From Euglena gracilis (taxonomy: Eukaryota): 64,000 nucleotides of DNA. Below the pieces are notes generated by a model, which searched no databases, was not told the origin of the DNA, and worked only from the letters and a program-made list of their open reading frames with translations. The stretch is from positions 31,148,012 through 31,212,011 of the forward strand of contig CP154954.1 in NCBI GenBank assembly GCA_039621445.1. The letters are read 5' to 3'. This document shows positions 1 to 64,000 of this stretch, one piece after another. Within the stretch, counting starts at the first letter, position 1. Each line of letters begins with the position of its first letter. A program made the position numbers and the translations under genes.

Positions 1-3000
1 GCCTTGGAAGGAAGCTTAATAATCCTTAAAATTCTCAAAATGCCTTAAAAAACCCAAAAAATTTCAAAACCCCCCAAAAAAACGTAAAAGTTCTTGAAAA
101 TTTTCGCTTAAAATTATGAATGGTCACAGTTGGGCTGGTCCTGCATCTGCTGGGTGACTATCCTTTTTTCCCTGGTGATACACATTCTATGGCCCAGGAC
201 TAAACGGGTATCCCGACAACTCCCCCTCCCCATGAACCCAACGTCGACCTCCCTGCACATAATTTGTCGTCCATCTATGGTCTGTCACCCACTGCAGCGT
301 GAGCAATTGCGAATGCAGTGAAAGTGGAGGGATGGGAGAACCTGTACCAAGAGAAATTACCCCCCCCCCGGGCGCTTGGCCCGGGCCACGATTGAAGGTA
401 AGGCCAGGGGGCCAACCTTAGGGGGGCCAAGTTTGCATGTAAGGAGGAGGGGGTCCAAGCGCCCGGGGGAGGCATGCAGGTTTCTGGGGGGCAGGGGTGC
501 AGGACAGGGGAGTTCTGGGGATGGAGAGCCAGCGGCCTACGAATGGCAACGGCCCCAACCTCCACAGCAGGGGTCCTGTGGAAAAGAAGCCCACCAAACG
601 CGGTGCCAGGTGGGGGACAGCAGGGCGGGTAGGTCGGAAGGTACCAGGTATGCCGATGGGGAGACGGGAGGTAAGGCCGAGGGAGATAAATGGCAGGGCC
701 ACAGAGCGGGCCGCCTCACCCCTCTGTGTGGGGGGCGGTTGCCTGGCTGAACAGGGAGAGGACAAACTATGGCATCAAGGCAAAATTAAAGCGGACGTTG
801 AGCATGCACACACAAATAATGCACCTCACACAAAATAAAAAAGTCTTCGCAGATGGCCGGTCGAGTTGGAAGAAGATCTGTGGCACAGAAATACCACTTG
901 AGGTAATGCCTCTCGTCAGGGAGGTGAGGGCTGTTTGGCCGGCCACTGCAGTATGGGTCGCCGGCGGTAAACTGTGGTTGGCATCGGACAGAGGTGCGGC
1001 AGGGGCGAAGCTGAGATGGGGCCCACAACCAGGTGCAGGGGGTCGCTGAACGAGCCTCCCCCCCCCCCCAGAGGTCAGCTCAGTGGCCTAAAAAGTTGGG
1101 CTGCTGTCTCCCCCCGGTTGGTACTGGGCCCGACTGGGGTTCACATTGGAACCAAAAAAAAAGCAAAAAACCCAAACCCCCACACAATTTTTTCGACCCA
1201 ACAGGGCTGGGTAGCCCATCCTGGGCCCATTTTCCCACCCATTGTCGCACCTCGGAAAGCGAAACAGCCTGTCACCACCCTGCCAAGTGGACAGGAGTTT
1301 TAATTTTGTCGATAGGGGAGGGTGGCCAAAGGTTGGAAGACGGCTGCTAACTGGCTTGGCTTTCCCTGTGGGGGGATGGTGACACGGGAATGGTGTTCCG
1401 TCCGACACGAGCGACGCCGGGGCCAGGAGAGCCGTGGCCGGGCGGCACGTGTGACAGCGCCGCTCAGCCGGCGCCGCGCAGGCAGCGCAGGGGGAGGTTG
1501 GGATGCCATTTGGGTCTCAAACGGATCGGGCAGAGCCCACAGTGCGGAGGGGCTGGGCCCGAGGTCAGGGGATTCCTCTGGGTTATCCCTCTAGGGGCAG
1601 GGCGGGGGGTGGTGGCACCCCTGGGCCCCCCGTGGGATAATATGGGGGAGGGCATTTCTTTAAGAACCCAGGGGGGTTGCTGGGCAAGGGCGAGAAATTT
1701 GGGCTGGCCAGCCCCCCCCCCCTTAGTTGCACTAAGGCTTCTTGTCTGTTTATGGCGGGCGCTAACTTCGCTTCTGGCCCAGTTTGCTGCGTGGTGAGTG
1801 GCCAGGGACCCCTTACACCAGTCCTCTTTTGTTGCTCCCCCTGGCCGGGTGAGTAACTCTGGTGTAATTCCAGCGCTGTAGGGACATACACTCACCTTGT
1901 GTGGTTGGTGTGGTTCCCGTGGGTGGGTCTACACCCTTGCGCCCCAGTCCTGCTCTTGCCTCCTGCCCTCTTCCCACTTTTCTGTGTGGGGGCTGCATGG
2001 CGCAGGCTCAACGCCATGACTTGAAAAATTCCAATGTGGCCTCACGGTCCCGCGGCTTAGGTAAACCCGGGTCACCAAGTCTCGGCCTTAGGGCGGGTGG
2101 CGGGTGGGTAGTGTGCTGCTGGGTGCCAGTAATTCCTTACATACTGGTACCTGTGCTCCATGCCCTGTCCGGGGTTGGTTTGGGCGGTCCACTGCCTCGC
2201 GGGTGGGTCCCTCTCTGCTGACTTCCCCTTTGGGGTTGGGTTGCTGGGGGGTGCGCTCCTACTAGGCCGGCGCTCCTACTAGGCCGGCCAGCCCCCCCCT
2301 TCCGGGAGGGGGGCTGAACCTGGGCCGGGCTGGGCTCTGGGCTGAAATCAGACAACTGCCCCAAAAATGGCCCGCAAAAACACAGCGTTGGAAAAAAATG
2401 AGCTTCTCAACCCCAAAAAAACACGCCCAAAAGCACCCAAAACGCCATTTTGGCCATTTTGAACACCCGTTTAAATAATTTCGGCATGTTCCGCCACAAA
2501 TTTTCCGGCTTGGAGCCAGTAAAAAAAGGGGCTGGCTAGTTGGACTTGTAGCAACCCACCCGCGGGGGGGGGGGGGGTGCCGCATCAGGGCTGGACCAAA
2601 ATGGGGTTGGCTGCAGCAGCCCCCCTGGGGAGGGAAGGGGAATGCAAAACCTAAAATAGAGCTATGGTGGGCATATGTGTGGCTGGGGGATCCACCGCAA
2701 ACCATTGGAGTGGAGGTTGGGGGGGGGTCGCGTCCAGCTGGCCAGCTGTGGACAGGGTATAAAATGAAATAGTGGGAGGGGAGGGGGGGGCACAAAGGAA
2801 ATTATTTGAGCTTCGGGGCTGCAAAAAGTGCCCAGATTTGTGGTTTACGGCACCAAATCAACAAAAACAGATGACAAAAACATAAATTTTCCAGCGCAAA
2901 GCACCGGGAAGAATTTTTTTTGGTTCAGGGAGCCCCTGAACCATCGAAAAAAGGTGCTGCCTAGCTGGACCCCCAGGGGATGGGGTGCGGCTTGAAAAAA

Positions 3001-4724
3001 TCCCCTGCCGCAGACCCCCCCCCAAACCTAGAGGGGGGAGGGGTGGTCCGGACCCCCCCTCCCTTACAAGACCAATGCTCACTTAATACCCTGGCTGCGG
3101 CCGAGAACCAAAAAACACAGGGGGAGTGCCAGCACTTGCAGCCAAAGATCCGGCACATCGCCTTCATTTTCGGGCCGTGTTGCCCGGCTGGGCCCAACTT
3201 TGTTTCAGTCATCATTTGTGCAGTTGGACTTGGGGGGTTTAGTACGCTTGGAGCCAAGAAAGCCCCGGGGCAGGGTATGGAGTATGATGTGAGGTATGGG
3301 TGGGCTGGGCGGCTGCACAGGCGCAGTGAAATGGCTGCGGCACTCCCTCGGCCTTGGGAAGAAACTCCTGTAGGCACAGTAAACCGCCTCAGCCTCCAAG
3401 TGTGTGTGTGTGTGCGCGCGTGCGCGCGTGGCAACACACCCTCCCCCAGGCAGGTTAAAGGTTACAGGTTAAAGGGACCAAGCAAAATAACGTAAACAAC
3501 CCAAAAACAAAGATCACCAAGGCCACAAATAAGCGGTGGAAGCCAACATTAGAGGAGCCAAACTCGAGGAGGGGAAATGCCCCAATTGGAAAACCGCCTG
3601 GGGTGCAAACAATTGTTCACACTATTGTTCGTACCCATGCCTCTCTGGGAGATAGAGCATCTTTCTTTGGGGAAAATCTCAAAAAAAGGAAAATAGAGAA
3701 TATATATGGCAGCAAGATTTTATTTGGTCCTCCCCCCGGGGGGGGCAAATACAATCTCCTGGGGGGGTCAATTTTTTGCGTCATAGATGGAGTAGGGTTA
3801 GGGTTACAATTTAGGCCTGACCTTAGGCCTAACTTATAGATCAGTGCCAGGTGCACGAGTTAGGCCTAAAATTAGGCCGAACGACTAACTGTAACCCTAC
3901 TCCATCAATAACGCAAAAAAAATTGACCCGCCAGGAGATTTTAGTTGCCCCCCCCCCCCCCCCCCCGGGTAGGGGGTCAAATAAAATCTTGCTGGTCCCA
4001 ACTATGTGGCCCCCCACAAATAAATAAGGCAGCCATTGGTTACACGCCCCACCCCGGGGGGGTCGTATAACCAATCCAGGGGGGGGGGGGATCAAAATTT
4101 TTTTGTGTTACTGGTGGAATAGGGTTAGGGTTAGGGTTAGGAGTTCGGCCTAACTTTAGGCCTAACTTGTATACCTAACTCCAATCTATAAGTTAAGCTC
4201 AAAAATTTTGGTAATAATAACCCAAATAATCTTGGTAATAATTACCCAAAAAGACTGGTAATATGACCCCCACCACGAGGGGCATATAAGCAATAGCTGC
4301 CATATGTATGTAACCCCCCCCCCTAATAGTGCTGCGGGGCCAATAGAGCTGCGGGTCCAAATAGTGCGGCACACCCCGCCGCCGGAGGCGGCCGTCCAAT
4401 AGTGCGGCACCCCCCCAAAACATAGCAATGTGAAATGCGTAGAAGCCGGTGCAACCAACTGCAGGCAGCTTTCGTAACCCGCAGAGAGGGGAAAGGGGGC
4501 AAATTCCCACCCGAACAACTCACGGAAGTCGTCCGAAGTTGAAACACACGACCTCACTAGCCTCAGAGTAGGGCATTGAGCAGGCAAACAGGGTGTCTGT
4601 GGTGATGGGCTGGGACCAAGAGGCACCCAGTCCAATAGTGCGGCGGGTCCAAATAGTGCTGCACCCCCCGCCGCCGGAAGCGGCCGTCCAATAGTGCGGC
4701 AGTGCAATACTATTTGGGGGGGTT

Positions 4725-4764
4725 TATGTATGTATGTATGTATGTATGTATGTATGTATGTATG

Positions 4765-4798
<34 letters not shown>

Positions 4799-5074
4799 TG
4801 TATGTATGTATGTATGTATGTATGTATGTATGTATGTATGTATGTATGTATGTATGTATGTATGTATGTATGTATGTATGTATGTATGTATGTATGTATG
4901 TATGTATGTATGTATGTATGTATGTATGTATGTATGTATGTATGTATGTATGTATGTATGTATGTATGTATGTATGTATGTATGTATGTATGTATGTATG
5001 TATGTATGTATGTATGTATGTATGTATGCATGTATGTATGTATGTATGTATGTATGTATATGTACGTATGTATG
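4725..5074. repeat. (TATG)n microsatellite
   Basis: About 350 bp, near-perfect tetranucleotide array. Confidence 0.98.
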
Positions 5075-5479
5075 TGTTTCAAGAATCTTTCCAAAACAAC
5101 ATCAAAGAGAATGTGTATCTGCTCTTTGTGGAGAATGGGGTGGAACTCACGCCTCCTGCAAAATATAGCCATAAATTATAATTTTGGTGTACTCCTGGCA
5201 CCTGGCCTGAGTCAATTTTAAATGAAAATCCATAGGGTTGAATATCAGGGGGGGACACAAATGCACACTGCAGATATCAGCAAGCCATATAAAAAAAATA
5301 AGCAGCCCAAAAGGTTGGAGGGGGAAGATAGACAATCAGGGCAAGAGTCGAACGATTGGGGAACTTGGAAGGGTCCAGGGGGGGGGCGGCTCAGACGCTT
5401 GGGGGAACATGCCTGCCGAGGGGGGGAAGAACATAACATTTTGGTTTGGTAATACGCACACGCACAGACACCCACCCAC

Positions 5480-8400
5480 AGACCCAGTTGAGGAGACCGG
5501 CACGACTTGGAAGACCCAGGGAGGGAGGCGGGGGTTGGGCGTAGCCGGCAGCCTTCCCTGCGGCCACCTCCAGCGCGCCGACGATTAGTTTGGCTGTTTT
5601 GGATTGGGTTCTCAGGGGCCGGCCAGGGCGCGGCTCGTGTTGAGGGGACTGGCCACGCCGCGCTGTGCGGCGGCCCAACGTTGGGCGGCAGAGGACCCGC
5701 AGGGCAACCGGGATGTCCCTTGCCAGTGCAATACGCCCCCTGCAGGGTTTCAAAGTGGGCACACGGGCAGGGGAAAAAAGCCCCGAAAGATTTAAAAAAA
5801 AACACCGTAAAAAATTGCAAAGAATCTGCAAAGAGGATGAATCGCCCCGCAGCGTGAACAAAAACTTGCTGCAGGGAACTTGCAGAAAAATTACCATTCT
5901 GCCTTTCTCCCCCCAAAAAAATCTGACTGGCAGATGAAATACTGTAAATAAAAAATGGAAAAAAATGCACAATCCAGAATTTAATGGGTTTTGTTGTTTT
6001 TTTCCGAAAAGCACTGCAAAGAAAAATTGCACAAAAACCACACAGCCACAATCACTTTATGCGGCTTTCGGGCTGGACCAGGGTTTGATATAAGGACAGG
6101 TGGGGGGGTGGTCCGGACCCCCCCCCCCCTGCAGGCCAGGAGGGGGGGTGGGAGGGACACCCCCCCACCCAAACAGTGGCGTGGTCCGGGTGACCGAAAA
6201 TTTTTGACCCCCCAAAACGACCCAAAGTGCCATTTTGGACACTTTTTCGGCAAAAATTTGCCAAAAATGCAAAAAAAAATTTCGGCTCAAAGCGCCGGAG
6301 GAAAAAATTGACCCTTTTTGCGGGGGGTCCTGGGTCCCCCCCCCAGACCCCCCTGGCAGGTGGGGGGGGTCCGGACCCCCTCCTGCAGGCCAGGAGGGGG
6401 GGGGACACCCCCCCCACCTAAACCATGTACGCCCTCCTTATATCAAACCCTGGGCTGGACCTGACGCCCGGGCTTTCGGGCTTTCCCAGACTCCCGTCCC
6501 CACTGATGCCAGGGGTTCCCTGCGGCGGGCAACAGAACACGTCAACTATTCACAGAAAAAAGAAAAAAGAGGGAAAAAACAAAAAAAAAAAAAAAATTCA
6601 TTGTAGGACTGGGCCGACCCGCGGTACCCCAGCAGTGGCGGCGGCAAACTGGGGGACGGGACTGGGGAGCGTGTGCACCTGGCTCAGGGCCCGGGGCCCG
6701 GAAAAACGCCACAGGATGAATGAATGACGCCTTTCCCAAAACTCAGGAGTGGCAAAAAAAATACTGGGAGGTTTGGGTCCGTCAGGCATGCGCGGCAGCA
6801 AGCCGGGAGGGTTTGGTGCACACGGCTGGGAATATTGGAGTACTCTGGAACGCCTGCCTTCAAACGTGCTAAACCCGCCCCCCCCCCCCCCAACAACAAC
6901 CTGGCGGGACCGTTGCCCCTGGCAATGGCCAAATAACTTGGCGGAGGGGGGGGGGGGGAGGGGCAAAAAAGAAGGTTCCAGTAACTTGGCACCCCCTTTT
7001 ACGTCAAAATTCCTTAACGACGCTGAGAAAATGGCTCAAATAAACTGGCAGGGGACAGGGCCAAAAGTTGGTTCCAATAAACCTGGCACCCCACCAGGCT
7101 ATTTGGGGGGTTAACCCAACGGGCCAATGCAAATTTTCTGTGTTGATTCCTTCTCGCGTGATATTCCTTTGGCCTGACAGCGTTGACAGAAAGACTGGAA
7201 AAATGAAGTTAGATGTGACACGAGAATACCAATGAGGGATATCTCAAAATTCTTCCGCTTGTTAAGCGGATTCGTGATGCCGGCATTCGCAAGCCAAACA
7301 CCAGGAGCACTTTTCTCAATTCCCGTTGCCGCTGGCCAGACCGACTGCGGCCTGAATGCCTTCTTGTGGCCAGCCGCATCCATTGACACATGCTCGACTT
7401 CGAGGCATGGGCTTCATCCTCATGTGCCATGCCCCCTGCCATTTGCGGTGGCCATGCAGACTGAGACGCAGGGCTCGGGACAAAGGGGGGGGGGACACCA
7501 CTGGCTCTCACTTCCCAGGCCGGCCCAGTGGGGGCAAGGCAGTCCCAGCCAGCATCCCTGTGGCATATGGGGCCCGGGTGGTTTGGGTGGGCAGTGGACC
7601 ACTGCTGGCGAGGCGCGGTGTAACAGAAAAGCTAAACCTCCCCAAATGATCCCCTGGGGTATTATTTTTTTGCCTGTCCCGGCCCGAGGGGGAGCATTAT
7701 TTGGGGGGGGGGGGTGATAACACCCCAAAAATTTCGAAATTTTTCGAAGTCCTTTCGAAGTCCCATGGAACCCCAAAATAGCTCCTAAAATCTCCCTTTG
7801 GGGTCATTTTTTTGTACTTTCTCATTAAATTTAGCATCTTTGGAGGCTAGATGATCCAGAAAAAATCGATTTTTTCGTAATTTGTTGTCAGAGATTGTGA
7901 TTTTGCCTACATTTTCAGGTCAAAATCCAGGTCGGCGGCCCGAAATTGGGGGGGGGGTATTAACTCGGTCCCCGAAGTCGGACCCCGAGGGGGGGGGGGT
8001 ATTATTTGGGGGGGGGTATTATTTGGGGGGAGGGTTTACCAAAAAAAAAGCAAAGAGAGGGAGGGACACCCTCAGCAGTGGTGGCGGGGGATATAGTAGA
8101 GAGGGGGTCGTGGTGCCTGAATGGCACATCGTATTACTGTGGCGGTGTGGCGGGGGCCTGAAGCGGTGCCGGAGGCAATTTTGTGGCCATGATTTTTCGG
8201 AAGCCCTGTGTTGCCCACTCCTTTTGAGCCACCGGTGACAATAATCGTCGACGATGGCAAACGTCTTTTGCAGGTTGGCAACAGTAAACCAAAGGCAAAC
8301 GAGCAACCACATGCTTTTTTATACCCTTCAACACCCGCATTGACAGCCAACATTCATTGTTTTTGAACACCCCAAACCCTGCAACTGTACGGGTCATCTG

Positions 8401-9505
8401 AAACTGTTGTGTTGTAATGTTTCATTATTTTACTCTATTGCGGTTCTCTGGCTTCTTCTCGTGGTCCCCTGTGAATATGTTCTGACCCAGTTTTGCAGAA
8501 GGCTGTGAGCATCCTTTACAGGTCCCCATAACAAACACTACGCTCCTCTCGTTGCAAAAGGGCCTCATCTTGTTCCTTCTCTTCTTGGTCTTTCTCCAAA
8601 CGTGGGGAGGTGGACCTCTGACCCTGGGTCTTCTTAAGGACCCCGGGGGGGGGGGCCTGCGGGCCGGCTCGAAAAGGTGCTGGCTGGAAAAAGGTGCTGG
8701 CTGGGGTCCAAGGGGAGGGGGTCCAGCCAGCTGGGAGCTAAACCTGGCAGGTCCCCAAAAAATGTCCAAATCCAGCTGGGTTGGCATTTTCAGCCAAAAC
8801 GAGGAGGTGAAGACCCAAAAACCACCATTTGCCATTTTGGACAAAAATGCCATTTGAGGCCATTTTTGACCCCCTTCTTGCACTAAAAAAAACTTTTTCG
8901 GTCCAGCACGGCTTTGCCGGGATACCCCGAACTTTACTGGGGGGGTTTCGGCCTGGCTAGGAGCTGCTGGAAAAAAAAAGGTGCTGGCTGGCTGGACCCC
9001 CCACAGGGGTAGGGTCCGTTCTGGCGTAAGAAAACCCCTGATCTCAACACCAACATCAGAGCAGACAGAGCCAAGGTGGAGGGCAGCCTTGCCTGGAACA
9101 GGAAGCCACCCCAGGACCACCAACTCTAATATCCACGCGTTCATGTACATTTGCAATCTGAATGGCCACTGCACACATGCACAATGGTCACCCATTGCGC
9201 GCAATGCATGACCGTTGAGCTTGTGCACAATGGGTCACAGATGCCGCTGGGCTTATAAGAACCCCTCCGGTGTTACAATATGGCCTTAATTTTTTGGGAA
9301 ATGTATGTCTCCGAGCGTTGAAGCCCGTGGTTTTGAAACTTTTTTTAAAAAAATAATTCAAAAATTCCCTGGGTCTCAACACCATCAGAGGCCAAAACCA
9401 ACAGAGGGTGGCCAAAGGAACAAAAGAATCAAAAGGATGGGTTGCACAGCTGTTCCCACCCATCAGAAGCCGATTTGTTTCAAAACGGCTTTTCGGAAAA
9501 AAAAA

Positions 9506-9537
<32 letters not shown>

Positions 9538-12500
9538 AAAAGGGCCTTAAAAAAGCCGTTTCGCCATTGGCAAAACGGAAAAAAGCCATTTCGCCATTGG
9601 CAAAACGGCAAAAAAGCCGTTTCGCCACCAGAGAAACGGCGAAAAAGCTGTTTCGCCATTGGCAAAACGGCGAAAAAGCCGTTTTGCCAGCCAAATGTCA
9701 GAAAAGTGGCAAAAAAGCCGAAAAGCCAAAATGAAACACATACGGGTGGGAACAGCCGGGTTTTCAAAAAAGCCAAACATTGCACACATTGCGCAATGGA
9801 AATGAGGACACAAGCCAGTGCCTGGGGCTCCAATGCAGACAAAAGAAGGACTGAAATGGGATCACCCATAGACACGGTGTGCAGAAGAACCCATTTGCAA
9901 ATGGCCACTTTCGCTGTCGTGCTGACCCTCATTTTTGTGTGATGGCAATGTCCTCGCATTGTCCTGAACGTCTTGCGCTATTGTCACTGTCCCATTGTAT
10001 GTATTTTGACCCTTGACAGATCCCATTTGTTGCTCTTCTTTACAATCCTCCCTTTGTATCTCATTCCTTAAATTCAAAATCAGTGATCAGCATCCAATTA
10101 TTTCAGTACTTTTTGAACGGGGGATTGTTTCTCTTGGTTGGTTGCATTACTTTAAGTTGTCTGAAAAAATGAGGCTTCGCACAAATACACACACGCACCC
10201 ACCCACGCACGCACGCACGCACGCAAGGATGCACGCACGCATGCACGGACGCACGCACGCGCGCACACACACACGCATGCGCGCGCGATAAAATAGGACG
10301 TCCCCCGGAAGCGTCCGCTGCACCGCATCAACCGGAAATAAAGCAACAGAAGGGCAGTCGCTCAATCTGCTCAGGCAATGGCTCGCCGTTGCTTCCGCTT
10401 GTTCTTCCAAGCCCTGAGGAGGGGAGGGGTGGCACAAGCCGAAAACCAGGAACCAGCTGCAAATGCATGTGCAAAGAAAGTGCATTTTGGCCAACATCAA
10501 AAAAAGGAATGCATTTGTTTACTCCCTTCATGAATATTACCGTGTTAACTGGAAATGTTTTATGAATGTTGCAGAAATGTGCAAGCGCAGCAAAATTTCA
10601 AATGTGACTAACAAGCACCCACCCGCATAATCTCGTAGCATAATCTTGTGGGACGCTCACTGCTCATCAGCCCTTGGACTTTTGCGAGTGTGCGGTGCCA
10701 GCACACGCCACCCACCTGTTGCCCCCCGGGCCCTCCAGGGACAGGTCCAGCGCGCTGGCGAAGTGCTCCACGGTCAGGCCCTCCTCTTGGGGGCAGGCTT
10801 CCTTTCCCGAAGGGGCCGAGGGGGAAGGGGGTTGGCAGGACGGCCACGTCAGGGACGAGGTGTGGCCCCGTATCCACCAGACGTTTCATAGGACGCGAAG
10901 GGGGCTGGCGCCTGCTCACCCACCCACCTGACCCACCTGTTGTGGGGGGGGGGCTCAGTGGCATAGCATAGCATACCTAGCATAGCATGGCATGGCATAG
11001 CATGGCATAGCATAGCATAGCACAGCACAGCATAGCATAGTACAGCATAGCATGGCATAGCACAGCACAGCATAGCATAGCATAGTACAGCATAGCATGG
11101 CATTGCATGGCATGGCATAGCACAGCATAGTATGGCATTGCATGGCATAGCATAGCACAGCATGGCATTGCATGGTTTAGCATTGCATAGCATAGCATAG
11201 CATAGCATAGCACAGCATAGCATAGCTAGCATAGCATGGCATGGCATTGCATGGCATAGCACAGCACAGCATGGCATAGCACAGCATAGCACAGCATAGC
11301 ACAGCATAGCATAACATGGCATAGGGTGAACCCCCATCCCAGGCAGGGCAGAACGGGAAGGCCTGGTGGGGGGGGTCGACCCCCCCCCACCCAGGAGGTG
11401 GGGGGTGATGGACCCCCCCCACCCACCCACCACAGCATTTGCACCAATTTCGGGGAAACGGGGATATTGGCCAGAAAAATTTTGAACTTTTTTTTTGAAA
11501 AATGAACCCAAAACACATGATTTTTTGATGGAAAACCACATTTTTTTCACAAAAAATCTCAAAAAATTCAGGGTTAAAAATTGGTAGTTTTTAGGAGGGG
11601 AGTAAAAAAAAAAAAACGAAGCTCAAAAAAAAAAAACGGACAAAAATTTGGCACAGTCCAATTTTACTGATATTTTTTTCTCTTGGATTTTTTTTGATTT
11701 TCAATGGCTTTTTTTGCATCAAAAACCACTCAAAATCAAAATTTCGAGAAAATGTTGATATTTTGGAAGGTGTGAAAAAATTCGGTTTTGGGGGGGGTTT
11801 GGGGGGACCTCGTGTATGGGTCCCAAAATGGGTCAAAAAAACACCCGGCACCGAAGGCGCCAGGAAATTTTTTTGGGGTCCAAAAATTGGTGCCACCAGA
11901 ACAACGGGAAGAGGTGGTGGGGGGGGTCGACCCCCCCCACCACACCATGCAGGGGGTGGGGGTGGTCCCCCCCCACCCACCACCCTGGCCGCGAGGCCGT
12001 TTCCCGTTCTGCCCTGATCCCAGGTCACCCACTTGGCCAACCCCCAGATACCCCTGAGGGGGGGCAACCTACCCAGGGCCCACTGTTAAAAAAAAAACCC
12101 ATAATATCGACTCTGACTCTGACTCGTAACCTAGAATCAGGAGAGGGGTTGGAAGGTGATGAATGCTTGGAAGGAAACATGCGAAAAGTGAGAAAATGGG
12201 CAAAATCCACAAAAGCTGGGGGAGGAGCACCAAACAAACCCCTGCAAACACAAATCCCCAAAGTTGCGGGCAGTGAAACTCTTCTAAAAACACAGGGAGC
12301 TGGAAAGCTGTGGGGATTGTTCAGAATAGGACAGAAAATACGGCGCAACATTGTATATGTTTGAACTCAAAAAATGCAATCCCTAAAATCCCCAAAAATG
12401 TGCGAAAAACCTCCTAGAAAGATATTGCCGAGGGACGAAAAATGCTCGGGGCATCACCCTCCAAAAACGCCTCGCGCCGGAAAAAAGGAACGCTGCACGG

Positions 12501-14340
12501 GCGACCCCCGCCGGCGGACAGCTGAGGGACTCGTGTTCGAAGACGTCGTCCTGGCGCAGCATCCCTGGGAGGGGGTTGGGGGTGGGCGGAGGCCGCAGGT
12601 CACGAAGACCGTCACTGAGACAGGGTTTGGCTTGAGGGCCCGGGGTCGAGCCTTTGCAATGATTGACCGACCCCCCCCTGGGAATTGAGGAATTGAGGGG
12701 TTTGGGGAAAGCCCAGGCAGTCCCGCTGAAGACAAAAAAAAAGCCAGGCAGCCGCCCCCTCTCCCGGGGGGGGGGGGGTCAGAAAAGCGATTGTTTCTCT
12801 CAATTCTGAGCTTCTTTGGCTGAACTCTGACACTCACAATTGTGTTCTAATTAAAGACCAGGGAGTGGGGGGTCCCCACCCACTCTGGGGGGGGGGGGTT
12901 GGGAGAGGGAGCTTTTTGTTTTCTTTTTTAAGAAAAGACACCTAGGGATAGGTTTTGTAAACAAATTGAAATACTTGATTGACTCCCCTAATCACCATCA
13001 AATGCATATAGAAAAATCAGACCCATTTTTTTTAAATGGGGGGAACGAGGACAGAAAGAGAGTTTTCACAAGATTTCTTGGGTGCAAACTCCTCTTTGTT
13101 TCATAGTGAAAATTACACCTGTTTGCTTGTAGTGCTTTTTTTATTCTCATCGTGTTTTTAAACACATAATTTTGCTTGTTTTGTTTGAAAAAATAACGGG
13201 TTTTTTGTATGTGTCTTACTTTATTTCTTTAAAGCTTCATGACGTATTGGGGATAAGAATTACCATAAAATTTTCAGAACAAGAATGGGCATGTATAATT
13301 GATTTCAAAGAATTGATCCAGCCGTGCTTTGAAATCTTTGGTATTCTCTATATGCAAAATGCTGGAACAGTGCGCGACACTACATTTTTTGAAACTGCCT
13401 CAACAAAATCAGGGGTTTTTCAACAAAATTGTGCCAGCATCTTCACCCTCAGCAAGCTCCCGAACCGAAAGTTTCTTAAATCCTTGTCTGTTTCGAGGAA
13501 GGAGGAGCCTCCCCCTCCCCCACGTTGTTGGGCTTCCCAGATATCCCTGCCCCTGTGGGTTAGTTGGGACTCAGCCATTCAATCGTTGGACTTTAAAAAA
13601 GCCAAACTTCTTGTCCAGCAGAAAAATTCAATTCTAAATGCAATATAAAAATAATAAATACAATATCAAAAATCTGTCTGTGCTGTTTAAAATGCTTTCA
13701 TTTAATTTTCCTGTTCTTTTATGCATTTTTAATTCTTAAAAAAAAAGCGGAAAACTTATAATTCATGGGGAAACGCTTCATCGTCGCATTGCTGCACACA
13801 GTGGTATGCAGTGCCCGACAATATGCACCAATCGAATCTCAGAAACAAACTTCACTGTGCAAAAAAAGACCTGTAAAAATATTCTCTCCTGTTTGAATCA
13901 GGACAAATTGTGCATTGCATAATGTGCATTTCTCACACCCCAGAGTGCATTTCGCCCGCCACACCTTGCACGCTGTCCCAGAAGGACTGCGGAATGCCGT
14001 CGCTGCTGTTACCGATGGAAGAGAGGCTCTTGGTCGGGGACGTGGCGTAAAATGCTCCATCTGTCCCATCTGGATATTGCAACCCCTTGGCCCTGAGAGA
14101 GAGGGGAGGGAGGAGACATGAAAAGTGGTCTGTTTTGGAGACATGCTGCACCTTTGGACCCCAGCAACGCCGCCGAAACGGAAGAGTTGGAGGGGAGCTC
14201 GCATCCCCTTCCAGTTTTGGAATTTTTCATGTCTGGGGGGTTGTATTGGGGATCAAGAGACCTGGTTTCACAGCTGGTTTCCAGGGATTGAATGGCAAAA
14301 CTTGACCAGAGCATCAGATGACCACATGGGGTCCCTGCTG
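5480..14340 (-). CDS. Possible multi-exon hypothetical gene; exon chain not resolved
   Basis: Scattered minus-strand segments look coding and some are flanked by AG/GT: ~14262-14335 and ~13970-14093 (RAKGLQYPDGTDGAFYATSPTKSLSSIG; frames compatible across one GT-AG intron), ~12520-12565 (MLRQDDVFEHESL), ~10735-10787 (EGLTVEHFASALDLSLE), ~5545-5590 (IVGALEVAAGKAAGYAQ). No family recognised. Confidence 0.2.
6079..6452. mobile_element. hAT-like MITE
   Basis: 17-bp TIR CAGGGTTTGATATAAGG; 8-bp TSD GGCTGGAC at 6071-6078 and 6453-6460. Confidence 0.88.
9550..9690. repeat. ~29-bp tandem repeat AAAAAGCCGTTTCGCCATTGGCAAAACGG
   Basis: About 4-5 copies following a long poly-A tract. Confidence 0.85.
10961..11323. 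repeat. (GCATA/GCATG/GCACA)n pentanucleotide satellite
   Basis: Directly visible. Confidence 0.95.
11344..12016. mobile_element. hAT-like MITE (second copy ~56778-57374)
   Basis: 16-bp TIR CAGGGCAGAACGGGAA; TSD ATCCCAGG on both sides. Confidence 0.88.
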
Positions 14341-15264
14341 TCTTTTGCTTTTTCAGTCGGGTGCGAGATGGCGAGGAGGGAGGCTTTGCCTTGTGGCTTG
14401 CTTCGGCCACATTCCAAACAAGTATGATTCACCTGGGCATCTACCCAGACGTCATGCAATTGTTCGACGTGCTGACTAGCTGTGGGGGGGGGTCCCCTGC
14501 GGCTTTGATGTACCAGGCAAGATGTAACATCATACAACAATACAATGCTATATTGAGGCCTGCCACAGCAAGCACAAGGAACCCACACAAAACTGTAATT
14601 CTACTTTGTGCATTTTTGATTCAGAAAAAAACATACATAAAATGGTTAATGTTTGCCTTTCGTGGCTGGCCCTTTGGTTCGAGAAACTTTGGGCACAAGA
14701 AAATTTTAGAGAGCTTTGAAAATTATTTTTCCATCAAAGGCATCTGCCAGCAGAATGCTAATAATCGACAGATAAATTGTCATAGAACTTTGAAAAAATT
14801 GGAACCCCCCAAACCCCCCAAACCCCGTCAAAGATCGTGCAAACCCCCAATAAATGTGCAGCATAAGGTGTGTCCGACCGCACCCCCTGGGGAGGGGGGG
14901 GGGGTGACTGACTGGTTTTTGACCGCAGACCCTCCCCAAGGGGGTGGGGTCGGCCAAAATGGCCGAAAGTGGCCACCCTGCGACGAATGCACTGGATTTT
15001 TTTTTTGGATTTTTTTTCCAAGATCCTTTGATTTTTGGGCATTTTTGACCCAGTGGCCAGAGTGACCGATCCCCCAGGGGAGGGTGGGAAGTGGGTGACT
15101 GGTTTTGAAAAGTGACTGACTGGTTTTTTGAAAGTGGAAAGTGACCCCCTCCCCCCGGGGGTCAGCAAGCAATGGTATGGCTTGGATACTGCGCACAATT
15201 ATGGTGCTAATGGTTTGATCCAAACGAATGTGCAACCGCCAAACCGCCGAAATGAGGTCCCTAC

Positions 15265-17062
15265 CAGGCACCTATAGTCAAGCCCAAAAATTTCCTCATT
15301 TTAGGCCATTTTAGGCCATTTTAGGCCATTTTAGGCCATTTAAGGCCATTTTAGGCCATTTTAAGGTATAGGTGGGGGTTCTGAAAATCATATTTTTTCG
15401 TTATTATTGTCCCGAAAACTGTATCATAACGTGTGCAAACCTTCTCTTATTCAGTTATAACAAATGTACATCCAAAAAAGCATGCAAAATTCATGAACAC
15501 TGGATCAAAACCATGGGAAGCTCAACAAATCTTAATTCATTCCCATTACAGGAATTCTGAACAGCAAGAATTTATGGGAGTGAAAATTTTCAAGAAAAAA
15601 AAAACGTTAAAAATTTTATTTGCGCCACCAAAAAAGCGCTGTTTTTTTGTATTTTGTTAAATCTACACCATTTTGCGGAATATCGCAACAAGAAATCACT
15701 TTTTCGAAAGATGATGCTGTTGCCTGGTGAAATTCAATTTGATTTTGGCATTGTTTTAGCCATTTGGGAGAGGGTGGCAGAGATCAAAAGGCAAAGCTGA
15801 GATCAATTCCTCTTCTCCATGTTTGTTTTCCCCTTTGGGGAAACTTAATACTGAAAAGAAAACCCTCTGAACAAGTTATAAATAGGAGAGAATAATACAC
15901 TAACCACACCCAAACACCATAATATATATCGTTTGATATAACCAATTCGTAAAAAAAATTTTTTTAACATTATTATTATCTTTATAATAAAAACATTATT
16001 ATTATCTTTCACAAAAAAAATCGTAGTACCAAATCATAGTATCATCATAGTCAGCACCATTTATAAAAAAATTGTTGTTTATCATTCATTTCTTTATGAT
16101 GATAAATATTTAAAGAATAATTATTAAGATCCATAATATAAACAAAAAATGTACTCCCAAAACAATAAAAGGTGAAATATGTGAACCTAATCCTGTACCT
16201 ATTTACCAATAAAAGATTTCATATTCTGTCATATTTTATTTTTTTCATGTTCAATTTTATCGTATTCATATATTTTATTATACTCAATTTTATTAATAAT
16301 ATGATTTAACGTGGTCATAATAATAATTATTAACAATTACATATTATACCAATACTATTTTTACTTAATATATATTAATCAATTTCAATTTCTACACATC
16401 ATTATATGTCAACTTCTATATTATATATATGTATATAATTTAAACTAAAATTGTATAAAAACATGTGTTTTTTGTATTATTAAATATTACATTGAAAATT
16501 GATAATAATAAAATATATAAAATATATAGATAAATATATAAATATAAATATAGAAAATATATATTAATAAAATTGATAATAATAATAATTACGCTTTTTT
16601 CTGTCTTTTCCCCCGTGCTTCAAAACTTGCACTGTTTCATTATTTGTGAAACAGACATCGTTCCATACCGAAAAAAGATGGGAGTAAGAAAAAATACTTC
16701 TGTCCAAACCTTCAAAATTCAGCTACCAAAAGGTTGGGGACTGTGGATTTGGGGACTGATGCTATTATTAGTTGGGACAAAAAAATGGGCCTTGTGGGGC
16801 TGTACTCCTCTACCAAATCCACTGTTCGCCGTCCACATTGACAAAAGACACCGAAAGTCATTGCCTGAATGGCTTCAGTTGTTCAAAAAAAATTATTGTG
16901 CAACAGAATTTTTCCCATTTTAGGCCATTTTAGGCCATTTAGGCCATTTTAGGCCATTTTAGGCCATTTTAGGGACCCCCACCTATAGGGGGTCAAAAAG
17001 TCATTTTAGGCCATTTTAGGCCATTTTAGGCCATTTTAGGCCATTTTAGCTATAGGTGCCTG
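15265..17062. mobile_element. Non-autonomous hAT-like element with subterminal (TTTTAGGCCA)n arrays and an AT-rich core
   Basis: 13-bp TIR CAGGCACCTATAG; TSD GTCCCTAC at 15257-15264 and 17063-17070. Confidence 0.88.
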
Positions 17063-17586
17063 GTCCCTACCGAGTGACCCCTAAAAATGGCCAAAAAAAA
17101 GTCTTTAAAAAACTCCTCTCATCTTTTTGACAACTCACCAAACCAAACCTTCCAACAACCAACCGCTCCCCCCCCCCACCCACCCATCACAAACCCTCCT
17201 CCAAAGACGACGCCTCCCCCAAAAAATTATACCCAGGCTGACTTCTTTACACAGTTGCCAGCACTTTGCGCTGCCAGGGTCTTAAAATTGTTATTTTAAG
17301 ACCAAAAAGAGGATGTCTTAAAATTGGTATTTATTTTTTACATTTTTGCTAATTCTGGATAAAAGAATGAATGAAAATTTGAACAAACCATGAACAAACC
17401 AACAAATCATAATTCTGCACATACTATGACAAAGAAAGGAAATTGCAATGATGCAACAAAGCAAAGCAACATTCAACAATGCAAAGCAAAGCACATTAAA
17501 ATTGTGGGGAAAAACAGCAGCAAATTGTAAAACAAACCATCGCAGTCGCCTGCCCCTCATAGCCTCTCCCTCATGCAAAAAAATGA

Positions 17587-23726
<6,140 letters not shown>

Positions 23727-26700
23727 CCCCCGCCGCCCCGCCCCGCGGACGGTGACGCGTGCGGGTCCACCTACGCGTCACCGTCGCGCGTTGCGCGTCA
23801 CACGTTGAGGTGGGCTTGGCGAGCGGGTGGTCGGCAGCCCCCCCCCCCCCCGGACGGCCTGTTGCTTGCCATAAATAAACAAACGGGAAAAAAGCTCCTG
23901 TGGATTCCGCCCGCTCTTCAACTGTGTCTGTGCTCTTTTGGACCAGAATACATTCCATAATGTGGGCCCGCCGCCAGACCATTATGCCACCGGCCATGCA
24001 GCGTTGCGGAAAGGTTTCGTTCCTTTCCCCTCCGACTCCGACTGGGTGTCGTGTTCCCTCCCCCAAAGGGGTGAGCCTGTGCAAGCACAGTGGGGGCAAG
24101 ACCAACCCACAAAGCATCCCATCCGTCTCCCTGCCCCTCGGCCAGCCTTCTGTGCGGTGCAATTGGAGGGAGACGAGGCGAAGGGTGTTCGCCGGCCTCC
24201 GGCCAGCGGGGGGCTCCAGGGGGTGGCGTGGCCGGGAAACAGGTGGGGACCCCGGATAACCCCCTCAGTGCAGATGTTTTGATGCTCTTGACCAGCAAAA
24301 TTAAATAAATGTTTCTGGGATAAAAAGCTGTCTGCCACCTTCCTCAGCTTTAATTCTAATATTATTCTTTCAGCTTGGAGATTCCCACTGGACATAAAGT
24401 GCCACAAAGCAAATATTTCCCAAAATTAGAAAATTCCAAAAAAGAAAGTTCCAATAAAGTAGAAAAAAATCTGCGAAAACAAAAGGTCCAAGAGATATCT
24501 CATGAAGTTGCCCACAAAAAAAGCCTTCAGCCCAAAAATTTTGGAAAAGGAGGCCATGGACATGGGAGGGACGGCAGTCCCTGAGAGTCGTTCTGTCCTG
24601 CTCAGGCTGTGCCAGCACAGGAGCGAAGCCAGTCCAGAGCCCGACATCAAGAACCTTCTGGGAGTGTCACTGCAAGACATGCACTGCAAATGACTCAACT
24701 TTGGCGGAAACAGGCGGTAAACTTGCTCCGTGGTTTCGTTGTTATCGTACTCTTTCCATCTGTACAAATTCACAGCCGAAACAACAGCAGCAGCAGCAGC
24801 AACAACATCAACAACAATAACAATTCAAGATACTGAAAATTTGATTTCCTGATCCCACAACCAGGTTTTGAATAGTGCTGAGCTCTATACCTTGCACGGG
24901 TTTTCACTGTAAAACTGAAAAAATGGCTCGGACGCAGAGGCGGAGTTAAAGAATTTTTCCCGACTTTTTTGACCCGTTTTTGACCCCAACTCCATGGGTT
25001 TCGGGCCAAAAACGGGGGGCCGGGGGGGGGGGGGGGCGAATAACGCTCATTTTCGGCTCAAAATCAGTTTTTTCGGGTCCCGGAGGCCAAAAGACATCCT
25101 TTCAGGCAAGATTTTTTTCGATTTTTTTCGACTTTTTGACCCCCAAAAAAATGTCCGAAAATGGTCAGAACAGGCCAAAACTGTACAAACTGGCCCAAAT
25201 TGGCTGAAAAATGGACATAACTTGGGCTAGGCGGGGAGTTGTGGGGGAATAAAAATACCGTTAGAAGGGGCATTTTAAGGGCTTCAAATTAGGTCTCCGG
25301 ACGTTTCCTTTGATTCCCCACCATTTGTGAGTAATTTCAGAAAAATCAATTTTTTGACCCTAAACAAGGCTAAAAACGCACGCACGACTGCCGCGCTGTT
25401 TTGGGACGTAAATTGGCCATATTTCGGGCTAGGCAGGGAGTTGCGGGGAAATCAAAATACGGTTAGATAGGGCATTTTAAGGGCTTCAATTTAGGTCTCC
25501 GCACATTTCCTTTGATTTTGCTTCATTTCCGAGATATTTTGAAAACATCGACTTTTTGACCCCGAAAACAGCCCAAAATGGTCCCTGAAATGGGCGAAAT
25601 TGGCCGGAAAAATGGCCGTAACTCGGGCTACACGAAGCGTTGGGGAAAAAGTAAACCATGGTTGGATAGGGCATTCCGAGGGCTTCATTTTTGCTCTGTG
25701 GACTTTTCCTTCGATTTTGCTTCATTGTCGAGATTAGATGTTAGAAACCCGATTTTTTTTGGCCCAAAACGGCCCAAAAAAACACCCCAAAATGGCCGTT
25801 TTGGGCAGCAAAGGCGCGCCGGAAGACGGGCCAGGCGTGTCGGCGGCCAAAACAGCGAACGGGGGGTGATAGAGGGCCTCCGGGGGTACATTTCGTCAGA
25901 CCGACATTTCCGGAAATAATGTACGTTTTCTCGAGATATTTTCGAAAAATCGATTTTTTGACCGATTTTTGGACCCGGCGAAATGGCAGAGTCGGAAGGG
26001 GGGGGGGGCAGGTTAATCCTATCCAGTTTGCCCTTCGCGGCTGAATAACTCGGGCCTGGCGGGGAGTTGGGGGTCAAACGGAGGTGATTCGGAAACTAGA
26101 AATCCAGTCGCTCGCAATTGAAAAAAAAAATCCGGGAACGGGGCCGGGGTCATGGTGATAATCCGCGGTTTTCACGGTCTACCCAGAGGGGGGGGGGCAG
26201 GGGGGTCAAACCCCCCCTTTTCCCTGGTGGTAAGCTTCGCTCTTACCCATAAAGGGATCGCTGAGCTCTTATCTCTTTAGAGTAAGAGCGAAGCTTACCA
26301 CCCCGGCCGGAGACCCCCTGACCCCCCCCCCCCCCCCCGCCCCCCCCGCCCCCCCCGCCCCCCCCCCCCCCCCCCCCCCCCCCCGCCCCCCCCCTGAGTA
26401 GGTCCAGCCACCCGAGGATTATCGATGTGACCTGATTTCCGGACCCGAAAGGTTAATAGCCTATAGGTTAGGAGAGGGTCCCTAGTTTGTCCAGAGCCCT
26501 TAGGTTGCCCGCAACTCCGCGCCAGGCCGGAGATATGGCCCGAGCAAAAAAGTTGTCTACCGTTTTTTTTCCAAAGAAAGTTTGTTGGACCGGCAACAGG
26601 GGGTCATTTTTGGGGTCAAAAAACCGAAAAATTCAAAATATCTCGAAAACGCCGGGGAGTTGAGAAAAAGTAAAGAGTACCTCATTCCACAACTTTGGGA

Positions 26701-27139
26701 CGCCCGATCCACCGGTATGCGCGGTTTGGGCCAACTCCCCGCCTGGGCCGAGATACGGCCGTTTTGAGGGTTCGCCACGGGGGGACTCTGCCATTTGGAG
26801 CCCAAAACGGGCCCAAAAACCACTTTTTGCAAAATATCGCCAAAATGGTGGGGAGTTGAAAAAAATGTCCGGAGACCTAAATTGAAGCCCTTGGAACGCC
26901 CTATCTACTAGTATTTTGATTTCCCCGCAACTCTCCGCCTAGCCGCAGATACGGCCGTTTTCAGGTCCAAATGGCCGTTTTGTACACTTTTCCCTCTGTC
27001 CGACTTAGCCGTTTTCGGGCCAAAAATTCGAAAAAAATCGAAAAATTTTTTTTTGCCCAAAACCATGTTTTTAGGCTTCCTGGACCCGGAAAAAGTGTTT
27101 TCGAGCCGAAAATTGGCGTTTTTCGACCCGCCAGCCCCT

Positions 27140-27690
27140 CATGGCCCTCATGGTCATGATGCGCATCATGCCCAATGATGGCCATCATGCCCAATGATGG
27201 CCATCATGACCCCGGATGGCCATCATGACCAATGATGGCCATTATGACCAATGATGGCCATCATGACCAATGATGGCCATCATGACCCCGGATGGCCGCC
27301 ATGACCAATGATGGCCATCATGACCAATGATGGCCATCATGACCCCGGATGGCCATCATTACCAATGACGGCCATCATGACCAATGATGGCCATCATGAC
27401 CAATGATGGCCATCATGACCCCAGATGGCCATCATGACCAATGATGGCCATCTTGACCCCGGATGGCCATCATGACCAACGATGACCATCATGACCAATG
27501 ACGGCCATCATGACCAACGATGGCCATCATGACCCCGGATGTCCATCATGACCAATGATGGCCATCATGACCCCGGATGGCCATCGTGACCAATGATGGC
27601 CATCATGACCCCGGATGGCCATCATGACCAATGATGGCCATCATGACCCCGGATGGCCATCATGACCAATGACGGCCATCATGACCCCGG
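27140..27690. repeat. 19-bp minisatellite GATGGCCATCATGACC(AAT/CCG), ~28 copies
   Basis: Directly visible tandem array with two interspersed unit variants and a palindromic core. Confidence 0.95.
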
Positions 27691-27899
27691 GCCGGGCCGC
27701 CGGGCCGCCGGGCCGCCGGGCCGCCGGGCCGGGCTGCCGGGCCGGGCCGGGCCGCCGGGCCGCCGGGCCGGGCCGGGCCGGCCGGGCCGCCGGGGCTGGG
27801 CCGGGCCGCCGGGCCGCCGGGCCGGGCCGGGCCGGGCCGGGCCGGCCGGGCCGGGCCGGGCCGCCGGGCCGCCGGGCCGCCGGCCGGGCGCCGGGCCGG
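27688..27899. repeat. Almost pure-GC (GCCGG/GCC)n tract
   Basis: Directly visible. Confidence 0.92.
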
Positions 27900-28546
27900 A
27901 CTGGGATGGTCTCCCAAAGAGCTCAGCTCTACGTCACACCCTGGTAAGAGCTCAGCGACACCCCCCTATGTCCAATAATTATGCTCCGAATGGGGGTGTG
28001 ACGTTGGGCATAGGATCATGACAAAAAGGTATCCTCCAATTGGGGTTCAGTCGTCAGACAAGGCGTCTAAAAAAAAAGTCCACGGACTGGGGAGGACCCC
28101 GTCAAAAGGTCAATTTTTTTGTGTTTTGGTGCTCTGCACTGGAGAATTTTTGCATTTTTGACTTTTTTTGTCCAAAAATACCCAAATGGTTTTTGGCTGA
28201 TTTTGGGCAACAAAAATTTTTGGCCTGGCGCTTTGCTCCAGACCAAAAATCTGTCCAAACCTCCGAAAATGTGTCCTCCGACCAGGGGAGGGGGTTTTTC
28301 GTTAGACAAAGGGGGGGGATTGTTGGACAAGGGGGGTGGTGATGGCTCAACTAAAATGGAAGAATCAGTCTCGAAGAAAACATCCGCGATATACAATCAA
28401 TTTATGAACATAGTATCCAGGTAATGAAGGGGTAAACCTCAAAAAAAAATGCCAAGGTGTTTGTTGCCTTACTGGCAGAATGGGGCAAAAAATTACAGCT
28501 GCGCAGTGGGATACCATGCCCATGGCCCAGAGTGCCGTTGCTGTTG

Positions 28547-31098
28547 CTACAAAATGCTGCCGGTATGACCGAAAAATGCACCGCGATGCGCCAGCCTCCT
28601 CAGCTTTGCACGAAGCACCCGGACGCTGCTGGACTGGGCAGGCGGATGGGTCACGCTGGCTGGCTGAGGCGGGGGAGGGGCGTGGACCACCGGGTGGGGG
28701 GCCGGTGGGCCCGCCCGCAAGGCAGGGGGAAGCGGACCGTGCGCCGGGTGGGCCGGGGCGGGGGCTGGGCCGGCCACCCCGGGGTAGTGGTGGGGCGGGG
28801 CGGGGCCCCCGGGGTGGGCCGCAGTGATGTGGGGTGGCAGGGGGGAGGCCATGGGGGGCGAGGGGGGGCGGCACGCCTGCGGAGGCGGTGGCGATCGGAT
28901 GCCGATGGTTTGGTGGTTTTGGTCCCCCATGCCCCGTGGTCAGTTGGATTTGATTTACTGGGCGGCTGAAGAGGGGTTGGGGGGGGGGGGGGCAAGCACC
29001 CCAAAAAAGCCACAGGGGCTTCCTGTGGCGTGCCATGCTTTGGCAATCATGCAAAAATGGCGTTCTCTGTCTATCTACGCCACTTGGTTGTGCCATAAGA
29101 ATGCCATGAGAATTGGCAAGAAAAATCATTTTGAGCTGTGAAACCCTTCCATGCCCTCACTTTCCTTCGGGGGGAGAGGAAGACATTTTTCAGTGACCAG
29201 CACAGGGGGCAGTTCCTCTCCCCCGGAGACGAGGCGTGCCCCCCGGCGCAATAGAGCGTTGGGCCTGGTAGGGGTGGGGGAGGGGGGCGGAGGGGTACTG
29301 GCCGGCAGGGTCCTGGCGGTACCCCATCGCCGGGGTCATGGGCGACATGGCGTTTTGTGAGGCCATCGGGGCCGGGCCCCGCTGCGGCGAGGTCAGCAGG
29401 GTATTAAGCTAAGTGGGGAGGAGGTGGCCTGGACCCCCGTGACAGGGGGGGGGGTGGGGCATAAAAAATTTTCTGTTGCAAAGTGCCAGAAAACCGCGTT
29501 TTTGCGCTTTTTTTGAAAAACAGGTCAAAACATACACCAAATTTTTCATCATTTCCGGCATGAAGCACTGGAAAAAAAATTGGGTTCCCGGGGGGGGGGG
29601 TCCTGGACCCCCTTTGCTCCGAAGGGAGGGGAAGGAGGGGGTTGGTGTGGACCCCCCCCTCCCCTGGGGGGCCTCCTCCCCCCTCCGCAAAACCACCTCT
29701 CACTTAATACCCTGGGGGTCAGCCTTCCTCCTTTCGGGCCCAAAGTGTTGGGAGGGCTTGCCACCCCAAAAATCTGAGTTTGGTCCACACGGAGGCGAGC
29801 GGCGAGGAGCGGTCCAACTGAACTCATCCCACGTGTCTGCGCCACGCAAGCAAATTAGAACTGCATGGAGCTGGGGAGTGGAATCCTGCAAACCATCCAA
29901 CACCTTTTCGGGGTTGGCGGGAGAGGGTGGCTTCGCATCAATCCGGCAAAAGATGGAGGGTGGGACATCAGAGGGCTACTTATTCATGCCTTGCTGTACA
30001 GGCTTCATGGCACACCCGAAGGACAACGAAGTTGCGTCCCGACAGACCCACACGCTCCCCCATGCCCCCTCCGGGCCATCCGCTTCCCAGGGGGGCCCGA
30101 GGCGGGGTCAAGTGGAATGTCCCCGCGTGGCCTTCCACGTTGACGGCGGTGGAGGTCCCCGCGCTGCCCAGCCCGCCGCCCTGCCACCCCGCAGGCATGG
30201 GGGGCTGCTGTTGGTACGGCCCGCCCAGGCTGCCCGCAGGCACCCGCGTTCCGGTCTGATATGACTCGCGACTCGCAACTGCAATTGTGACTCCAAGGCA
30301 CGACTCACGACTCGCGCCTTGCGCTTCACAATCACAACTCCAGAGTTGCGACTGACGGCTCATGACTCACAACTTGCAAAACGCGGCCCTCCCCCAGGGA
30401 GGATATGTAGTGAACTGGACCCCAAAATATGCGCTAAAATATGCTAATTATGCAAAATATGCGCAATACAGATATACGCAAACACACGGAAAAATATGAG
30501 ATTTTTTCGAAACCAGGAAGCTTTGGGTTATGTTCTATTAAGTACTTTCAGGACATTTCGGTCATTTTTGGGGGCCATTTGAGTGCATGATCAGCTACAA
30601 TTGGCTGTTGTCGGACCATTTTCGACCAGTACGAGCCATTTTGGGCCATTTTGTGGCCGAAAGTGACCCAAAATGAAAGCAAAACCACCCAAAATTGTCG
30701 GAAGAAATTCAGAACGGCAACAATAATATGCGGAAAAGATGCAGAAACGGGCAAAATGCGTGGCATAAAAATTCTGAAAATATGTGCTGAATATTCAAAA
30801 TATGTTCAAAACAAGCGCCCCACATATCCCCTCCTGGTAACTCACAACTCACAACTCTCTGGCTCCAGACTCGCAACTGACGCTCACAACTCACAACGTG
30901 TGACTTGCAGCCCGTGAATTGCGGCTCATTCATGACCCGCTCCGTCTGGCTGGACTCCAGCGTGACGATAGGTGCCTGGCCAGTGGGCGCCCCCTGCGGC
31001 GCGGGCGGGGCGGAGCCGGGGGTGAGGGTGGACGGGGCGTACACCGTCAGGCCGCGGCCGGTGGAGTCGTACAGGGTCATGGGCGTCAGCACTTGCAT
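28547..31098 (-). CDS. Pro/Gly-rich low-complexity hypothetical protein (about 4 exons)
   Basis: ATG at 31098 shortly after a pyrimidine tract and AG. Exon 31098-30937 (54 codons) joins by GT-AG to the exon starting at 30255 (TGTRVPAGSLGGPYQQQPP). Further exons at ~29382-29230 and ~28870-28547. Strong GC3 bias. Confidence 0.6.
29397..29714. mobile_element. hAT-like MITE
   Basis: 12-bp TIR CAGGGTATTAAG; TSD GAGGTCAG / GGGGTCAG (1 mismatch). Confidence 0.78.
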
Positions 31099-31844
31099 GA
31101 CGGCGGGAAGCGAGAGAAGTAAGCGCCTGGGAAGGGGGCAAAGGGAAGACCGTGGCGGAACGCGAAGGTGAGATAGTGCGGGTGCTAAGTGCCTGTGGGG
31201 GTCCCCTAAAAAAGGTTGTTGCAGTCACAACACCACCTTGAGCCCCCTGTTGGGAGTATTGTCTCCACGTCCGCAATTGGACATTCCCCGAATCACAAAT
31301 TCGGGTTGTTTCCAATTCACCCAAGTTGCAATTGGCGGGCCTGTTTGATCATACGTGACAATCTGATCAAGGGAATTGCTCCTGATTGGGGCTCATAGGC
31401 ACCTGAAATATTCCCACACTTCAAGTTCACTCAATGAATCCGGGGGAGAGGGGGGGCTGGAAAATTTACTCTGGTACTGTACATAATTGAAAATAAAGCA
31501 AATACAAAACTACTGATATGTTTCCGAGGCTTCAAATGGCATCAAAACACTGCATGCTTTGCCCAACGGGAATTCCACCACAAATGGGTATCCTGGTTGA
31601 ATTCTAATTCTCAGATGTATGGGATGATTAGAGCTTCATTTGCAATGCATTGGGACATTTAAAATCATTCAATTAAATAGTCACACAAGTCTTTGTCTTA
31701 GGTGGCGCTAATTGCCCAACCAATTTCTGCGTTTTTTGACGTTTTTTGGGGGGCTGTTTTGAAACCCCCCTAAAAGGGCACAAAATTTTGGCTTGAGAAG
31801 GGCGTGTGGCGGCTTTGGACCAAAATTTTTTGAAAGTGGTTTTG

Positions 31845-34800
31845 CGCGGGTTTCCGCCCAAAATGATTTACGATTGTGTGTGAACTGTGTGAGTTGGGGG
31901 TGTACTAGACATGTTTGATATGGCTCAAAAAACAATGACTTTGAATGGGTGTGACGTGGGGCTGTGTCTTCATGGTTTATGCTAATAACAGTATTTGAGA
32001 AACAAATGAATATTGCAAGCGTACGCGGATAACCGCGTAAAACGAAACAAGAGGTGACAGACGACAGAGTTAAATGTTTGGGTGGATAACTGCGTAGAAT
32101 AAACTTGTACGCGGATTTCCGTCTACAACTGAAAACAAAGTATGGTACACGGATTACCGCCTACCATAACACAAACAGTTGATGACTGGTAGGAGGGAAT
32201 CCGCCTGCTGTGTGCGACTATGTGGTGAGTGTATGGCGACTTGATGTAGGCGGGAATCCGTCTGGATTGAATAAGAAACAATGGTGGTGCCCTGGTGTTG
32301 TTGCTCTCACCCCCCCCTGTGTCGAGACTGGCATAGGCCAGGTGCCATTGCCTGCTGGGGTCTCTGGAATGGGGGACAGTAACGAAAGTAGCGGAGAACT
32401 CCCTGACGACGTGGGCAGGTGCCACACAATGATATCCTGCCTTCGCCAACGCACTTGAATAGAAAAAGGTTCCTGTCTAAAACGGCCCAAAAAAATAGAA
32501 CAAGTAACTGATTTATGAAACTCTGCACTCGCAGCATCCAGTATGAGCCAAAATCCACAAAGTCTTTCCACCCAATAACAATTTTGTTTCAGGCGGTTAA
32601 CCGCCTGACCATTTCCACATTAATTTAAAAACACTATTGAGGAGTTGGCATGGGGTTAGGTGGGGACCAAGAGACGACGTAGGCGGTTATCCGCTTAAAA
32701 GAAAATACAGAGCGCCCGCTCAGGAGGCCAACAGATGACTTGTCACGCTTGAGCACTGAGGCCTGGTCTCCTTTTATGAATTCGGATGGAAACGGGGTGT
32801 GCACAGACACAACTTATGAGATGGAGGGGGGGGCATACCAGTTGTGAGGTCAGAGAATTCAGGAGGGAAAACGCCTGGCCGGGTTAAGGGTGGGCAGAAA
32901 AAGCAAAGCATTTGTGGACGATGGGATGGGGGTGGAAGATGGAAACCACCCTAGAAATAAACTGTGCTGGTTTGTTTGCAAAATTTTGCAACCCTACTTG
33001 TGACACCAGTCACAGGCGTGAACCTTTGCGGAGTACACGGACGACAGAAATTGTTGCCAGGCTGCCAGGCAGTTTGCAACTGAATGGTGCCTGGCATGTT
33101 GTCGTGAGTTTGAGGGGTGGAGGATTATGGAAACCAGGGATAGGAGTTTGTACCAGCAGGGTTTGACCAAACGAGGAGAGACGGCCAGCCCTTAAACTTG
33201 GGCACTCAGAGCAGGGGTGGTTTCCAAAAAGACCGGACACACTTGTGCTGAGAGTGGTTACATGGATGGAAGCCAAATGCATCGGGTCAAACATCGACCC
33301 GGCGTTGGTTGAGAACGACAACCTTCTGGTTTGCCCCCTCCCACACGGCTTCTGACGGTGGAGACCACCGTTGCCTCCTCTGGAGGCATGTTGCCAACCC
33401 CAAAGGAAGAAGAGCCAGAAAAAAGAGGTGGTTTGGGCATTTTGTCTGGATTTAAGCAAAAACTGCAACTTTTCAAAGAAAAAATGAAAAAAAATTCTTT
33501 CAAAAAACAATTAAAAAGGCCTTGACTTTTTCAGAACTTGGGAGACTCCTTCCCAAAACCCCCCCCATTCTTTCGATTGCTGTCACCAGCTGATGAAACA
33601 GGCGTCCAGATCTTGAATCACTTCTTCGTCAGCCTTCCCCAAACCCTGATTTTGGGCCACCAAAACCGTTGGGTTCCAAGTGGAGGCCCTGGGAGATGCC
33701 TTTGTTCCTCCTGAGAAATCAACCTTATGTTTTTGGCTGTTTTTCGGGAGAATAATAAAATATCACCTCTGCTACAGCTCACCCGGCCTGGCAACTGACA
33801 CATGCGTTCCACTGCTGTCCCTGCAGACGACCCCTTCACCACTGGCCAGGGGGAAAATTACCGCCTCCTCGTCGGAGAGGAGGGTGTCCACCTCCTGCTC
33901 AAATGCCAGGCGGGTTTCCGCCTGCTCGGGTGCTTGCTGTCCCGGCGCAGCAGCCACAGCTCCCCTTCAACCTGTCCCGCCCAACTTTCAAACATTGTGC
34001 CGCCGACAACGACCACCGACACCGACACTTCGGGACACCGAAACATCACAAACACAACCCATCAAGACAGCAACAAGCTCCACGCAGGTTTCCGCCCAAA
34101 CCACATCTGGGCGGAAACCCGCACAAAATAAAAGCGGAGTAGGCGGATAACTGCCCACTGCCGTCGTTCAATAACGCCTCAAAGTCCTCCTCCCTCTCCC
34201 ACAAACTTGTTCATTAACAACTTCACGCGATGAACGACTTCTGGAGGTTTCAGCGCATTCCCACGTGTCATCCACAAACACGAACTGTTCTCATTCTCAA
34301 ACCCTTCTGCGCGGGTTTCCACCTAAAAGATCCCCAGCTCACCCACATCATTCATATGCCGTGCGTGCTGCATCCCCACCCCGACACAGCACCATCCACC
34401 AAACAAAAAAAAAACTCCAACACAACATGCCCACTCATTCTAGTCAGCTGTGCGTGAAGCTTTCTAACGTTTCATGCATTCATGTGCACGGAGATCCGCC
34501 TGCAAACGGCCTTACAAAAACTTCCAAAAAAAAGTTGCGTTCTGTTTCCACACCGCCTCAAACAAAATCTTTGAGTATCTCTCAGTGGGGGTTGAAAGGT
34601 GGGGGAAAATGTTCAGTTTTGCGTGGCCCAGGTGTGTCATCAGGAGGGAGCTTGTGTGCGGACAAATTAAGGACACCACGCACTCAAACCGCATCTCATT
34701 TCAGTTCACCTTGGCCACAAGTTTCTCAAAGTTCTTGAACTTGTGATGGCTAGAATGGTGTTGAAGCCTTTCCCAACCCCTCTGTTCTGGATGGCAGCAC

Positions 34801-35600
34801 AGGCAACCAGGCCCCTCTCCCTCCCGTGCCTTCCTGACCCAACTGTCATCCCGCGCTGCTAAATGATACATCGTGGTGCACAGCCCAGGAGGAGGGGGAT
34901 GCTGGGGGGCTTGTAAACCAACCAGGACACCCGGGGCAAGCACACACAGCGCACACCTTTGTTGCGCTGTGTTGCTTTGTTGCGGAATCAGCACTGCTTT
35001 ACGCGGTAAACCGCCTAACCTCAGTTTTAACATTATTCCCAGTCCAGTCCCCTCCATAAGGGTAGATATCTTCATCACAAAAACAAATTTTGCGCGGTTT
35101 ACCGCCTAACACGTCCCTTTCAGAAATTATAGCATCTTTTGGGCAGTGCTGTCTGTTCACCTCCCTAATCACTGGACCTCGGGACTCACGAGATGTTCAA
35201 AAATAGGCGGGTTGCTTAGGCGGTTGCCTCTTCTTCACCTGCCACACCGTGTCACCCCCCTCCAGAGGGGTTCCGGCAGCATCGCCAAACAACCGGGGCT
35301 CCAGTGGCCAGGTGTTCTCCCACTGTTCTCTGTTTTTCAAAATTTCAGGGCGTTCCAGGGGGGTGTTTTTGAAAACCCCCCTAAAATGATCATAAATTTT
35401 CAAAATCGCCACATTGTCAAAATGCTTAAAATGGACCCAGAACGACCCAAATTTTTGTGCTGGTGTCACCCTCTCAAAAGTTTAACCTCAAACAGGTAAC
35501 AGGTGGGGTATCGTAAGCGGAAACCCGCGCACCTCAAACGCACAGAAATTTGAAAAAAATGGGCAATTCGCGCAGCCTAAGTTTGTATGTAATTCCAACT
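31845..35600 (-). mobile_element. Decayed intron-containing element, possibly a KDZ (Kyakuja-Dileera-Zisupton) transposase, with a dispersed palindrome array
   Basis: Minus-strand fragments in KDZ-like order: CACPGCP..AVHHDVSF (~34950-34860), VSLICPH..LLMTHL..PTERY (~34680-34570), VGMQHARH, and spliced NDVEGFENENS (~34380-34283). Many stops and frameshifts. Boundaries approximated from the palindrome distribution. Confidence 0.4.
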
Positions 35601-36065
35601 TTGCCATTCACCACTTCAACGCTCTCCTTTTTTCCCTGTTACCTCCCCCTGTCATAGCACCGGAAAATATCGACATATTGCACCGAGGGGTGCTTAGACA
35701 AGGGGGAGAATACAACGACTCAAAAAAAAAACAGCGCTCCACCTGAAAAAAAAATTCCTTCCATTTTTGTCAATTGCTCAACTTTGAGGCATTTTGGGTG
35801 TATAAAGTCCACAACATCTCACCAATTAACCTTCGTGAATAAAAATCTTCATAAAAATCTGATAAAAATACATCAGAAAAACTTGCATTCAGGGAGTGGC
35901 CTTTAAAAAGATTGTCAAGCACCGGGGAAAGGGGGGACTGGGATACTCCAGTACTTAGACAAGGAAAAGATTTCTTTCAGGGGAATATTTTAGGTCGATA
36001 ACCCTCTGGTAGTTTGCGCCTAAAGAACCTGAAGCACCAAGAAACTTGGGTGAAAAACTAGAATG

Positions 36066-36230
<165 letters not shown>

Positions 36231-36483
36231 GGCAGAGAACTTCTTTGGGCTGGATAGCGCAAATATCTATGGTACAGGAACGGTGGATTTCCCGGAGTCA
36301 CCCCCCTCAACTGCCTGAGTGGCGCCAGACAGGCAGGCGATGCACCAACAAGACACAGCCCGCAATCGGACAAATCTACAACCGGTTAAACAAACGCAGG
36401 GGAGGCGTCTTTTGCAGAGTGCAGTTGCGGCGGGCAAGCGTTCGGGACAAAAGGAGGTTGCTTCGCCACCAACACCCACCCCA

Positions 36484-39400
36484 TCACGCCTCGGCCGCCA
36501 TGTCCTCCTCCTCCGGCCCGTCCTCCTCGCTGTCCTCCATGTCCCACAGCAACACCATTCCCGGCTGGGCGGTCGCCACACGGACGACAGCCCCCTACCC
36601 GCTGTCCATGTGGCCTCAACTGTTTGAATTGGCCAACACTTGATCGACGCAGGGGGGCTTTTTGAAACTAGGGGGAGGGGTCCCCACCCACCCACCGAGG
36701 GGTGTCCCCCACCCCCGGGGGAGAGGTGGGGTCTGGGGTACCCACATTTTGAGGGTCAGTTTTGGGTAAAAAAAAGCGCCGAAAAAAAGGAAAGACTGGC
36801 CAAATCCCCACCTTTCCAGGGAACCACAAGGCCCTTAGGGTACCCCAGGGGGGTCTGACAGACCCACCCACCCTACACCCTCGACCCCTGGGTGTCCAAC
36901 CTTTAAAAAAAAAACCCTGGGGGGATTGGTAACATAAGGCTTGGGGGAAATTGGGGGGAATTGCGATTGCAGAAAAAAAACCCGCAGGAAAAATCATACA
37001 CATTTCTGCTGGAGGGATTGCTGGAGGGAGAAAACTCGCCTTGAATTTCTTTCATTTTGCAATGTTGGAGGATATGTTGAGCCGTCATTCACACCTTTCC
37101 AAGCTGATTCCAGAATATAAAAAATTGTTGTCCAAAAAAAGGAACAGAATTCTGCCAAAATGTTGGGTCTCAGGAGAAAATCTGGGCAAATGCCAAAATT
37201 TTTCTAAGTCAAAATTCCAGCAGCACTCTTAACCCCCCCCAGCATTTATGCATTTTAATCCAATTCCTGGGAAAAAATCCAGTCCATCCAAACCCCTGGT
37301 GGGACCTTGGTGGGGGGGGGGGGCGTTCCAGCCTGAAACAACGAAAGAAGAAGCCCGATGGCAGCGGCGGGGAGGGGGCTGCGCAGGCGGTGCCCCGCTT
37401 CCCGGAGCAGCCCAGCAGCGGGGCGTGCTGGGGGGTGAGGGGCCGGGGCAGGGCGGTGGGGGGCCCGAGCCCTGCGGCGTGGGTCTCCGCCACCCCCGCG
37501 TGGCGCCAGGGGTTGATGGGACGGGAGGCGGGCTGGTCACGGCGGTAGGTGGGGAGGGGGGTGCCCCTGCGCACATGTGCGCGCACCCACACACTGGCCA
37601 GAACGGAGAATTTTTGACACCCCGAACAAGCCAAAGAGCTTTCAAAGTTTGAAAGGAAAAATCTTATTCAAGAGGGAAAAAATAAGAAAAGTTGACCTTT
37701 GGGGGTCCCCAAGTAGGTGGCGGACACCCCACCAAAAATCCGGACACACATCGAACTCTGCAAGGAGCGCCTGGTGGATGCTTGCTGCGTCGAAGGGCTC
37801 GGTCGGCCCCCCTCTTGCCCTGGGGGTAAGCATGGGGGGGGGGCACATAAGAGTTGTCCCAACCCAACCGACAGCCACCCACTCCAGGTCTGGCCCAGAG
37901 TCATTGAGGAGGCTGGGCAGGCTGGCAGGAGGAGGAGGCTCTCGAGCCTCCTCGAACGTGCTCGAATGACATTCGAGAGGCTCTCAAGTCTCCTCAAATG
38001 TCGTTCCAGGTAGTTTGAAGAAGTTCGAGAGCCTCCTCAAACATGTGTTCGACCTTGAGACTGCAAAAAAATACATATTTCAACTAATTTCATCTCCCTT
38101 TGCCAATGCCCTTTGTAAGCAAATGTTTGGAGGGCCCTAAAATAACAGAATCCCTTGTGTTGCATATGCCCTGTGTGTGTGCAACTTCCTTTTGTTGTGG
38201 ATGCCTTTTGCATGCAAGTGTTCGAGTGGCCCCAAAATGACAAAATCCCTTGTGTTGCATACCCTCTGTAACTCCCCTTTGTTGTCAATGCCCTTTTCGT
38301 GCAACGTTTTGCAGAGGGCCCCAAAACAGCTGCGTGTGTGCGCGTCGGAGGAGGCACTTCTAGAGCCTCCTCGAAGGTGGTCGAACGACATTTGACAAGG
38401 CTCGGGAGCCTCCTCGAACGTTGTTGGAACTGGTTCGAGGAGGCTGCCCAAGCCCCCTGGAGTGGGGCTGAAAAAAATTCGAGTCTCCTCCTATGATACC
38501 CCCCCCCGAGGAGGCAGGCCAGGCAGGAACGACAGCTGCTCCAGGTCCAGGAGGGCAACGGGGGCAAATGCCTGCCTGTTGTGCTCTGCATGTGCCGACG
38601 GTGCGAGGGGAGGAGTGGAGTCACCCAGTGGCATTTGCTGGAGCAAACCCCAAATATACTTTCAACACTTTGCAGTGCCCAATGGCTTTGATGCCCAAAT
38701 AGCTTTGCAGGTGAAGGTTGAAAAACAGAAAAGAGTCCCGGGACAGCATAGACCCCAAATCAGGGCAGGGAGTATGGGTACGGGCTTGCAGCACAATGAT
38801 GCCCAACATGAAGGGCTGGCTGTACAGAAGTCCTGGTTGGGGGGCTCGGCCCCCTACCCACCACAGCACCGCTGAAGGAATCTTCCTTCGGCGCCAAAGG
38901 CGCTGAAGGAAGATTCTGACCACCTACGCCCCCAGAAATACGGAAGGTTTGATGGGGGGATGGTCGACCCCCCCCCCGCCCACCACCCGTAGGGTTTCGG
39001 GATTCCCATGCGGCGTTGCCAACACGATGTCGCTTTGCCACCGGCCAGGCCAGCAATGCTGGCGATGCCGCCGAACCATCCTCGGGGGGTTGAGCGGACA
39101 GCAGTTGTCTTTCCGCCCCCCCCCGCTGCCGCACTGGACCCCCGAAGGCAGGCACTGGGCCGAATGCCTCCGGCACGGCCGACCGGTTCCGGCTGACACC
39201 GCCAGGGCCTCCAACAAAGAGCCCCAGGCATTGCCTTGCCCCCCCCCCCCCCGTGCACGACACGCCAATGTTCCTAAATCCCGTACGCCCTCCTTTTATC
39301 GCCTCTGTACCACCACTTTCCTCAACACCATCGGCTGCGTTCCGGGGCTGCCCCTTCCCAGAGGGGCGCAGGGTGTGGTTGCGGGGGCGTCGGCGGTGCC

Positions 39401-42400
39401 TCGCGACGGCCCTGGGCGAGGCACAGCAGGTGGACCGCCTCCCCCACCGGCGCGAGGCGGCCCCAGGGCGGTGCGGGTCGGCCCGGCGCGGCGACCCCCC
39501 CCCCCACCCGCCGCAGCACTTCGCCAAAAAGGCCTTCGGCGTCCCGGAAACCGAAATGCGGCGGGGGTGGGGGGTCGGACTCCCACCCACCCACCAGGAC
39601 GGGGTGGGGGGGGGGGGTGGGGTCCGGCCACCCCCCCTCAACCTGCAGGGTTTCGGGGGTTTCCGGACCGCCCTGGGCAGCACGCCAGCAGCTCATCGCC
39701 CCACTCATGGAAGGGGCTGCCCTGGCCGGGGCTGGCCTCGGGGGGAGGTGGGCGGTCCCCTGGACGGTGCTGGTCGGGGCGGGGGGGGGGGGGGGGGCTG
39801 CCCACCCATTCCCCTCAGTCCTCGGCGGCCCACTGTGCTTTGCGCAGAAGGACGTAACACATTCTTCGGCACACTTCAGCCCGAACCACCAATTGTGGAG
39901 GCGAATCCGGCCCGTTTTGAACGGCGAAGGATTCTGCCGGAAGTGGTGACAAAATTGGGCGGCCCGAACAACTCACCAGGGTGACCAACCTTGGAACAGA
40001 CCGCCATTTAGTGTGTATCACAACCCATCTGTGATACATTAATTTTTTGGCGACACATCTGTGATACATTAACTTTTTTTGGTGATACATATGTGATACA
40101 TAAAATTTTAGGCTGTGATACATGTGATACGGGAAAAATTTTTTGGTGATACACACTAAACGGCGGTCTGCCTTGGAAGCGCAGGCAGGGTGGCAAACAG
40201 CTGCCCAGAGGTGATGCCGAGCAGAGGCACACCCCTTCTTTTAGCAGCTCCTGTCACCACTGGAGCCCCAAAGAGGGCTGGGCAAGATGAGGTGCATGGA
40301 CGGCCCCTGTCAAGCCAGCAGGTGCCACTCTCCAAGGCTGGCGTTGGTCCCGACAGCGGCTCCCTCAGCACCACCGGCAGCCCACCGATGCCAAACCACA
40401 CACCGCACCAGTCCATGACCCAAAGACAAGCAAACTGTCCACAAACCATTCTGCACCGAAAACACAAAAGGAAAACTCCCAAAAGAAACACATCCGCGTC
40501 AACCGCCGGGAAATCGGAAACTGGAAAACACACGGCATCCGCCGAAACCGCCACAGGGGAGCACTCCAGGCCTCGGCGGGGCCAGCACGTTGCGCCGCGT
40601 CTGCGGGGCCACGAGGCCCACGGCGAAGTGCGCAAGGCCGGCAGCGCCCGAGGCGGGGACGTGGGCGGCGACGGCCTGGGGGTTGAAGCGCAGGGTCCTG
40701 CGTGGCATCCACCGTGGCCATTCCGCCAACAAACCAAACACGGGCCGCCTCACCGTGGCCGGCAGGGCCCCGGCCGCACAGGAGGGCGGCGGGGGCGATG
40801 CGGTCGAGGCCCACCGCGGCGGCCGGGGGCGGGGGCGGGGGGTCGCCGAACGCGGCCCCGAGCAGCCGCTCCAGCCGCTGGTGCACCGCCCGCATGGACC
40901 GCGCGTCGTCCGGGGGGCCCCCCTCCAGGAACGGCAGCCGCGGCCATGCGGCCAGGCCGCTCAGCGAAGTCATTGCGGCGCCTGGCGGCCGGCACACACC
41001 ACACCCACACCCGCGCACACCACCCACACGCACATGACACCCACCCCTGCACCACATACACAACACCACACACCCACACACGGTGCACGCACACCATCCA
41101 TGCAGTTAGTGCGCCACGGCGCAAAAAAAAAAATATGCAGTGGTCGCAATGAAAAGAAGCTTTTTTTGCCACACACCATTGTAATTATGTGTATCATCAT
41201 GATAATTAAAAACAATTATTAATAAGAATCATTAAATTATTATTAAGCGGCAACGGTTATTGCCGGGGTGGACGCAGCACAAAGAAAAAAATTAGCCTCG
41301 GTGGTCGTGGCGCAAGCAATTTTGTTTTGCTGCGGTGCACGAGGTGCAAATTTTATCGGCATCGCAGAACCCAAAAAATTTTTTCGCTGCAATGAAAAAA
41401 GCAGAATTGGCTCAATGCCCTTCCATGGTCGAGAAAATATCAAAGAGGCCGGACAGAGAAGCCTGAAGAAGGTGTCTGCAGCACAGAAAAAAACATTGAA
41501 AAAAATTGCTGTGGCAATAATCAAAAGTTGCCGCAGCGGTCGGGGGCACAGAAATTTTTTGCAGCAGCTCTGTTAGTCACAAAAATATTTTCCACAGTCG
41601 TTGCGGACCGCTTTTGTGCCACCCAACGTTTTGCTCTGGCAATTTCTTTGTGGGAACTGGCAAACCCCTGTGGTTTGCAGTGCACTAGCCGCTGGGCGTG
41701 TGGTATGGTGTGGTGTGGTCATGGGTGGGTGGGTGGATGGGGGTGGGTGTGCACATGTGTGTGCACCGGAATTGTAGTTAGATAAAAGGTTTTCATGTGG
41801 GAGGGAGGGGAGGTGGTTCCTTTCGGCAGTGGATAGGCCGGGTGCAGGTCAGGGAGGGGAAGGGCGTCCAGTGGGGAGGAAAGGCCTGGGCAGCACCCCA
41901 GACTGCAGGAGGCGAGTGATGCGGCAGGCCAACCACCGCCGTTGGGAGAGCTACCCTGGGGGGAGCAAAGATAATTTTGGTTCCGACAAAGTTGGTGGCG
42001 GGAAAAAAAATGGGAGAAATCTTCAAATGTCCCAGACAGCCAGAAGAAAACATTTTTCCGGACCAAAAATTTTAATGGTTTCCTGAAAAACACGAAAACG
42101 CATCGGGCACCTCCACAAAAACCAGTATACGACCCAATCTCTTACCCCCCCCCCCCTATGTCCAATGACCGGTAACCTCTGTCCTCTGACCGGGGGGGTG
42201 GTCGTTGGACATAGGGTAGTGACCAAAAAGGTGTCCTCTGACCGGGGGGGTGGTCGTTGGACATGGGGTCAAAAGAAAGTTGGTGGGTACCCGGGTCCCT
42301 ACCCACCCAAAAATGCCCAAATTTTCCCTTCCGGCGCTTTGCGCCGAAAATTTTGGGCAATTTTGACAAATTTTTGTCCAAAAAAGTGTCAAAAATGGCA

Positions 42401-45400
42401 CTTTGGCCAAATTTTTGGCCAATTTTGGGGCAAAATTTTTCGTCCCGGCGCTTCACGCCGGGACGAAAAATTTGGTCAAACCTCCGAAAAGGTGTCCTCT
42501 GACCGGGGGGGGGGGGGGGTGGTAATTGGAGAGGGGGGGGGGGGTCGTTGGACATAGGGGGGGGGGGTAAATTGATCCGAAAAAATTTGGTGTTTTCTCC
42601 AAAGTACTCTCGGGAACATTTGGGCGGGTTTTGCCCGTCCAAATTTGTCCAAACAAAATTTTTCTATGCCTCCCCTGGCATATCAAATACGGAGCGCGGG
42701 GGGGGGCTCCAGTGGCTGGCTGGGCGCGGCACACGTCCACGCTGCGCTGCTCCTCCGCGGTCCACGGCGACCGCGCCCGCCCGACCACGGCCAGCACCCG
42801 CTCCGCCCGCGCCTGCTGCTTGTTCAGCCAGTGGAGCAGCTCCAGCATGCCGGCCTTCGCCTCCCCGAGGCTGCCGGGGCTCTGGAGAGAGGGGCGGGGG
42901 GCAGTGAGTGGGGGGGGGGGGGCACGGTGGCACGGTGGCGGGTGTAGCGAGGGAAGGCCGGATGCGTGTCCCCCGGTGCCCACCGGCCATATGCCACTAC
43001 GCGGTGCCTCCCTCGGGGCCGACCAGCAGACAGGAACCTACAACCCCCTAGCAGGGGTATCTGGTGGGAAAAATTTCCCACTGCCCGCTGCAAAGCGCCA
43101 GAAAAAATTTGACCACCCAAAACGTGCTAAAAATGCTCATTTTTGGCAATTTTTGGAACAAAATCAGCCAAAAAAAGCACATTAATACCCAATTTCCACC
43201 TCGGTGCACACTGCCGTAGGATTTTTTTTCCCCCAGTTGGACCCTGGGACCCTTCTGGGGGGGATGGAGAGTCCAGTGTCAGTGTCCTTTTTCTGTGGCT
43301 GGCAAAATGGCCAGCTAGTGGACCCCCAGGTCCTTGGACAAAAGCATGGACACCTATTAGTGAAAAATCTAGTCACCTCTGCGGCCATCTGGGCCGCATA
43401 GGCACAGTGGTGTTTAGGGTTCTGCCCTCCTACTTGCTTTGCGTTTTGAGGTGGGCCTTTGCATCCAGAGGTCTTTTTAAGGTTGATGATTCCAAGGACA
43501 GCAGGCTGGGACCCAGCCCAGCGCCCCCCCCCCCAAGAGAAGTTGGGGTCGGGCCCAATGGGAACCCCTCACACTGTTTTTGACAAAAGTTTCAACATCG
43601 AGATTTCCCCCGAAAGAGGTCCCCCGAAGAGGAGCTTGGTTCGGTGCCCCCCAGGGGTGGTACAAATGTGGGGGAGTCTCAGTGCGTAACCGGAAGAGAT
43701 CCAAAAATACCCCAAATTTTTGTACCAGGGGGTAAAACAATGCATTCTGGGGCAATGATTTGATGGTCTTTTCCGAAACACCATAAATTGGCATGCCCAC
43801 CACACCTGTTTTTTTCGGCACACCGTGTGATTTTTGGCCCAATTTTATCTCGTGCTGCTTCATCATTTTTCCCTCTAGGGTTATAAGTCACGATTAGCAC
43901 AGGGCCAGGCAGAACGGAGATCAGTTAATAAGCTGTGGGTGCGCTGGAGGTACAGTTTTGAAGCAGCACTCCGGTTGGCAGGGGTCCAAGATGAAAGCAG
44001 AGCCAGAAAGAGCATCGGTGACCAAGACACCTTTTCCATTTTTTTGCGTGTTTGTTTGTGGGTGTGCCTGTGAGTGTGTTGTGCATGTGCGTGTGGGTGT
44101 GTTTTGTGTATCTGTGTGCGTGCATGTGTGGTGTGTGTTTGTGTGTGCATGTATCTGTGTGTGGCGCATGTGTTTGGTGTTGCATGTGTGTGCTTGTGTG
44201 TGTGTGTGTGTGTGCGTGCGTGCGTGCGTGTGTGGGAGTTCCTCAAACAGGAGGGCTGTCCAGCCTCCTCCATCAGTTCTTGCAGTGGCTCCGAATGCAG
44301 TCCGAAGCTGCCGTACACTGCCGGGTCAGGGCCTGGGCAACGTCTTAGCTGGGAAGCAATGCATTCCCAGAAGAGCAAATGTTTCACACCACTACAGGAG
44401 GTTTTCCAAAACAACAACGTCAACAACAACACTTGATTAACCCAATCCATCAACCCCGGGCTGGGCCGTGTGTCTGCCCCTGCTCCCCCGCCCCCGGCTG
44501 AAATAAAGTTGAGGCCAACTCAGACTAAGTTGGTTGAGCTGAATGCTGAAAAATGTTGTTTGTGAGAGGGGTATGGGGGCTATATTATATGCCTGAAAAA
44601 TCCCAACCCAGTTGGATTCAGACTTCTTCGTCACATTTCGGGTAACAGCTGGGTCCAGCCCGGCAAGCCACTTTTGAGAGGGGCTGAAATGGAACCCTCA
44701 ATACCCGCTTCATGGAACTGACCCCTCCCTCCCAGGCAAATAATTGTGCGTAAAATTAGCCGGATTAAGAACAGAATAAATTAGCCCCTTGTCGATTTGG
44801 GGGGGGGACAAATTGAGCAGCGCAAAGGTGGTGAGATGCACATTTTGAACATTCTTACGTCCAATTTCACACAAAATCCTAGGGATGACCCATGTGTAGA
44901 ATCCATGCAAACTACCCAAAAATTGTTGTTTGTGGTGCTTCTCGGCATTCCTGTTCCGAGTCGATTTGCATCGAAGGGAAGGTCACAAACAGGCACGCAC
45001 AAAGGGGGTGACAAATGCCTGGCGGGATAAACCAGTTTGTCATTAAAAAATGGAATGGCGCAAGTAACGGCGCAGTGCGACGAACCTGTGCAATTCTCAA
45101 AAGAAGGGGAATTCCCCGGCCAATGCTCGCGTCAATCGGATCCAAGCCACACCCAGGGCACAGAACACGGCACTCAGCAGCTCCTCCACCGTGAGGATGA
45201 CGTGGGCCAACCCGGGCTGCAGAACCTCCACCACCCGCCGCACCAGCTTGTGGATCGGCCGGAGGCGGCTGCGCGTCCGCTGCCACCCCCCCCCACCATG
45301 TCGGGCCTTGGGAGGGCCCAGGGTTGCAGCGGCCCTCGCGCACCCGTCGGGCGACGCGCGCAATGTGATGGCCGACCCCGATTCCCCACCGTTGGGTCCT

Positions 45401-48400
45401 ATCCCCGCGAGCTCGCAGCTCGCAGCTCGGCGGGAGGCGGTGGTCCAACAGAAGTGCACCTCAACGTCGATTGGGCGGCTCACCTGCGTCATCAAAAAAA
45501 TGTCCAAAAAACACGAGACCTCCCGTATTGACTGCACAGGAGGATGAGCCTGGTGAGATGGAAGTGGAAGAAATAGAAGTGTGAGAACCCCACCACCATT
45601 TGCAGCTGCATTCGCTGGCAATGGCTGTGCCGATATTCATGCTGGTGCCACCTGCTGTGTTGTGACAAGGGGGGGGGGGACGCAACATGGACCATTGAGA
45701 AACGCGACACAAAAACCGATCTCAAAAATTGTGCAATCAATTTGCTGGAAAGAAATAATGGCAAAGACAAACTTCCCTGATACCACACTTTTTGTCTTGA
45801 CAAAAAGTGTGGTTTCAGGGAAAAAACTGGGCCAAACTATGGGAATTTTTCGAGTCGAAAAAATCTACCATTTTTTTCCAAATAAAATAGGAAAACACAA
45901 ATACAACAATATGCGCCCCCATAACAGCCGTGGTGCCTGCTGTGCCATACAGCAGCGGTACCTGCCAGCCAGTATGAACAGAAATGCATTGGCACCGCAG
46001 AAAATATTATCCCAGCAGGAGTGTCCCCTGCACAGCCGCCTCGCCTGGCTGTGGAGGGCTGCCTCTACCTGGGCGTCACTTGGCAACCCCCCAGGGGGGG
46101 TTGGGATTCAGCCCAGAGGCTAAAAAATCTGGGCTGGCTGGAAAAAAGCTGCTGGCTGACCCCCCCTCCCACAGGAATCCCCCGGCTGGTCTGACTGGGG
46201 TCGACTGAAGGTTCCAAAAAAAATCGAAACTGCAAAAAAAAAACGACAAAAAGGCTGATTTTGCAAAAACAACCAATTTTAGACGCAGAATTTGCCCTGG
46301 AAAGCCCAAATCTGATTGATATTTGCCCATTTTTTGGCCCATCTTTGCACCTCCAAAGCCAAAAAAAATCCGTTGCTGTCCGGCCGTCGCCTGGGCCGCT
46401 GGAAAACAACCTCATCGATGGGATGGGGGAAGGGGGACCGGGGCTGGAAAAAGGCTGCTTGCTCGCTGGACCCTCCCCCCCAGGGGGGATGACCTCCGCT
46501 TAAGCGACGCCCTGGCCTCCACCTTCTGGCAGTGTTTTGCCGTGAAGTTGCAGTCCAGGAACGTGTGCAGCGTCTTGCCCATGGTCCCCGTCACATGCCG
46601 GCAGCCGGCCGCCGAATGGGGCAGACCAGCCACATTTCCCCTGGTGGGGCATTGTCTGCCTGCGGGTGTGCATCCCCGCTGCGCCGAGGGTGCGGAGGGT
46701 TCGAAAATCGCCGTTTTCAAGTCAATGAAGCAGTAGCGGCCTGTTCCACTTTATATGCGACGCTTTCCTACCCGCTGCACTGTGCATTCTACCTCTGCAT
46801 TTATGCTTCATACACAGCTACCATTGGTCCGCGCCGATGCATCCCTGTCTTCCATTGTACATAGACCACCTGAGTGTGGTTTTCTGTTGTTGTAATTCTC
46901 TACTTTTTTTCATGTTTTGTTCATTAGCTCAGTTCCGGTAGGGCTGAGCCTTTGTCCAGTTTGCTTGCTCAGTCACCATTGGTCTGAGCCCCTTCTCATC
47001 TGCCTTACAGCACTGTATGATTACTCCATTTTCTGTTGATGTGAGCGCCCTCCGTGGGAGTATGTGAGCAATAATTTCTGTTTCACTTTTTTCCCTTACT
47101 TTTTATCTTTCTGATAAAGTACCTCTCCTGCTCAGTTCTAGAACCCCTGAGCATAATAATCCACTTACGCGGAGCCTGTACATGCCCAGGCACCAAACCA
47201 AACCAAACCAAACCACCCGCCCACCCTCTGGGGTGGGGCCCCCTGGGGGAGGGGATCCTGGGGGACCCACCCACTTTTGCCCGAAAATGGCCAAAATGCT
47301 AAAAATAGCACCCTTTTCAAAAAAGATATACCCTTTTCCGAAAAAGATATACCTGCCAGCCCCTACCCCCACCCCGTGGAGGAGGGAGTCCAAGGGGCCC
47401 ACCCACCCCCCCCCCCGGGGGGAAGGGGTCCAAGGCTAAAAAAAAACACCTGAAAAAACACCCTGGGGGGGTCTGCAAAACCTTAAAGAGATGTCTGGCT
47501 CGGGATCGGTGTCATCCTCTGACACAGTTCTGCTGACGCTTCGCCGGCCCTCTGCTCGGAGGTACAGCAGCGCCGCGGCGGGGTCGACGGCCAGCCCCGC
47601 CGCCGCCAGGTCGTCCACCAGGAACTGGAACTTCTTCGTCGGGGGCACCTCCCTGGGCCACAGCACAGAGAGTGGATTTTCAAGGACATGGGTGGTCGGG
47701 CCCAACCTGTTGTGGGGGGGGGGGGGCTCGGGTTTCTTTCAGGGTTAAAACACAAAAAACAGAGGTGCACATCTAGGAGTAATCTAGTGCGACCCACCCG
47801 GAGCCTGCTGGTCCCATAAAAAGAAAGGTCTGCGGCACACAATCGCCGTGCTCACAAACCTCACAGATGGAGTTTCTCGCGGAGGTGTGATGCCGACAAC
47901 CTTGCTGGGGTCCGCTCCCCCAAAATGCCGAACAAAGCTCAAATCGTGCGCATCAAGAAGAATAAAAATATGGAATTGCCGGTGATCTGACTGTCTGAGA
48001 TGCACGATGGACAACTGCTCAACTGCTCAACTGCACAACGGGGGTGGCCAGGAGGGCCGTCGTATCTGCCCACGTGGACTGCAACCACCGCCCGGCACCT
48101 TCCACAGCAGGATGGCATCGGCGGAGGTCCTTGCAAAGCCCCGTTCGTAATGGGGAGAAAAATGCAGCAATGCTCCAGCAATATTTCCATTGCATAGGAT
48201 TTGAACGTTTGGGTAACATTTACAATTGATGTTTGCAGCATTTGCACGACAAAGGCAAGATGAGGTTTGATGTAATTAGAATAAAAGGTGACACAGAAAG
48301 AAACTGATTAATTTGAAAATTTGAAGGAAAAAAATATTTTCAAATGATTTAACTTAACTTGTCACTGAAGGCCACCCTGTCCGACGATGCCCAGCATCTC

Positions 48401-51400
48401 CCGCAGGTAGGCGCAGTGCGCCGCCACCGTGGCGACGGCCACCGGGTGCCGGTGCAGCGCTGCGAGGGGGACGGCGGCGCGGAGGAGGTCGCGCTGGAGA
48501 CCGGCCTCGGGGCGGGGAGGGGGGACTTCGGCGGGCGGGCTGGGGATTGGGGTGGCCAATGGGGCGGGCAGGGATTGGGCCGGCGGAAAACCCGGCGATT
48601 GAGACGCACGTGGGTGGAAACGGGAGCCACAGGGGGGACAAGGGGGTGGCCTTTGCCTCCAAAATAGGCAACGGCAAGCGGCGGGAGTGCAACTGCTCTG
48701 CACTCCATATCCGCCAACTGCCCCAAACCATCCGTGTTTGATATGCGCCGTATCATCCGCTATCCTTTTCCAATCTCCTTTCCATTTTGGAAAGTTCCAG
48801 TTGCCTTTCATGGATTTGTTTCGCGCGGAACCAACCGCCACGCCGGAATGGCCTGAACGGCAGGGGGGAGGCCGGCCTCCTCGGGGCTGGCGGCCGGGGC
48901 GCTGAGCAGCACATCCAGCCGGCCGTGGTCTGCCGCCAGCGCCAGGCCGTGGCAGCGGTGGCCCCCGGCGGGCAGCGCTGGCAGCGCAGGCAGGGGCCCG
49001 TCGGGCAGGGGGAGGGGGGAAGGCTTGACTGCGGCTGCAGGACTGAGCCGGACCAACCAGAGATTTTTGAAAAAAGACTTGGAGGTGGACCCGCTTTTTG
49101 GGGCGTCAGTTTGGCAGTCAACGTAATTTTCGACATTCCGCGCAGAAAATGGGCCAGAAAAGGGGGAAACCCCAGCTTCCAGCAGGGCATCCACTCAGCC
49201 TGACCCCTCCGGGGGGACAGGGTCTGGTGGACCCCCATCCCACACCCTCCAGGGTTCCAAACATGGGGTGAGGTACCACAGTTTGGCTGGGGGCTGCCGA
49301 CCAGGAGCAGAGCTATTGCTGGCCCCTCGATGCCTTGGCGGAGGCCCTGGGCGGAGGGCTGAGGAGGGACGGCAGCTGGAGGTGCTGGATGGGGAACCAG
49401 CCGTGGGGGCGGGGCATGGGGGCAGCAGCCGAATGGGGTCGGGGGAGGAGGGGGTCATAATGCTAATCGGGGGGGGGGGTCCAGTGGATGGGAATGCCAC
49501 TGATTTTGTTGACGAAAATTCCCCAAAAAGGGCCTTTTGGAAAGTTTTGGGTCAAATTGACATGCTTCGTGTCGGTCACTGTAAAAAAAACTCACTCCAG
49601 CTGGGATTTCTGACAGACCCCCCCAATACGGTGGTCCACTGGAAATTCCACTGGATGAATTTGGACTCCTCCACCCCGGGTGGTACTGCAAGTCCTTAAG
49701 AAGACGCCTGCTGCAGGTGGCCTGAGAATGGTCGTTGTCACATCAAGCTCACAAGCTTGGTCTGTATCACAGAACGGCACACTTAACTGTGCCGGTTAGC
49801 CTGCCGTTTAGTTGCTCAGTCTGCCGTCCACACTAAACCAAGCAGCAAACTTCAGGCTCCCAGCGGTGCCAGGAAGCTTACCAGAGTGCAGCTCCCCAGA
49901 GTGCAGAACCCAGCTGGGAGGGGGAGGACCCATGCTCCGGGAAGACTTTGAAGTCCACGAGGCCCCCAGCACTGAGGCAAGCCAGGATGGAGACCTCTTC
50001 GGCGGATGCCTGGACCGGGGGCAGGGCCGAACGTTGGTGGGGAGGGCCCACGGCAATGCACTGGCCATGCCTGCTCCACCTGATTTCCATGTTTTCGAGG
50101 AGATGGAACAGGAAGGAGCGACGCCCTTCGGGTTGTGTGAAGACACAGCCAAGCACCTCTGGTCACCCATGCCCTTGAGCCCAGCATCGCCCAGCATCGC
50201 CCAGCATCGCCTTTGAAGCCCTTGGAGGTGTACCTCTTGTACCCACATTCACTCAGATACCTGCCTCCAAAACATCCAATACAGCATCTACATGCACTTC
50301 ATCCACTTTCATCCACATTTGGTCATTTACCCACTTTTACAACTTTTGGCCGCTCTTGGCCACTTTTGGCCACTTTTGGCTACTTTGCCCGATTTAATCC
50401 ACCTTTGGCCGTCTTTGGCTTGCGGTTACTACCAGATATGCTTTCAATTTGACGGCTGATTGACTGTTTTGGCTCCTTTAAGACCATTTTGGTCGGCCAA
50501 AACCAGTTTTAGACCATTGGCCACAAGCACTTCCCCCAATCCCTTACTTATCCATTTGGCCAAACCAGCATCTGCATCCATTGCACTAATCCAATATCTG
50601 CATCTTGTTCAATATCTGCATACATTGCTTGTCTAGCATCTGCATCATTGTCCAGTATCTGCATCTTGTCAAGAATCTCAATCTTGTCCAGTATCTGCAT
50701 CCGTTGCATCCTGCATCCACTGCCTTGTCCAGCATCCGAATCTTGTCCAGATCTGTATCCACTGCATCTTGTCTCATTGCATCTTGTCCAGCATCTGCAT
50801 CTTGTCCAGCATCTGCTTCTTGTCCAGCATCTGCATTGTGTCCAGTATCTGCATCTTGTCTAGCATCTGAATCTTGTCCAGCATCTGCATCTTGTCCACC
50901 ATCTGCACGTTGTCCAATGTCTGCATCCACTTCATCTTGTCCAGCATCGGCATCTTCTCCAGTATCTGCATCTTGTCCAGCATCGGCATCTTCTCCAGTA
51001 TCTGCATGTTGTCCAGCACCTGCATCTTGTCCAGTGCCTTCATCTAATTCATCTTGTCCAGCATCTGCATCTTGTCCAATATCTGCCCAGCATTCGTCCG
51101 GTGGCTCCTAAGCAAACCAAATAACCACAAAAGCCCAACAAATGACCACAAAAAGCCCAAAATTGACCACAAAAAGCCCCAAAAGCAACCAAAATAACCA
51201 AAAATTGTCCAAAACCCCAACAAATTCCACAAAAGGTTGTGAAAAATGACCCAAAATCACCAAAAAAGCGCAAAATGGCCAAAAATGCCATAAAATCTGC
51301 TCAAAAAGGCCCCAATTAGCCCAATACTTGCCAAATCAGTGATAAATAGCCCCCAAATTAGCAAAAATTGACCCATAATGGCCAAAATAGGTGTAAAACT

Positions 51401-54400
51401 GGAGCTTTGTGGGAAAATTATCCCAAAAATGGTTCAATTCTCCAAAATATACAAGAAAAATGCCAGCATCGCCCAGCATCGCCCAGCATCGGAACCCCAC
51501 CTCTGGTCTCCAAAAATCCAGCATCGCCCAGCATCGCCCAGCATCGCCCAGCATCATCAGAGGTGCTTGGACACAGCTGCGCCCCTCGAAACCAAACACC
51601 TTGCATTCTGGTGGAGCCCTGATCCTTCCTGATCAGGGGTTTTTTTTTAAGACTGGGGGGAGGGGGTCCCCCACCCATCCTCCCCCTGGGGGGGGGGGTC
51701 CCGTGGGACCCACTGACTTTTCCCCGAAAAATGGCCAAAGCTCGCGAAAAATGCAAAAATAGCCCCTTTTTCAAAAAAAAATTTGGCGCCTTCGGTGCTG
51801 AAAAATATATCCCACTGGGGGGGGGGCTCAGCCGGACCCACCCACCCTACCCCCCCAAGACCAAAAAACCCCTGTTCCTGATTGTCCCTGGTTGGCAAAT
51901 TATTGGTCAGAGGTGGGCGTATGCCAATTAAAAAAATTCACGTTTGGCCGCTTTTGGGCAGCGTTTGGCCAACTTGCCCACTGTTGGCTGCTTCTGGCCA
52001 CTTTTGTCTGCTTTGGCCACTTCTGGCTGCTTCCGGTTCCTTTTTTGCACACTTGGGGTTGGGTATGACCTACAAAATTGGGAGTGTAAATTAATGCCCC
52101 ATGTTGTAGGTGCCTGCTCATCACACCATTGGGTTGATGTCAGAATTTGCTTTCATATGGAGTCTCAGCATTGTCAGGAAGCACAGGGAAAAAAATGTTT
52201 TTTTCCACCTCCACCTCCAGCTCCTCTTTTTATACTTGCATCGTGATTTATTGTTCACCACCTTAAAAGAACTCTTTCATCATGCTTCACATTTCACAAC
52301 CACAAATTTCTGTTCTGCATATCTCTATATATGTATATATATATGTGTATATATATGTATACATATATATACATATATGTGTATATATTATATTAGAAGA
52401 GTATAATCTGAGAGAGAGAGAGAGAAGCGAGAAAGAGAGAGAAAGAGAGAAGAGAGAGAGAAACTTATATCTAATAATAGTAGAGAAGAGAGAGATAGAG
52501 AAGAGAGAGAAGAGAGAAGAGACAGAAAAGAGACTAAGAGAGAGAGAGAGATAGAGATAAGATAAGATCAGAGAGAAGAGGAGAGAGAGTCTTGAGAGAG
52601 AAGAGAGAGAAGAGAAGAGATATAGAGAATATAATAGAGAGACAATATCTCTCTCTAAGATAGATATGGAGAATATATCTATCTCTTATCTATAGATGAA
52701 GAGAGATAGATATAATATAAGATATTATAGAGATAAGATATAGCTATACACTATATCTATGTATATATATTGTATTATGTATATACAGACTAAAAAGAGA
52801 GAAAGAGAGAAAGAGGAAAAAGATAAAAGAGAGAAGAGAAGAGAATAGAGAGAGATAAAGAGAGAAAAAGAAAGACAGAGAGATATAATAAACACAAGAG
52901 AAATATAAGATATATCAGACATAGAGAAAGAGATAAAGAGATAGAGACTAGACAGAAGACAGAGAATAAGAATAGATAGAAGAAGAGAAGAGAGAGGAGA
53001 GAGGAGAGATAAAGAAAAGAAGAGAGAGATAAAGAAATATATATAAATAAAGAGATATATATATATATAGATATATATATAGAGAGAAGAATAGACAATA
53101 TATATACTATATATATTAATATAAAATAGATACATATCATATATAGAGATAAAATAATATAAGATTATATTATATATAATATATATATTATATATTCTTA
53201 TCTGTCTAGACATGTATATATATAATGTATATGAAGTGTTTACATCGTCTATACAGAGAACATACTAGAGAGAGAAGACAGAAAGAGGAGAGAGATAGAA
53301 AAAAGAAGAAGAGAGAGAAGATAAAGAGAGATATATCAGATAAGAGAGAAATAGAGACAATAGAGAGAGAGATAAGAGGAGATAATACTATCAGAGAGGA
53401 GACATAGACATAGACAGAAATCTATCCTAAATATCTATATTATAGAATATAGAGTATAGGTATAGGAGAGATAGAATATATCTAATATATAGATATTATA
53501 TATTTCTGTATAGAGTAGATATAGACATAGGTATAGAGAGGATATATGTATATGTATATATATCTGATATCTCTCTTATATCTAATATCTATACTCTAGT
53601 ATATATATTAGAGACTATAAGATAAGATAGAAGAGATAGAGATAATATAGATAAGAGATATAAGAGATATAATTCTTAGACAAGTATAATATATTCATAT
53701 TATAGTATATCTATATGATTCTCTGTATACATGTATGTATATATATGTATACATATTGTATATATAGAATAGGTATATATAAATATATAATAGATATCTC
53801 TTATTCTGAGAATTATATATACAACATAATATATATCTATATATATATATAATCTACTGTATACAGAAATATATATATATATATAATATATATCTCTCTA
53901 TATATATATATATATTTGTATATATATATTTTAGATATATATATTATACATTGTATGTATATGTATATATATTTCTGTATACATATATACATGTATATAT
54001 ATGTATATATATGTATATATAAGTGTATATATATTATATATAATATATAAAAATATATATATATATAAAAATATATATAAAAATATAATATATATAAAAT
54101 ATATATATATATATTTCTGTATACATGTATAAATATAATGTTTGAGTATGACAGGGATGATGGGACACGAAGCAAATGTTGTCACTAAAACAAATGCTGT
54201 CTCTTGAGTAATATGCTCTCATATATACCCTCACACTCTCAAATTCACTCTCAAATATGTTCATGTGGGGGGCACTGTTGAGCCAAGCAACACTTGCCGG
54301 ACAACCTGCAGCAAGTGCCGCCCTTTCAGGTGCTTGAACGGGGAGAGGTGGTCGCCCTCCCCGGCGACCGGCGGCAGGAAGGTGTCGATGGCGTGAAGCA

Positions 54401-56697
54401 GCCCGTGCTCGCTGTCGAGGGAGAGGGTCGGCCGTATGGGGACTGGGTTGTGAGGTGTTTGCCATCTGCAGGGATCTGTGAACAGAGCCTGGCCACCCTC
54501 ATAACGGAACATCTTCGAGGTTTCTGAGTTCTCCGGGAGCTGGCAGGCAAAATGGGAGTCAAAACTTCATTCGTGCATTCCGCTGCTGAACCACCTCTGT
54601 ATCATTTCAATGATGCCACAAGAGACCAGGATGCTCTCCGACAGCAAAAATAAAGAAATTAATAAGTTGTACTTGCAGAATGGTTTCCAATAACGCTGGC
54701 CCACTTGGACGTTTGGTGTAACCATGCCAAAAACTTTGCCCTCACTTGCAAAAGTTTGGAAACTGTCACACTTGTGACTGTTCCCAAGATGTGTATGCAT
54801 GCACATGCACACGCACACACATATACACACATGCACACACACACACACACACGCACGCACGCACGCATGCACACATGCACGCACGCATGCACACACACAT
54901 GCACACACACACACACGCTCACACACACACACACACGACACTGGCTGAGGTGGCCACACAATGTCGCGAAGGCAAGGGAGGCAATGTATCATGAACAAAC
55001 TTGAGTTGTGAAAAATAAATAATTGAAGAAGGACCCAGGGAGTTATTGACGACGCCTGACATGAAATTAGATGCAATTCTCTCCTAACACCAACACACAG
55101 CACATACAGAAATATTGGAGCCGACCCTTTGCAGACCAGGCCTTCGGCAGACGCCGGCTCACCCAACACATGTGAGTCACAGCAGTGGTGTGCTGGTGCA
55201 CCATCCGGGCCGAGGACACGGCCTCCGCGGTGGCCGAGGCGCTGAACCGCACCACGCACTTCCCGTCCTCCACCCGGTGGTCGCAGGGCCTCCCCGCCTC
55301 CAGCCCCCCCCACGCACAAAAAAAAAGTAACGGGAAAGGCAGATGAATAAAATGAAGAACACAAATAGAATGCGCCACTGTAGGACATGAAAGACAGATA
55401 GTTTGCGTGTGACCTGGCACAGCGTTCAACGGCCCGGGGCCTGGGCAGAGGTGCACCTCGCCGTTGGCCAGTCCCGCCGCCAGAAGCTTGCCGGTGGGGC
55501 TCCACAGCAGTGCCGTCACCTCCGCCGGGGTCGTCAGCTGGAACAGCCGCTGGAACGACAGCGCGTTGTGCAGGACGGTCCACGGCCGGTCACACCGCGA
55601 TGAGACGTGACCCCAAAATGACTCCGATCCACTCACTCCGTCTTGGGGGGGGGGGGGTTCAGATCGACACACCTTGCACCTTGCACTCAATTGCCTCCTG
55701 AAAATGTGGTGGATGGATCGCAATGCAACGCATCGTTCTCAAGATACAATATCGCTTTCAGTGGAGCGGCTGGCTAAGACTTGCCCGGGGGGGTGGCCAG
55801 CATACAATTGCTTACCGACCCCCGGGGGGGGGGGGGGGGGGTCACTCCACTTTTTTTTAAAAACCAGTCAGTCACTCATTTTCAAAAAACCAGCCAGTCA
55901 CTACCCCCCCCCCCCCTGGGGGAGGTCGGCCACTCAGAAAAACGGCCACTTTCCAGTCACTTTAGGCCATTTTAAGCCCAAAAAAATTTTCGGCGCCAGG
56001 GTCACTCAAGCCACTTTTGCCCACTCCTGGCCGACCCCCCCGGGGGGGGGGGGGGGGGGGATCGCGGGCCAAAACCCAGTCAGTCCTTCTGAAAAACCCA
56101 GCCCCCCCCCCGGGGGGGGGGGGGGGGTTGGTCAGTGCTTAAGCAATTGTCTGGTGGCCAGCCGGGGGCGATGCTGCTCCGCGCCGCCACGGCGACCAGG
56201 TCCATCTCATGGCACAGTGTGACGAGGGAGATCGGGCCCGGCACGGCCTTGCTGTGGAGCAGCCGCATCGGTCCTGACCCGCCGCCCTGCCGCAGCGGGT
56301 CAGGCGCCCACAGGGATGGCGGGTGCCCTGCGGATGGGTGGGACAGCCATGGGGCGGGGAGCTGCTTGTGGGAGGAGGGCGGGAGAGGTGGGGACTGGGG
56401 AGAGACTTCCCCTGAGATAGCCTTAGGGGTAGGCAAATTTTCCAACAATTTTGGCCCAGTCCTTATCCTTATCCTTATCCTTATCCGGTTCTTTGACCGT
56501 CCGCAGAACCGAAGTTTTCCCACCCTCTTACTGTCGAGGTAGGAGGGGAGGTCTGACCCCCCCTCTCCGTGTTGGGGGTCTGGTCCCGCTTCCCACACAT
56601 CCCTGGCCGTGTGCTGTGGGGCCACCGGCTCCGGGGAACCCCAACGGTCAAACAGTCCTTGCACTTCCCCCTGCAGTTCTGCGACACTAGACAACAT
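36484..56697 (-). CDS. APC4: Anaphase-promoting complex subunit 4 (WD40 plus helical domain), about 20 exons
   Basis: Spliced N-terminus [68 protein letters not shown] (exons 56327-56169, 55575-55446, 55277-~55140) fits the ANAPC4 WD40 pattern. Internal exons are in the expected order: ~54460-54305, ~49405-49365 (HGWFPIQHL), ~49000-48900, ~48495-48380, ~47640-47560, ~46590-46510, ~45265-45175, ~44330-44260 (YGSFGLH), ~42870-42730 (ELLHWL), ~40960-40585, ~39540-39400. C-terminus is [31 protein letters not shown] with TGA at 36484-36486. First exon 56697-56532 is tentative. Confidence 0.85.
36581..37383 (-). other. Non-conventional (euglenid-type) intron, last APC4 intron
   Basis: G|CGCAGCCCCCT ... 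AGGGGGCTGTCGTCCG|T. Purine|pyrimidine at both junctions, CAGCCCCCT pairs with AGGGGGCTG, and removal gives in-frame GTACVATAQ. Confidence 0.75.
39997..40170. mobile_element. 174-bp hAT-like MITE made of GTGATACA repeats
   Basis: 25-bp TIR CAGACCGCCATTTAGTGTGTATCAC (1 mismatch); TSD CCTTGGAA. Confidence 0.88.
50568..51087. repeat. 18-bp minisatellite GCATCTTGTCCAGCATCT, ~28 degenerate copies
   Basis: Directly visible inside an APC4 intron; the wider region is bracketed by (CAGCATCGCC)n at ~50180 and ~51465-51555. Confidence 0.92.
51634..51874. mobile_element. hAT-like MITE
   Basis: TIR CAGGGGTTTTTT; TSD TTCCTGAT. Confidence 0.83.
52320..54140. repeat. Degenerate (GA)/(TA) low-complexity tract
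   Basis: About 1.8 kb almost devoid of C, intronic in APC4. Confidence 0.9.
55278..55445 (-). other. Non-conventional intron in APC4
   Basis: G|CCCAGG ... CCCTGCGACCA|C. CAG/CTG pairing; removal gives EVHLCRVEDG. Confidence 0.72.
55576..56168 (-). other. Non-conventional intron in APC4
   Basis: G|CCCCCGGCTGGCCAC ... GTGACCGGCCGTGGACCG|T; removal gives [11 protein letters not shown]. Confidence 0.72.
55801..56153. mobile_element. hAT-like MITE inside a non-conventional APC4 intron
   Basis: TIR CATACAATTGCTTA / TAAGCAATTGTCTG; TSD GTGGCCAG; near-identical to 22497-22845. Confidence 0.87.
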
Positions 56698-56777
56698 CTG
56701 GTATAGTTTACTGATCTGGGTGCCCTATATTGGTACTTGAAAAACGTGGTTCCGTCGCGAGATCGGCCGCTGGGGGG

Positions 56778-57374
56778 GGGGCAGAACGGGAAGGCCTGGT
56801 GGGGGGGGGGGCGACCCCCCACCCGGGAGGTAGGGGGTCGAACCCCCCCCACCCACCACAACATTTTCATCAATTTCAGGAAAACAGGGATGTTGGCCGG
56901 GGAAAATGTTTGAACTTTTTTGAAAAATAAACCCAAAATGCATGTAATTTTTAGGAGGGGGGGGTGAAAAAAATGAAGGTCAAAAAAATTGGACCAAATC
57001 CTGGCACAATCAAATTTTACTGACATTTTTCCTCTTTGAATTCCTTTCGACTTTCAATGTCATTTTTTTGCTTCAAAAACCTCTCAAAATTAAAACTTTG
57101 AGAAAATGTTGAATTTTTGGAAGGTGTGAAAAAATGGGGTTTCGGGGGGCTTTTGGGGGGGACCCCCTATATGGGTCCCAAAATGGGTCAAAAAAAAACA
57201 CCTGGCGCCGAAGGCGCCGGAAAAATTTTTCTGGTCCAAAAATTGGTGCTCCCGGAAATACGGGAAGAGGTGGGGGGGTGGTCGACCCCCCCCACCCACT
57301 ATGCAGGGGGGTGGGGGGGGGTCGACTCCCCCACCCACCACCCTGGCCGTTTGGCCAATTCCCGTTCTGCCCTG
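56778..57374. mobile_element. Second copy of the 11344-12016 MITE family
   Basis: Collinear similarity along its length; same right end TTCCCGTTCTGCCCTG; left end merges into a G run. Confidence 0.78.
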
Positions 57375-58048
57375 GGGGGGGGGGGCAATGTGACTGAATG
57401 GTTTTGGAAAAAATGGAAAATGAGCAGGTAAGCAAAGGTGTGGCTGGGACAAACGGCCACCCAGTTCCAAAGGCTCCGGGACATTGCTGCACCCACGGAA
57501 GAAAGCATGGCTTTCCGTTTCTTTTTTTGTTGCTCAAGCGGTCGATGGTGGGGTGGGGGGTCAAAGTGGTTGGGAAGAGGAAAGCAAATGCGGGGAAAAC
57601 GCCCTGCTCCACTGCCGAGAATTCTCTTCCAACTGTGCTCCGTTTTTCCGTCGCTGTCAAGTCCAACCCGGCACAAGTCGCAGTCAGCAGGTATCCATTT
57701 CTACGTGTAATTGTTGTTGACTTTAAAATGCACTCATATTATAACCTTTTGAATTATGAAAAACTATCATCATTTTCCCTCCAATGTTGGATTTCCCCTT
57801 TTTTTTCACATCATTTTCCCCATAGTTTTGTCTCCCGCAGTTTTGTTCGCGCTGTAGACAAAATCTGGAGGGACTGCTTGGTATGGTTTGGGCTGGCGCA
57901 CAAGGTCAAATAACAATGCGTCAAAACAGGGTCACCAAAGAGGTCACAGTAATGAAATGAAAAGAAAGGCAATGGAAGGTAATGATGTGCTGTACAATCA
58001 TGCCTCCTCTGCGGCTTCATGGGGTTTTTTTTACAATGCAGATGAAAG

Positions 58049-58112
<64 letters not shown>

Positions 58113-58201
58113 TGTGCATCGCAAGAAGGCTTTGACTTGCTGAGCAAAATGTACAATGAGCACCTGACGCTATGGTACACAACAGCGAGGGGTTGCAGCG
58201 A

Positions 58202-58794
58202 TCAAACACAGCGGACGCAGACACGGTTGGTGTTGGTGAGGGCAAGGCGGGGGCAACATTTGTCGCAGGCCACGCAGCCGCACACCCGGCAGTGGTGGCG
58301 GCGCCGGACAAATGTGAACTGCGAACAGCGAACGAAAGGAAGTTGCGAAGGGGGGCAGGGAGGTTTGCAGGCAGCCGGAAAGGGCCCGACAGAATCCCTG
58401 ACCACTTTCTTCACAAATGCAAATTTGGGGAAATGTCGTACAATGTTCTGCAGTACAAAATTCCAATCACACCTGGTCAACCACAGATTTGCGCAATTGA
58501 CAGATTGAACAATGCAAGAAGCAAAAGAATGTCCCACGGATGTGTCAGCGACAATGCTGACTAATGAATTCTCATCTCAACACCCACGGAGGGATTAAAA
58601 CACCTGTTGAACCGCAACTGCGGGCACAGCTGCAGGGGGGGGGGAACCTCCTTGCGGCAGACACTGCAGTGGGTGCTGTCGGGCTCCCACTGCTCCCGCC
58701 GGATCCAAACTTTTGGCGCATCACCGTCAGGGGTCCGCTCTTGCACCTTGGCACGGAGAGGGGATGCGAAGGGTGACTGACACAACACCACCAT
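58202..58794 (-). CDS. Small FYVE zinc-finger protein (87 aa, 2 exons)
   Basis: Exon 58794-58648 (49 codons, WEPD...CSVC), a GT-AG intron, then exon 58318-58202 (FTFVRRRHHCRVCGCVACDKC...RVCVRC*). WxxD, RRHHCR and RVC signatures and eight Zn-ligand cysteines are present. Confidence 0.88.
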
Positions 58795-58949
58795 GGAAGC
58801 TGGAGACCTAAACACAGACTTAAGCAAAATTCGACCCAAGGGATTCTTGGTGTTTTCCAACAAATGTTTAGATACATGCATTAAAACAAAAACATGTATG
58901 CACATGTGTTCACTGAATTGAAAACAAGGACACTGGCGATAAGAAAATT

Positions 58950-59505
58950 CCCAAAGCGTTGTATTTTTTCTTCTTCGGGAAAAAGGTCTGTATCTTTGGA
59001 TGTGACCCAAAATTTCACCCAACCCACGTAATGGACATTTTGGAGTGGGCTTATCGCAAATAACCGCAGGGATATTTCGAAATTAATGCGGCCGGTGTGC
59101 CATGTACGGAGCATAGCCTTGCAAAAACGACAGGGAGCAGATGCATGCAAACGGCAGATCGCCTTGTTGAAAAAACATTGGAGACCAGGAATAGTTTCAA
59201 CCCAAATTGTGGTGGGTTGAAAATCCCCGTACGGGATATTTACCCAAATGGCAATGTGTTCGAAATTTGAATTTCGTTGATATTGATTATTGCCAGTTTT
59301 CTGATTGGGGGACCAAAAACGCCCGTATTTGGGGGAGTGAAAATCTCCTAAGTTTGAAGGACAAAATTTGTGATGGAAAAACCTGCCCAGATATGGCGTT
59401 GAAGGAGAGGGGCAGGTGGACGCACATGGAGCAATTGGGTGGGAGGCATATGCACATCAAAAATGGAGAAAGCCACAAAAATTGATTGAATATCTGCTTT
59501 CGGCC
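58950..59505 (+). pseudogene. C5-cytosine DNA methyltransferase pseudogene
   Basis: Frameshift-corrected translation: PKAL..FSGKRSV/SLD..DPKFHPTHVMDILEWAYRK*PQGYFEINAAGVPCTEHSLAKTTG...ADRLVEKTLE...FNP/LWWVENPRTGYL...VDIDYCQFSDWG..ARIWG.../KWRKPQKLIEYL. This gives a motif I remnant, motif IV (PC), motif VI (ENP), motif VIII-like and motif X-like segments in canonical order. Confidence 0.8.
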
Positions 59506-59539
59506 CTTGATGTTAAGGAGGAGAAATTTTCCTTCGAAA

Positions 59540-59925
59540 GGGAGGATTATGCCATGAGAAACTCGACTGAGAAGAATTTTCAAAAGAGAGCCGAAATGGA
59601 TTGCTTTGCCCCAATCAAAAATTCTCAATATGCTTTTTTAGACAAAAGAAGAAAAAGCCTTGAGCATTGATTGCGGGAGGCGGGGGGCATGGTGTGGTTG
59701 AACCCCCTTGGCCTTTGTGGCATAGAGTGGCAAAAAAGTTGCAAAGAACCCCGTGTGATGCAATATGCATTGTTCCCGATTGGCAAAGGGAATGGGTGAG
59801 AGAAATTGTGTGAAACACAACACAAAAAATTGTATTTTCAGGCTGGTACAACGCCTTTCGAAGTGGACTGGAAACCCATGAGAGGTGTGACGTGGGGAGT
59901 TTGGGTCTTGTTGATAGAAGGTACA
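59540..59925 (+). pseudogene. N6-adenine DNA methyltransferase (phage/DIRS Dam-like) pseudogene
   Basis: EDYAMR...MDCFAPIKN.../VWLNP[P]WPLWHRVAKKLQRTPCDAICIVPDWQREWV. Shows a DxFA motif, NPPW restored by one added C at ~59703-59707, and a VPxW motif. Confidence 0.72.
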
Positions 59926-60031
59926 AGCCTCCCACCAGCACTAACGCGCCTGAGGAACCAAAGGTTTCACGTTTGAAGTCATGCATGGTGAAGAAAAGGC
60001 AATCACCCACAGGATCAGCAAGGTTTTTTAA

Positions 60032-60410
60032 GATCGGCAACTTTTGCTTCGCACAAAGGTGATTTTGGTCAACGGGGAGGAACGGGATATGTATATTTTG
60101 GTGGATGCAGGGGCGGAAGCAAACCCCTTATGGCAAGGGTTCATAAGCGATCATTTGATGCACACGGCTGAACATCCCCTTAAGTTTGAAATGGCTGACG
60201 GCCAACTTTAAGTGGGGGGACAAATGCACTAAGGTGAGAATGAAGTGGCTGGGTGAGGAGAGTAATGGGGCACCACCCGAGTGCGTTGAGTATGAAATAT
60301 TCGTATTTTACGAAGCAAATGAAAAGGTGGATGCCGCTTTGTCGTTCCCATGGCTTTCCCGAGCAAAGCTTGGAATTTTCCCACATCACCGAGCTTTGGT
60401 TTTAGAGAAC
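60032..60410 (+). pseudogene. Retropepsin-like aspartic protease pseudogene
   Basis: QLLLRTKVILVNGEERDMYILVDAGAEAN...PLKFEMADGQL*/...FYEANEKVDAALSFPWL. Shows an LVD[T>A]GA active-site motif at 60104, an ADG flap and a terminal D-x-x-L-x-x-PWL motif. Confidence 0.75.
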
Positions 60411-61203
60411 CCTGAAGAGAGGGAGAAAGACTGGAAGACCTTTGACTGCATCAACCTTTCATAGTCGGCCTTGAAAGTCACCACCTGAGATATTGTGCGA
60501 GATGGAACTGTAAAAAAAAATATTGGAAAATATTGAATAAGAATGATAGTGTTCGCCTCCTCCCGCAGAAGTGGTACACATTCCCAAAACTGCAATTTCC
60601 GCAATTTCCCGATTTTTTTTCCCGCAATGATTACAACTGCCTCCGATATCCATCCTCTTCCACGCATATATTACGTCAATTAACACTTATCATGTTGCAT
60701 TCAATACACTATCACAGCACACTTCAAAGTATCAATTCTTTTCATTTTGCAGCATTTGTGCATGTTTCGAGCTGTTGTTTACACTTTTCAAACAAAAAAA
60801 ATACAAAAAACAGGATTTTTGTACTTTTGGGAACATGCTGATTTTAGAAATTTGGAAATTGTTGGCTGAAAAATCCGAAAATGACTAAAAATTGACAAAA
60901 AGTTTGGTCTCAGGTTAAATCTGGTCCAGAATTTTTATAAACTGAAAAAACAATTCCCATCAGAAATTGGGAAAAAGCCCTAAAAAAGGCCATGGAATCG
61001 CCAAATTTTGTCAAAATTTGTAAAACTTGGCAAATTTTGGCAACAAAGTAACAAAAGGCACCTGGGTTCCTTTGTAAAACGTTTAAAGAATGGGCGGAAC
61101 CCGTTTCGCCTTTCATTTTCAGATTTCAGGTTCGTGCGGGAGGATTGCGAAGAGGGGAGGAAACTGCGGAAAATTTCGAAAATTGTGGGGGAAATTGCAG
61201 ATA

Positions 61204-63715
61204 TCAATTTCCCCTCTCTGCTGATTGAAAATTTTCAATGTTGATTTTTAAGTGGATGAAAACGTTGGGCTTTGGAAATGTGATGAACACACACCATGAT
61301 GAATGCACTTCCCCCAGTGGTGAACGTTTGGCTCGCCGTGCCCAGGACGAGACCCGCCCGCGCAGCGCTCGGCACACCTCGGGAAACGCGCGGTAGTACT
61401 GGAACGGGTCCTCCAGCAGGGGCCGGGCGGCCTCCGCCACCTCCCGCTTGCGCGCCTCCGCCGCCGCGGCGTCCCCTTTGGCGAGGAAGACGAAGGCGTG
61501 GGCCATCGGGCGCTGGACCTGCGGCGGGCAGGGGCACAAAAGAGCCATTGGATGGACGCTGTGTTCCCGCCGGGCGAGTTGGCCAGCACTGGGGACCCTG
61601 GCAGCGGGGCAGGACCTCCCAGGGTCTCGGGCATGACAGTCCCCTGGGTGGCCGGCCACAGTTCCGTGGCTGCTTCGGCTGCCGAGGAATCAACAGACGG
61701 GCTGCACGGCGGGGTGGCAAAAAGGTGAAATAAGACGGTTCGGAGATCTCGGGGGCTGCAAACGGGTGTCGATGCACAGTTGGGGGCCGGTGGTGTAAAA
61801 GATGGAAGGGGGCCGCGCTGTCTGGAAACGAAAAAAAAAAATGAAGGCCCCGCCAGCAGAAAACCCTCAGAAGGGAGAGAAGAGGAAGGGGCCGGACCTT
61901 CTCCAGAATCTCCCGCGCCTCCTCCTCGTGGATCATCTCCTTGGCCTCCTTCTCCACGCCCTTCGCCAAAGCGTCGTACTGCTGGAGGAACTCCTGTGTG
62001 GCAAGCGGCACAAGAGCAAAGCGCCGTCACATCTCACTCAGGGGGTGACGATTGCACACGATTGCGGAACCGTTGAGAGGATAAGGAGGAGGGACGTAAA
62101 GAGGGAAAGGAAGACAAGGAGGAAGGGAAAGGATAAGCGATGGTCCAAGGATGCCAGGGATAACTCTTTCCCCCAAAATCGACCTGTGCTTTCGGCCAAT
62201 TTTTCTGTGGACTTATCACTGAATGTGCCAGGACCAAACGTTGACTAAAGATCCGAAACAACACGCAAATGGGGGGGGGGGCAGCCAATAATGCACAACG
62301 CAAAGAATTGCAAAGAAAATGCAAATTCATTCCCTTCAGCCCTCAGGAAGGCTGCTCTGCTGCCACCAAACGCAGTTGAGAGGTCGTCCACAAAATTTGT
62401 AAAAATTACCATTGCGAACAAAACAAAGAAGCGGCCAGGGGCTAAACTAGACAGTGGTGGTGGCAACGCGCCCATGCAGGGTGGGAACAGGGGGAGGGCA
62501 TGCCTGCACTTGGGGGTAGCGGACGTACAGCTCCGCCTTTGGGCCAATGAGGCACTCTGTGGCGATCTGCCGTTTTCCAAAAAGCAATTTTGAAAATTGG
62601 GTTCGATGGGTGGGAACATGGCTGGGCTGGGTCCATAGAGGCCAGCATCAGCAATTGTGGACTTGCATAAGACGGGGTCTGCCCAGGCTTGCTTAAGGAC
62701 CCCCGGGGGGGGGGGGGGGGGGGGTGGGGTAGGGGTGGTCGGGGGGGTACTGGCTAGCCCAATGGTAGACACTGGAAAAAGGGACTAGCTAGACCCCCCC
62801 CTCCCCCACGGGGGGGGGGGGTCCGGGGTCCCCGGATGGAAAAAAATCGCGCGCGCCGGAGGAAAAAATGGGTTTTTAACAGGTTTTTGGCTGATTTTGT
62901 TACCAAAAATTCCCAAAAAATGGCCAAAACCGGGCAGGTTTTGGCCATTTTGGGGGCCCAAAAAAAAAGTTCGGCGTCTTTGCCGGTCATGGAAAAAAAA
63001 TTCCATAGCTAGCCCTGTAGCAGACCCCCCGGGGGGGGGGGGGGTCTGCTAGAAAACCACTAGCCAAATGTGGACTTGCATCGGGACTGGGTCTGCCCCC
63101 CCCCCAATCCCCCCCCCAATGTGGCTGGCATTGGGGAACCTCCCCCAAATGCAAACAACCCGTTGCTTGAACTTCACCGGGCAGGCTGAAAGGTGGCTGA
63201 ACTTTGGGCAAAACAACAAAGAAATGCCTCTTGTGATGAAGGAAAGGGGTGGCATTTTTTTTGACGAAAAACGCCTGTCTGCCAGCCCAAAAAAATGAGC
63301 AATGGTCGTCAAGTTGGTTGGGTGATTTTGTTGCTGATTGCTTTCGATTGGAGCGGAGATCTTCCTTCGCTTTCCCTAAATTTTAGCTTCATTTCCAGAG
63401 GTTTCTTAATTTTGGACTTCGCGGTGGTGCCGGGGGGGGGGGGGCTTCAATTTGGGTGTCGGTCGGTTCGGCCCCACAGGTTGCTGAAAATTGGGGGTTA
63501 CTCACAGCGGGAGGAGAGGATGGCCGCTGGAGGGCGGGGGGGGGGGGAGCACGGCCCCACCTGCTGGCCCTGCCGGCGACCCCGGGCCCGCTCCAAGTCG
63601 CGAAGCACCCGGTGACAGCGGGCGAGGGCGTCCTGCATCTCGCGGTACCGGATGGCCGCCTCCGCCTGGGCGGGTGCCGCCAGGGCCCCGGCCCGGTTGT
63701 CGAGAAGAAGGCTGA
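61204..63715 (-). CDS. Hypothetical alpha-helical protein, 3' part (gene probably begins beyond the window)
   Basis: GC3-rich exons ~63715-63561 (CAG|GT donor), 61993-61898 (32 codons, AG/GT flanked, EFLQQYDALAKGVEKEAKEMIHEEEAREILEK) and from 61518 (VQRPMAHAFVFLAKG...LLEDPFQYYRAFPEV). Stop position uncertain. Confidence 0.6.
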
Positions 63716-64000
63716 CGCTCGCGCGCACATGCACGTGTGCGTACCATTAACCGTGCATTCCAAAACCAACAATATTGGTTGAAAGGCCCCACCCACATGG
63801 TTTGGGGAAAGCGTGTGGCTACTGAGGCATGTGGCTCACGGCGGGAAACACAATTGAAGCACAGCATTCGGGGGGAGGGTCAACATTTTGCCACTCCTCA
63901 CACTTGGGGCCCATGGTGAAGGTGTCTTGTGCTATGGGGTGCCTGCACATAGCAGGCAGACCCCTTGGTGAAAATAGTCATTTCGTGGTACCTGGCATGC

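Follow-up and report, generated by a model that had tools for sequence, protein, structure and literature searches.

The closest described systems to the locus reported here are the arrays of subterminal repeats in plant transposons that move by cut and paste, namely the TnpA sites of En/Spm-CACTA and the hexamers of Ac/Ds. In PIF/Harbinger elements (Harbinger3_DR), the subterminal motifs are palindromic and serve a Myb-like partner protein as binding sites; there are few sites per end, and target duplications are of 3 bp. Internally deleted derivatives are typical of cut-and-paste elements. A target duplication of 5 bp fits, to our knowledge, only Transib among the classified superfamilies; Transib ends begin CAC, and the transposase is RAG1-like.

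The locus lies in a window of 64,000 nucleotides (the whole stretch of DNA analysed) of the Euglena gracilis genome, where a cluster of palindromes corresponds, on the reading favoured here, to a very abundant mobile element that is bounded by terminal inverted repeats and present as a decayed copy. The element is of an ordinary kind, and its family is unclassified. Like En/Spm and Ac/Ds, it has two subterminal domains in which a short word recurs in either orientation, inverted pairs of that word, terminal inverted repeats and many internally deleted, non-autonomous derivatives. It differs from them in that the word occurs almost only as inverted pairs of 8+4+8 nt, in domains that span 1.0 and 1.6 kb of the 3.9-kb unit, and in that the duplication is 5 bp rather than 3 or 8, the host is a euglenid, and no transposase was found in this copy. 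With PIF/Harbinger it shares palindromes close to the ends, by which a protein would be brought to both, but it has about 19 palindromes, a 5-bp duplication and neither a Myb-like nor a DDE ORF (Pfam, 20 ORFs). The 5-bp duplication and terminal inverted repeats recall Transib, whereas the ends read CTTAGG and neither a RAG1-like ORF nor any other domain was detected in those ORFs, and the element was accordingly not assigned to that superfamily. A literature search returned no description of the element or its motif in euglenids; the supplementary datasets of PMC12501133, which may list short CGG-CCG introns, lay outside that search.

The repeat unit, its ends and its family

The palindrome cluster (3.7 kb) coincides with a repeat unit of 3,885 bp, whose landmarks are given below in window coordinates, with the strand where one applies.

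31692..31696: left target-site duplication, TTTGT, 5 bp
31697..35581: the whole repeat unit, 3,885 bp, one decayed member of a high-copy family, from k-mer depth
31697..31718, plus strand: left terminal inverted repeat, 22 nt, 86% complementary to the right one
31748..31789, plus strand: G6...C6 motif block, with a direct repeat at 35359-35400 (74%), these being its only two places in the window
35334..35405: imperfect palindrome of 72 nt that contains the second G6...C6 block
35560..35581, minus strand: right terminal inverted repeat, 22 nt, from self-comparison and pattern search
35582..35586: right target-site duplication, TTTGT, directly outside the right inverted repeat and identical to the left one

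The inverted-repeat pattern matches the window only at the two unit ends (0.03 matches expected), with no match in metagenome contigs and none in viral contigs. Both ends begin CTTAGG, and the 5-bp duplication was read at this single copy only. The boundaries have independent support: on the left, k-mer depth steps within bin 31690-31908, and a single-copy DNA contig (31567-31725) reaches 29 nt into the element before ending, as 31-mer contigs should; on the right, depth is back to 170 in bin 35632-35850. The unit thus shows the features of class II elements, with terminal inverted repeats, a flanking duplication and many copies that, by k-mer depth, end at the inverted repeats. An LTR retrotransposon, an idea raised by the 5-bp duplication, was rejected, as the ends are inverted rather than direct and the sole direct repeat is internal and 42 nt long. 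No second copy was found within the window (blastn of the element against the window, E ≤ 1e-3), self-comparison of the element gave short motif pairs and no long internal duplication, and Rfam at gathering thresholds had no match in the window.

This copy is intergenic, upstream of the spliced-leader site of a neighbouring minus-strand gene. That gene has a euglenid spliced-leader tail, and its intron (30232-30981), stated to lie 570 nt from the element, is of the nonconventional type and fits N3-CAG/-/CTG-N5|R; the tail and the intron together identify the host as a euglenid.

Family members were followed in a DNA run (X1), two raw-read RNA runs (X21 and X24) and an RNA contig run (X15, judged as RNA by its spliced contig). 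Summed k-mer depth in X1 ranges from 49,680 to 508,660 in all 18 bins of 31690-35631, compared with 122-170 in the adjacent flank bins. In all, 15,028 distinct contigs were mapped, 2257 of them at 99% likeness or above, 5095 at 95-99% and 7676 at 90-95%, likeness among family copies being mostly 90-95%. Internal bins have three to four times the depth of terminal bins, which counts against a transposon: the excess is not as expected from a simple internal-deletion family, and the unit may be a mosaic in which some parts are common to other repeats. Three internal features are given below.

32879..33905: central stretch of 1 kb, no core at one mismatch or fewer, highest family depth (300,000-414,000 at 32785-33441)
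33010-33510, minus strand: open frame of 166 codons inside the central stretch
34325..34983: segment of 659 nt absent from many family copies, an internal deletion form

The joint left by loss of the 659-nt segment (34324>34984) occurs in two DNA contigs (depth 1,715), one X15 contig and one read each of X21 and X24, and depth falls to 50,000-69,000 in bins 34318-34974. Among the 15 joints listed, all 14 element joints stand in DNA contigs, the internal-deletion forms carry filler letters at their joints, and none spans the whole unit. Family RNA in the stranded run X24 comes about 9:1 from one strand (53.5 vs 5.9), mostly in the minus-strand sense, which hints at a transcription unit.

None of 20 ORFs of the element has a credible Pfam domain (E ≤ 1; the best were DUF1635 at 0.14 and EBV-NA3 at 0.21). 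A phmmer search with the 166-aa frame against 1.84 billion representatives gave two matches, a low-complexity protein and an ORF of another copy (P0001), the single related ORF found, in which the frame is not kept. Among shorter frames, one of 94 aa had no candidates in a word-based protein search, one of 134 aa had 326 word-sharing candidates and one of 133 aa had 27, none of them significant. That no transposase was found in this copy by Pfam on 20 ORFs and four protein searches counts against a transposon. Elsewhere in the window, Pfam on 41 long ORFs found WD40/ANAPC4 only, at 55067-55738.

The palindromes and the half-site word

A first-pass annotation had described about 18 copies of one palindrome confined to this stretch, and the clustering is real and beyond chance. 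The pattern AGGCGGN4CCGCCT at up to two mismatches has 19 matches in the window, 13 of them within 32023-35107, against 3.35 ± 1.62 (maximum 7) in 100 shuffles. The core at up to one mismatch occurs 53 times in the window and 17 times within 31846-35517; with a spacer of at least three A/T letters in four, it occurs 23 times, 17 in the 3.7 kb of the element and 6 in the other 60 kb, where an exact core with an A/T-rich spacer was found nowhere. The half-site 7-mers TASGCGG/CCGCSTA likewise have 12 of their 16 window occurrences inside the element, and the window holds no other dispersed palindrome family. The palindrome pattern GTASGCGGWWWWCCGCSTAC also occurs at 32 metagenome-contig loci, each with a single site, none clustered and none similar to the window; these were set aside as chance matches rather than relatives.

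A GCGG-N4-CCGC core is present at all 19 positions that had been named, exact in nine, with one mismatch in eight and with two in two (32082 and 32863), and the perfect 20-mer stands at 32589-32608 as reported. The copies, with mismatches in the core, are as follows.

31842..31861: copy 1, outermost left, 0 mismatches, its 15-nt core perfectly complementary to copy 19
32021..32040: copy 2, 0 mismatches, 7 of 8 arm positions symmetric
32078..32097: copy 3, degenerate, 2 mismatches
32107..32126: copy 4, 1 mismatch
32145..32164: copy 5, 1 mismatch
32189..32208: copy 6, 1 mismatch
32246..32265: copy 7, 1 mismatch
32589..32608: copy 8, the only perfect 8+4+8 palindrome, CAG...CTG type, hairpin of -9 kcal/mol, z -5.4
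32679..32698: copy 9, 0 mismatches
32859..32878: copy 10, degenerate here, 2 mismatches
33906..33925: copy 11, CAG...CTG type, 0 mismatches, fold z -3.2
34080..34099: copy 12, 1 mismatch, forming with copy 13 a larger palindrome of 39 nt (34084-34122 self-complementary)
34107..34126: copy 13, 0 mismatches, with 95% complementarity to copy 1 plus flank
34139..34158: copy 14, 1 mismatch
34307..34326: copy 15, 1 mismatch
34484..34503: copy 16, 1 mismatch
34999..35018: copy 17, 0 mismatches
35090..35109: copy 18, 0 mismatches
35204..35223, plus strand: two TAGGCGG half-sites in direct order, 13 nt apart (35204 and 35217), not among the positions first named
35513..35532: copy 19, outermost right, 0 mismatches, inverted partner of copy 1

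The palindromes fall into two broad domains, ten copies at 31842-32878 and nine at 33906-35532, and their 38 half-sites give the consensus KTASGCGG. Bases 2-9 of the left terminus, TTAGGTGG, and bases 2-9 of the reverse complement of the right terminus, TTAGGCTG, each match this half-site with one mismatch, the two mismatches being at different positions, and it is on this ground that the palindromes are read here as putative reiterated end-binding (transposase) sites. A short word that recurs in both subterminal regions and is related to the terminus is what characterizes subterminal protein-binding repeats, though the width of the two domains, 1.0 and 1.6 kb and far beyond that of classical subterminal repeats, counts against docking sites. 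Most other family copies carry C rather than A at 32871 (57,065 of 58,475 depth in X1), which restores the CCGC half of copy 10 that has decayed here, and so the motif belongs to the family.

The conserved feature is sequence rather than pairing. Arm position 4 lacks a pair in 11 of the 19 copies, overall arm pairing is 80.9% compared with 77.4% in shuffles, and of 10 copies folded, 7 were equalled or bettered by 8-30 of 200 shuffles. A slight excess of covariation at the outer arm positions (0.279 vs 0.224, a score reached by 13 of 500 shuffles) leaves room for some selection for pairing.

On balance, we favour a decayed transposon copy with reiterated words for an end-binding protein, moved in trans if at all; its palindromes most likely serve as places where the protein responsible for movement docks. 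It is from the unit, its ends, its abundance and its motif statistics that we infer protein binding and cut-and-paste movement. The element would have inserted at a TTTGT site, duplicating it. Its putative 8-nt recognition word, KTASGCGG, is present singly in either terminus and in some 19 inverted pairs, whose spacer is A/T-rich and 4 nt long. A dimeric end-binding protein, either a transposase or an accessory protein encoded by other family members, would dock on these words and assemble both ends for cut-and-paste movement; as this copy has no recognisable coding capacity, any movement of it would occur in trans. The first-pass suggestion of an element that places sites for its own dimeric protein in its introns and 3' flank therefore survives in part: the mobile element, its inverted repeats and the half-site at the termini stand, whereas the intron placement is at chance level and the copy lacks recognisable coding capacity.

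There is a smaller yet appreciable chance that the palindromes are functionless by-products: subterminal sequence duplicated internally through errors in gap repair, unequal recombination or the nesting of truncated copies, and kept only since the family is still young. Copies 12 and 13 (34080-34126) resemble subterminal words of left and right type joined head to head, and 8 of the 19 copies share the same-sense asymmetry (left C and right G at arm position 4) with only one reversed, which suggests a single prototype. Deletion joints are moreover enriched at palindromes, where 7 of the 28 ends of the 14 element joints listed fall against 2.7 expected (P = 0.016), and one of these joints (32115>32152) runs from motif to motif. 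However, 34-37 of the 38 half-sites retain the GCGG core although element copies differ by 5-10%, and the flanks of the palindromes share nothing past about 24 nt. The restored half-site at 32871 and the presence of the same word at both termini also count against this reading.

Splicing code, host factors and GT...AG spans

Most euglenid introns are nonconventional, and for this reason short GT...AG spans carry almost no information in this host. The nonconventional code is 5'-N3CDG-/-CH'GN5-6|R, pairing next to the CDG/CH'G motif is required for splicing, and the synthetic introns tested were 50 bp long (PMC12501133). According to PMC12501133 and PMC3935182, introns of the CAG-CTG and the CGG-CCG type are both spliced in Euglena, and it is an open hypothesis that nonconventional introns arose from MITE-like elements. 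The element resembles these introns in its host group, in having CGG...CCG or CAG...CTG in paired arms and in the transposon (MITE-like) origin proposed in the literature. Unlike them, it has no CDG/CH'G at +4 and -8 of its ends, and its palindromes are 20-26 nt long with a 4-nt loop, have position-4 pairing broken in more than half of the copies (11/19) and show no RNA joint among those listed.

A role of the palindromes at the RNA level, as modules of nonconventional splicing by which parts of the element or the 26-nt hairpins themselves are cut from transcripts, is improbable. CGG...CCG stands in every core, copies 8 and 11 read CAG-GCGG-N4-CCGC-CTG and fit N3-CDG...CH'G-N5-6-purine with CAG/CTG, copy 8 on the minus strand as N3-CAG/-/CTG-N5 followed by a purine, and the family RNA is chiefly one-stranded. 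The other copies, however, fit only with the innermost CGG/CCG, a reading that runs at once into the 4-nt loop with no paired bases just inside the triplets, where pairing is essential (PMC12501133). CAG...CTG with four paired bases inside it occurs in only 2-3 of the 19 copies, arm position 4 is mostly unpaired, as noted above, and 26 nt is about half the length of the tested 50-bp synthetic introns (PMC12501133). None of the 15 joints listed is an RNA-only element joint, the 14 element joints all standing in DNA as well. It is quite improbable that the palindromes are ready-made splicing modules on a high-copy transposon, whose paired arms could be recognised, in either orientation, at any transcribed insertion site and so lead to removal of the insert or its parts from RNA.

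It is very improbable that the sites serve the host through a cellular factor for silencing, chromatin or replication, co-opted or targeted to the family. The points in favour are general ones, in that the motif is of a dimer type and is spread across the body of the element rather than confined to its last 200-300 bp. Against this, nowhere in the remaining 60 kb of the window does an exact core with an A/T spacer occur, and the same word stands at the termini, where element-encoded proteins act.

The first-pass annotation had further placed the palindromes within tiny GT-AG introns on the minus strand and offered, as one of two alternatives, an introner-like family of hairpin micro-introns that colonised one gene. 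Introners are transposon-derived spliceosomal introns of algae and dinoflagellates (PMC11282704); like them, the present family is repeated, has inverted repeats and target duplications, and could sit in transcribed DNA, but this copy is intergenic and 3.9 kb long, and the proposed units of 36-52 nt are alike only in the 20-nt motif. The borders of the four minus-strand GT...AG segments are real (46, 52, 36 and 43 nt), excision of 34307-34342 does remove an in-frame TAG, and excision of 35070-35112 joins two open frames, frames joining at two of the four sites with no exon that has a homologue. The minus-strand sense of most family RNA in X24 and one DNA contig (32560>32639) in which some 39-41 nt about the perfect palindrome are missing also agree with such introns.

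That the placement itself carries meaning was not confirmed. The element contains 202 GT..AG segments of 36-52 nt on the plus strand and 265 on the minus strand, which cover 61% and 69% of random 12-mers, respectively, while on either strand 12 of the 17 palindrome cores fall in them; the position of the palindromes within such segments is the chance expectation, and the tiny GT-AG introns are chance. The GT and AG are often supplied by the motif's own arms, and the palindrome-lacking variant does not have the proposed intron borders. No gene is demonstrable, as none of the 20 ORFs has a Pfam match, no exon has a homologue or domain in the protein searches, and P0001 does not preserve the 166-aa frame. 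Among the 15 joints listed, none matches a micro-intron (RNA depth 1-7 per bin), whereas the neighbour's intron was seen in the same runs at similar depth (X15, 11 reads of X21 and 2 reads of X24); with 126 further joints beyond that list, the point is a weak one. Spliceosomal GT-AG micro-introns of 36-52 nt, as proposed, are therefore barely credible.

Significance for Euglena repeats and introns

The result corrects a tempting misreading of GT...AG spans as introns in euglenids. The motif resembles the CDG/CH'G splicing code, but a link between the two would be a long shot; if true, the element family would show at work the transposon source long proposed for nonconventional introns. As regards the genome as a whole, PMC11252322 gives 58.84% repeats for the chromosome-level assembly of E. 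gracilis, with unclassified repeats making up 32.7% of the genome and DNA elements 4.6%. The defined ends of the family, its target duplication and its recognition word provide a handle for classifying part of these unclassified repeats, as well as for finding the autonomous partner and its transposase and for masking copies in gene models.

Extent and abundance of the repeat unit

The palindromes lie within a unit that measures 3,885 bp between the outer limits of its terminal inverted repeats. The inverted-repeat pattern matches nowhere in the window except at these two ends (0.03 matches expected), and TTTGT stands immediately outside both repeats, a duplication seen on one copy.

Features of the element
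31697-31718 and 35560-35581: terminal inverted repeats, 22 nt
31748-31789 and within 35334-35405: G6-N-TTTTGAAA-C6-TAAAA block, one near each element end, direct rather than inverted
31842-32878 and 33906-35532: palindrome domains (10 and nine copies), with a motif-poor 1-kb centre between them
35204 and 35217: two extra half-sites in direct order, from a scan for TASGCGG-type 7-mers

The right-hand G6...C6 block is located in a 72-nt imperfect palindrome (35334-35405).

An independent boundary for the element was obtained by mapping public sequencing runs under the same organism label to the window. In a DNA run (X1), summed word depth, which does not equal copy number, was 49,680-508,660 in 18 of 18 bins across 31690-35631, compared with 122-170 in flanking bins, and 15,028 contigs were placed on the element (2257 at 99% likeness or above, 5095 at 95-99% and 7676 at 90-95%). 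Summed depth and the number of distinct contigs show that the family is large and diverged. A single-copy contig (31567-31725) ends 29 nt within the left end of the element, as expected of a 31-mer contig at a repeat edge. Depth in X1 is three to four times higher in internal than in terminal bins, and parts of the unit may be common to other repeats.

All 14 joints listed within the element, at which a contig or read skips window positions, occur in DNA contigs, with filler letters at several of them, and are internal-deletion forms of the family; one example, 34324>34984, agrees with a depth trough at 34318-34974. Seven of the 28 ends of these joints fall within the 380 nt of palindromes, versus 2.7 expected (P = 0.016). 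In one X1 contig (depth 142), 39 letters stand in place of 78 nt at 32560-32639; by eye, about 39-41 nt with the perfect palindrome are missing, a stretch that has TTTCCAC on either side in the window (32565-32571, 32612-32618). The variant may have arisen by loss of the stretch from one copy or by its gain in the rest.

The putative recognition word and its pairing

The analysis covered a direct reading of 31500-36000 and a motif scan across the whole window. The pattern AGGCGG-N4-CCGCCT, at up to two mismatches, has 19 matches in the window, 13 of them at 32023-35107, and shuffled sequence gave 3.35 ± 1.62 matches with a maximum of 7 (n = 100 shuffles). The GCGG-N4-CCGC core, at up to one mismatch, has 17 of its 53 window matches between 31846 and 35517. 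Core matches outside the element have G/C-rich spacers, and among the 23 cores in the window with at least three of four spacer bases A or T, 17 lie inside the element and six in the other 60 kb; the first-pass annotation had noticed no similar cluster elsewhere in the window. The half-site 7-mers TASGCGG/CCGCSTA occur inside the element in 12 of 16 cases, and apart from tandem arrays a short-hairpin scan of the window revealed no second family of dispersed palindromes. On these counts the cluster exists, is confined to one locality and departs strongly from randomness; each of the 19 places originally noted does hold a copy (nine exact, eight with one mismatch and two with two). In metagenome contigs the palindrome pattern had 32 matches, all single and unclustered, which were judged to be chance.

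The consensus of the 38 half-sites is KTASGCGG, with GCGG retained in 34-37 of 38; copy 8 alone (32589-32608) is a perfect 8+4+8 palindrome. The same word occupies bases 2-9 of the element, as TTAGGTGG at the left terminus and TTAGGCTG at the right. Each has one mismatch to the consensus, at differing positions, so that a common ancestor of the two termini would most simply have borne the exact word. At 32871 most other family copies have C, which restores the half-site decayed in copy 10. Eight of the 19 palindromes (31842-35532) have CGCGG-N4-CCGCC, an asymmetric form (C left, G right, with C opposite C at arm position 4) that reads in the same direction on the plus strand in all eight, compared with one of 19 in the reverse form, and the sites therefore have a polarity absent from a pure palindrome.

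Across the 19-copy alignment, 80.9% of arm cells are paired versus 77.4 ± 2.0% with the 3' letters shuffled (reached by 26 of 500), the covariation score is 0.279 versus 0.224 in shuffles (reached by 13 of 500), and 11 of 19 copies lack a pair at arm position 4. When 10 copies were folded as single strands, three did better than 200 of 200 shuffles and seven were equalled by 8-30 of 200. Conservation of the two half-sites thus accounts for most of the apparent pairing, and the small residual covariation of outer positions may reflect copying of whole sites. A reading of the palindromes as internal duplicates of subterminal sequence that have no function is considered unlikely.

Coding capacity, transcription and the neighbouring gene

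Pfam gave nothing better than E 0.14 for the unit's 20 ORFs with 50 codons or more, and three further protein searches, with other frames of the element, returned no homologues. The longest open frame on the minus strand (166 aa), when compared by phmmer with 1.84 billion cluster representatives, matched only P0001 and a low-complexity protein. P0001 (114 aa, 88% identity over 75 residues to the 166-aa frame) is clearly an ORF of another family copy; past residue 75 it follows, in a by-eye comparison, sequence that is a different frame in the element copy, which indicates that the 166-aa frame is not conserved between copies. No transposase was found in the element by Pfam or protein searches, so it is given no superfamily. 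In the stranded RNA run X24, family RNA at 31690-35631 is about 9:1 for minus-strand sense (53.5 versus 5.9), in the same read orientation as the minus-strand neighbouring gene, which suggests that one strand of the family is preferentially transcribed. Such a bias is unexpected of passive read-through of randomly oriented copies.

Genes and introns beside the element
30103-31127, minus strand: trans-spliced gene, with a spliced-leader tail joined at about 31127
31127-30982 and 30231-30103, minus strand: its exons, with a further exon border at 30103
30981>30232, minus strand: its nonconventional intron, 750 nt, N3-CAG / 8 paired bases / CTG-N5, then A

The joint 30231>30982 is carried by a 2,699-nt contig of X15 (RNA, judging by this spliced contig) and by 11 and two reads of the RNA runs X21 and X24, respectively, and is absent from DNA. 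In seven reads the loose letters GAAAAAAAAT stand behind 31127; read on the minus strand they give ATTTTTTTTC and then G, the 3' end of the euglenid spliced leader, and the Eutreptiella leader as printed ends ...CUAUUUUUUUUCG (PMC3621762). On the minus strand the intron opens with GGC-CAG-GCACC and closes with GGTGC-CTG-CGGGC, with A as the next base. The layout is thus CAG after a 3-nt spacer, eight paired bases, and CTG before a 5-nt spacer and a purine, and exactly matches the nonconventional splicing code that genetic work in Euglena defined (PMC12501133; also PMC11282704). This places the window in the nuclear genome of a euglenid. That the palindromes themselves are RNA-level modules of this code is improbable.

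The product of the neighbouring gene is Pro/Gly-rich in appearance. DNA word depth reaches 14,940 in bin 29500-29718, a nearby repeat, and 340-1,180 at 30376-30813 within the intron, where ATATGC-type short repeats occur. The window also contains a perfect (GTT)55 microsatellite at 36066-36231, which begins 485 nt beyond the element's right end, and a (TTG)34 array at 20893-20993. A run of 73 C at 26322-26394 is followed, at 27141-27899, by a tandem array (19-nt unit, 28.8 copies) and then a CCGGG-type array, and a low-GC island at 52000-54200 (27% in 52001-54000) consists of GA, TA and AG-rich microsatellites. Among 41 long ORFs outside the element, the sole Pfam-supported frame is a WD40/ANAPC4_WD40 repeat (55067-55738, minus strand, E 7.6e-07). 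Figures given for the published E. gracilis assembly are 2.37 Gb and 58.84% repeats, with 32.7% of the genome in unclassified repeats and 4.6% in annotated DNA elements (PMC11252322).

Interpretation of the element

The unit is very probably a transposon, from an abundant family with terminal inverted repeats, and this copy would be decayed and probably non-autonomous. The word that it reiterates, mainly in inverted pairs across the two subterminal domains and again at each terminus, is proposed to be a recognition word bound by a protein, whether transposase or accessory. By analogy such binding is predicted at about even confidence, and a transposon with a protein-binding word, as a joint reading, is somewhat favoured. 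In En/Spm, Ac and Harbinger, reiterated subterminal repeats are bound by transposase or an accessory protein, an architecture that the element's reiterated subterminal word appears to resemble, with unusually broad motif domains. To our knowledge a 5-bp target duplication fits Transib only, but the ends of the element are unlike Transib ends. The end pattern had no match in a metagenome or a viral contig collection, and no description of the element was found in the literature searched; the kind of element is known and the family undescribed. The earlier suggestion that an element carries sites for its own dimeric protein has gained an anchor in a defined mobile element, with protein binding left as plausible. 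Recognition of the same sites by a host factor is very unlikely.

An alternative raised at the outset placed the palindromes in introner-like GT-AG micro-introns. The four minus-strand GT...AG segments do have the borders described, excision of 34307-34342 takes out an in-frame TAG, as claimed, and excision of 35070-35112 connects two open frames; the position of palindromes inside such segments is at chance level. The element holds 202 (plus) and 265 (minus) GT..AG segments of 36-52 nt, inside which lie 61% and 69% of random 12-mers versus 12 of 17 palindromes per strand, and the GT and AG frequently come from the palindrome arms themselves (GTAG..., ...CAG). No RNA junction at the proposed micro-introns is among the 15 joints listed (of 141), a weak negative at an RNA depth of about 1-7 per bin, similar to that of the neighbouring gene, whose intron was detected. 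With placement at chance level and this weak negative, the micro-intron reading is unsupported and extremely improbable.

For the element, read as a transposon with a reiterated word, the putative link to nonconventional splicing would be the sole route to high interest.

What the first reader, a model, noticed from the sequence alone, without database searches (positions are those of the whole stretch)
58950..60464. Fossil retroelement polyprotein fusing a C5-cytosine MTase, an N6-adenine MTase and a retropepsin
Seen: after correcting a few frameshifts the plus strand reads C5-MTase (GVPCTE, WVENP, DYC, KWRKPQKLIEYL), then N6-MTase (DCFA, WLNP[P]W, VPDW), then aspartic protease (ILVDAGAE, PWL). 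The C5 motif X-like segment and the N6 DCFA motif share one uninterrupted frame (ORF 59416-59670), so the two domains were fused. Established: DIRS elements carry a Dam-like MT domain but usually no protease; C5-MTases have been captured by retrotransposons in dinoflagellates and charophytes; retropepsins typify LTR elements. Inference: this is a euglenid retrotransposon lineage carrying both 5mC and 6mA writers upstream of the protease, perhaps to methylate its own cDNA. I do not know of this architecture being described, but I cannot search to confirm that.
Basis: partly seen in the sequence, partly recalled or inferred. Interest (0 to 1): 0.88.

Follow-up and report, generated by a model that had tools for sequence, protein, structure and literature searches.

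The report
Dead dual-methylase retrotransposon fragment in intron
This is a broken 1.5-kb piece of an LTR retrotransposon that encodes both a cytosine and an adenine DNA methyltransferase ahead of its protease; it lies inside an intron of an expressed host gene, and the element type was described in a 2026 preprint.

Summary
Window 58,941-60,431 (+) aligns colinearly with residues 183-670 of an intact 1,911-aa polyprotein (P0004). Identity is 231 of 473 aligned residues, with 7 frameshifts and 3 in-frame stops. P0004 reads C5-cytosine MTase, Dam-like MTase, aspartic protease, RT, RNase H, integrase, chromodomain. Three more long proteins (P0003, P0156, P0157) share this order in single ORFs, so the domains are fused, not nested insertions. 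The C5 module folds with pLDDT 96-98 and matches DNMT3, DNMT1 and M.HhaI. The Dam part passes Pfam's threshold in relatives. The protease is supported only below threshold.

The window copy has no RT, integrase or chromodomain. It lies wholly inside a 1,693-nt GT-AG intron (58,747-60,439) of an expressed minus-strand FYVE-type gene, antisense to it, with almost no RNA over it.

The architecture is not new. bioRxiv 10.64898/2026.05.21.726589 names Euglena "EpiLTRs", which carry DAM, DNMT and a chromodomain.

Two side observations follow. The compact C5 module has 30-46% identical stand-alone relatives on virophage- and polinton-like contigs. Module order varies among distant relatives.

The parts
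58941..58976 (+). Degenerate remnant of C5-MTase motif I (SAM-binding FxGxG region), with an internal deletion relative to intact relatives
   Evidence: Frame read. Comparison with the motif-I segment of P0004/P0002. Repeat-level DNA depth rises in bin 58920-59003.
58977..59452 (+). Compact C5-cytosine DNA methyltransferase module (motif IV PC 59100-59105, motif VI ENP 59219-59227, DYC..RIW motif VIII region from 59285). Broken by stops at 59061 and 59192 and a frameshift at 59188.
   Evidence: tblastn and frameshift-aware alignment to P0004 aa 183-342, 56% identity in the best segment. Relatives hit Pfam PF00145 above cut-off. The AF2 model matches DNMT3/DNMT1/M.HhaI.
59374..59670 (+). Uninterrupted ORF that carries the end of the C5 module (KWRKPQKLIEYLL) and the start of the Dam-like domain (DCFA 59599-59610). 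This is the fusion junction.
   Evidence: ORF list. 71% identical to P0001, where the same junction sits in one ORF.
59560..59940 (+). Dam-like (DIRS-type) N6-adenine MTase-like domain. The NPPW catalytic motif is split by a frameshift at 59702; there is a stop at 59668 and a further frameshift at 59811.
   Evidence: Alignment to P0004 aa about 381-515. Pfam Dam PF05869 is above cut-off in P0001, P0003, P0004, P0006, P0156 and P0157. The P0016 model of this domain has pLDDT 80-95 and a class I MTase fold.
60035..60416 (+). Retropepsin-like aspartic protease (active-site triplet reads DAG at 60104-60112 instead of DTG; PWL flap region). Frameshifts at 60034 and 60209.
   Evidence: Alignment to P0004 aa about 545-670. 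Sub-threshold aspartyl-protease Pfam hits at this region in 8 relatives. In the ESM Atlas, 10 of 10 best family-bearing hits are RVP_2/gag-asp_proteas/RVP.
58747..60439 (-). 1,693-nt GT-AG intron of an expressed host gene. It contains the whole retroelement fragment in antisense orientation.
   Evidence: RNA-read joint 58744->60438 (cut +2, ends CT..AC on +): 17 reads in X21 and 7 in X24, all 7 with first mate on +. Boundaries checked.
58648..58746 (-). Host exon (part of a FYVE-type zinc finger coding region)
   Evidence: RNA depth about 14-17x. Spliced to an exon ending at 58318. The spliced frame is open through WxxD...RRHHC. Pfam FYVE scores 25.6 bits on ORF 58202-58576.
60440..60484 (-). 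Host exon upstream (in the gene's direction) of the intron that holds the fossil
   Evidence: RNA depth about 6x. Loose ends at 60486 match 61380 onward. Intron 60485-61377 has CT..AC ends.

Best explanation
Window 58,941-60,431 (+) is an inert, mutated internal fragment of a Ty3/gypsy, chromovirus-like LTR retrotransposon of the 'EpiLTR' kind. In intact members the Pol polyprotein starts with a compact (about 200 aa) C5-cytosine DNA methyltransferase. This is fused in frame to a DIRS-type Dam-like adenine-MTase domain and followed by retropepsin, RT, RNase H, DDE integrase and a chromodomain. Only the C5-Dam-protease part survives here. It carries 7 frameshifts and 3 stops, sits antisense inside a GT-AG intron of an expressed FYVE-type host gene, and is removed with that intron, so it does nothing now.

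Shown: the homology, the colinearity, the fusion in intact relatives, the folds of the two MTase modules, the intronic location, and the high copy number of the family in the same organism's DNA runs.

Inferred for the living family: the two MTases are made as part of Pol and act on the element's own new DNA or insertion site, so that new copies carry host-like 5mC and 6mA marks, while the chromodomain steers integration. The catalytic motifs of the C5 module are strongly conserved, which argues for activity. No activity has been measured.
For: Colinear frameshift-aware alignment to P0004 aa 183-670: 231 of 473 identical, 7 frameshifts, 3 stops (tblastn).

P0004 Pfam order: DNA_methylase 166-274 (28.2 bits, cut-off 22), Dam 381-445 (44.2, cut-off 28.1), RVT_1 855-1021, RNase H 1095-1239, Integrase_H2C2 1468-1515, rve 1542-1642, Chromo 1843-1879.

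P0003, P0156 and P0157 show the same order. P0001 carries the C5/Dam junction in one ORF, 71-83% identical to the window pieces.

AF2 model of P0004 155-525: the C5 part has pLDDT 96-98. Foldseek gave 194 PDB matches at E<=1e-3, and the best listed are DNMT3B/3A/3C, DNMT1, M.HhaI and M.HaeIII (best 7.5e-9).

Motif conservation in a 116-row alignment: PC Cys 55 of 57, ENP Glu 72 of 74, motif I glycines 38 of 44 and 33 of 38, motif VIII Arg 107 of 114.

Intron: RNA joint 58744->60438 in 17 + 7 reads, exon depth 6-17x, depth over the fossil at most 1.4. The DNA run X1 shows flank depth about 90 against 1,378-30,976 summed depth over the fossil, with 1,471 contig pieces at >=80% likeness.

No RT, RNase H or integrase match to P0004 elsewhere in the window. 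No second copy in the window.

The preprint 10.64898/2026.05.21.726589 describes Euglena LTR elements with DAM + DNMT + chromodomain, and a higher share of 6mA-methylated DAM-LTR copies in E. gracilis.
Against: The window's own single-frame pieces hit none of the three families in Pfam (11 of 11 pieces), so all domain names come by homology to relatives.

Pfam DNA_methylase hits in relatives cover only the first third of the profile at 19-29 bits, and the profile search against PDB sequences is marginal (best E 0.018).

The protease never reaches a Pfam cut-off, and its part of the second model is low-confidence.

The better Dam model matches only generic class I MTases weakly (best 3.3e-4, PCIF1).

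The window fragment has no RT, IN, chromodomain or LTR, so its class rests on relatives 56-59% identical in the C5 part (49% over the whole 183-670 alignment to P0004).

I could not compare it with the preprint's sequences (supplements closed) or confirm the organism.

Function is unmeasured. The preprint reports that the DAM proteins it expressed in E. coli added no 6mA, and that LTR expression in E. gracilis was low or undetectable.
Confidence: 0.9

Rival explanations
1. The three segments are independent nested insertions or a chance mosaic (a C5-MTase gene fragment, a DIRS MT fragment and an LTR-element protease) that never belonged to one ORF.
For: The window copy is broken by 7 frameshifts, so contiguity cannot be read from it alone. 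The preprint notes that nested insertions and chimeric TEs are a concern in E. gracilis. Distant relatives show other module orders.
Against: One gap-poor colinear alignment spans all three segments. The same order occurs in single ORFs in P0003, P0004, P0156 and P0157, on separate contigs of 6.3-14.2 kb, and in the more distant P0016. ORF 59374-59670 itself bridges C5 and Dam.
Confidence: 0.03
2. The fragment derives from a DIRS-type (tyrosine-recombinase) element, the classical carrier of the Dam-like MT domain, not from an LTR/Ty3 element.
For: The Dam-like domain is of the kind first known from DIRS, and the preprint reports mixed DIRS/LTR clades in Euglena. The window lacks the integrase region that would decide the question.
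Against: Both near relatives that extend through the integrase core (P0004 and P0157, 56-59% identity class) carry rve and a chromodomain and no tyrosine recombinase; P0156 stops at the integrase zinc-binding domain (18.3 bits, below cut-off). A retropepsin follows the MTases.
Confidence: 0.04
3. The C5 segment is an endogenised virophage or polinton-like-virus methyltransferase gene, not part of a retroelement.
For: Stand-alone homologues (30-46% identity to P0004) sit on 77 low-GC metagenome loci and 6 IMG/VR loci. Some of these carry an A32-type ATPase, pPolB or the Sputnik-type capsid.
Against: The window's C5 part is 56-59% identical to the retroelement forms and runs directly into the Dam and protease segments. 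In the tree, the 62 virus-like rows are one side of a branch (SH-aLRT 99), apart from all retroelement rows. No capsid, ATPase or pPolB was found among the 122 window ORFs scanned.
Confidence: 0.02
4. In the living family the MTase-like domains are not enzymes but DNA- or chromatin-binding targeting modules.
For: The preprint states that eukaryotic DAMs align only with the TR-2 to CD-2 part of prokaryotic DAMs, and that those tested added no 6mA in E. coli. The C5 module is unusually short, about 200 aa.
Against: The catalytic Cys, the ENV-like Glu, motif I glycines and the NPP triplet are conserved (preprint). The preprint reports a higher proportion of 6mA-methylated DAM-LTR insertions in E. 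gracilis.
Confidence: 0.25

Closest known systems
Euglena gracilis 'EpiLTR' (DAM + DNMT + chromodomain LTR retrotransposons; bioRxiv 10.64898/2026.05.21.726589)
   Same: The same set of modules occurs in the intact relatives of the window copy: Dam-like PF05869, C5 DNMT PF00145, Ty3-type RT/RH/IN and a chromodomain.
   Different: The window copy is only the C5-Dam-protease part and is dead. The main text of the preprint does not give the domain order and never mentions the protease ('protease' 0 occurrences). No sequence comparison was possible because supplements are closed.
Cymbomonas tetramitiformis EpiLTR (same preprint)
   Same: It has dual 5mC/6mA MTase modules plus a chromodomain. The preprint finds its DNMT module monophyletic with the Euglena one.
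   Different: There the DNMT is appended at the 3' end of pol. Here both MTases lie at the N-terminus, before the protease.
DIRS retrotransposon MT domain (Dam-like)
   Same: It shows the same DxFA ... NPPW ... PxW pattern and matches Pfam Dam. The preprint derives LTR-borne DAMs from DIRS.
   Different: DIRS elements use a tyrosine recombinase. The relatives here have a DDE integrase, a chromodomain and a protease.
Retrotransposon-borne DNMTs described earlier (SymbioDIRS-DNMT3, SymbioLINE-DNMT, streptophyte Gypsy-DNMT3), as listed in the preprint
   Same: A C5-MTase captured into a retroelement polyprotein.
   Different: The preprint calls the EpiLTR DNMT acquisition distinct from these. Here the module is a minimal MTase of about 200 aa fused to a Dam-like domain.
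Stand-alone C5-MTases of virophages and polinton-like viruses (for example the putative cytosine MTase of CpV-PLV Moe, PMC6459981; passages read)
   Same: Proteins of 190-240 aa, 30-46% identical to the retroelement module over its whole length, with the same PC, ENP, DYC..KPTR and C..C..H pattern.
   Different: They are separate genes on low-GC viral contigs with a Sputnik-type capsid, A32 ATPase, pPolB or D5-like primase, with no Dam, protease or RT next to them. I did not compare with CpV-PLV Moe itself.

Membership tests
EpiLTR / DAM-LTR retrotransposon (preprint 10.64898/2026.05.21.726589) | Dam-like adenine-MTase domain (PF05869) in the element's ORF | tested here: met
   The window segment about 59560-59940 aligns to the Dam region of P0004. 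PF05869 is above cut-off in P0001 (54.9 bits), P0003, P0004, P0006, P0156 and P0157. The window pieces alone give no Pfam hit.
EpiLTR / DAM-LTR retrotransposon (preprint 10.64898/2026.05.21.726589) | C5 DNMT domain in the same element | tested here: met
   Window 58977-59452 aligns to P0004 183-342. PF00145 is above cut-off in P0002, P0003, P0004 and P0156. The fold matches DNMTs.
EpiLTR / DAM-LTR retrotransposon (preprint 10.64898/2026.05.21.726589) | Chromodomain and Ty3/gypsy RT-RH-IN | tested here: inconclusive
   Absent from the window: no match to P0004 beyond aa 670. Present in the nearest full-length relatives P0004 and P0157.
EpiLTR / DAM-LTR retrotransposon (preprint 10.64898/2026.05.21.726589) | Long terminal repeats; identity to the published family sequences | not testable with these tools
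C5-cytosine DNA methyltransferase (PF00145, DNMT fold) | Motifs I (FxGxG), IV (PC), VI (ENV) and VIII (QxRxR), and the DNMT fold | tested here: met
   Conservation in the 116-row alignment. Foldseek top matches are DNMT3/DNMT1/M.HhaI, best 7.5e-9. In the window, PC and ENP survive, while motif I and motif VIII are damaged. The motif names are recalled from general knowledge of the family.
Dam family PF05869 / DIRS MT domain | NPP(W/Y/F) catalytic motif, Pfam score above gathering cut-off, MTase fold | tested here: met
   Pfam as above. The NPPW is intact in P0001, P0003 and P0004. The P0016 domain model has pLDDT 80-95 and matches adenine-N6 MTases PCIF1 and KsgA, but only weakly (3.3e-4 to 6e-3). 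In the window the motif is split by a frameshift.
Retropepsin (peptidase A2) | D-T/S-G active site in a fold of about 100 aa; profile match | tested here: inconclusive
   DTG is present in P0003, P0004, P0005 and P0016; the window reads DAG. Pfam hits to gag-asp_proteas, Asp_protease_2, RVP and Peptidase_A3 occur in 8 relatives, all below cut-off. The ESM Atlas lead gives 10 of 10 retropepsin families. No confident structure was obtained.
DIRS retrotransposon | Tyrosine recombase instead of a DDE integrase | tested here: not met
   P0004 and P0157 carry Integrase_H2C2 + rve + Chromo, and P0156 has a below-cutoff Integrase_H2C2 hit. No tyrosine-recombinase family was listed at E<=0.01. The window itself lacks this region.

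The most novel reading that the evidence does not exclude
The minimal C5-MTase of these retrotransposons may belong to one gene family with the stand-alone MTases of virophages and polinton-like viruses. That would mean a methylase module has moved between small DNA viruses of protists and LTR retrotransposons. In the retroelement, the module would act fused to the Dam-like domain as a two-mark writer on the element's own new DNA before or at integration. The variable module order among relatives (C5-Dam-PR, PR-C5-Dam, Dam-PR-C5, Dam-C5-PR, C5-PR-Dam, C5-RT) would then record repeated cut-and-paste of these modules inside Pol.
Probability: 0.3. Interest if true: 0.65.

Novelty: already known. 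Interest (0 to 1): 0.33.

Why it matters
An element that carries its own 5mC writer, 6mA writer and chromatin reader is a striking case of a transposon equipped to deal with the host epigenome. A May 2026 preprint had already described it, so this locus adds only a dead, intronic example. It shows that the family is old enough to leave decayed fragments inside genes, and that the family is highly repeated in the organism's DNA runs.

Three points may go beyond the preprint's main text. Both MTases sit upstream of the protease. The C5 module has close stand-alone relatives in virophage- and polinton-like viruses. Module order is shuffled among distant relatives.

Tried and rejected
- **Pfam on window pieces.** Eleven single-frame pieces gave nothing relevant; the pieces are too short and decayed.
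- **Closed or unavailable sources.** No own genome is held.
- **Second copy or LTR in the window.** blastn and tblastx of 58801-60600 against the window found only self matches.
- **First related-loci query.** The 14-row alignment was too diverse. It was repeated with 5 close rows.
- **Profile against PDB sequences.** Only marginal DNMT1 hits, best E 0.018.
- **Protease fold.** The protease part of the P0016 model has pLDDT about 50-70, and the Foldseek list is dominated by the MTase domain. No retropepsin appears among the rows listed, so there is no verdict on the fold.
- **Prokaryotic relatives of the C5 module.** 92 pattern matches and 0 relatives in one genome each of 185,579 species. The scan finds only sequences that carry the two search patterns, so this is weak evidence of absence.
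- **Expression.** No RNA holder was listed for the stretch. The runs guessed to be RNA (X15 and others) may be DNA.
- **A non-canonical left intron.** I first thought intron 58319-58648 lacked GT-AG. With the exon start at 58648 the intron is 58319-58647 with CT..AC ends, and the frame is open.
- **Direction of transfer.** The tree is unrooted, so I make no claim on whether the module moved from viruses to retroelements or the reverse.
Full report
**1. The observation.** KWRKPQKLIEYLL and DCFA both lie in the stop-to-stop ORF 59374-59670. None of 11 single-frame pieces hits a methyltransferase or protease family in Pfam. The window holds no second copy.

**2. Relatives.**
- A search with ORF 59374-59670 among longer proteins gave one hit out of 247 candidates, P0001 (185 aa, 53 of 75 identical). 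In it one ORF runs from the DYCQF..KPTRIWGS block through KWRMPQNLIEYLL into DCFA..WLNPPW. It scores 54.9 bits on Pfam Dam, PF05869, against a cut-off of 28.1.
- A search with ORF 59195-59485 gave 5 hits out of 12 candidates. They include P0004 (1,911 aa) and P0003 (1,020 aa).
- Pfam on P0004 gives DNA_methylase 166-274, Dam 381-445, RVT_1 855-1021, RNase H 1095-1239, Integrase_H2C2 1468-1515, rve 1542-1642 and Chromo 1843-1879.
- A search with the protease region of P0004 among proteins of 1,051-3,345 aa gave 5 out of 125 candidates. P0156 and P0157 are colinear with P0004 from the C5 module onward. P0158 and P0159 start at P0004 residues 471 and 543, so they say nothing about the MTases.
- All four informative long proteins therefore read C5-Dam-PR-RT in one ORF.

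**3. Anatomy of the window copy.** A frameshift-aware alignment to P0004 residues 150-720 aligns 58977-60416 to residues 183-670. It shows 231 of 473 identities, frameshifts at 59188, 59448, 59702, 59811, 59948, 60034 and 60209, and stops at 59061, 59192 and 59668.
- A degenerate motif-I remnant lies at about 58941-58976.
- The NPPW motif is split by the 59702 frameshift.
- The protease triplet reads DAG.
- tblastn of the whole of P0004 against the whole window finds nothing beyond residue 670.
The copy is thus a 5'- and 3'-truncated internal fragment.

**4. Domain identity.**
- *C5 module.* The AF2 model of P0004 155-525 (116-row alignment) has pLDDT 96-98 over the C5 module. Foldseek against the PDB gives 194 matches at E<=1e-3, and the best listed are DNMT3B/3A/3C, DNMT1, M.HhaI and M.HaeIII (best 7.5e-9). 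A sequence profile against PDB chains is only marginal: 16 of 17 matches are DNMT1, best E 0.018.
- *Motif conservation.* PC Cys 55 of 57, ENP Glu 72 of 74, motif VIII Arg 107 of 114. Four near-invariant residues (C134, C161, C166, H179 of the modelled segment) may form a zinc site; this is an inference.
In the P0016 model it reaches pLDDT 80-95 and matches class I MTases that act on adenine N6 (PCIF1, KsgA), but only weakly.
- *Protease.* Only sub-threshold aspartyl-protease Pfam hits in 8 relatives, plus an ESM Atlas lead in which 10 of the 10 best family-bearing hits are retropepsin families.

**5. Genomic setting.** The stretch is held by 20 runs of one coded organism from 17 studies. I laid two RNA raw-read runs, one run guessed to be RNA, and one DNA run on 58500-61000 at >=80% likeness.
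- *Splice joint.* The RNA reads show a joint from 58744 to 60438 that skips 1,693 bases, with ends CT..AC on the + strand, that is GT..AG on the minus strand. It is seen in 17 reads from 15 starts in X21 and 7 reads in X24, all 7 with the first mate on +.
- *RNA depth.* Exon depth is 6-17x. Depth over the fossil is at most 1.4.
- *Neighbouring exons.* Loose ends lead to exons ending at 58318 and starting at 61380. Introns 58319-58647, 58747-60439 and 60485-61377 all have CT..AC ends.
- *Host gene.* The spliced frame is open through WxxD...RRHHC. ORF 58202-58576 (-) scores 25.6 bits on Pfam FYVE, against a cut-off of 27.8.
- *Conclusion.* The fossil fills most of an intron of an expressed minus-strand FYVE-type gene, antisense to it.
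- *Copy number.* In the DNA run, flank depth is about 90 while the fossil bins sum to 1,378-30,976 from 1,471 laid pieces. The family is therefore highly repeated. The summed depth is not a copy number.

**6. Literature.** A full-text search found bioRxiv 10.64898/2026.05.21.726589, dated 22 May 2026. I read its outline, Results and Discussion and searched it for terms.
- It reports DAM domains in non-DIRS LTR elements.
- It defines "EpiLTRs": Cymbomonas and Euglena gracilis LTR retrotransposons with DAM, DNMT and a chromodomain.
- It places the DNMT module sister to DNMT4 in a tree of eukaryotic DNMT families.
- It finds no 6mA gain from the DAMs it expressed in E. coli.
- It finds a higher share of 6mA-methylated DAM-LTR copies, and low LTR expression, in E. 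gracilis.
- It proposes that DAM marks reverse-transcription intermediates.
A second search found no other paper on this architecture among those listed. The main text never mentions the protease. Its figures and supplements were not seen, so the Euglena domain order may well be drawn there.

**7. Side observations.**
- *Stand-alone C5 homologues.* A pattern scan of metagenome contigs with a 5-row alignment gave 79 loci. Only L001 and L002 (GC about 0.5) look retroelement-like. The other 77 (GC 0.20-0.45) carry just a stand-alone homologue of the C5 module, 30-46% identical to P0004 166-362.
- *Their genomic context.* Pfam on 61 ORFs of 9 long loci found Pox_A32 ATPase (L027, L039), protein-primed DNA_pol_B_2 (L027), PIF1-like helicases (L021, L035) and DUF5906 (L051).
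- *IMG/VR.* Six more loci turned up; L083 is the same contig as L074. L081 carries the Sputnik-type major capsid (1.5e-67), a V18/19 minor capsid and a D5-like primase.
- *Prokaryotes.* The same scan of one genome each of 185,579 species found no relative.
- *Tree.* The C5 tree has 127 rows. I kept 73 of 85 loci and 63 of 154 proteins that covered at least 150 of 206 residues without a stop, then removed identical rows. The 62 virus-like rows fall on one side of a branch (SH-aLRT 99). Retroelement-linked and C5-only proteins are interleaved on the other side. The tree is unrooted, so no direction is claimed.
- *Published parallel.* A putative cytosine MTase in a polinton-like virus is in print (PMC6459981; passages read).
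- *Module order.* Order differs among distant representatives: P0091 and P0101 read PR-C5-Dam, P0104 and P0129 Dam-PR-C5, P0030 Dam-C5-PR, P0019 C5-PR-Dam, P0038 C5-RT, and P0005 C5-PR. Some of these could be rearranged or chimeric copies.

**8. Verdict.** The architecture is already described, and this copy is an inert intronic fragment. Interest is modest for the locus itself. The virophage/PLV link and the module shuffling are leads worth a proper rooted analysis.

Noticed in passing
L003-L079 (metagenome loci) and L080-L085 (IMG/VR), e.g. L081:9992-10603, L082:5640-6251, L027:9995-10630: A stand-alone C5-MTase of about 200 aa, 30-46% identical to the retrotransposon's C5 module, sits on low-GC aquatic contigs. 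These contigs carry virophage or polinton-like hallmarks: Sputnik-type MCP and minor capsid on L081; A32 ATPase on L027 and L039; pPolB on L027; D5-like primase on L081 and L082. The same scan found none in prokaryote genomes. In an unrooted tree the viral forms are one side of a well-supported branch.
   Followed up: partly
Proteins P0019, P0030, P0038, P0091, P0101, P0104, P0129, P0005; locus L002: The order of the C5, Dam and protease modules differs among distant relatives (PR-C5-Dam, Dam-PR-C5, Dam-C5-PR, C5-PR-Dam). Some lack Dam (C5-PR) or lack both Dam and protease (C5-RT). This is either real module shuffling or rearranged/chimeric copies.
   Followed up: partly
window 58202-61470, minus strand: An expressed host gene has exons at ..-58318, 58648-58746, 60440-60484 and 61378-.., separated by three GT-AG introns. 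The spliced frame encodes a FYVE-type zinc finger (WxxD ... RRHHCRxCG). The retroelement fragment makes up most of the middle intron and ends within about 25 nt of its 5' splice site.
   Followed up: partly
window 60768-60935: A second, unrelated high-copy repeat: summed DNA contig depth is 27,000-48,000 against about 90 in unique flanks. It has some RNA coverage and many rearranged joints in the DNA run.
   Followed up: no
window 57960-58110: A (GT/CA)n and (GA/TC)n microsatellite tract shows up as poly-(CV), poly-(ER) and poly-(HT) ORF translations.
   Followed up: no
window 21389-21841 (-) and 55070-55738 (-): Besides the FYVE ORF (58202-58576, which I added to the scan), these are the only two of the 122 scanned ORFs with Pfam hits at E<=1e-4: an RRM_1 fragment and an ANAPC4_WD40-like fragment. 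This fits an intron-rich, gene-poor eukaryotic window.
   Followed up: no
modelled segment of P0004 (aa 155-525), alignment A3: Four near-invariant residues in the short region that replaces the usual target-recognition domain suggest a zinc-binding knuckle: Cys in DYC 108 of 114, CxxxxC 114 of 114 and 112 of 114, His 109 of 114. Distances in the model were not checked.
   Followed up: no
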